Made by a program: the position numbers and the translations under genes. Under the pieces are notes generated by a model. That model ran no database searches and was not told the origin of the DNA. It saw only the letters and a program-made list of their open reading frames with translations. A DNA stretch of 50,105 bases, taken from assembly GCF_004010195.1 (NCBI RefSeq), contig NC_057718.1, positions 54,830,583-54,880,687 on the forward strand, read 5' to 3'. Positions 1 through 50,105 of this stretch are shown in pieces. The DNA is from Chiloscyllium plagiosum (taxonomy: Eukaryota). Position 1 is the stretch's first letter, and each line of letters opens with the position of its first letter.

Positions 1-431
1 CTCCTTCACTTCGAGGTCTCTGACTAATTCTGGTTCGTTACACAATACCAGATCCAGAATTGCCTTCTCCCTGGTCGGCTCCAGCACTAGCTGCTCTAAG
101 AATCCATCTCTGAGGCACTCCACACAGTCTCTTTCTTGAGGCCCCATACCATCCTGATTCTCCCAGTCTACCTGCATGTTAAAATCCCCCATAACAACTG
201 TAGTGACATCTTTGCGGCAGGCCAATTTCAGCTCCTGATTTAACTTACATCTGACATCCAGACTACTGTTTGGGGGCCTGTAGATGACTCCCAAGAGGGT
301 CTTTTTACCCTTAGTATTTCGAAGCTCTATCCACACTGACTCTACATGCCCTGATTCTAGGTCCCCCTGCGCAAGGGACTGAATATCGTCCCTTACCAAC
401 AAGGCCACCCCACCCCCTCTGCCCGTCAGTC
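1..431 (-). mobile_element. CR1-clade LINE ORF2 fragment (AP-endonuclease domain), runs off the window start
   Basis: Minus-strand translation gives VESVWIELRNTKGKKTLLGVIYRPPNS...VMGDFNMQVDW...FLEQLVLEPTREKAILDLVLCNE, the YRPP/GDFN/PTR motifs of CR1 endonucleases. Confidence 0.9.
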
Positions 432-1125
432 CTTTCCTTTCTTCCTGGTGGTGGAAATTGAATAAAGATTTGTACACCTTGTGCATTTCACTGTGTCTCA
501 CACCTGCACACATACGATATGGGTGCTGGGGACAAAATAAGCAGTTAGGAAAAAAAAGAAAAAGAAAAGAGAAAAAAAAGGAGCATCACCTGAGCCTGGG
601 TGTCTCTGGAGAAGGATCATCTGGTGTCTACCAACACCCTTGAGATGTTCAGGGAGAGGTGGCTGCCACAGGGTGTATTATTTCCTCATCCAACTCCATT
701 TTGATTTAATCCCTGCCCTCCCCTTCACTGTTTGATCACACAGCATTGCCCTTTGATGTAAAGGGCACTGCTTGTCACTGGCCACTTGGGTGTTTCTTTT
801 CTTCCTGGTGGTGGAAATTGAATAAAGATTCGTACACCTGTTATCTTTCAATGTGTCTCACACCTGCACACACACACAACATGGGTGCTGGGGAAAATAT
901 AATAAAAAGGAAAAAAAAGAAAAAAAACCAGGAGATTTAGAGTCTCCTCAGTTTCGGGTATTGTCTCTGTGCGGGCTCGTGCTACAGTCAGTGTGTTACT
1001 GCTGCTGGTGAGGAGAAGTGGACTTTCTTTGTCTTTTCCCCCTTTGTTTAGGGAAAAAAAAACAGAGTGTCATCCGAGTCCGGGTGTCTCTGGAGAAGGA
1101 GCACTTGGAGCACTCCCTTGAGCTG
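432..1125 (+). mobile_element. Tandem 3' ends of a Tx1/L1-like non-LTR element with A-rich tails
   Basis: TTCTTCCTGGTGGTGGAAATTGAATAAAGATT...CACACCTGCACAC occurs at ~439 and ~799, each followed by an A-rich tail. GGGTGTCTCTGGAGAAGGA occurs at ~598 and ~1082. The segment ~590-710 reads like a Tx1 ORF2 C-terminus (VSLEKDHLVSTNTLEMFRERW..IISSSNSILI*). Family assigned from memory of the motif. Confidence 0.55.
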
Positions 1126-1870
1126 AGGAGGTTGGATTAGTGTCAAATACTAAGGGCACGTGAATACACGGTGCCTTACTAATAGGATATTGGCCTTGTA
1201 CATGAATCTCAAAAGATTAGCACATGGTTGCAGCAAGTAATTAGGAAGACAAATATTATATATATTGCAAAGGAGATGGAGCATAAAAAAGGTTTGCTAG
1301 GATTGTATAGAGCATTAATGACATCACAACTACAATACTGCAGGCAGTTCTGTTTTCTTTATGTCAAGAGGAATATCCTTTTATTAGAAGCAGTTCAGAG
1401 AGGTTCACTAGGTTATCTTATGTGCAAAGATCAAACAGATTCATTCTGTACTAATTAGATTTAAAACAATGGAAACAAATGCAGTGAAGCTTATGGGGGG
1501 TTTGACAGAAAAGATGCCTTGAGGACTTTCGCCCACCTGCAGAAATCCAGTATAAATGCAGCATTTCCAAATGAGAGGTCACTTCTTACAAATCAACCTC
1601 TATTTGAGATTCCCACCATTCACATCTCGTTAAAAATCACACAACTCCAGTTAAAATTCACAAAATGCCAGGTTATAGTCCAACAGGTTTATTTGGAAGC
1701 ACTAGCTTTCCTAACGTTGCTCCTTCATCAGGTGGTTGTGGAGAATAAGATCATAAGACACAGAATTTACAGCAAAAGTTTACAGTGTGATGCAACTGAA
1801 ATGTTATATTGAAAAAGATCTGGATTGTTTGTTAAGTCTGTCATATTTTACAATGACCATGTTGGATTCA

Positions 1871-2037
1871 AAGTCAAAAATCACACAACACCAGGTTATA
1901 GTCCAACAGGTTTAATTGGATGATGAAGGAGCAGCGCTCCGAAAGCTAGTGCTTCCAAATAAACCTGTTGGACTATAACCTGGTGTTGTGTGATTTTTAA
2001 CTTTGTACACCCCAGTCCAACACCGGCACCTCCAAAT
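1871..2037. mobile_element. Short hairpin copy of the same Penelope-like family nested in the larger element
   Basis: AAAAATCACACAACACCAGGTTATAGTCCAACAGGTTTA pairs perfectly with TAAACCTGTTGGACTATAACCTGGTGTTGTGTGATTTTT. 13-bp TSD CATGTTGGATTCA (1858-1870) / CATGTTGGTTTCA (2038-2050). Confidence 0.8.
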
Positions 2038-2616
2038 CATGTTGGTTTCAGTTCTTTCCCATGTAAACCCAGAACTTTTTTTAAAAAGTTACATTCTCAA
2101 GTGAACTTCAACAATAGGTGTCACGTCAGCATAGATAATGCATTGAAGGTATAAGGTTAAAATCTGTCTGTCTGTTTCCCAATGTTCAGACTGATTGTAT
2201 TCTAAAAAAAGGATTTACAGAATCTTACATGGAGCCATGCAGTTTTTGAGCAAAATAAAAAGTAATTCTGCAAGTACAAATTCACCCCACAAACATATAT
2301 GTGTGTGTGGTGGGGGATGGGGGGATGAGTGTCTGTGAGACAGTGTACGTGTATGAGTGTGAGTGTAAAGGGGTAGAAGTCTGTGAGAGGGTGTGGGTGT
2401 GAGTATTGGGGGAGGTGTGTGCGTGAGCGTATGAGAGAGGGTCTGTGTGAGTGTATGTAACCTTATAAAAAAGTTCTGGGATTTACATATGAAAGAACTG
2501 AAACCAACATGGTCATTCCAAAAAATGAGAGACTTAAACAATCCAGGTCTTCTTCAATATATAATTTGTAAACCTTTGCCATAAATTCTGTGTCTTACCA
2601 TCTTATGCTCCACAAC

Positions 2617-2651
2617 CACCTGATGAAGAAATGACGCTTCGAAAGCTAGTG
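2617..2651 (+). ncRNA. Minimal type I hammerhead ribozyme motif (Penelope pLTR type)
   Basis: CAC-CTGATGA-A-GAA(ATGACGC)TTC-GAAA-GC-TA-GTG: intact CUGANGA and GAAA cores, stem I CAC/GTG, 3-bp stem II, palindromic AGCT mini stem III. Confidence 0.6.
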
Positions 2652-2744
2652 CGTCCAAATAAACCTGTTGGACTATAACCTGGTGTTGTGTGATTTTTAA
2701 CTTTGTACACCCCAGCCCAACAGCAGTACCTCCAGATTATGATT

Positions 2745-3620
2745 CGCATCTTGCGGAATAGCTGCTTCCAGATGACCGGAGTGGATCAAGAAAAAGCTGG
2801 AACGGAGCATATCCGGTGTAGGTGGTGAGGGGAGGATTAGGGAAGCTTGGAGCGGGCTGTGTTGACGGCTTGTGCCGGTGCTCTCGCTCTCTGCTGTTGG
2901 ATGTGCAGTGCGGCTAAACTAACGATTTGTTTCGGTTTATTGTTGATAATGTCAAAGGTGGGGTCAGTGGCAGCGCGATTCAAATCGATAGATTATGAAA
3001 TTAATGGCCGAGTACAGGGTAAGTGTGGGGAATATAAATAGACCCTTAAACATGTGTTCAGGACACATCGCCGCGCACCCTCTCTCGAACGCGGTATTTA
3101 TCATTTATTGTTTAAGAAATTGCGGTGCAATACATTCGCAGCCGAATTTCATTACAACCAGGAGGTTTTATTTTGTATCTAAAATAAGAAAAGGGTTAGG
3201 ATTATGGTACCTAACGCCCCTCCTACACGAACAGAGAAAGGCCGGGACTTTGCAAAGTGCTGGCTGAAAAATGACAAGACTCTTTTTGGTCGAGACCGAA
3301 TGTTAAGACAGTGCAGAAAATGCAACACTTTCACGTTTGACAAGGCCAGCGGGCGCGAGATATTTGTCTATTGTGAAAGTCGGACTTTGAGAAGCAAAAT
3401 TGAGAATAGCAACCTGGGAACTGGCATGTTTCCGGACCAGCTGAAAGCTGTGAACAATGCGTCACAAATAAGTATTTTTGTACAGCAGCTCAGGCCGAAA
3501 GTGTATGTACAAGTTTACAGTCAATGATTTCTATTCTGGTCGCTGGCGACTGTCAGAGACCTTTAACATTTGGGGGTGTCACGTGATCCTCCAGCGTATT
3601 TGCAGACGTATCCAGTCATC
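2745..3620 (+). promoter_or_regulatory. CpG-rich promoter / first-exon region of ACYP2
   Basis: CpG dinucleotides are visibly dense here (e.g. CAGCGCGATT, ATCGCCGCGCAC, GCGGGCGCGAGA) against a CpG-poor background, and the region overlaps the first coding exon. E-box GTCACGTGAT at 3578-3587. Confidence 0.7.
2949..3018 (+). CDS. ACYP2: Acylphosphatase-2, coding exon 1 (possible upstream in-frame start at 2901)
   Basis: MSKVGSVAARFKSIDYEINGRVQ(G) matches the acylphosphatase N-terminal signature (KSVDYEVFGRVQG in mammalian ACYP2). Followed by donor G|GTAAGT at 3019, phase 1. Confidence 0.92.
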
Positions 3621-4539
3621 TATTGCACAGATGCTAGAAACTGAAATAAAACGGAAAATATTCAGGTATGGTACTGTTGCTGAAAATAGAAAAAAAAAGT
3701 ACCCTTTTCAGGTTTAGGTGACCTTTTTATACCGACCCTCAAACGTTAACTTGCTTTCTCTAAAAGTTGATACCAAACCTGAATATTTCCAGTATTTTCT
3801 GTAATAGTCTAAAATGTAGTGAAGGTCTTGTTTGTACAAGACAATTTCTCCTTGCTATGATTATTTTCCTTTTAATAATATTCTTTTGGCTGAAAATAAA
3901 AATTGGAGACAAAATTTAGAGGTTTTTTTCAAAAAAGCACAGCAGCACCTAGTAAGCTTTTGAAAACCCGGTGGTGATGAATAGTAAGTCAGGTGATTAA
4001 CAATTAAAAGAAAGATAGTTAACAATTACTGAAAATGCTTTCTGAATTAAACATTCTGTCAATAAACTTGTGTTCAATTATAAATATTTCATTAAAATAC
4101 TGCAAAGTTATATTCCACATAGAATGATTAAACACTCTTCCTGTACTATCTTTAATTCTAAAATTGCCATTTTCTTCCCACTTTAATCAGTTTCCTCAGA
4201 ACAGTTGAAGCAAGCCACTTGCATTCTAAACAGTGTTCATTAGCTTCAGAATTGAAATATAAAGTCATATAAACCCTCCATTCTACAAATTTTGCTCACT
4301 TCTCCCAAATCTCAGTGATAACATTTACTGCATTATCTGAAGACTATAACTCTGATTTGTCTTTTATTTTGTGTCTAGGTCTGGATTTGGTTGCTTGTAG
4401 TCCCTAAGTCTTAAGAAATGTGAAGAATAGTTACATTGATTTCCAGTTTGTTGCCATCCACTGCATTTTCATTTCACAGAAAAAATGCAGGACTGCATAT
4501 TTCTGACACAGAAGGTTGGTGGGTGGGGGGAATGCTGGA

Positions 4540-7500
4540 AACACTGGAGACCAGGCACTATTTGTGGAAAGCGAAGCAGAGGTAATGGGCTGAACTTTCC
4601 CAATGGAGCTGGGGAACAGGAGTCCTGAGTATTTTGGGCACTGGGTTTGCCTTAGTGCAAATCTGTTTCAAGTTCACATTTTTGCATGCATGAACTCTTA
4701 ATTGACTTGGAGACTGCTTCTCTGGCGAGCAGGCTGTTGAAGCCGCAACACCAATTACAGGCTTTGGTCATGAGCAGTAAATACAATATATTAAATTTTA
4801 AAATTTGAGTAAATTGCCATTTCTCTTGTGAGGAGTGATTGGGGTACCAGATGGAGTGAAGGGAGGAAGCATATGGTAGTTTTTTTTACTTCTGTGTTTG
4901 CGTGGAAAGGTGTGGTGGAAGGCTTGAAGGTGTTTGATAGAGAAGTGGGCAAGTAATTAAGGGAATAGCACATTTGGAATGCTAAAAAAGAAGGGAAGAT
5001 GTGTTTGAATTTTGTTCACTCTGAGCAGTGAAAATAATGGAGGACAATCTGTGAATGTGGAGACTGGTGAGGTGGAAAGGAAAACACACTTGATTCTTGA
5101 AGGGAAAGGACAGCGTGAGAGCAAAAATTGAAGAATTACAGTTCATGGCCCTTGCAAATAAGCTTGAAGGGTTGTGGAAAAGGAAAATAAATTGGAACCA
5201 CTGCTGTGTAAGTTGGCATTGTAAGAACATGAGATGGAGAAACTGGGAGAATGGTGGAGAGACATTTCAGGAAGTTTGGGGGAAGAAAGTAGTCGCTTTT
5301 GGTTATAGTCAATCCTCCGGAATGATGATAGAGAAGTCCAGGGAAGGATGAGAAGAGTTGGAAATGGACCACGTTAAAGCAAAATGAGTGAAAAATTGAA
5401 ACCAAGATTACTTTTTCCAGTTCTGAGTGACAGCAATAAGCAATACCAAAAAGTTATGAAATGGAGAGAGTGGACCTGAGTAGAATTAGAATGAAGAATG
5501 TATTCCATGAAAAAATGGGCATGGTCAGGACTCAAATGGTTTTCCATCTTATACTTATTTGGATTAGATGAAAGGAAAGGATCATAAGATGCAGGAGCAG
5601 AATAAGGCCGTCTAGCCCATCAAGTTTGCTCTGCGACTGGATCAGGGGTGATATGTTTTTCAACCCCACACTCCTGCATTCTCCTTGTAACATTTGATCC
5701 CCTTACTAATCAAGACCTTGAGGGCTGACCTTACAGAGGTCTACAAACTCATAAGGGGCATGGATAGGTGAATAGGCAAGATCTTTTTCCTAGGGTGGTG
5801 GAGTCCAAACCTAGATGGCATAGGGTTTAAGGTGAGAGGGGAAAGATTTAAAAGGACTTGAGGGGTAACATTTGCATGCAGAGAGTGCATGTACGGAAAG
5901 AACTGCCAGAGGAAATGGTGGAGGTCTATATAATTAAATATTTTAAAGGTGTCTGGATGGGTATACAAATAGTGATGGTTTTGAGGGGTATAGGCCAAAT
6001 TCTGGCAAATTGGACTAGATCAGATTGGGATGTCTGGTTGGTCTGGACGAGTTGGACTGAAGTGTCTGGTTCTGTACTGTATGAATCTGATTGTCTGTGT
6101 CATAAATACACTCAACTTGGTCTCCAGAGCCGTTTGTGACAAGTTATTCCATATGTACATCACCCTTTGGCTGAAGAAATTCTTCCTCATCTCAATTCTT
6201 AAAATGTTGTCCTTTCATTCTGAGGCTGTGCCCTCAGGTACAAGTCTCTCCTACCAGTGGAAATATCTTCTCCATATCTATTCTATCCAGGCCTTTAAGT
6301 ATTCTGGTGTAAGTTGTACTATGATCTGCCTTCCCTACCCCAATCCTTCTAAATTCCAACACGTTCAGACCCAGAGTCCTCATGATAAGCTCTTCATCCC
6401 AGGGATCATTGTTGTAAGCCTCCTCTGAAAAGCTTTTGAAGGCCAGCATATCCTTCCTTAGATACGGGACCTGTAACCACTCACAATATTCTAAATGTGG
6501 TCAGATGACAACATTGGATAGTCTCAGTAGTACATGTCTGCCCTTGTATTGTGGACCTCATGAAATGATTACTAACATTGCATTTGCCTTTCTAATCACC
6601 AAATAAACCTGAATATTAACTTAGAGAATGCTGAAATAGGATTCCTTAGTCCCTTTGTGCTTCAGATTTCCAAACGTTTCCCCACTTAGAAAATAGTCTG
6701 TGCCTCTATTCTACGTGTTGAAGGAGCAGTGCTCCAAAAGCTTGTACTTCCAAATAAACCTGTTGGACTATAACCTGGTGTTGTGTGATTTTTAACTTTA
6801 TCTATTACAGTCCAACATTGGCACTTCCACAACATGTCTATTTTTTCTACCAAAGTGCACAATCTCTCACTTTCCCCCATTGTGTTCCATCAGCCACCAC
6901 TTAGACAGGCTGGGAGTGTGGACAAATCCCTTGTACAGCCTCCCTGCTTCCTCAACACAATAGTTTCTATTCAGTATAAGAATAAGTCTTAGTTTGGTGA
7001 CAAGAGTGTGGTGAATGGGAATTGTTTGGGCCTCCATTCCAAGAAGATGAGGAAGCCTCACAGAAGTGTCCTGGTAGAAATTGGAGGTTTCAAAGCCCCA
7101 AGCATCATGGGAGAAATGGAGACTGTTAGGGCTTGGAAGCTGGAAAAGGACAATGTATTAGAAGGCATTAAAATGTTGCAGATATGAGGGTTGGTGGAGG
7201 GATGAAGAGCGAGAGACGAGGAAGGAAAAGGAAAGGCAAGTAGAAAAGCTTAGCTTGGTGGGCCAAGAACAGGCTGAAAACACTATTGACCAAGACAGTT
7301 TTGTTTGCAGATCTTGGGAAGCAGGCACTGAGGGGTAGGAAGCAACTTGGGTTTCAAAGATATCCCAATGGCCTTTTCTGAATGCTTGCTTGACTATCCA
7401 CTTCTCCTGAGTGTTTGCTTGCTCCATTGACTTCTGGCCTACCTGCTTCAAATACAGTTTATACTTTTAGCCCAAATATTTTCTATGCAGGCATTTGCCA

Positions 7501-7720
7501 TGAAAGCCCCACACTACAACCATTCCCTGCTTGTCCTTTTTGCTTCTTGCCATGAAGATACCCCAAGCTGATCTGTTCAGCCCAAGTTGTCCTGTTCAGC
7601 CCAAGTTGTCAATCTATTTATTGATCCATTTGTCAGCTTGACATGCTTTTGGCTTGCCAACTTGTGAAAGAGGGCATCGTGGAAGATGAAAAAGGAGAGT
7701 GAAAAGAAATAAAATTTCCT
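4540..7720 (-). mobile_element. Old, degraded Penelope-like reverse-transcriptase remnant interrupted by younger CR1 insertions
   Basis: Minus strand near 5350-5380 gives ..TWSISNSS.. and near 5500-5548 gives ..HLSPDHAHFFMEY, resembling PLE RT motifs FTWSISDTSLPFLD and MGPSYACLFVGY. Boundaries are approximate. Confidence 0.45.
5580..6960 (-). mobile_element. CR1 LINE 3' part (minus) with a nested plus-strand HER1-like 3' end (~5720-6090) and a Penelope pLTR fragment (~6715-6830)
   Basis: Minus ORF 6234-6449 contains TYTRILKGLDRIDMEKIFPLVGET. The plus segment has AGGGCTGACCTTACAGAGGTCTACAAACTCATAAGGGGCATGGATAGGGTG and a typical CR1 tail. 6715-6800 repeats the 1921-2000 motif. Confidence 0.8.
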
Positions 7721-8821
7721 AAAGTCCGTTATTCTGGGAGGGAAGAGGGTAAAAAAAATGTAGGAAGTGTAACCAGATAAAGGGCTAGCATCTCCACAAG
7801 ACAGATACAGATGTGGAAGAAAAGAGAGATATCATCAAAGGAACAGAAAGTCAGTTTTTTTTTAAGTCTGTCAGTGCCATTCCCTTATTTAGAGAGGCTA
7901 ATTTTTTTTGGCAGGGCTTTGTCCAGAAAGTTTGTAAACTAATGAATTTGGTTTGAAAGACATTTAATGCCAGAAAAGGGGGAGATATGGAAATATCTGG
8001 AATAACCAGCAGTTTGCAAGGTGGGAACTATATGTGACGAGAGAATTGTACGTTCGTTATAAAGTCCAGAGAAACACTCAGATTCCTCATTATCACATAA
8101 AGGAAAATCTAACTGTACTAACCTCTGTCTTCAATCATGGTTGTTGCTAATCAGTTGATTAAAGTAAACCCCGCTCATCATCTGCTGCAAATTAAGTCCA
8201 TGTTCTCATGATACCAATTGGACTCTAATTCAAATGGCCTGACTCAAATGGATACCTTATCCATTTGAAATATCAGACATTTTAAGTTAGGGCTAAGAAG
8301 GAACCAGCCACAAACTCCATTTAGCTGTCACTTGTGCATGGGGAATTGAAGTTTCCATTACAGAAATTTTAAGTTGGAGGAAAATCTGGGAAATACTTTT
8401 GAAAAAATTGGGTGTTTTCATTGTGTGTATGGAATATTTATTATGAATCCCTTGTAATTTTAGAGTTTCCAATTATAAAATGTTTACAAAGGATTTTTCA
8501 AAGGTTTAATTAGGAAGTTTTATGATTTTAAGTCAACATGAAAACAATTGGAATATTCAAGAAAGCAGCTAATAGCCACCATCTCAACAGTCATTAGGAA
8601 AATGCAATAAAAACTGACCCAGTCAGTGATGTCCACAACTTGTGGAAAAAGTAATGTAAAATTTAGGAAATAACATTGGTGAAAAGCAGGCAGAGGCCAT
8701 TTGCAGATGTTTAATTCTATGTGCTTGAAACCAACCTGATATGAAATCATCTAATTTATTACACTGGCTTTTTGTTTTAGTGGGATTACATGGTTGATCT
8801 ATACTTTTTCTTTTTCCACAG

Positions 8822-8838
8822 GAGTCTGTTTCAGAATG
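8822..8838 (+). CDS. ACYP2: Acylphosphatase-2, coding exon 2 (17-nt microexon, (G)VCFRM)
   Basis: Acceptor CTTTTTCTTTTTCCACAG, then GAGTCTGTTTCAGAATG, then donor GTAAGA. It joins exon 1 (phase 1) to exon 3 (phase 0) exactly in frame and restores GRVQGVCFRMYT. Confidence 0.92.
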
Positions 8839-8976
8839 GTAAGATGACTGCTGCGGAATCATTTAATATTCTTAAAAATCAGTAAAGCAGAGGTTTGTAA
8901 TTTGTTGGGATAAACATTTTTTTGAATTTATGGGTAACTTCTAATTCTTTTAATAAATAACACCTGTTGTTGCTTC

Positions 8977-9683
8977 TGTTACGACACAATGGTGAACGCT
9001 TCTGTTAATTAAACCAAACACACAGAAAAGCTGACCTCGCCTCGTAACCTGTTAAAGAATGTGTGACAGAGAACTCCCAAATTCCACTATTTAAAGAAAA
9101 AAAAAATCAATTTATTCTATAACTCCAACAGTGAACATTAAACAACAACCACTTACAATTCTATGCCTCCTTTCTCTTAAATGCTTGTTATCTGCCTCCA
9201 ACTCTATAACAATATTCCATTCCCATAAAAACCCTTATTAAAATTACACCAAATTAACGCAGTGGCAGTTGTCATCTATGTCTATCTTCCTCTGGCTGAA
9301 GATCTCCCTGAGCCTCGGTCTTTTGCTGCAAAGGTGTTTCATATGAAAAAGGTACCTTTGACAGAGAGTGTTTTGAATGGAAGCTTACTCTCTGTCTAAC
9401 TTTCAAATGTTTGCTTCTTTATCCCCCAACATCAGATCATCTCATTGGTTCAAGGTTGGCAAAAACAATAAATTCAAACTCAATTTGGTTTTTGTATCCT
9501 GGGATATAATTGTTGTCAAAACAACTCTGGGATCTATTTCACAGTGAAATGGTGTATATTTTCAATTTTCCAGTACACTCTAAGACTGCTAGCCAGTCAT
9601 GTGACAGGTGCTTGTAAACTCTCATTGCAAAACAGCATTCATTCCCTCTTAAAGGTATAGTACACACCTTCATCTTCATAACA
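8977..9683 (-). mobile_element. Solo LTR (Gypsy-type), 707 bp
   Basis: Termini TGTTACGA...TCATAACA form a short inverted repeat (TG..CA). Flanks CTTC/CATC are an imperfect 4-bp TSD. AATAAA lies on the minus strand near 9110. Its reverse complement matches both ends of 48372-49075. Confidence 0.75.
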
Positions 9684-12221
9684 CATCACCTCCACTGTTC
9701 AACACACACTGATACCAAGGTGATAGCCAGATAGAGTCGTAGTCATAGAGTCATACAGCTCGGAAATAGACCCTTTGGTCCAGCCAGTCCATGCCGACCA
9801 TAACCCAAACTAAACTAGTCCCACCTGTCTGAGCTTGGTCCATATTCCTCCAAACATTTTTTATTCATGTACTTACCTAGGTGTCTTTAAAACATTGTAA
9901 CTGTACTCGCATTCACCACTTCCTCTGGAAGTTCATTCCACATATAGACCACTGTGTTTTCTTAAAAGAATTGTCCTTCATGTCGTTTTAAATCGTTCTC
10001 CTCACCTTAAAAATATGCTCCCTAGTCTTGGAGTCCCCCATCCTACGCAAAAGCCACCTCATAATTTTATATCCCTCATAATTTTATAAACCTATATAAG
10101 GTCACCCCTCAGCCTCCTTTGCTCAAGTGAGAAAAGTTTCAGCTTCTCTTCATGACTCAAACCCTCCATTCCTGCAACATCTTGGTAATTCTCTCCTGAG
10201 CCCTTTCCAGGTTAATAATATCCCACCTATAGCATTTTGAGAAAACAAACAAGGGCACAACTTAGAGAATTAAATGTAGGGCCTTGAGTAGTATTATAGA
10301 ACAGAGAGATCTAGGGGTTCAGGCACATAATTCTTTGAAGTTTGTGTCACTTATAGGTAGAGTGCTTAAGGAGGCATTTAGCACGCTTCCCTTCATTGCT
10401 CAGGCCTTTGAGTATAGTAGTTAGGACATTGTGTCAGACATGAGGGGAGGCCTCTTCTAGTTGCCCTACTATAGGAGAGGTATTACTAAGCTTGCAATAC
10501 CTTGTATCTATCCAAATTAAACTCCATCTGCCACTCTTCAACCCATTGGCCCAATTGATCACAATCTCTTTGTAATCTTAGATAATCTTTTTCAATGTCC
10601 ACAATACATTTTGGTGTTATATGTAAACTTACTAACCACACCATCTATATTCTCTTCTAAATCATTTATATAAATTACAAACAAAAGTGGACCCAGCACC
10701 AATCCCTATAAAACACTGCTGGTCTTAAGTCTCCAGTCTTAAAAACAACCCTCCACCATCACACTATCTCCTGCCATTAATCAATTTTGTATCCAGTTGG
10801 CAAGCTCACTCTGACTTCCATGTATCCTAACTTTACTAATTAGTCTGTATTGCAGAACTTTGTCAAAGGTTTCACTAACTTCCGTATAAACAATGTCTGC
10901 TGCTTTGGCCTCATCATCTCCCTGGTTACTTTCTCAAAAAAGTCAATCAAGTTTGTGAGACTCAACTGTCCTCACACAAATCATGCTGGCTATTCCTAAT
11001 CATTCCTTGCCTCTCCAAATGCTCAAAAAATCTGCTTTTCAGAATCACTTCCAACAACATACGCACCATCAAAGTCGGGCTCTCAGGTCAATAGTTCCTA
11101 GTCTTCTCCGTAGATTGTTTCTTAAACAAAAACACAAACATTAGCTGGTATCCAGTAATCTGGCACCTCACCTGTAGTTACAAATGATACAAATATTTCT
11201 GCAATTTCCTCCCTAGCTTCCCACAATATCCTGGATGCAATAGGTCAGGTCCCAGAGAGTTAACCAACTTTATATTTTATAAGACCTCCAGCACTTCCTC
11301 TTTTGTAATGTGAACTGTTGTCGAGACATTGCTATTTGTTTCTCTGAGTTCTCTCACACCCACTTCCTTCTCTACAGTAAAAACTGATGCATAATATTCA
11401 TTTAATATCTCTCCCATCTGCTGACATCAACACAAAAATGATTTATTTGATCTTTAAGGGGCCCTACTCTCTCTCTAATTGGTCTCTGGTCTCTTGCTCT
11501 TAATGTACTTGTCGAATGTCTTTGGATTATCTTTAACATTATTTGCCAAGGTTATCTCATATCTTTTTGCCTTCCTGATCTCCCTCAAGAATTTCCCTGC
11601 ACACATTATACTGTTCAAGCGATTCATTCAAACCCAGTTGTCTGTCAAATATATGACTTTTTAAATTTTTGGCTAAAACTTCAATATCTTTATTCAGCCA
11701 TTGTTGTCTGATAGCCTGTCAGCCTTACCTTTTACTCGAAAAGGAACACAATGACTCTGAACTCTCATTATCACACTTTTGGAAGCCTCCCACTTATCAG
11801 ACATCCCTTTATCTGCTAACAGTCAACTCCCGTCACTTTGTGAAATTTCTTGTCTCATACCATTTAAAATTTACCTTACTCCACAATTAAAAGCATTTAG
11901 CACTTATGGAAAGTTTCTCCTCTTCCATAACTACTTAAAACAAATAGAATTGTGATCTCTAGGCCCAAAGCGTTTACCTAATTATCACTTCAGTCACATG
12001 CCGTGTCACTCACTCGACCCAAAGCATTCCCCTATTATCACTTCAATCACATGCCCTGTTTTATTACCCATGGAAGGTCAAGTTTTGTTCTTTCCCTAGT
12101 GGGAACATTCACATATTGATAAAGAAAATTCTTTTGAACACATGTAACAAATTCTTCACCATCTAAACCTTCAACACTGTGGTAGTCCCAGTCAATGTTT
12201 GGAAAACAATGTTCGGGCTCT

Positions 12222-12311
12222 CCTTCGATAGCTCAGCTGGTATAGCGGAGGACTGTAGTGTGTCGCAAATCTGTCATCCATAGGTCGCCGGTTCAATTCC
12301 GGCTCGAAGGA
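12222..12311 (+). tRNA. tRNA-Tyr(GTA) with 17-nt intron (12259-12275); two stem mismatches, probably a pseudogene copy
   Basis: CCTTCGATAGCTCAGCTGGTATAGCGGAGGACTGTAG-[TGTGTCGCAAATCTGTC]-ATCCATAGGTCGCCGGTTCAATTCCGGCTCGAAGGA: 37+36 nt, intron after position 37, anticodon GTA at 12255-12257, TTTT 11 nt downstream. Differs from the vertebrate consensus at 12243 (D stem G>T) and 12280 (anticodon stem T>A). Confidence 0.9.
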
Positions 12312-12324
12312 GCCTCAGCTGTTT

Positions 12325-12638
12325 TATGGGCGGCACGGTGGCACAGTGGTTAGCACTGCTACCTCACAGCACCAGAGACCCAGGTTCAAATCCCACCTCA
12401 GGCGACGGACTGTGTGGAGTTTGCACATTCTCCCCGTGTCTGCGTGGGTTTCCTCCGGGTGCTCCGGTTTCCTCCCACAGTCGAAAGATGTGCAGGTCAG
12501 GTGAATTGGCCATAATAAATTGCCCGTAGTGTTAGGTGAAGGGGTAAATGTGGGGGTATGGGTGGGTTGCACTTTGGCGGGTCGGTGTGGACTGGTTGGG
12601 CCGAAGGGCCTGTTTCCACACTGTAAGTAATCTAATCT
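12325..12638 (+). mobile_element. HE1-type tRNA-derived SINE, full length
   Basis: A box GGTGGCACAGTGG, B box GGTTCAAATCCC, core TGTGTGGAGTTTGCACATTCTCCCCGTGTCTGCGTGGGTTTCC, LINE-like tail GGGCCGAAGGGCCTGTTTCCACACTGTA and (AATCT)n. Confidence 0.92.
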
Positions 12639-12739
12639 AAACTAAAATCACCTACTATTATAACCTTATTATTCTTATATATATCTGAGATCTCTCTAGA
12701 TATTTGTTCCTCAATTTCCCTCTGACTATTGGGGGGGTC

Positions 12740-12817
12740 TATAGTACAATCCCATTAAGGTATAGTACAATCCCATATAGTACAATCCCATTATAGTACA
12801 ATCCCATTAATCCCATT
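12740..12817. repeat. Minisatellite: 4 copies of TATAGTACAATCCCA(T) inside the LINE
   Basis: Four consecutive TATAGTACAATCCCA units with variable 0-6 nt spacers. Confidence 0.85.
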
Positions 12818-13639
12818 TCTTTTTTATTTCTAATTCCAACCCATATATTTTCACTGGACAAGTTTTCAGAAATATCTTCTCTGATTACAACAGTAATGTT
12901 TTCTTTAATCAAAAATGCCACTCCCCTCTCCTCTTTTGCTTCCCTTTCTGTCCTTGCTATGATATCCAAAACCCAGAACATTGAACTGCCAATTCTGTGC
13001 ATCCCTCAGCCAAGTTTCTGTAATAGCTATGACATCCCAATCCCATGTTCCCAAATGTGCCCTGACTTCATCAGCCTTGCGTGTAAGACCTCTTGCATTG
13101 AAATAAATGTAATTTAATTCTTCAGATTTACTTTGTTCTCTGTCTTGCTCTTGTCTGTCTTTTCTAATTAACTTGTTCTTTTCACATTCAAAACCATTCT
13201 CATCCATTTTTCTATCTACTCTGCTACTTGGGATCCCTTCACCACCAGCACTGCCCCACCCACCCTCTCTAGTAGTTTACAGTCACCCTTAATAGAATGA
13301 GCAAATCTTCCTGCTAGGAAATTGGTCCCTTTCCAATCCTGGTAAAACCATTCTTTTGAACAGGTGCTTTTTTTTTCCCCAGAAGTGATCCCAATCATCC
13401 AAGAACTTGAATCCCAGAACATTACACCGTCTCCTCAGCCATTGATTTATCTTCTTTATTCTTTTTATTCTTTCCCTCATTCAGTCTTGGCACCAGGAGA
13501 TTACTACCTTTGAGGTTCTGTTTTGTAATCTTCTACTTAATCTCTTATATTTAATCCGTAATGCCTTAATTTTTTTCCTTAACTATGTCCTTCCCACCGA
13601 TGTGTGCAGTAACTTGAGGTTTCTCACTCTCCCCTTAAT

Positions 13640-13950
13640 GATTAGATTAGATTAGATTCCCTAGAGTGGAAACAGGCCCTTCGGCCCAACCAGTCCACAC
13701 CAACCCTGCGAAGAGCAACCCTCCCAGACCCATCTCCCTCCGACCAATGCCCCCAACACTACGGTAATTTACCATGGCCAATTCACCTGACCTGCACATC
13801 TTTGGACCGTGGGAGGAAACCAGAGCACCCAGAGGAAACCCACACAGACACAGGGAGAATGTGCAAATTCCACACAGTCACCCAAGGCTGGAATCGAACC
13901 TGGGACCCTGGCGCTGTGAGGCAGCAGTGCTAACCACTGAGCCACCCTGC
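13640..13950 (-). mobile_element. HE1-type SINE
   Basis: Reverse complement of the 12325 element: (ATTAG)n tail, GTGGAAACAGGCCCTTCGGCCC ... GCAGCAGTGCTAACCACTGAGCCACC. Confidence 0.9.
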
Positions 13951-16900
13951 TTCAAATGTTTTGAAATGTGCTTAATCCTGGCACCAGGAAAGCAAGCAAC
14001 ATACTATCCTCGATTCATGTTTATTGTCGCAGAATCTCCTGTTTGTGTCCTTGACAGGAAAACTTCTTATAACAACAATTCTTTCAAATTTTGTGAAACC
14101 CTGTTTAACAGAAGATTCATTCTTAGTGCCCAAGATCTCACTGCCTGTTCTGTAGTCCTCTGGGACGCTATCCTTTTTTAACAGTACCCAAAATTAAGTA
14201 TCTGTAGCTGAGCGAGGAATAGCCACAGGAGACTTCTGAACTACAGTTTTATCTTTTCTGACAGTCACCCATCGATCTGACTGATCCGCGACGTATTCAC
14301 TTCTCTAAAGCTACTCGCCATCTAATTCTGTGTCTCTTGTATGCCCTAAACGATATTAAGCCTAAAAAGAAGCAGTTTACAATAGAACCTTATATGCAAA
14401 ATAAACTACCTTTCCTTACCCAAAGAATTAATATTAAGTAAGCAAAAAAAATAAAAGAAATCTTAAAAAGAAATTAACTACTTATCTGAATAATCGAATT
14501 TAACCCCCCTCCCCCAAGTTGTCCAGCAAACAGTTAGTTTCCAGTCTTCTGATATAAAAAAATGTACTCCCGAGCCATCCGTATGTAGACTTCTCCAAAA
14601 ACTCTGTAAACGCAACTATTTAAAAAAAAAGTTCTCCTCTGCAACTTTAAAAAATTTTTGCATATAATTTTACAGAAGAAAAGCTGAGCTGTCCACATGG
14701 AGGCGTTTCCAAATGGTCTAGTAACAGAACTCTTGGAAAAAGAATCACACGCATGTTTTGTTTTTTTTTTGCACTTTTGACTGTAAAAGAATCAGATATA
14801 CATCCGAATAAAAATCTTATACCAATGAAATGTAATAACTGTAAGAAATCTAGAAGTAAATCTAGAAATTAGTCTGCAAGGTGCAGCTGCAAGATTTGTG
14901 CTATTCTCAGTCCATCATTTTAGGACCCTAGATGGCAGTATCTGAACACTCAATGTCAGTTTGATTCAGTTGCATTTTAATTTGTTGTCTTGTGCTCCTT
15001 GTTTCTGAGTTGAGGAACATATTGTGTCATGTCGTTCCTCAGTTCCAAGCTCCTCTCCTTCTGCTCTCTTTTCCACTTTGCTATGAATCAAGTTGTTCCT
15101 ACTTTTTAACTTCAGCACTGATCCTCCCACTATACCATCCCTAACACAGTACTTTCTAGGAGAACAAGCATTTCTTTCAGTGACTGAGGAACCTTGTATT
15201 TTAGGGAACCAGTCCGAGATGAGAGGATCACTTAATTTCTTAACTGTCAATGATACAGCTCTGCTTTTGTTTTAAACAAGGATCATGGTTTAGATCAACT
15301 AATGTTCTGGCAAGTGAAAATGGATATCAGTTTAAAATTGTGGTCATTGTAATTTTTTTTAAGAAAATGACAAAATAGATTTAACAAAAGTTCAGCAGTG
15401 TTTGTTTTAATTAACTCAAATTTTCTAGTACATAACTGCCAGTTTATTCTTCCTGACCATCAGAAGTAAAGAAACCAGCGGCATATCAAAGGTGCCCCCC
15501 CCAGCCCCCCATGGTTTTGACCGAGCCATTCTTAAATATGTTTAAGGCTGAGGTAGAGATATTTTTGGTCTGTGGGAATCAAGAGATGCATGCTATCTTT
15601 TACTACTAACTCCTGAAACCAACCAAAAACATGCAGGAATGGTTAGAATGCACTGTGACCACAGCTGCATATACAGATTCTCTCATGGAACTGTCAGTGG
15701 ATTCTGCAAAATTGACATATATTTCACAAGCTAGTTATGTTGGGATAAACCTTTTTTTAAATCATGAGAACAAGAATAGCTATTGTAGTAATTTAAAAGG
15801 CAAAAAAACCCAAATAAAAGTGCGGTTGTATAATTAAAAAGGCCTGGTTAATATTGCAACTTTGCTTTGGTGTGGGGGCGGGGAAAAGAATTTATGGTTA
15901 CCAAAGAACTTGAATGTTAAGAAGGTTGTTTTCTGAATAATTGCAACCTCTTTCATTTACTGACTTTTGTTGGAAATGCGGTAGTTATAAGACACCAGTT
16001 TGCAAAAAGGATTGCATAATTCAGTGCTTAAGCAGAGCTGCAATAAAGCACATCTCGCTTTAAATATTCCTGATGCCAAATTTGTGAATGTGCAGGAAGC
16101 AGATAGGAGGCCATTTAAAAATCTTGTTTAAAGATGGTACTTTCAGTAATGGAGTACTGGCAGATTTTGTGCTTGTCCTGGAGTACGGTTTGAATCCATG
16201 ACTGTCTTACTCAAAAGTTTCCAACAGAACTATAGTTCATACCCTTTTTATTGTATGCAGTTCAACAGGGTGGAATGTGACGATTCAGCCCATTATGTCA
16301 GCTTTCATGTAGTACTGTCAATTTAGCCCCATGGTCATTTCCCTTTATACCCTTTTAAATTTTTGCTTAAATATTTATCCATTTCTCCTTTAATTTTTAC
16401 ATATGTAATACATCTGTATTATTATTCACAGATCTGATTATGAATTATTTTGTGTAGTTATATGGAAGTATTCCCACATCATTTCTGGATATAGCTGAAA
16501 GATCTGGAATTGGAAAATATCTGTAGGGTTTAAGCACAAAAATGTTTAAAATTAAGCATTAAAGGTATATTTGACACAGAAAATGTACCGCTCTGGAATT
16601 CAAACAGAATCAGCCTCTCAACTGCTCCAAGGTGGCGTTGCTGCTTTGATCAGGCAACAAAACCATTGGGTTCATTGTCAAGGTAGTTTAGGGTTAGACT
16701 GGCAGCGATGAGGCAAGGCCGTAAGTGTGTCATTGGAAGTCAGTCATAGAGTATTTGATTTCATTAATCTTTGATAATAAGTGGAACAGATGGTAGAGGA
16801 GGCCATTGGTGATCAGTGGCAGCCGGGCTCTAAAAGGGGATGGTAACCTGCTGTTGACTCAAGGAGGATTGGTGGTGACCTCTTAGCAAAGCACACTGAC

Positions 16901-17339
16901 ACTCATTATTGTTGGGTAAAAGGTAAATGACCAGAGAAGAATTGAAGGATCCCCTCCAAAGACAGCATGTGAGAGAGGGACAGCCTTTTGGCCTGGGACT
17001 GTCACCAGTATTTCTCCTCTGGAAGGGGAGAGCATTAATGGGTGGAGGGAGGACTAAGATTCAGAAATAAAAAAGTATCAGGAGGGCCACCCTTTGTCTG
17101 GGCATGGTGAAGAAGGGTACAGAATAAACTGACAGTAGATCACCACACCAAGAAAGATTCAACTGGAGCCAGAAGTGTGCTGTACGCAACTAGGTGTAGA
17201 CTAGAACTGTAGGTGTCAGGATGTCAGTGTTAAAGAAGATTGTGGCTGGTGAGGAAGGCTGTCTTGGATTTGCACATCATGCTAAATGATAAACTGTGAC
17301 CTATGGGCCTCAATGGACACCCAGTGCCTGTGGCTTTGA

Positions 17340-18725
17340 AGATACCCCTGTTTAAAAAGGGAGTAAGGCAAAAGATGGAAAATTACAGACAAATTAGCCT
17401 AACTTCGATTGTAGATAAGATCCTGGAATCCATTTTGAAAGATGAGATTTATGAATACTTAGAAATGTATGGTACAATAAGGCAAAGTCAACATGGTTTC
17501 ATCAAGGGAAAGTCATGCCTGACAAATCTGGTGGAAGTCTTTGAGGAAGTAACGAGCAGGTTAGACCAAGGAGAGCTAATGGATGTTATCAACCTGGACT
17601 TCAAGAAGGTCTTTGACAGGGTGCCATACAGAAGGCTACTGAGTAAGATAAGGACCCATGGTGTTAAAGGTAAGGTGCTAGCATGGATAGAAGCTTGACT
17701 GTCTGGTAGAAAGCAGAGAGTGGGGATAAAAGGGTCCTTCTCAGGATGGCAGTCAGTGTCGAGAGGTGTTCCGCAAGGCTCAGTATTGGGACCACAACTT
17801 TTCACTTTATACATTAACAATTAATGAACTGAGGGCATTCTGGCTACGTTTGCAGATGACAAAGATAGATGGACACGTAGTATTGAGGAAGCGGGGAGAC
17901 TCATTTGGACAGGTTAGGAGAGTGGGTAAAGAAGTGGCAGATGAAGTACATTGTGGGAAGGTGTGAGGTCAGGCACTTTGGTAAGAAGAATGGAAGGATG
18001 GACTATTTTCTAAATGGGGAGAAAATTCAGAAATCTGAAGTGCAAAGAGACTTGGGAGTTCTAGTCCAAGATTATCTCAAAGTAAACTTGCAGGTTGAGT
18101 CAGTAGTTAGGAAGGCAAATGCAATGATGGCATTTATTTTGAGAGGACTTGAATATAAAAGCAAGGATGTACTTCTGAGGTACTATAAGGCTCTGATCAG
18201 ACCACATTTGGAATATTATGTGCAGTTTTGGGCCCCATATCTCAGGAAGGATGTACTGACCCTGGAGCATGTTCAGTGGAGGTTCACGAGAATGGTCCCA
18301 GGACTGAAAAGCTTAACATATGAGGAGCATTTGAGGACTCTGGGTCTATGCTCGATGGAGTTTAGAAGGATGAATTGAACCATACAGACTACTGCATGGC
18401 TTAGACAGAGTAGATGTAAGGAAGATGTTTCCATTGGTAGGAGAGACTAGGACCTGAGGGTACAGCCTTAGAGTAAAGGGAAGACCTTTTAGTTACGGAG
18501 ATAAGGAGAATCTTCTTCAGCCAGTGAGTGGTGAATCAATGGAATTCATTGCCACAGAAGGCTGTGGAGGTCAGGTCATTGAGTAAATTTAAGACGGAGA
18601 TAGATAGGTTCTTGACTGTCAAGGGCATCAAGGCTTAAGGGGAGGAAGCAGGAGAAGGAGGTTGAGAAACCTATCAGCCATGATTGAATGGCCTAATTTC
18701 TGTTCCTATGTCTTATGGTCTTATA
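17340..18725 (+). mobile_element. CR1 LINE 3' ~1.4 kb (RT domain and tail), 5'-truncated, frameshifted
   Basis: PLFKKG..NYRQISLTS..SQHGFIKGKSCLTNL..LDFKKVFDRVP, GVPQGSVLGP, RPHLEYYVQFWAPY. Tail TCCTATGTCTTATGGTCTTA. Confidence 0.93.
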
Positions 18726-19435
18726 ACTCTTGTTGCACTGAACTATTATTAATCAGGCACCTCCCAGTTCACTGGGATAAGTGTGGGATCTCCTAATGAA
18801 TAGTTCATTGCTAAATCAAGGAGTTGACCAATATCTTAATTAAGAGGGCTGCTAACTATGCATTTCCAGACCAGTCCTGGCAGGCAGAGAGGTCATCAGC
18901 TTCAAGGCCGTCATTGGATTCCCCACTTATATGTGTGTGGCCATCAAGGTCTTTGGGACCACCCAGAGGCTTTCATAGAAGACAGTCAACTCCATCAACG
19001 TTCAACTGGTCGGTAACCGACAAAAAGTGCATTGTGCGGATGTGACTCTAAATTCCTCGGTGTAGTTATGATGCATGCCTACTTCAACTGTCCTAGATAG
19101 CATTGCTGTTCCAACCCTAATATGCCTTTAGTGATAGATCTTCAGGGTCAACAGTTGCCCACTGAAGACATGACTGCTAGTATTGGTGAAGAGCCTTCAT
19201 GCTACAGTAGCGGAATAATACCAATATCTGCCACTGATCAAACCTAGTAACCATCACAGATCAGTGGCCTCCTCAAGATGTGATCTTAAGACCGATGAGT
19301 TGGAAAAGGACATTGCAGCACTCTTAATCCATTGCTGCAACTTCGCCAACACAAACTGTTAAATTGTTAGAAGATGTCATTGAGGCAATCCTGTGTGGTT
19401 TTACTTATCATGATTGGTTGTGTGCCAATTTTATA

Positions 19436-20240
19436 ATGCTAGAAGAAGACAACAAGCCAGGCAGCATCAGGAGGTGAATAAGTTGATGTTTCGGGTGTAA
19501 CCCTTCTTCAGGACTTGGGGTGGGTGAGAGGGGAGCTACAGATATAGGGGGTGAGAGGGCAGGCTGGTGAAATGGCTATAGGTGGAGGCAGGTAGAGGGT
19601 ATGACCTCATTGGTCAATGGGAGGAATGAATACAGTGGCAGTGAGGGGGAGGGAGGCCACCTGAAACTGGAGAACTCAAAGCTGGGTCACACGGGCTGCA
19701 GGGTGCCCAGGCAGAAGGTAGGGTGCCCTCTTTCCCCCCCCCCCAATAGGCGCTGCAGCCCGTCCTGGCAATGGAGGAGGCCAAGGATAGTCACGCCTGA
19801 AAGGGAGAAGTTGGGGGAACTGAAATGGGTGCCGACAGTGAGGACTGGTTGGCCCTGCAGACCCGGCTGCGACACTTGGTGAGCCGCCCTTCAAGTACAT
19901 GCCTGGTCTCCCCGACTGCAGAGAAGACCACACCAGGAGCACCCAATGCAATGGAAGAGAGTCAGGTGAACCCCACCTGGAAGGATAGCCCGGGACTCCA
20001 GTTGGAGGCGAGAGGGGTGGTGAACCAGCAGGCATTGCACCCTTCCTGGTGCGGGGGGAAGGCAGCTGGGGGCCCGGTGGCAGGGGTGGTGTGAACCAAT
20101 GACTGTCGGAGGAACGGCCCCCATGGAAGGCTGAGAGCGATGGGAAGTTTCAGCTGCATCTCTTCTTCAGAACAGGGTGTGGAGGCGGGGGGAGCGCTGC
20201 AGATACAGGGGGTGGTGAGGGCAAGGTGGTGAAGTGGGGA
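19436..20240 (-). mobile_element. Penelope-like element 3' part (GIY-YIG endonuclease region and pLTR)
   Basis: Minus strand gives LFHCIGCSWCGLLC.. (cf. YCIRCSRCGLLYIGET) and PVLTVGTHFSSPNFSLSGVTILGLLHC..FCLGTLQP, followed by a C-rich UTR and a hammerhead motif. Confidence 0.8.
19481..19515 (-). ncRNA. Minimal hammerhead ribozyme motif in Penelope pLTR
   Basis: Minus strand AGTC-CTGAAGA-A-GGGT(TAC)ACCC-GAAA-CA-TC-AACT: cores and stem II intact, one mismatch in stem I. Confidence 0.55.
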
Positions 20241-20330
20241 TTCGAGCATCTGGAGTTTTTTTGTCTCAATACTAACTTTATTAATGCTAAACGGGCCATT
20301 ACCAAATCTGCAGATGAGCCTGTTTTTCTA

Positions 20331-20430
20331 ATCAACCTATTCAGAGATGTTTTATACACCTCTGGATCAAGTGGTATGAACCCAGGCCTCCCTGTGCCAG
20401 GGGTAGGGACACTAACAATGTGCCACAAGT
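20331..20430 (-). mobile_element. Short tRNA-like SINE head of a non-HE1 family (related copies ~45748-45842 and ~45926-46016)
   Basis: Shared pattern ATCAACCT.TTCA.AGATGTT.T..ACAC.TC.GGA.CA.GTGG.A..TGAA...TGTGCCACAAG. Degenerate A/B-box-like motifs on the minus strand. Confidence 0.5.
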
Positions 20431-22102
20431 GGCCGATTAATTCAGTAATTAATTAGTAATAATTAAGCAATAGCTAGATTGTACAATTTCTTTTTTTTAA
20501 TCATGTCCCAATGAGAATTCTAAGTCAGTAACATAGATTAGCATCTCTTGTGCTGCAAATTGAGCAGTTTAGTTCAGAGATTTGACTGCAGTACCAAACA
20601 GATGAGGATAACACAAGTGATCTTGAATCCTCTGGATAAACAGGAAGCTTTCTGTTCAGTGCTACTCCAGATTTTCCACTTTGCTCAATCGGGGGATAGC
20701 AACAGACTTCAGGAGGATAAAGATTGGTAAAAGATGTAGTCACATGGCAGATGAAGTAAGGAATGTATTAAAAGATATGGAAACAATTCTGAAGGGTGCA
20801 CAATTAACATAGATTTAAAATAATTTATAGTATTTCTGCATGTAACATGAAAAAATCTGATGCAGTGTGGTGGAATTATCATCAGGAATGTATGAATTGA
20901 AAGGGTGGTGGAATGAGGTTTAATAGTGACCTTCAAAAAAAATTGAACTAGATAAATATTTACGTGGAAAATGTATAGGACTGTGTAGAAAGAGTGTGAG
21001 AATAATCGGACAGCTGTTTCAAAGAATTGGCAGTCTCTAAATAGGCTGAATGTGATCCTTCTGTACTGTATCATTCTGGAATATGTAACCTCAGGAAGAT
21101 TTTTACTAAATCAAATAAATCTTTGATTTCACATCAGCCACCCTTCGGCCTGGTCGTAATAAATTAATATTTGTGGACAGCTTTGTGTTGTGGATTGAAC
21201 AAGAAGAGAGGTTAAATAATTATTTCACTTGAAGGAGGACACCAAACCTTACCTCAGGTGAAAAAAAAACCCTCTTAAAATGCTTCATGTAATGAGATGA
21301 TTTAAAATTCAGCTTTCAGTACTATAGCTTCTAAAGCCTGCAATGCATTCTGGAAACGATTCTGTCATTGATAATGATTGTTACAAGATCTTATTGTGCA
21401 TTCATATTGTATAAGTTTTCAAAGGATAATAAAAAAGGACAAGTGACTTTGAGAGTACTCTGCATATGTTGGCTGCTGTGGGCATGACCTGCATAGAATA
21501 GATTACATCATCATTAAGCAAGGATATCTATTTCGCAATGGTGCAAATATGTGGCACACAAGCTGCAGCACTCTTGAATGGCAGTATATTGCATAATTAT
21601 TTTACTTTTTAAACTATTGAAAATCATAACATAAAAGCACTAAATTATTAAAAGATGTTTTTAGGTATCTGACTGATTGGTAAATGTTTTTTTAAAAAAG
21701 AAACCCATACTGTTATTTGTTTGTGAGTTTGCTTCGTGCAAATTAGCTTCTACATTTCCTATAGTAACAACAATGACTACAATTCAATAAGTATTGTAAG
21801 TATTATAACATGCTTTGAAACATATGGTAGTCATGAAAACCACAATATAAAGTTGTATTTTTCTCTCAATCTCTTTTTTTTTATTCTTTCAAATGGAAAG
21901 GTTCTAATTCTACCCTGATGTAGCTATTAATATTTGTATACAGGGGTATTCAGTTCACACCATTGCAGATCAAATGGTAGGCTTTGCTTCAAAACAGCAA
22001 TGTAGTTTCAAACTGTATTTTTTTAGAAACCTATGTACAGTAACCAGATGATCCAAATTAAAAGCAATTGAACACAGTTTTAATTGATTAATTTTATTTC
22101 AG

Positions 22103-22212
22103 TACACAGAGGATCAGGCTAGAAAACTTGGAGTGGTGGGATGGGTTCGAAATACTAGGAGGGGAACTGTAGAGGGACAAGTGCAAGGGAAAGAGGAACT
22201 TGTGAACTCAAT
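22103..22212 (+). CDS. ACYP2: Acylphosphatase-2, coding exon 3 (110 nt)
   Basis: Acceptor ATTTTATTTCAG, then [36 protein letters not shown](M), then donor AT|GTAAGT. Contains the GWV.N..GTV signature with the catalytic Asn and is very close to mammalian ACYP2 [29 protein letters not shown]. Confidence 0.95.
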
Positions 22213-22959
22213 GTAAGTATTTCATTCTATTTATATATTTATTGCAAATTAATGAAATATTTGTTTTGCCAAAAGTATCATAATGACGACTATAAAAAGA
22301 ATTGATCTCCAAGCACAAAGAGCATTTTGAAAAATGTTAGTGTGAATTTTATGTTGTCTGTATTTGTTTAACTTCTCTTCATATTGTTTGAACATTATTA
22401 CAGGGAGCTAAGATTTTTAAACAAAATTCTTTCTTGTGTTGAAAGTTGAGTATAGACTTGCTTGGTTAAACAAGTTGTAGTCATCGGTCACTTTTGCTTG
22501 TTCAATATTGAAAATCTTTGAAAAAGACATATTTTGACAAACCTTTTTGTTTTGCACTCGCCGGCATAATTTACAAGAAATATCAATGTGATGGGAAAAC
22601 GTTTTTTAAAAAACTCTATGAGAAGGGAGTATACTCAGTGTGGGTGGCCTCCCATGCTTTGTTGGACCATCTGCCTGACTTTGTACCAGGAACTGATCAG
22701 AATTGGAATATGGTCACTTCTAACTGAATTGCTCTTCTATCAGCAATGTCAGCTGTAATCGGAGAACCCCTTCTCAGGAGCATAGTGTGACAAATATGGA
22801 TAATACATTATCATCAGTTTTGGAATTTGGACTTTTGAAAATAAAGGAGCAGACGAACTTTTAAGTTAGCTTATGATTTGGCAGCTGATATTTTTAAAGT
22901 CCAAAATTATGTGAACAGTGATATTTCCTCTTTCCTATCCTCCAAAATGTACAAAGGCT

Positions 22960-23610
22960 GTGAGCATAAGATCAAATTATGGTCATGTTTCAATTGTACA
23001 TGGCACTTTTGAGACCACATCTGGAGTACTGCTAAGTATTTGTGACTGTATTTATGGAACAATATAATGCACTGGAAACATTTAGAGAAGGTTTATCAGA
23101 CTAATATCTGGAATGAGTGGATAGCCTTACAGGAAAAGATCGGACAGGCAGGCTTGTACCCACTGGGGTTTAGAAAAGGAAGAAATAACTTGATTGAAAA
23201 TACAGATCCTGAGGGTTCTAAAGAAGGTTTTGGACTCAAAATATTAACTGTTCTTTCTCTCTCCAGATACTGCCAGACCTATTGAGTTACTACAGCGCTT
23301 TTTGTTTTTATTTAAGATCCTGAGGGGTCTTGACAGGGTAGCTGTGGAAAGGGTGTTTCCTTTAATGGAAGACTGTAGAACTGGGCCACAGTTTTAAAAC
23401 TCAGAGGTTGATTATCACTGCTGTTGCTTCCATCACCTTTTCAAAAGGTTCAAGAGTTCTTTAAATATTTTAAGGCAGAGATAGATTTTTATTGAGCAAG
23501 GGGATGAAAGGTTGCCAGCGTAGGTAGGAATATAGATTTGAGGTTAAAGTCAACTCGGTCATGATACTTTTGAGTGGCAAAGCAAGCTCAAGGAGTTGAA
23601 TAGCCTACTC
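22960..23610 (+). mobile_element. Old CR1 3' fragment with a 99-bp Penelope-like pLTR insertion (23216-23314)
   Basis: GAGACCACATCTGGAGTACTG (RPHLEYC) and CR1 tail. The insert is flanked by a perfect 12-bp TSD AGATCCTGAGGG (23204-23215 / 23315-23326). Confidence 0.7.
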
Positions 23611-24689
23611 CTGGTCTTTGTTTGCATTTTGGGTGAAGGTGAAACAGTGTTGTAGTTTAAAATATAGGATGGAAGAGAACTGGCAGCTGGAACGATGGAT
23701 TAGGAATGAAGAGATCCTCATTATTGAACCCTCACGCACTACCAATTGCCATGGCTGAGCAATGACTATTCTCATGATGGCAGCATTATTTCCTCCTCCG
23801 GGGTTAGAATGTGTCAGTACTTATGCCTTTCTCCAGTTTCTTGCTGCCTTTGGTTATGCTCCACCTTCTGCAAAGGAGAGGGAAGTGTATCAGTGAATTT
23901 CCTGCAGTATGTATGGGTGATGTAGTTATCATGGTTGAATAGCAGCCAGAATTAAAGAGTTGTTGGTGGAGCAAGCAACAATTCTAAATATCTGAGGGTG
24001 TAGTACAAGATTGCTTGATATTGTCAGTAGGTGGATGGTGGTTAGTGAGTTGAGCATAGAGATGTAGTTTTGATGTGCTTTATGATTGGAAACACTGTGA
24101 TGACATGTGACAGATGAGTAAATGTTTTCCCATGCTGTTTCGATGGTTTTTGTGGATGTACTCCTCACAGTGATGCACTCCTTGCTGCTACTTTTTCTGT
24201 GTGTCTATTTGCATATGCCTTGAGGGCTGCCACCTCTGTTGCTGAAACAGGAAGTTTCTTCTCTCACACCAATGCCTGGAGTGCTTTTCACGTCAACATT
24301 AGTACATCTCTGTCACTGCATTCTGGCATTCTGTAAAATGGAACACAACACTGATTCAGTTTTCAAACAATTCCTGTCAAAGAGTTTTTGGGGTACAATG
24401 TATCTCCCGTAAAGAAAAACAGACTACCTCTAAGTAAGTAGCAAGCTTTCACAATTTCAGGTCTCTACTGATTATTGTAGCCAAGAACAACAAGGTTAGC
24501 GTCAACAGCATGCAGCAAATCATAAAAAACAGCAGGCAGCATAAAAAACAGCAGAAAAGCCAACTTCTAATCAGTGACCACAGCCACCCACTTCTATTAC
24601 TGAGGATTAGTCTAACCACCCATGGCTTAGTGGTTTTCACTTGTGATTAAATCATTAAACTGGGTTTTTCAATTTTTTAGTCTATTGGG

Positions 24690-25500
24690 AAGTGACAAAT
24701 GGAGTTTAATTTAAATAAATGTGAGGTGCTGCATTATAGTAAGGCAAATCAGGGCAGGACTTATACACTTAATGATAAGGTCCTGGGGAATGTTGCTGAA
24801 CAAAGAGACCTTGGAGTGCAGGTTCATAGCTCCTTAAAAGTGGAGTCACAGGTCGATAGGATAGTGAAGAAGGCGTTTGGTATTCCTTTATTGGTCAGTT
24901 TTATAGGAGTCGGGAGGTCATGTGGCTGTACGGGACATTGGTTAGGCCACTTTTGGAATACCGTGTGCAATTCTGGTCTCCCTCCTATTGGAAGGATGTT
25001 GTGAAACATGAAAGAGTTGAGAAAAGATTTACAAGCATGTTGCCAGGATTCAAGGGTTTGAGCAATAGGGAAATGCTGAATAGGCTGGGGCTATTTTCCC
25101 TGGAGCTTCTGAGGCTGAGGGGTGACCTTATAGAGATTTATAAAATCATGAGGGGCATGGACAGGGTAAATAGACAAGATCTTTTCTCTGGCGTGGGGGA
25201 GTCCAGAACAAGAAAATGTAGGATTAGGATGACAGGGGAAAGAGTTAAAAGGGACCTCAGGGGCAACGTTTTCACGGATAGGCTGGTGCATGTATGGGAT
25301 GAGCTGCCAGAGGAAGTGGTGGAAGCTGGTTCAATTACAATATTTTCAAAGGCGTCAAGATGGGTCTATGAATAGGAAGGATTGAGAGGGATATGGGCCA
25401 TGTGCTGGCAAATGAGACTAGATTTGTTTAGGATATCTAGTCGTTTTGGCCCTGTTAGACCGAAGGGTCTGTTTCCATGCTGTATGTCTCTATGACTCTT
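24690..25500 (+). mobile_element. HER1/CR1 LINE 3' end
   Basis: MEFNLNKCEVLH..EQRDLGVQV, LVRPLLEYRVQFWSP..RLRGDLIEIYKIMRGMDRV. Tail GACCGAAGGGTCTGTTTCCATGCTGTATGTCTCTATGACTCT resembles the SINE tail. Confidence 0.92.
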
Positions 25501-25867
25501 CTTGAGTCTGACAAGCAGATACAATTAATCTACTACTTGTTTTGACCTCTAGAGGTCACTGACATTCTGTAATTTTTCTGATGTTACGACACAGGGATAA
25601 TGAGACAGACCAAATCAGATTTGCTAGCAGTGGATTCACAGAACAGTGAAATTAAAACATTTGATGACCCTCAAAATTGTCCAATTGTTCCTAACTAGAA
25701 GTGAAGGATAATAGACATCAGGCATCACATTTACAGCTTAAACAAAAAAGTTAACAGTTTATTATCAATACTGTAACTTGAGAGCAAAGCTAAACAACAA
25801 GGTAATCTAATGTGCATGATTCAAACCCAAACTTCCCACTTACATATGTAGACTGACAGACACAGTT

Positions 25868-26560
25868 AGAGTCATAGAGATCTACAGCACAGAAAAAGGC
25901 CCTTTGGCCCATCACATCTGCCCTGGTCACAAACAGCTACCTAACTATTCTAGTCCTACTTTCTAGATCTTGGCCCATAGCCTTGTATGTGTTGACATAG
26001 TAAGTACACATCTAAATACTCCCTAAGTGTTATGAGTGTTTCTATCTCTGCCACCCTTACAAGTAATGAGTTCCAGATTCTCATCACCCTCTAGGTAAAA
26101 AACATTTTCCTTGCATCTCCTCAAATTTTATAATCCCCTCATAATTTTATACATTTCATTCTTGTCCCCTTTCAATCTCTTCCACTCTGAGGAAAATAAC
26201 CCTAGTCAGCCTAATCTCTTTTTGTAACTAAAACTCTCCAGACCAGGCATGATCCTGGTAAATATTCTCTGTACCCTCTACAGTATTATCACATTTCTCT
26301 AATAATGTGGATTCTAGAAGTGCATACAATACTCTAGCTGTGGCCTAACTAACATTTTATCCAGTTTCAGCATAACCTCCCTGCTCTTAAACTCTATGCC
26401 TTGGCAAATAAAAGCAAATATTCCATGTGTCTCTTAACAACTTTATCCTCTTGGCCAGATGCCTTTAAGGGACCAGTCTACATGTACACTAAAGTCCCTC
26501 TAATCCTTGTGCTCCATCAGGTCCTACCATTCATCATGTACTCCCTTACTTTTTTTATCC
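25868..26560 (-). mobile_element. CR1 LINE 3' fragment
   Basis: AGAGTCATAGAGATCTACAGCACAGAAAAAGGCCCTTTGGCCC tail on the minus strand. Minus-strand GTTAGGCCACAGCTAGAGTATTGT (VRPQLEYC). Confidence 0.8.
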
Positions 26561-28094
26561 TGTCAATTTTGGATTATTTTAATTTTATCTCAATATTTAA
26601 TTAAATTTGTAGTTATTTACAGAATGTAATTGATTCAGACACATTATCTATCAGCAATACATTTACTCCATATTCAGTTTAAATTGTGTTTGCTATATAT
26701 AATTCCAGATGAGGGTGCTAATGTGCCATGTACAAAGTTAAAAAGGAAGTATGCAAAGAATATATCATTTAGAGCTCCTTGTCTTTTAAATATAAGCTTT
26801 TAACCTGAGGCTCATGTTGATTAGCTGGTTTAGCAGTCAGTTGTAGTGAATGTTGTAATTATTGGAAATTCTCAGTCCCTTAAGTTTTTGCTGTAGCCAT
26901 TTCTGTAGCATCAGTTGTCAACTTTTTCAGAGACAGAAAATAGAGACAGCAGATTATTTTTGATTAATTAAAAATGCTCTTGGAATCTCCTTGCAAAGTG
27001 TAGGTCTGTTGTGACGTTCATTGTGTAAATGTTCAGAACTTGGCATTTGTAATGTCTTTGTGAGATTGTGATAGGTTTGTATGGGTGTAAACCTATCTGT
27101 AGGCTCATAATAGAGGCAGTCTATTTTTACAAAGTGTTTTGAAGGTCCATTGTCAGAATTCCCCTGTTATCCTTTGATGTAAGTGGGGTGGGGTTTCAAA
27201 CACAGTTGCCCAAAAAGTATCAAATTTAAGTTTTGTTCCAGCAATACTTGTAGTCAAGAAGCCTTGAACCAATGCAGAGACTTTTGAAGGCCTCATTGTG
27301 AGCTATTTATTCAAGATGATTAATTTTTACTGTCTAGGTAATTACTACGAGAACCTTTTCTAGAAATGGGAGTGAGTCCCAGCCATTAGATATTTCTTTG
27401 TATCTTCCAGAGAGGTTGGCTATTTTTGAGGCAATTTTTACATTTCCTAGCTCATTTCTAGCTATTTTTTCTATCAAACCCAAAATTCAAAGTTTATGAG
27501 TTGGTCAATTAATAATCCCTATTTTGTATCATAATTGCAGTTAAAATTTGATAACAATTGATGTGCTTGCTTAATTAGTTTGCAGCTTATTAAGGTGCCT
27601 TGAATGCAAGAACAAACATAATATATAACATGTTGTTATGGAGTACACCAATAATAAAGTTGCTTTATGAATAAAGACTAGACAGAAGAGTCAGAGGCCA
27701 CGTAATTGAAACATATACGATCTGAGGAGACTTGACCAGATGCATTTGGACTGGATCGTTCCTCTTCTGGGAGAATCTAGAAATAGGGCAATTACATATT
27801 CATACTTGTAAATACCTACACTTTACCAGTTTACTCATGCAGATGTTGATCTGCTTAATCATTTATTCACCTCTACCTTTGACATCCTTGTCTTCAGTAA
27901 AGCCTGGCTGTCTTTCCTCTTGATGTGGTCACACATTCACTCCCTCAAGCCCCAAAGCTGAATACTTGAATACCTCTGTGCACAACAGGTTTTGTCATTT
28001 AACTCCATATGTTTGGATTGCTTCAAGGACTATCAGCCTTGAAAGCCAAAATGTATAATGTGGGAAAGATTAGTGGTAAGCCTGAGGATTATTG

Positions 28095-28732
28095 CATCAC
28101 AGGTAGACTGTGTGGCCAAGAAGGCATTTAGCATGCTAGCCTTCATTGCTCAGAGCATTGAGTTTAGGAATTCATATTGAGGTTGTTGGTGAGGCCATTT
28201 TTGGAGTACTGTGTGCAGTTCTGGTCGCCCTGTGGGAAAGTTGAAGAGGGTTCAGAAAAGATTTATCAGGATGTTGATGGGACTGGAGGGTTTGAGTTAC
28301 AAGGAGAGGCGGAATAGACTGGGGCTAGTTTCCCTGGACCGTAGGAGGTTGAGAAGTAACTGTATAGAGGGTTTTAAAGTCATGAGGGGCATAAGTATGA
28401 TGAATAACAAAGATCTTTTCCCTAGGGTAGGGGAGTTCAAAACTAGGGAACATAGGTTTAAGGTGAGAGGAGAAAGAGTTCAAAGGGACGTGAGGGGCAA
28501 TCTTTTCACGCTGGGTGGTTTGTATGTGGAATGAACTGCCAGAGGAAGTAGTAGATGCTGGTACACTTGCAAAACGTAAAAGACATTTGGACAGTTAAAT
28601 GAATAGGAAAAGTTCAGAGGGATATGGACCAAACAGAGATAAGTGGGATTAGGTTAGTTTGGGAAACTTGGTTGGCATGGATGAGTTGGACTGAAGGATC
28701 TGTTTCTGTGCTGCATGATTCTATGACTCTAT
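28095..28732 (+). mobile_element. HER1/CR1 LINE 3' end
   Basis: KLKRVQKRFIRMLMGLEGLSYKERRNRLGLVSLDRRRLR..TREHRFKVRGER, tail ATGATTCTATGACTCT. Confidence 0.88.
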
Positions 28733-29078
28733 AATAAAAGGTGTCCAAAAGTAATCTAGAGGGAGAAGATAAGCTTTGGATGTAAACTCACAAGTAATAT
28801 TGGCCAGTTAGCTTAAAATCTGTTATTGGGAAGATGGAACAATCTGTGAGAAAAGATCTAATAGCAGAGCATTTAGAGAAGCATAATACTGTATAGTCAA
28901 GCAGAGTCAGCATAGTTCATGAAGGGTAAATCATGTCTGACAAAGTTATTAGAATTCTTTGAAGAAGCAACAAGCAGGATAGGTAAAGCGGAAGCAATGG
29001 ATGTAATATATTTGAATTTTCAAAAAGTGTTAGTTAAAATATCGCTCTTGCTTTATAGGATTGGCTAATCAATTGAAA

Positions 29079-29828
29079 TGCAGGTCCTGGGCCTTCTCGA
29101 TTACCACTCCCTCACCACCTGACACCTGGAGGAAGAACGCCTCATCTTCCACCTCGGGACCCTTCAACCTATGGCATCAATCTGGACTTCACCAGTTTCC
29201 TCATTTCCCTTCCCCCCTCCCACCTTACCCCAGTTCAACTTTCCAGTTCAGCACCATCCTCATGACCTGTCCCACCTGTGAATCTTCCTTCCCACCTACC
29301 CGCTCCACTCTCCTCTCTGACCTATCACCTTTACCCCCACCTCCATCCACCTATTGCACTCTCACCCTCTACGTGTTACCGGAACTGGGAGCCGTCAGTT
29401 CTCGTAGAGCGGTTGCCAACAACCCACGCTCGGCGGTTAAACGTAACCCCGGAGCAGACTCTACCGAACTGGAGACTTTTCCAGCTGATATACTCTTGTC
29501 CAGATATAAACATGCATGTGAACAGCAGAGCAAGGCTAAAAAACACATTCCATTCTGGTTACATACAGATAGGAAGATTCACACGGGAAGGTGTATAATA
29601 AGATTCACACGGGACTAAGCGACACCTTCCATTTTCGGTTAGATTCACACATGTATTGGGACACAATTTTAACCCTTTCACCACAACCCCTGAGGCTCCC
29701 AGCCTCATTCCTGATGAACGGATTTTGCCCGAAATGTCGATCTTCCTGTTCCTCGAATGCTGGCTGACCTGCTGTGCTTTTCCAGCACCATTATAATCTT
29801 GATTATAATCTGCAGTACCCACGTCCAC
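29079..29828 (+). mobile_element. Penelope-like 3' fragment with degenerate hammerhead and 14-bp TSD
   Basis: VLGLL..HLEEERLIFHLGTLQP. ATTC-CTGATGA-..-GAAA-TGTC at 29707-29738. TSD CTAATCAATTGAAA (29065-29078) / CTAATCAATCGAAA (29829-29842). Confidence 0.82.
29368..29685. mobile_element. 318-bp CpG-rich insertion, candidate short solo LTR
   Basis: Flanked by ACCC on both sides (29364-29367, 29686-29689). One end reads TGTGGTGAAA on the minus strand. Three internal AGATTCACAC repeats. Confidence 0.4.
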
Positions 29829-31291
29829 CTAATCAATCGAAAACAGAGTTGGGATAAAGGGCGGCAGTTTCAGAGTGGCAACCTGCAACTAGTGGAGTAC
29901 CACAGGGATCAATGCTGGGGCTGCAATTATTTACTTAGAAAGACTTGGATGAGTAAAGTGAATGTATTACAGTCAAGTTTGCAGATATTTGAAAAATAGA
30001 TGGGAAGGCATGTGCTGATGAAGAGTCTGCAAAGAGATATCGGCAGGCTAAGCCAGTGGACAAAAACTTGGCAGGTGGAATATAATGTGGGAAATGTGTG
30101 GTTATAAACTTTGGCAGGAAGCATAGAGGAGTTGAACATTATTTAAATGAGAAAAAATGCAGAAGTCTATAGCACAGAGAAATTTGGGAGTCCTTGTGCA
30201 TGAATTTCAAAATATAATTTAACAGGTAATAGAGAAAGCTAATGAAATGTTGGACTTTATTTCAAAGAGAACGGAGTATAAAAATAAGGAGGTCTCGCTG
30301 AAATTATGCTAAGCACCAGACTCCTCCCAACCCAGTTATACTCTTCCACCCTTTTCTGTCAGGCAAAAGGTATAAAAGTTTTTTGCACGTACGAACAGAT
30401 TCAAGAACAGCTTCTTCCTCGCTGTTATCAAACTTTTGAATGGATCTCTTTAATGTTATTGTTGATCTTCCTCTCTGCACCCTCTTGGCAGCTGTAACAT
30501 TGTGTCCTGCACTCTGTTCTGTAATCCTGATGCATTTTCTTTATTAAAAATCTGCCTGTAAAGCACAAAAGACCTTGGTACACATGACAAAAATCAAATT
30601 AAATCCATAACTGGAACATTGTGAACAGTTTTGATTTGTTTACCCAAGGAAAGATATATTGGCACAAGAGGCTATCCATAAAAGGCTGTCTGGTTGATCC
30701 TGGGTATGGAGGAACTCTTATGAGGAGAGGTTAAGTAGATTGGGCCTATATTCATTGGTGTTTATAAGAGTGAGAGGGACTTTATTGAATCATGCAAGAT
30801 TCTGAAAGTACTTGACAGGGTAGATGTAAGAGACAAGGAGAAATTTCTTCTGTGTGTAGTGAGAGTTGCAGAGGCTGGGTCATTAAGTATATTCATGGCT
30901 GAGATAGAAAGATTTTTAATCATTTGAGGGAATTAGGGTTATGGGTCAAACCAGGAAAAGGAAGTAGAAGATCAACAGATGAGTCAAGATCTTTTTGAAT
31001 GGCAGAGCAGACTCAGTGGCTGAGTGGTGTACATCAGCTCCTAAATCACCTCTGACCTCCCAATTCTCTCCAAAATGTGTGAGTAAATTGTCTTAAATCT
31101 TGGTAATAATTCTCAAAACTCTGTTTAAATCTCTCCTGTCAGGTTTTTGCTCCTACCTCAAAGCTGAAATGACACTAATTGAAGTTACTCCTCTGAGACT
31201 GGAGTGCAATCTTCTCTCCTAATTCATCTCGATCTCTCTGCTCCTTTGACATTGTTGACCCCCACATATTTTGCTTGGTTCCACTTATGCC

Positions 31292-31484
31292 TAGGAGAAA
31301 GTGAGGACCTCAGATGCTGTGGAGTCAGAGTCGAAAAGTACAACAGGTTCGGCATCATCTGAGGAGCAGGAGAGTTGACGTTTTGGGCATAAGCCAATGA
31401 AGGGCTGTTGCCTGAAATGTCTACTCTCCTGCTCCTAGGATGCTGCCTGACCTACTGTGCTTTTCCAGTGCCACCCTTTTTGAC
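31292..31484. mobile_element. Penelope-derived hairpin element with 12-bp TSD
   Basis: GGCATCATCTGAGGAGCAGGAGAGTTGACG pairs with TGTCTACTCTCCTGCTCCTAGGATGCTGCC. Perfect TSD TCCACTTATGCC (31280-31291 / 31485-31496). Confidence 0.8.
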
Positions 31485-31679
31485 TCCACTTATGCCGATC
31501 TAGTCATCGAGTGCTTCAACATTGATTTATCTTCCCACCTCTGAACCATAATCTTTTGTTTATCCTAAATGATATTCCTTGACCTTTTGCTGTTCCTCAT
31601 CTACAAACTGATCTTTAGAAGACATGCTTAAGTTTCCAGAAATACTACCCTAACATGGAAACCAAGTCTAATATTTCCA

Positions 31680-32720
31680 GAATTACCAATGGCGCAAAGC
31701 TTCGTAGGAATGCGTATTGTAAAGATGATGTTAAGAGTTTTCAGGAGGTTTTGGATAGGCTTAGTTAGTGGGCAAGAACATGGAAAATGGAATTTTATGT
31801 GGAAAAGTGAGGTTATTCACTTTGTTAGAAGGAACAGATGTACAGAGTGTTTCTTAAATGGCAAGAAATTGGAAAGTATAGATGTACAAAGGGACCTTGT
31901 CAGTAAGTCGCTGAAGGCTAACGGGCTGGTGCAGCAGGCTGTTAGTAAAGCTAGAGTGTTAGTCTTTATTGCAAGAGGACTTGAGTACAGGTGTAACAAA
32001 GTCTGGCTTTAATTGTATCAAAGTTGATTAGACTGCATCTGGAGTAGTATGCATAGTTTTGATCTCTGTGCCTCAGGAAGTATGTTATTGTCATAGATAG
32101 AGTGTAGTGAATGTTGACAAGAAGATTGAACTGGTTCCGGCATATCAAATCTGTGGCTACAGGGCAGTTCAGAGGCTGAAAATTCTGAAGTATGTAACTC
32201 TTCCTGATTTCCCAAAGCCTAATCAACATCTGCAAATCACAAATCAGGGGATAATGGGATATACTTGATTTTGATGGTTGTGTGCAATTCAACAACTGAA
32301 AGCTCAACACAATCCAGGACAAAGTAGCCCACTTGATCAACTCGCCATTCACCACCTTCAGTATTCACTCGCCTCCATCACCAGCATAGTGGCAGCAGTG
32401 CACATATTGTACATTATGGATTGTAGCAACACATCAGGCCTCCTTCAACAATATCTTCAAAACCAATGACCTCTGTCAACAAGAGTGGCAGGCGCATGGG
32501 AATGCCACAACCTGTACATTCTGTTCCAAACCACATATTGTTCTGACCTGGGCTCATATCTTCACTGTTGTTGATTCAAAGTAGTGGAACTCCCTCACTA
32601 ACAGCACTGTGGACTGTAATGGCTTAAGAAAGCAAGTCACTAGCACCTTCTCAAGACTAACTAACAATAGCAACAAATGCTGGCCTTTTCATTGATGTTC
32701 ACATTTATTGAGAGATGAAA
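31680..32720 (+). mobile_element. CR1 RT fragment followed by a second old non-LTR 3' fragment
   Basis: KSEVIHFVRRNRCTECFLNGKKLESIDVQRDL..FIARGLEY. Downstream sequence resembles a decayed LINE 3' end whose family was not resolved. Confidence 0.6.
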
Positions 32721-35700
32721 TTTGAAAGAAATCTATTGATATCAGAATTTAACCCCAAGACACATTTGAACCGAATTTAAGGACATTTTTATCCTCACTT
32801 CATTTTCAGTCCACCCTTTTTTAAATAACTCTTACATTTTCTTATGATTATATCCTTGTACTTAATTTACTGCCCTAAGATCTTATCAAAATCACAATAT
32901 CTTCCATATTGTTCCATCTATTTTGCTTGCCCTGTTCTCATCTCTAAGTTCTCCTTTCTTAAATACCGTGGATGCTGAAAATCTGAAATGAAAACAGAAA
33001 ATGCCACATGGCTAGGTATTTCCAGCATTTTCTCTGCAAATTAACCTAAGGGCATTGATAACTGTCTGATTCAGATGATCTTCTACTTCTGAGTAGTTCC
33101 TATTGCTTCAGAATTCATCCTGATGTTTTGGGAATATGAAATCCTCTTCTCTGTTTAAGTCTCGAGTCTTGATTTTTGAGATGTACAACACACACAGTTT
33201 GAATTTGGGAATTTGACATTTGCAGGTGCCAAACAAAATCAGAAACAGTGTTATAGTGTTATATGTGCACGACAGATTGTCATTAGACAATCAGCCTGTA
33301 TTCACATGGCTTAGCTTCCTGTACTGCCACCTACCACCATTGTGATGATGCTATGGCATCACAAATACATGCTCAACTGATCAAAAGGATGTGAATAAAT
33401 GCCAGAGTACAGTCCTTGGTTTGAGTGTTCAAGTTTTTAAAAATTTGCACTGACAATGTTTTTTTTCAAACTGAGTCATAGATACTGAGAGAACTTTATA
33501 ATATGGTATGCTTCATTCACTTTCTACTCTCCACTATGCTGTCCTACTGATCTACACTCATGTCTGCTAATAGACTGCTATTATCTGCTAACTCTTTATA
33601 TAAAGTATACACCTTTAAATTCTTCAGGTTTCCCTTCCTCAAACTGTTAAAACTGAAGCATTTAAATATGTTGCAGCTTCTCTGCCAATCACTTCATTTT
33701 CCAGCACATGCTTTTTATTGGTTTTGGCCCTTCAGTTTTTTAAGGCCCTTCAGTTTTTTAAAGCCCTTACCAAATCACAAATGACATCCTGTGTTAATGA
33801 CAAAGGGAAATCCTGTCCGCAGTCTCTGTAATGGATGACCACACCATTTACTGCATTGCCTTTCGACTGTCATCTAACTTGTTGGCACTAATTCACCTGA
33901 TTCCATTCTAAAATATTTAATCATAACCAGAGCATCACCCAGATGGACTTAGATTAATGTTCTCCTCCTGTGTCAGAATGACTGTATGACATAAAATGGT
34001 TCCTTTTTCTACTGTAAGAATGTTAACTTTGGTGTTCCCCCAAGGTTTTATCCCTGGTCACTAGCTAGTTTGCATCTATGTTGCCCTTGCATGATGTTGC
34101 CTAAAAACAGCATTACTTTTCAAGTCCTCACTGGTGACAAGTTCTACTTCACTGCTATTTCCCTCAATTCCCTCAGTGTGCTAAATTATAAAGCTCTTTG
34201 ACATCCAGGAATGGTTGCGGAGAAATTTCCTCTGATTAAGTATTGGGAAGACTGAAGGCTTTGTCTTCAATACATATTGCAAACACCAATCTCTAACTAC
34301 CAAATCCATTCATCTCCCTGTAACTAATTGTCTACGGGAGACTAGACAGTTCTCGCAGTATACTTGACTCTGAGAAGTCCATCCAAACACATACTCACGC
34401 TATCACTAAGTTCACCTATTTTCACTTGGGTTATGTTGTGTAACTTCAACCCTGCTCATCTGCTATTGAAACCCTCATTCATATCATTGTTACCTCAGGA
34501 CGTGACTAGTTCAATGTACTCTGCTTTCTGTAAACCTAAGGTCATTCACAATCCTGCTGTCCATAATCTTGCATGAGGTCTTGTTCACCTATCACTCCTC
34601 TGCTTGTTAATCAGTATTGTCCCAAAGACAAGCAACACTTAGATTTTAAAATTCTGATCCTATTTTGCAAATCACCAATGGTCATTCAGTTAGACACTCA
34701 ATGTTTAGTTTTGCTTTATGACACTCCTTTGATGCACATTGAGACATTGTATTATGTTCTTTGCTTTTCAAAAATTTAAAAGTGGGTAATTATTTGGTTA
34801 GTTTTAATTTGAGTGAGCACTCCTTACCAAATCCCACTGATTTTATGTGTAATTCTAGCTGTATCTTTTTTGAAACATAACATAACAGTTTGAATGCAAA
34901 TATGGGACCATGATCTATCTGCACATGTGCAGTTGCGCCCATGATCTCACATCAGCCCCCATTTTCTGTCCTTGTAAGCTTCTAACTCAGAAGATTCAAC
35001 TCATTCATTTCAATGAGAAAGAAGGGCAAATTTTCTATATACAAATGTTCTGCTGGAGTCACAAAACTGATTCAGCTGATTAGAAACCAAACCATTGTCC
35101 TTGCACAAATAACAAAAATTTTATTCACAAGTAATCATTGTTATAAGCCGGGTTCTCTGAACTTTTCCCCCTGTACTTTTTTTCAGCTTTACAATGGAGA
35201 TAAGGAATTTCGATGATTTCCTTGCACAAACAGTAAAAAACTTTATATTTCACCTTTAACCCAGAAAATATCCCAAGGAACTTCACAGAAATGCAGTTAA
35301 AAATAAACGAAAGTTGAGACAAGGGAGAAACTATTGTGCATGTTGGGTCCACTGGTGGCGTTGGCCACAAACAAAGCCTTATTTTCAAATAAGATTTCTC
35401 ATTTTGTAAATCATGTAGCTAATCATTTTCTCCCTTCTGTGATAATGTTAAGCTGATCATCAGAAGTACACTCATTCAGTCTTGGTGACTCCCTCACTGA
35501 TTACTCTTTTTTTGTTTGAATAATAAATGATATAACAGAATCCAGCTGGGTGCGTCTGCAATAAAGACTCATGTTTTCCTAGTGTGATCTGTGTAATTAC
35601 TGGAAGGCAGTAAGACCTTGGGAAAATAAAACCAGGGTTGCCAATGGACAAGTTACAGATTTTCCATAGTTTTTGATAAGATTTGACAATCCTTTACAGA

Positions 35701-38321
35701 ATGAGCTTCCAGATGAACTGTTATCCACCTCTAAGTCCAAATCCAGAATCAAATAGCACTGAGAGTTTTGGGTCTTTCTTTTCAATATAATGCAATTTGC
35801 ATGGCTGCAGTTTAAAACAAACACTAATCTAAACTGGCTCCAACAGAGCCAGTTGACTCTCATTTTTTCCTTCCACTTTCTGTGAAGGAACAGCTTGGCC
35901 TGGAATCTCAACAGAGGGCCGGATCTAACATGCAGTATATCCTGTCACAGATCACCTCCAAAGTTTGTGTTCCATTGTGTGGAATTCGAACACGAGCTTT
36001 TTTTTCATTCAAATATCAAGAAGGGGTATCTGGATAGCTGCTCTTCTGTGATGTTCCTCAGCACAGTCGCTCTTGAAAAGCAGACTTGCTGTACAGTTTG
36101 CCCTGATTTTCTTAGCTGAACAGTTTATTGAACTTAAACTGGTCTTTCTTAGCACTGCATGGTTGGTAAATACCATTGGATATACTTCCACAAATACACA
36201 ATTCAACTACTTGTGCTCAGAATACATATTGCAGATGTATATGTTAAATCATTCAGTTTTACACTATTGCATTATATGTTGGAGTTGTAGAATGCTTCAG
36301 TGAAGAAAAAGCTATGAATGACTGGTGTGATATACTGGACATTTGAGGATCAGCTTTTGTGCAATGGATTTTTTTTGTCGAATTTCCAACCTCTACAATG
36401 CAATTTTTGAAACATTCTGAATGGAGAGCAGGCACCATCTCCACGAAGAGAATACTAGGGAAATCATAAGAAAATCACCTCCGTGTGTTTTTTTTCATTC
36501 TTGGTGTCTGTTTCAGAGAATACTAATGAAGGTCTGGAAGCAGATTATCATCCACATTTCTAGGTACCAGTGAAGATGGAGACAGGAAAAATAAGAAAAT
36601 TTTTAACATGTCACTCCAGAGGAAAAAGTAAAAGAAAAACTGATGTTTCACAAAGGTTAACTTAAATGGAAATATGTGTTTGGAATTTAAGTATGTAATG
36701 TTCAAAATTGGACAGGAAGTAAATTAAGAAATCACTGGCTAAAATAATTATTTTGGCATATTCATTGCTTTTTCATGCCATGTACAATCCCTGCTCAACA
36801 GAGCTGGAATTTCATGCAGAGCTATGAACAGTCTGTCTGCAGTGATGTTCTTGCTATACATTGCATCTTTTAAAAATGCCTTAACACAGCAGTGACAAGC
36901 ACAGGCCATACACTTCTCTCCAAGAAAAATGGTTCATTCATAGGTCATTGTTTGCTAAGGGAGCATTTATTAGGAAATGGGCAAACATTTTTTAAACAAA
37001 ATCTGGAAATCAGTCTGTTTAGGATTAGGGAGGCCCCTTACGGTTTATTATTTGTGATTTCTTACAGAATGTTCTAGTCTTGTTCTTATAACAGCAGAGA
37101 ATAGGTTGAATTTATGAACATCCCCATGACAGATGTGGATAAATGATTGCCAAGTGTACTGACTTGAACACGAGTATTGAAAGTTCAGGGTGGAGTTAGA
37201 AAAACTTCAGTACAGTCAATTTTATCTTTTGGCCCTTAATATAATTTGAGACACATGAAAAATCAGTTTACATCAACTCTAATAAATGAAGTAGCAAAGC
37301 ACTTTAAAGTAACAATGATACTTAGGAGAATTTTGTGACCAGAAAGTCCTCAAATATTTGGAGAGATTGGGCTTTTTACCATTAAGTCATTGAGAAATGG
37401 TTTCCTCTATTGTGGAAGAGGGAAATGAGCTCTGAATTGGAGGTAACATAATCCAGGGTGTGAGACTACAGGAAGAAGGAACCCAGAGTCCAAGCAGACT
37501 GGGTGAGGTACTTTAGAATATTGAGGAAAAAAATTCAGTCAAGTTACATTTGGAATGTTATCCGTTGTAAACACTTGGCAGTTGGGAGACTTGTATTCAA
37601 ATTATATTTTTACTTAACGCTCATACATTAATGCCTCTGGAAGAAAAGGTTCACCATTATTCTAAACCTTATTTAGGTGGGTCTTGAGTCACTTTCTGCA
37701 TATTCAGCCACATGATCAAGAAATATTTAAGTGACTCACATGAAACTGTGTTAAATATTATTGTACACATACCAGAACAACTTCCATGTAAATGTTGAAA
37801 AGAACTCCTTTGTACATTGGAATAAAATAGCAAACTGCAAAGTTTGAATTCAATATATGAAGTAGTATACATTCTATGTATAATCTTTGTAGTTTGCAAT
37901 CTGGCTTTTGCAGTGCCTTTCTAATGCCCTTTCTTAACCTCAGATATCTAAACATGCTTTCAGCACCAGGAAGAAGCCCCCCACAGTACTTGTAGAGGGA
38001 TCATTGATCATCTTCATGTCAGTTGTTGATTGATTTTTGCGAACTCTTGCTGAATTAGCAGAACTGCTTGGGTGTTTGTATTGCAACTTCAAGTTGTTAA
38101 AACCTATAGGGAGTGATGCTGCATCCAAAACTTCATTTTCATTACATGGATTTTGCTCAAACCACATGCTCCCAGTTAGCTGTAACTGTAGATCCATATC
38201 TTGATTTGCCTAAAACTTCAATGGGAGATTGAATTAAAGACAAAGATGGAGCTTGGAGAAAGGGGCTCAACTGCAGGCCATATTTATGTACATGTCTTCA
38301 GGGAACAATTCTCCTATTTCA

Positions 38322-38662
38322 TGCATGGTGGTTCAGTGGTTCGCACTACAGCCTCACAGTGCCAGGGACCCGGATTCAATTCCAGTCTCGGGTGACTGTC
38401 TGTGTGGAGTTTGCACATTTTCCTCATGTATGTGTGGGTTTCCTACGGGAGCTCCATTTTCCTCCCACAATCCAAAGATGTGTATTTTAGGAGAATTGGC
38501 CATGCTAAATTGCCCATAGTGTAGATTAGGTGCAATAGTCAGGGGTAAATGTAGAGTAATAGGGTAGGAGAATGAGTTTGGGTGGGTTACTCTTTGGAGG
38601 GTTGGTGTTGGCTTGTTAGGCCAAAAGGCCTGTTTCCACACTGAAGGAATTCTCTGATTCTA
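38322..38662 (+). mobile_element. HE1-type SINE (older, diverged)
   Basis: GGTGGTTCAGTGG, TGTGTGGAGTTTGCACATTTTCC, GGCCAAAAGGCCTGTTTCCACACTG. Confidence 0.88.
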
Positions 38663-40399
38663 TTGATCCACCACAGAACAGTTAATTATTATCTGCCATA
38701 TATTGCTGTGGTAAAAGGTGGATAGCATGTTATAATTTTGGATTTCAACTTTATAAGAGACAAATGGATTTTGGGTCAGTTCTGGGAAGATAATTATTTT
38801 AAAGTTCATGAAATTATTTGAAACAGTGACTTAAATACATAATTTCTAAGAAATTATGTGACTTCAGATAAGAGCCTGGCAGGGTGCCTATAGTGGTAAT
38901 AGATGGAATGTTTATATTGCTGAGTTTACAAATAGAATAGATGCCATTAATTTAGCTTTTGACTTCACTTCAGAAGATCAAACAGCTTTCCCCTAGCAGG
39001 AGAAACAACTTGTAAGAACTGAATCCGTTTAAGCAATCAGAACTGAGAGAGCTTCATGCCAGCAGACTTGGAAAGAATTCATAAAACACTCTCAGCAGTC
39101 AAGGGAAAAGAAATTGTGAAAAGGCAGTTAAAGATTTGAGATAGGACTGATATTTCCCTGGGATTGAGTGTCTGAAAGGATAATGTTAGGAATCAAGTGT
39201 TGAAATTTATTTTGCTGCTTGACTTTTAGAACAACTAGCTTTATTTGATTTTGTTTTCTTTTGGGCAGGAAACTTAGGTTCTGTTTGAAAGAACATCTGC
39301 AGCAGCATTCCCTCTAATTTTTTTTCTTCTTCGTGGATCTCCAATGTCTGTGCACAGCAATGACTGCTGGAAGTGGAAGTCAGTGCTGCAATCCACATTG
39401 CCATGCGCAGTGTACAAACATGACCTGCAGCCTCATGTGAACATGTTTCAGTAATTCACCGCCATGGTAAATAACAGCAAAAATTCACAAAATGATAATT
39501 CGCAACAGGTTTCATGCTGGAATCTGACTTGTCCAGAAATACCATCAGTGAAATAAGGACTACGTACTAATCATGTAGCTCATGATTTTATGCATCCCAC
39601 ACAAGTGTGGGCTAAACAAGATCCATATTGGTACACAAAATGTCACCTAGTAGATCATTCAGTTGTGTAAGCAACACAACTTCTTGGCACATTCTAAAGG
39701 AGCCCTGCATACTCCTGAGAGTGTCTCTCTCAATTTGTTGTGGATTGTTGCATCCCACATACTCTCAACGCCATGAGGCTAGTTGTCAGCAGATATATGA
39801 TTATCTCATTTGATTGTGGTACTAGTGAACCCAACCCCTAGTTCTTCATTCAACAACAATATCTGACCTCGTCTTATACACCTGATCTCCTGTCCACAAT
39901 TCTGGAGCAATATAAACAAGCATTCAAACCAAGTTTATCAAGCATACCCTCCAGTATTCCATCCAAAGTCAATTACTTCTGCTTTCCCTTACTGTCTGTC
40001 TTCCTTGTGCCTTTGCCAATTCTAATGCTCCTGCTCAATGATCCCCAGTGACTGCAGCGTAATTGAAATACTAAAGAGACTCTAGATAGAATCATAGAAT
40101 CCCTACAGTGTGGAAACAGGCCCTTCGGCCCAATTTGCAGGATGACTTCAAACACCTCTCGGCTTAGAAGGCCTGCTTAGGGCTGAAAGAATATGGACCA
40201 GCTTGCTGACATGTAACAGACGGAGCACTTCAGAGCAGTAGGATAAGGTTGGTTAATAGTGTCACATAGTCATTCTGAGAGAGGACAGCAATATAATGTT
40301 CCAGAAGCTCAGGCACTGAAGGATACTACTGGAGCTGATCTTTAAGCACATTTGTAAGCTTCTATTTATAGAGCTCCATGTTACAAACATGCATCACAT

Positions 40400-41560
40400 T
40401 TCCTCCCCTCCTATCTCTTAACCACCCCCTCCCTCATTTCCGCAGATGACCACTGGTTCCTTGCTGGGAAAGATTCCAAGCTCTGTTCAACCTGTGCAAG
40501 GTTGCTGTTGGGTTCCATCACACTCTTCAATTGTGACCACAGGCTTTCCACTAGGCCTGCCTTTGCTTTGAGCATTTGTGTGTGCACTGCACTGTCAGTG
40601 TCTGAGCTGGTGGCTACCAGTGAAAGACTGAACGGTGATGTTGCATTATCGTTAGTCATTTCTTCCTTTTCCATTCTGCTCTTGTGTCACTGCATGGCTA
40701 GTTTTCAGTTCCTGGGAATTTGGAAGGAGAAAGACACAAGATTAGGGTTGTATTGAGGGGAATGAGAGAAAGTGGAATTCATTCATAAATCGTCTGCAAC
40801 ATGTAAAACAGAAGAGAGTTTGAGATGAGGGGAAGCTGGAATGTGAGAAAGAGGAGAAGTGTCAGGACAGAGTCATGTACAATTGTTTCACTTTATCTAC
40901 TAGCACTGCCCTCAATTATAATTGATTTGATTATGGTAAGCACTGTCAGCACCATCAGTGTGATGATGTTCCATGTCTGTTCTCTGAGTTCAACACCACC
41001 AGAGTTTGTGCATCACCTTGTCCTGCATGAGAAAGGGAAGTGAGTCTGAGAGTTTGCTGAAATGTGCTGAGTGATGTTCCTTGACTTGGATAAATAGCTG
41101 GTACGGTTTCAAAGCCGTAATTAGAAAGAATATGAGGGTGCTAGATGAGGAAAATTACTGACGATGGGGCTTGCTGCAACTTGTGCTTGAGTAGGTGGAG
41201 AACTGAATATTGTGAGTGGTTAATGGATTAATTGTAAGGACATGGCCTTTTTGAAGATTTAATGCACTGACCTCAAGCAGTCATGAGTTTATGAAAATTT
41301 ATGTGATATGACATCCAGGTTTTCAGGCAAATCTTGTGGCATTGGTTGTAATGGGTAATGTTCCCCTTGCCTTTGCAATGCCCATCTGTTGGGCCTCCTG
41401 GTTTTCCATGGGTAGAGGAGCACTTCTGTTGTTCATCTCCTGCACCAAGACTCTCGTGGTGCAATTGAAAACCTCGGAGCTTGTACTTTCTGCCATGTTC
41501 TTGCTAAGCAAGGGTGTGAACATTATCAGGGATAGGCAGGAGTTCATATTTTAGGTTACA
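40400..41560 (-). mobile_element. Probable Harbinger-type Myb/SANT-like gene remnant
   Basis: Minus strand gives frameshifted APRFS / RVLVQEMNNRSAPL and KTWMSYHINFHKLMTA, resembling the APRFS..LV.EV..R and W.Q.RKKF.DL motifs of Myb/SANT-like transposon proteins. Residual splice sites at 41271 and 41023. Confidence 0.4.
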
Positions 41561-42274
41561 GCCAGATCAATCATGACCAATAAAACAATAAGACATAAGA
41601 GCAGCAATTAGGCCATTCAGCCCGTCGAGTCTGCTCCGCCATTCAATCATGGCTGATAAATTTCTCAACCCCATTCTCCCCGTAAGCCTTGACCCCCTTG
41701 ATAGTCAAAAACCTATCTATCTCAGTCTTAAATATACTCAATGACCTGGCCTCCACATATTTCTTTTGCAATGAATTCCATAGATTCACCACTCTCTGGC
41801 TGAAGACATTTCTCCTCCTCTCCATTCTAAGAGGTCTTCCTTTTACTCTAAGGCAATGCCCTCAGGTCCTAATCTCTCCTACCAATGGAAACATCTACTC
41901 TGTCCAGGCCATTCTGTATTGTGTATGTTTCAATTAGATTCCCCTCTCAACCTTCGAAACTCCATCGAGTATAGACCCAGAGTCCTGAAGCGTTCCTCAT
42001 ATGTTAAGCTTTTCATTCCTGGGACCATTCTCGGAAAATGAATCTCCTCTGAACATGCTCCAGGACCAGTACATCCTTCCTGAGATATGGGGCCCAAAAC
42101 TGCACCCAATACTCCAGATATGGTCTAACCAGAGCCTTATAGAGCCTCCTCTTGAAATAAATGCCTTCCGAAACTACTGACTCACTCTGCAAGTCTACCT
42201 TTAGAGAATCCTGGACTAGAACTTCCAAGTCTCTTTGCACTTCAGACTTCAGAATTTTCTCCCCATGTAGAAAC

Positions 42275-42592
42275 TATGGGCGGCACGGTGGCACAGTGGT
42301 TAGCACTGCTGCCTCACAGCGCCAGAGACCCGGGTTCAATTCCCGCCTCAGGTGACTGTGTGGAGTTTGCACATTCTCCCCGTGTCTGCGTGGGTTTCCT
42401 CTGGGTGCTCCGGTTTCCTCCCACAGTCCAAAAAAATGTGCAGGTTAGGTGAATTGGCCATGCTAAATTGCCCGTAGTGTTAGGTGAAGGGCTAAATGTA
42501 GGGGAATGGGTCTGGGTGAGTGCGCTTCGGCGGGTCGGTGTGGACTTGTTGGGCCGAAGGGCCTGTTTCCACACTGTAAGTAATCTAATCTA
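42275..42592 (+). mobile_element. HE1-type SINE, full length and young, nested in CR1
   Basis: TATGGGCGGCACGGTGGCACAGTGG...GGTTCAATTCCC...CACACTGTAAGTAATCTAATCT, highly similar to 12325-12638. Confidence 0.93.
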
Positions 42593-42689
42593 AAAAAAAT
42601 CCATGCCTCTGTCCTTCCTACCAAGGTGCATGACCTCACACTTTCCCATGTTGTACACCATCTGTCACTTCTTTACCCACTCTCTAACC

Positions 42690-42961
42690 TGTCCAAATCC
42701 TTCTGCAGCATCCCCACCTCCTCAATGCTACCTGTTCCTCTATCTATCTTTGTATCATCTGCAAACTTAGCCAGAATGCCCTCTGTTCCTTCATCATTAA
42801 TGTATGAAATGAAAGGTTGTGGTCCTGTCCAAATCCTTCTGCAGCCTCCCCACCTCCTCAATGCTACCTGTTCCTCTATCTATCTTTGTATCATCTGCAA
42901 ACCTAGCCAGAATGCCCTCTGTCCCTTCATCATTAATGTATGAAATGAAAGGTTGTGGTCC
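42690..42961. repeat. 136-bp direct tandem duplication within CR1 RT
   Basis: Units 42690-42825 and 42826-42961 (TGTCCAAATCCTTCTGCAGC...GAAAGGTTGTGGTCC) differ at three positions by eye. Confidence 0.92.
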
Positions 42962-43833
42962 CAACACTGAACCTCGCGGAACACCTCTTGTCAGTGGCTG
43001 CCATCCTGAGAAAGACCTTTTATCCCCACTCTGTCTGCTGCCAGATATCCAATCTTCTATTCACGCTAGCACCTTTCCTCCAACACCATGGGGTACCTTC
43101 TACTCAGGGGGTAGCCTCCTGTGCAGCACCTTGTCAAAGGCCTCATGAAGTCCAGGTAGATGACATCCATTTGCTCTCCTTGGTCTAGCCTGCTCGTTAC
43201 TTCCTCAAAGAATTCCACCAGATTTGTCAGGCATGACTTCCCCTTGATGAAACCATGCTGACTTTGCCCAATTTTACCATAAACCTCCAAATATTCAGAA
43301 ATCTCATCCTTCACAGTGGATTGCAGGATCTTGCCCAAACCTGGGGTTAGGCTAATCATTCAGTAATTTTCTGTCTTTTGCCTTACTCCTTTTTTTAAAT
43401 GGGGGTGTCACTTCAGCCATTTTCCAGTCCTCTGGGACCCTCCCTGATTCTAGTGATTCCTAAAAGATCACTATTAACACCGTCACTATCTCTTCAGCTA
43501 TCACCTTGAGAACTCCAGGGTCTGGTCCACCTGGTCCAGGTGATGGCCACCATACTCATCTCTGCCCCCTCACCCACTTGAATGTTTGAGATATTACTTG
43601 AGTCGTCTACTGTGAAGAGACTGATGCAAGGTAATTGTTCAGTTCATCAGTCATTTTCTTGTTCCCCACTACTATCTCTCCAGGGTTATTTTCCAGTGGC
43701 CCAATGTCCACTTTTGCCTCTCTTTTGCCCTTTCCAAATCTAAAGAAAATAATTTTACTGGCTAGCTTACCTTCATATTTAATCTCCTCCCTCCATTTTT
43801 TTTGAATGGTGGAGGACGCTTGAAAAGCTGAGT

Positions 43834-44058
43834 TGAGAGTGTGATGCTGGAAAAGCACAGCAGGTCAGGCAGCACCTGAGGAGCAGAAAAATCGATGTTT
43901 TGAGCAGAAGCCCTTCATCAGGAACTGATTCCTAATAAAGGGCTTTTGCCCGAAACCTCAATTCTCTGCTCCTCGGATGCTGCCTGACCTGCTGTGCTTT
44001 TCCAGCACCACACTTTTGACTCTAATCTCCAGCATCTGCAGTCCTCGCTTTCGCCTAG
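43834..44058. mobile_element. Penelope-derived hairpin element with back-to-back decayed hammerheads and 14-bp TSD
   Basis: TGCTGGAAAAGCACAGCAGGTCAGGCAGCA pairs with TGCTGCCTGACCTGCTGTGCTTTTCCAGCA. Centre AAGCCCTTCATCAGGAA-CTGA-TTCCTAATAAAGGGCTT. TSD TTGAAAAGCTGAGT (43820-43833) / TTGAAAGGCTGAGT (44059-44072). Confidence 0.82.
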
Positions 44059-45417
44059 TTGAAAGGCTGAGTGACCTACTTGTACTCCTAATGAATATAT
44101 TGCATCATTCTCCTTGTGTGTTTCAAGGGTCAAACTCATTCTCAGACTGACTTCTATTACTACCCACCAATCAAAATGCACCTCTTACATTAAAATGTAA
44201 AAACAGGCATTAATTAGTGCAGGCTTGTTTGAAGTCATGTCAGCTTCTTAAAGTTGTGCACTCCCTGTGCCAGAATACAACCACTCAGCAGTACATACAA
44301 GCCATTGAAATGAGCAGGCAGCACCAAATCTATGTATTGCCTGCATCGGAAGCTACAAGTGGAAGTCAATTGCAAACCATGATCCCTGTCCTCGTTTTGC
44401 ACCATGATTCTTTGCTGTAAGTTCCTGGGTTCTCTTCACATAACTTGCAGCCCTTTCCTTGCGAGATCTTAAATCTTGTATAAGCTATTTGGATGCTGCT
44501 TTTGCATGGTTTACATTTCAGGCATATACAGTCCTCTGTCCAAAATCAATTTGCACCAAATTAGATCCTGCTGTTATCCTTTTTCTGGTTAGAGTTTATC
44601 TGTTTTACAGCTATTCATGATGTTCCTTCAGTATTATATGACATTCCAGACTTGTCTACAATTCTTTACATAGAGATGGCTTGAAAGTGCAGAGTTTACT
44701 CAGTTTCTTCTGTAGTATTTGGCTGTGGTGTCTCGTATATTGGGTGCCCCTGAATTAACTGGCAGTATCATAAGGTATTGGGCAGATACTGTATTTTGCT
44801 TTCTAGTTAATGAACAAGGTCCATTGCTTCTTTCTTCTTAAGTCTGCTGGTATCTAGCACCTGAATTGGTGTGCGTAACCTTTAATACCGAATGCCACTC
44901 AGATAATTTTCTTCTGGTACTGTACTGCAATTCACTTAAAGCATGTAACACTGAAATAACCCAATTGTAAAATGCAAAATGCATTTTTAATCGCATGCTG
45001 TCTTTCAAATATTTACCTCTAGTTTCATAATAATCAGTGTTCAAGATATTTGTTGTGATCAAAATACAAGGTATAGCTCTGGACTCTTTCAGTTAAAGTT
45101 TTTTAAAATGTTAGAAAATGACTTTTAAGAGTTTTGCGTCAATTCTAATTTCTTGGATAATAAGAATTATTGTCGATGTGACTTGGCAATTCTTAATCTG
45201 AAAGCAGTACTAACAGGAAGGAAGTTAAGAGCATGAATTGAGCAGTTGGCACACAGTATAGGATTGTAGACACAAAGAAGAGCTGAAGGCGATCAGCGCA
45301 TAATTGCAGACACAAATAAGTTGCTGCAGCAGGGCACAGTTATCAATTTCCTGGTATGTTTAGAAAAAAGCTGAACTGACTTCAACTCAGTTTCTATTCA
45401 AGAACCAAAGGATCCCA

Positions 45418-45732
45418 ATAGTATAGAAAAAGGCCATCCAGCCCATCGTGTCTGCACGAATCCTCCGAAAAGCATCCCACACCAACCTGCAACTCTGCCT
45501 TTACTGTGCTGATCCGTCGAACCTGTCCATCCCTGAACACGACGGACAATTTAGAATGGCCAATTCACCTAACCTACAGATCGTTGGACCGTGGGAGGAA
45601 ATTAGAGTGCTCCACAGAAACCCATACAGATCCAGGGAGAATGTGCAAACTCCATGAAGTTGCCCAATGCTAAAATTGAACCCAGGTCCCTGGCACTGTG
45701 AGGCAGCAGTGCTAACCACTGAGCCACCATGC
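45418..45732 (-). mobile_element. HE1-type SINE (diverged)
   Basis: GGGAGAATGTGCAAACTCCA...GAGGCAGCAGTGCTAACCACTGAGCCACCATGC is the reverse complement of the SINE head and core. Confidence 0.88.
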
Positions 45733-46623
45733 TGTAGATGTTTTCAAATCAACCTGTTCACAGATGTTATTGCACACTTCAGGAGCAGGTGGGATTTGAA
45801 TATGGCTTAAAGGAAGGGATGGTACCAGTGTGCTACACGAGTCTTTATGCATTGTAACTTGCAGTTTTACTGACTACTTTTGTGATATACTAGGTTGAGA
45901 GTCGAATTATTTTTAATAAACTTGATCAGAGGTGTTAAGTCAGACCTCTGGAGTAGGTGGAATGTGAGTCCAGGACTCCTAGCTCTGAGGGCATTATCAT
46001 TGTGCCACAAGAACCCTATTGGTGTTGCTGTACTTATGCATCTCAAATGAATACAGCTATCATTGAACGCAACTTTGGAGTTGAATCAGTTAGGTAGGAA
46101 ATTGAGAGATCCCATGTACCAGAGATTGAGTTAAAGATTTTGACATTACATGTGGTGTCTCACTTAAGGAGGTTTGATGGGGATTGGGATGGGGCTGTTT
46201 GCCATTACATAAAGACATGTCTTCATAAATTCAGCTAGTTAAAGTGAAATTTATATATTATTTGATGTAATTTCCATGTTAATTCATTTTAATTTATTCT
46301 AGGAGGAAGGCACACCTTGTAAATTAAAGTCATCTGATTGATCATTGGTGAGGGTCAAGGGGATGTGACTGTGTTAGGCAGGTAGTGGACCTAGGAGATG
46401 GATGTGCATCACCTTTGCAGTTGTCCAACAGATTTAGGGTACTTTTAACTTGTTTGAGTGAAAATGAGGGCTGCAGAGCAGATGAGCCAACTGACCAGGC
46501 ACCGGGTGTCGGAAACTAGTCAAGTGGAGGGTGTGAAAAGAAATGTAGTGATAGTAGGGAATAGTATAGTGAGGCGGATTGACACTGTTCTCTCCAGCAA
46601 AGAACAAGTTTCCAAAAGGCTGT

Positions 46624-49600
46624 TGTAGTGATTGTAATAAGGTCAACCAGGTGGTCCTCATAGAATATGAGTTCCCCAATTAGGGCTGTTAATCTGGTCC
46701 TATCAGGGAGACCTGGCTGACAGTTATAAACAGGAATATCTGACATCCTGTTCACTCTGAGGGCGCTGGATTAGTGTCAAAGATTCTCCGTGAGTAAACA
46801 AAGGTTGATTTGATGATGGAATAATGGCCTCTGTGCAGTTATTTCAGTAGCAACAAGAGTGGGATTAATGGTGAAACCATGCAAAAGCGCCGACTCGCTG
46901 AAGCCTAACTGAACTTCACACAGGCACTACAACTGGCTTTGTCATTGAAAAATGTGGCAAATGGAAATGAGTTGCAGGGTATTTTGATGGATGTAGACAT
47001 CCTCGCCAGTTTGACTGAGCTTGGGGAACACCACTTCAGTGAAGACAATTGCACAGCCTCACTTGGGACATATCTTGAACAGAGGAACTCTAGGACAACC
47101 CACAGCAAAACCCCGAAACAAAGCCAAGCCTCAACCAACAATTAAAATTTTCTTCAGGATCCGGGCCAGCTAGCCATTGTATTTGCTGCCGGTATGCAGT
47201 TTTGAGACAACAAAAGAGTTCCATTTGACCTAAGTTGAATAAGAGAACTCATGGGCCAGTATCCAGGATGGAGTATAATCTGTAATGTCCATCTACATCT
47301 GTTTTGGAAGAGTTAAATTGGTTCTGATTTGAATGTTGCTAAAAATGTCTAGTTAAATGGTCACCCTGTTGTAATGGAGGGGTTTCAGTGAGCACAAAAC
47401 CTGTCTTTATCAAAATTCGCTCTGGACTCCAACCCTTAAGTCTCCATTAAACTTAGACTGCGAACCTATACCAGTGAACATTTATAGAAGGGAACAATTT
47501 TGGTTCTGGTCTCTTTAGAGAAGCAGCTGGTTCATTATTGCTGATTGTGGTAAAGGACTTGGACCTAAGCTTGATGGAGCAAAATTGGATGAGAGAGATT
47601 TACCTAAATTGGCTCCATATTTTTCGATTAGAAAATGGCTGCTTGAGTGAAGTTCTATTTAAAACCCTGGAGTTTTTTTTTTCAGGAAGATCTAGGAACT
47701 ATCAAAGGAGCCAAGGCACCTTGCATGTTGACTAGGAAAAATTTCCATGATTCTAGAAGGCCCACTCAGTGCCATTTGCCTTATGGCCAAAAATAGAGGC
47801 AGAAATCAGGAAGCTGGAAAGCAAAGGAATCATCAGACAAGTCCAGTTTGCAGAATGGGCAGCACTGGTGTACAGATTGTGAAGCTCGATGGGTTGTTTC
47901 ACCTTTGTGAGAATTTTAAACAAACGGTAAACTCCTTTTCACAACTGGTTAAAGACCCAATCCCTCACATAATGGCTTTATACGCAAAACGTGCAGGGGG
48001 TGCTGTCCTTCATGAAACTGGACATGAGCTTGCAATTGCGATGAGTTGAGGGTTCCCAGAAATATGCTACAATTAGTACGTATAATGGTTTATACCAATA
48101 CACAAGACTGCCATTTGGGGTATTGTCAGCCTGCTCAATTGCTCAGCGGATAATAGGGATAATTTTACAAGGTCTACCCCAGATCGCCATTTATCTAGGT
48201 GATGAGAAAACAGATAAGGAACACTTAGAGAATTTGGACTTTTCTCTCAGGTGGGCATATACCTTAGAAGGGAAAAATGTGTATTCCAGGCATCCCAAGT
48301 GACTTACTTGGGCTACAGAATTAACAAGACCAGGTTACACCCATTGGAAGATAAGTGAGAGTGATCAAAAGGGTTATGAAGCTGCAGGTGAACTGTACCT
48401 TTAAGAGAGTTAAAAGCCAGCAGAACTACCTGATACAGCACCAAGTATTCTGAATAAGATAACATTGTAACACTTGGTCAAAAGTTAGATTAGCTGGGTT
48501 GCCTGAGATGATAAAACAAATGCAAATTCAGCCAAACAGTTTAAATTATACCCCAAAAAATACCAAACTCCAATCAAATTTGAATTTAGTATATTGACAA
48601 TCTTAAAAGCCAATGACACAATCCGAAACTTTGGGGGTGTAAGACCACAGAAAACCACAACAGTTGAAGGAGAACTGCCAAGCCACCAGCATCTGCAGAC
48701 TGCCCGGAGAATAGCTCTCTTAATGGTACCTTTATCAATCAGTAACCTGTGAAGCAGAAAATCCTAAGAAAAAGAAAAGACTGAGGAAGAGAAGATTCAA
48801 CATCTGACTAGTTTTGAAAACTTTAATTTTTAGTAAATTTTAATCAGGTGATTTATCGGACTAATATTGCAGAAGGGGAAGGTAAAAGATAGGTTTGAGG
48901 ACGGAGTTGTAAATAGTTGTCAGTTAATTATTCTCTGTTATACTTTAAGAAATAAAGTTGTTCATTTTTACTTTAAATAGTTCTTGGCCTCTCAAATTTT
49001 CACAGATTACTGCACGGGATAAATTTTTTCTGTGTTGCTAGTTTAAATTAAGAGAGTTAACCCCGTGTTATAACAAAAGTACCGTCCTTCCCATGTCTGT
49101 ACTAGAGCTAAGGTTTCCCTTTGGCTGGTGAATTATTATGGAAGTTTCATACATAACCTTGCCTCTATCCTGACACCTTTGCATCAACTCTTTTAAAAAA
49201 AAGTCAGCCTTGGAAATGGTTGCATAGACAAGACATAGCTTTCAGGAAGTAAAGAAACAGCTATCATCCTCTAAAGTATTGGGACACTATGATCCTAAGT
49301 GTGATCTGATATTGACATGCAAGTTTCCCCTTACAGCATTGGGGTAGTATTAGCTCATGGATGGCCCAATGGAGAGAAATGCCCAATAGTATGTGCATCC
49401 AGAACTTCAGCTGATGCCGAGTGTAAATATGTCTAGACAGAGAGGGAAGGTTTGGTGGTCATATTTGGAATCAGGAAGTTCCACCAATACCTTTTATAGA
49501 TATAAATTTGTAATAATTACTAATCACAAACCCCTGCTAGATCTCCTTAAAGAGGAAAGGCTGAATTCAGCGATGGGCTCTCACTCCAAATACTTTTAAT

Positions 49601-49780
49601 TACAAGTTGGAGCACCATCTGGGAAGCAACATAGCAGATGCACCACAGATGGTATGGCTACTGGAAGAGTCCATAATGTTTTTAAATTTTCTGGCTACAC
49701 TTTCAGTCACAGCTGATAATATCAGACTTCCTGGCAAAACTGAAAAAGCTAGTGGTCATGGAGGAAACCAAAGGGCTATC
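46624..49780 (+). mobile_element. Decayed Gypsy/Ty3 LTR retrotransposon (candidate 5' LTR 46624-46846; gag, protease, RT, RNase H remnants)
   Basis: LNFTQALQLALSL (gag-like), LNGHPVVME (protease lead-in), KDPIPHIMALYAK, GLYQYTRLPFGV (~48087), LVNYYGSF, GHYDPKCDLILTC, KFVIITNHKPLL. Many stops and frameshifts. Confidence 0.8.
48372..49075 (+). mobile_element. Solo LTR, 704 bp, inserted in the Gypsy pol remnant
   Basis: (G)GTTATGAA...TTATAACA termini, perfect 4-bp TSD AAAG (48368-48371 / 49076-49079), AATAAA at ~48951. Same family as 8977-9683. Confidence 0.82.
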
Positions 49781-50105
49781 ACAACCTGGGACTACGATGT
49801 TGTGGCCATCACGGAAACATGGATAGAAGAGGGACAGGAATGGTTGTTGGAGGTTCCTGGTTACAGATGTTTCAGTAAGATTAGGGAGGGTGGTAAAAAA
49901 GGAGGGGGGTGGCGTTGCTAATTAGAAATGGTATAACGGCTGCAGAAAGGCAGTTCGAGAGGGATCTGCCTTTAGAGTTAGTATGGGCTGAAGTCAGAAA
50001 TAGGAAAGGTGCAGTCACCTTGTTGGGTGTTTACTATAGGCCCCCCAATAGCAGCAGAGATGCGGAGAAACAGATTGGGAAACAGACTTTGGAAAGGTGC
50101 AGAAG
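49778..50105 (+). mobile_element. Young CR1/HER1 LINE ORF2 start (endonuclease), runs off the window end
   Basis: WDYDVVAITETWIEEGQEWLLEVPGYRCF, then after a frameshift VALLIRNG..VWAEVRNRKGAVTLLGVYYRPPNS. Confidence 0.9.

Follow-up and report, generated by a model that had tools for sequence, protein, structure and literature searches.

The insert at positions 12204 to 12642 was analyzed within a window of 50,105 nucleotides of Chiloscyllium plagiosum DNA (NC_057718.1, positions 54,830,583 to 54,880,687; GCF_004010195.1), the window being the whole stretch analyzed and the frame of all coordinates given here. The insert is a single-copy chimeric retrocopy, in which a copy of an unspliced pre-tRNA-Tyr is joined in sense to a full-length SINE, and the cassette splits a host LINE at one breakpoint (Table 1). 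This LINE is presumably of CR1 type, a label based on sequence motifs and not on a library match. Once positions 12208-12642 are removed, the minus strand again reads KVIIVGDFSFPNIDWDYHSVEGLDGEEFV, a stretch of the LINE endonuclease. An earlier note on this DNA had described a fusion of this kind inserted as one cassette, with clean restoration of the host endonuclease motif, AAAC at both ends, a tRNA-Tyr with a 17-nt intron and no CCA, and a trailer ending in TTTT followed immediately by a complete SINE with an AATCT tail; this anatomy was confirmed by re-reading of the sequence and, for the tRNA, by ARAGORN and Rfam.

Table 1. Features of the insert and its host LINE (window coordinates)
Feature	Position	Strand	Basis or remark
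Host LINE, presumably CR1-type, decayed; part of ORF2 with the endonuclease, interrupted by the cassette	11400..13400 (approximate extent)	-	Alignment of relatives
AAAC, likely target-site duplication (likely 4 bp), 5' copy	12204..12207	+	C private to the locus and present on both sides
Seven extra bases, not from a tRNA gene	12208..12214	+	Absent from parent genes; probably flank copied during 5' joining
Pre-tRNA 5' leader, 7 nt, GGGCTCT	12215..12221	+	Matches array genes
tRNA-Tyr(GTA) copy, unspliced, without CCA	12222..12311	+	ARAGORN and Rfam (47.2 bits against a cut-off of 29)
tRNA-Tyr intron, 17 nt	12259..12275	+	Identical to the intron of the C98128 array genes
3' trailer GCCTCAGCTG + TTTT (copy of Pol III terminator)	12312..12325	+	Match to parent trailer ends at its T-run
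Full-length tRNA-headed SINE, from AT-GGGCGGC (likely start) to (AATCT)2 tail	12326..12638	+	Younger of two subfamilies
AAAC, likely target-site duplication, 3' copy	12639..12642	+	First two A's readable as tail instead

Relative to the array gene described below, two substitutions in the window tRNA-Tyr (12243 and 12280) disrupt pairs of the D-stem and the anticodon stem. A functional tRNA-Tyr gene was ruled out by these stem-breaking changes, and the copy is likely a dead pseudogene. A tailless tRNA retropseudogene was ruled out by the presence of the full SINE directly 3' of the tRNA copy. The earlier note had assigned a leader of 14 nt to the insert, but only its second half (12215-12221) matches the parent; the other 7 nt (12208-12214) have no parental match and resemble nearby target DNA, and the longer leader was rejected. 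The heptamer CAATGTT at 12207-12213 repeats target DNA at 12193-12199. Six further dispersed Tyr copies (L003, L009, L011, L025, L028 and L031) start at the same base as the window leader, and the first base of the 7-nt leader likely marks the transcription start of the parent gene.

Between TTTT and the SINE head GGGCGGC lie two bases, AT (12326-12327). By hand count of the first 100 entries in a list of 12,952 young SINE heads, 57 were preceded by GT and 16 by AT, 73 together; AT is therefore likely the SINE's own 5' end, and a non-templated AT at the junction was rejected on the same ground. With AT assigned to the SINE, the junction would run directly from terminator to start, with no base between.

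All 14 related LINE copies retrieved from this genome carry GGAAAAT/TAAAATC, interrupted here by the insert, as an unbroken sequence. Where these 14 relatives all have T, the window has C, and this C flanks the insert on either side. Because this locus-private C is present on both sides, the 4-bp AAAC repeat is likely a true target-site duplication.

The earlier note had proposed a search for the parent gene by intron, leader and trailer, and for a SINE following it. The closest source identified is a tandem tRNA-Tyr array with a period of 1,241 bp, which shows 96% identity over 107 nt and carries the same intron; no SINE was found behind the genes of the tRNA-Tyr array. Related tRNA-Tyr arrays also contain tRNA-Ala. 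These tandem arrays may be akin to the oocyte-type tRNA arrays of Xenopus, a link for which a literature search gave no confirmation. No exact source copy of the window tRNA-Tyr was found in the genome, in which the arrays lie partly on small contigs. The homology between window and parent spans only the first base of the leader (-7) through the T-run, and the parental flank is absent. Homology beyond the pre-tRNA boundaries, which the earlier note had named as a sign of duplication at the DNA level, is thus missing. Because the homology ends at the transcript limits and no SINE follows the array genes, read-through of the parent was excluded, and the duplication of a tRNA gene beside a SINE is extremely improbable, even though tRNA arrays (L014, L015 and L018) do duplicate at the DNA level.

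The window junction was found nowhere else in the genome. In the earlier note many matches to the junction were to mean a family and a single match a one-off event; the junction proved single-copy, but the one-off reading did not hold, as independent fusions were found by the dozens. A Tyr homology search gave 40 matches, consisting of 16 genes or array copies and 24 dispersed copies. Among the latter, 12 are followed in sense by the SINE type of the window and three by the 3' portion of a LINE, all with individual junctions and flanks, while nine are not joined to this SINE type or to a clear LINE end. One more Tyr fusion (L167), beyond these 12, is 5'-truncated. U6 is fused in sense to the same SINE type in 12 of its 30 best matches, again with differing junctions. 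Since these many fusions differ in both flanks and junctions, they should represent repeated independent events.

Other tRNAs were looked for with a genome-wide sense pattern consisting of a B box, a T-run and a SINE head, which gave 51 matches, 49 of them scanned with Rfam. Rfam was chosen over ARAGORN because the latter, run with a lowered threshold, made numerous false calls on SINE heads. A tRNA was detected at the Rfam cut-off in 21 of the 49 sense-pattern loci versus none of 29 antisense-pattern loci (Fisher p 9e-6; the anchors differ between the two patterns). By eye, 26 of the 51 matches are tRNAs, six of them with introns, and their identities (Tyr, Gly, Asp, Arg, Ser, Pro, Cys, His, Glu and Leu) were assigned by ARAGORN and by eye; the remaining matches resemble SINE heads, some being nested insertions. 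A pattern for a CCA-ended tRNA joined to a SINE gave one match genome-wide, and the Glu locus L076, with CCA followed by a T-run, is ambiguous. Precursors dominate among the tRNA parts of SINE fusions. Three-part chains were also identified, namely Tyr, Gly and SINE (L016), Tyr, 5S and LINE tail (L032), 5S end, U6 and LINE (L102), and Glu end, Gly and SINE (L183), with U6 and tRNA (L100) counted among them.

The nature of the captured RNA is seen in a tRNA-Gly(TCC) variant, for which 451 candidates were seen at first look, 40 were scored and the best 30 fetched. These 30 comprise six parent-like genes, 23 SINE-fused copies and one copy standing alone (L176, a pre-tRNA-Gly with a 7-bp duplication). 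The 23 include the query, one duplicate pair and one copy fused via an extra tRNA-like head. Thus 23 of the 24 non-parent Gly copies are fused to a SINE in sense, and no SINE was found near the six parent-like genes. The 5' ends of the fused copies fall inside the 6-nt leader of the parents, and their 3' ends coincide with one T-run after another in the parent trailer, at about +12, +26, +66 and +109 and in one case near +190, so that trailers as long as 188 nt were copied. In 16 of 24 cases the junction is no more than 3 nt away from a T-run, versus 12% for random cuts and 18 of 100 solo SINEs (hand count); the figure is 12 of 20 after removal of four Gly loci that had been selected by a TTT-bearing pattern. 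For five of the 24 junctions, however, the distance to the nearest run of three T's exceeds 6 nt, which counts against a jump onto oligo(U). A second pattern gave 17 Gly junctions with 16 different strings, the sole repeat being two copies 468 bp apart. The ladder of Gly junctions is the pattern that, as read from the genomic copies, would be expected of leaky Pol III termination.

The two parts could in principle have arrived by two successive insertions at the same base, first a tailless pre-tRNA retrocopy and then a SINE, helped by the preference of the SINE for T-rich sites. The stand-alone Gly copy shows that the first product exists, TTT was found just upstream of 18 of 100 solo SINEs (hand count of listed young heads), and the ages of the two halves match weakly: the decay of the halves correlates for Gly (rho 0.50, p 0.03, n 19), but no correlation was found for Tyr (0.39, p 0.26, n 10), for U6 (-0.07, n 10) or for all 39 loci pooled (0.19, p 0.25), and at one locus (L097) a U6 diverged by 1% is joined to a SINE diverged by 11%. 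Even so, two successive insertions are highly unlikely, as no host base lies between the parts, a sense SINE accompanies nearly all non-parent Gly copies (23 of 24) and half of the dispersed Tyr copies (12 of 24), and the 29 antisense-pattern loci carry no tRNA. Thirty chimeric loci, one of them without a tail, were given to a host-repeat test. The whole tRNA and SINE unit interrupts one host repeat, uninterrupted in its other copies, at one point in five (L001, L005, L026, L075 and L081) of the 29 loci testable by script; the other 24 were uninformative, with no contiguous host among the loci compared. Duplications across 25 loci are 2-6 nt long, with 3.68 against 3.26 in shuffled pairings (p 0.03), a marginal difference that counts against a single insertion. 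Public contigs from this organism and from two relatives were compared on the 5' flank; the close ones all end at least 5 bases before the junction and so show neither a filled nor an empty site.

The second option of the earlier note was a tRNA gene reading through into a downstream SINE, the composite RNA then spreading as a dimeric, multi-copy SINE family. The number of tRNA and SINE units would fit such a family, as would the leakiness of the Gly terminators given the long copied trailers. The option is contradicted by the lack of a SINE behind the Tyr and Gly parent genes, by the single-copy window junction and by the diversity of the Gly junctions. A tree of 67 SINE sequences (28 solo, 19 Gly, 10 Tyr and 10 U6; short or deleted SINEs such as L003 excluded) also argues against it, since seven of the Tyr SINE halves lie on one side and three on the other side of a branch (98/98) separating two subfamilies, in a tree with bootstrap not settled. 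Under the same bootstrap proviso, the changes on the tree (Tyr, 8 for 10 rows; Gly, 16 for 19) are near the shuffled means, and no clustering of SINE halves clearly beyond shuffles was found (Tyr 32, Gly 199 and U6 46 of 500). With no junction shared among unlinked copies, no single SINE master and no daughter family of chimeras seen, a composite SINE family was rejected and retains a very slim chance.

About 50 nt of the 3' part of the SINE align with the ends of three CR1-type LINEs of the same genome, and none of the loci examined by script was a LINE ending in the exact SINE tail. The SINE head falls below the Rfam tRNA cut-off, and A- and B-box-like motifs were recognized by eye at 12335-12390. 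The name HE1, given to this SINE in the earlier note, would fit the shark SINE so called. In the accessible parts of the sources, the HE1 V-SINE and the HER1 LINE are a pair of sharks and rays (PMC3747384), and the definition of HE1 as a V-SINE includes an 80-bp V-domain (PMC4824008). The HE1 V-SINE resembles the window SINE in being a shark SINE with a tRNA head and a LINE-shared tail, a likeness by description only (PMC3747384, accessible part).

These observations altogether point, with a probability of about 0.8, to a single insertion event in which the reverse transcriptase (RT) of a CR1-type LINE formed the chimera by jumping, end to end, from one template onto the oligo(U) of a primary Pol III transcript. 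The first option of the earlier note, in which RT leaves the 5' end of the SINE for the oligo(U) terminus of a primary pre-tRNA, is consistent with every test run. The enzyme would prime at a nick on the (AATCT)n tail of the SINE RNA, copy this RNA up to its 5' end, engage the 3' oligo(U) end of the primary transcript and copy the pre-tRNA through to its first base; 6-7 bases of upstream target would then be picked up in 5' joining, and repair would leave the 4-bp duplication, after which the copy presumably decayed and did not multiply. Capture in the germ-line nucleus is probable because the captured RNA had retained leader, intron and trailer. The assignment of the jump to a CR1-type RT and its germ-line nuclear setting are inferred. 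Processive end-to-end jumping, steered by a 1-nt overhang, is described in vitro for the R2 non-LTR RT in the accessible part of one report (10.1101/2021.04.30.442027). RNAs without the LINE tail are rarely copied by stringent LINEs (PMC4476161); this would account for the joining of most dispersed copies to a SINE or a LINE end.

Alternatively, the pre-tRNA and SINE RNAs may first have been ligated by an RtcB-type activity and the joined RNA retrotransposed in one pass, giving an identical one-step, same-strand DNA outcome. U6 is a frequent SINE partner in this genome, the tRNA part of L032 stops one base short of the 3' splice site, near the sites of cyclic-phosphate ends, and the chemistry of RNA ends is not readable from DNA. 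A Pol III primary transcript is expected to start with a 5' triphosphate and to end in UUU-OH. With the SINE complete to its likely start and the tRNA part ended by a terminator, as in this insert, the ends needed for ligation should be absent, and a full or near-full SINE head is present in 22 of 24 Gly chimeras. RtcB ligation was demonstrated for U6/L1, where according to the accessible part of the report RtcB required a 2',3'-cyclic phosphate and a 5'-OH, and a 3'-OH or a 5'-triphosphate sharply reduced the product (PMC6789731). RNA ligation is thus unlikely as the source of the insert.

Template jumping has known relatives. The platypus U6-Mon-1 and anole U6-AnolisSINE2 chimeric retrocopies were ascribed to template switching, and like the window insert they have a Pol III RNA on the 5' side of a SINE that a stringent LINE mobilizes, with duplications of 1-9 bp (PMC4476161). 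The shark partner differs in being a complete primary pre-tRNA that retains leader, intron and trailer, of many isotypes and mostly full-length at both ends, whereas the platypus U6 is mostly 5'-truncated; the platypus and anole SINEs depend on L2, the shark LINE is presumably of CR1 type, and one CR1 case is left unresolved in that report (PMC4476161). In human tRNA/LINE-1 chimeras, as far as the accessible text goes, a tRNA is co-inserted with a retroelement as in the shark, but these are mostly antisense tRNA halves (twin priming, n 21) and not whole sense precursors (PMC13174262). Tailless pre-tRNA retropseudogenes of human L1 share the precursor tRNA as RT template, a sign of nuclear capture, but stand without a retroelement, while the window copy has a full SINE on its 3' side (Schmitz et al. 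2004, as cited in PMC4476161). For PittSINE, a switch from SINE to tRNA within a CR1 system was proposed as the origin (PMC5729268), and SINEs with added tRNA or 5S heads are described (PMC4494074, PMC4824008); in the accessible parts of these papers the same step is inferred from finished families, whereas the shark shows unamplified intermediates by the dozens. Unlike PittSINE-type families, the shark chimeras keep the old SINE head, and a terminator separates their two parts, which should prevent amplification. The tripartite chimeras known from Magnaporthe and mouse are, like the shark chains, three-RNA chains made by double jumps, but the shark chains consist of pre-tRNAs, 5S and U6 (PMC2104539, accessible part). 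The accessible text of three further papers (PMC13343379, PMC7245038 and PMC5499810) does not describe whole pre-tRNA-SINE chimeras. Within the open literature searched, no report was found of whole unspliced pre-tRNA-SINE fusions as a genome-wide class; U6-SINE chimeras are known.

New SINE heads are thought to arise by a template switch to tRNA, a step usually inferred from finished families. The shark fusions likely record this step, with intermediates present by the dozens, and the captured RNA is the primary transcript, not the mature tRNA. With a SINE complete to its start joined to a precursor that ends at its terminator, template jumping can be told apart from RtcB ligation, a matter debated for U6/L1. 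The chimeras also show where Pol III starts and stops on germ-line tRNA arrays, and in shark annotations chimeric copies will make tRNA genes seem more numerous. The window locus itself is dead, and its importance lies in the class of recurrent fusions to which it belongs. Routine capture of nascent Pol III transcripts by their oligo(U) through the shark CR1-type RT, above all from tandem tRNA arrays and in the germ-line nucleus, is likely, and the genome would then preserve, to the base, a fossil record of where germ-line Pol III transcripts start and where their read-through ends. The wider proposal, that in addition at least one leaky-terminator (Gly) chimera was re-transcribed whole and gave rise to a dimeric SINE by which tRNA genes are spread together with their introns, is unlikely as a whole.

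Tandem arrays of tRNA-Tyr together with tRNA-Ala, with a repeating unit of about 1.24-1.25 kb, were identified at two loci of the C. plagiosum genome (L041 and L042, on contigs G000:C98128 and C43), and the T arm is partly missing from many of the Tyr copies in the arrays of contigs C43, C7, and C95854. Within the window itself, the SINE of the chimera recurs at five further places as a copy or a fragment (see table), and the host LINE carries three repeats of a 15-16-bp unit at 12761-12809.

Among the loci with pre-tRNA-Gly copies, L176 contains such a copy on its own, which extends from the leader to the first T-run without SINE or tail and is bounded by a 7-bp repeat. At L060, a stretch recognized by eye as tRNA-like, with no Rfam call, adjoins the chimera in antisense orientation just upstream of the Gly copy. 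The 5' junction of L048, upstream of position 1451, includes an inverted copy of about 18 nt of the neighboring flank, resembling a fold-back in 5' joining.

The SINE-fused tRNA-Pro copies of L050 and L088 carry an intron-like insert of 17-18 nt in the anticodon loop; introns of tRNA-Pro are unusual among vertebrates. The sole CCA-ended fusion, L205, consists of the 3' part of tRNA-Pro and a full SINE.

Positions of SINE-fused tRNA-Pro copies and of further SINE sequences in the window
Feature	Sequence	Position	Strand
tRNA-Pro copy with intron-like insert	L050	1432-1522	+
tRNA-Pro copy with intron-like insert	L088	828-916	-
SINE copy or piece	window	13647-13950	-
SINE copy or piece	window	38323-38650	+
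SINE copy or piece	window	40095-40133	-
SINE copy or piece	window	42278-42594	+
SINE copy or piece	window	45536-45732	-

In the U6 cluster of contig G000:C25, a near-perfect U6 has a SINE-head fragment on one side and an old SINE on the other (L097); this U6 may be either an active gene or a copy that has undergone conversion. What look like nested insertions, instead of joined SINE heads, are present at L070 and L087. At L053, L059, L069, and L073, a full SINE is preceded by a joined 5' head of the same SINE, which ends near an internal TTT; these heads possibly represent early-terminated SINE RNAs that served as jump acceptors.
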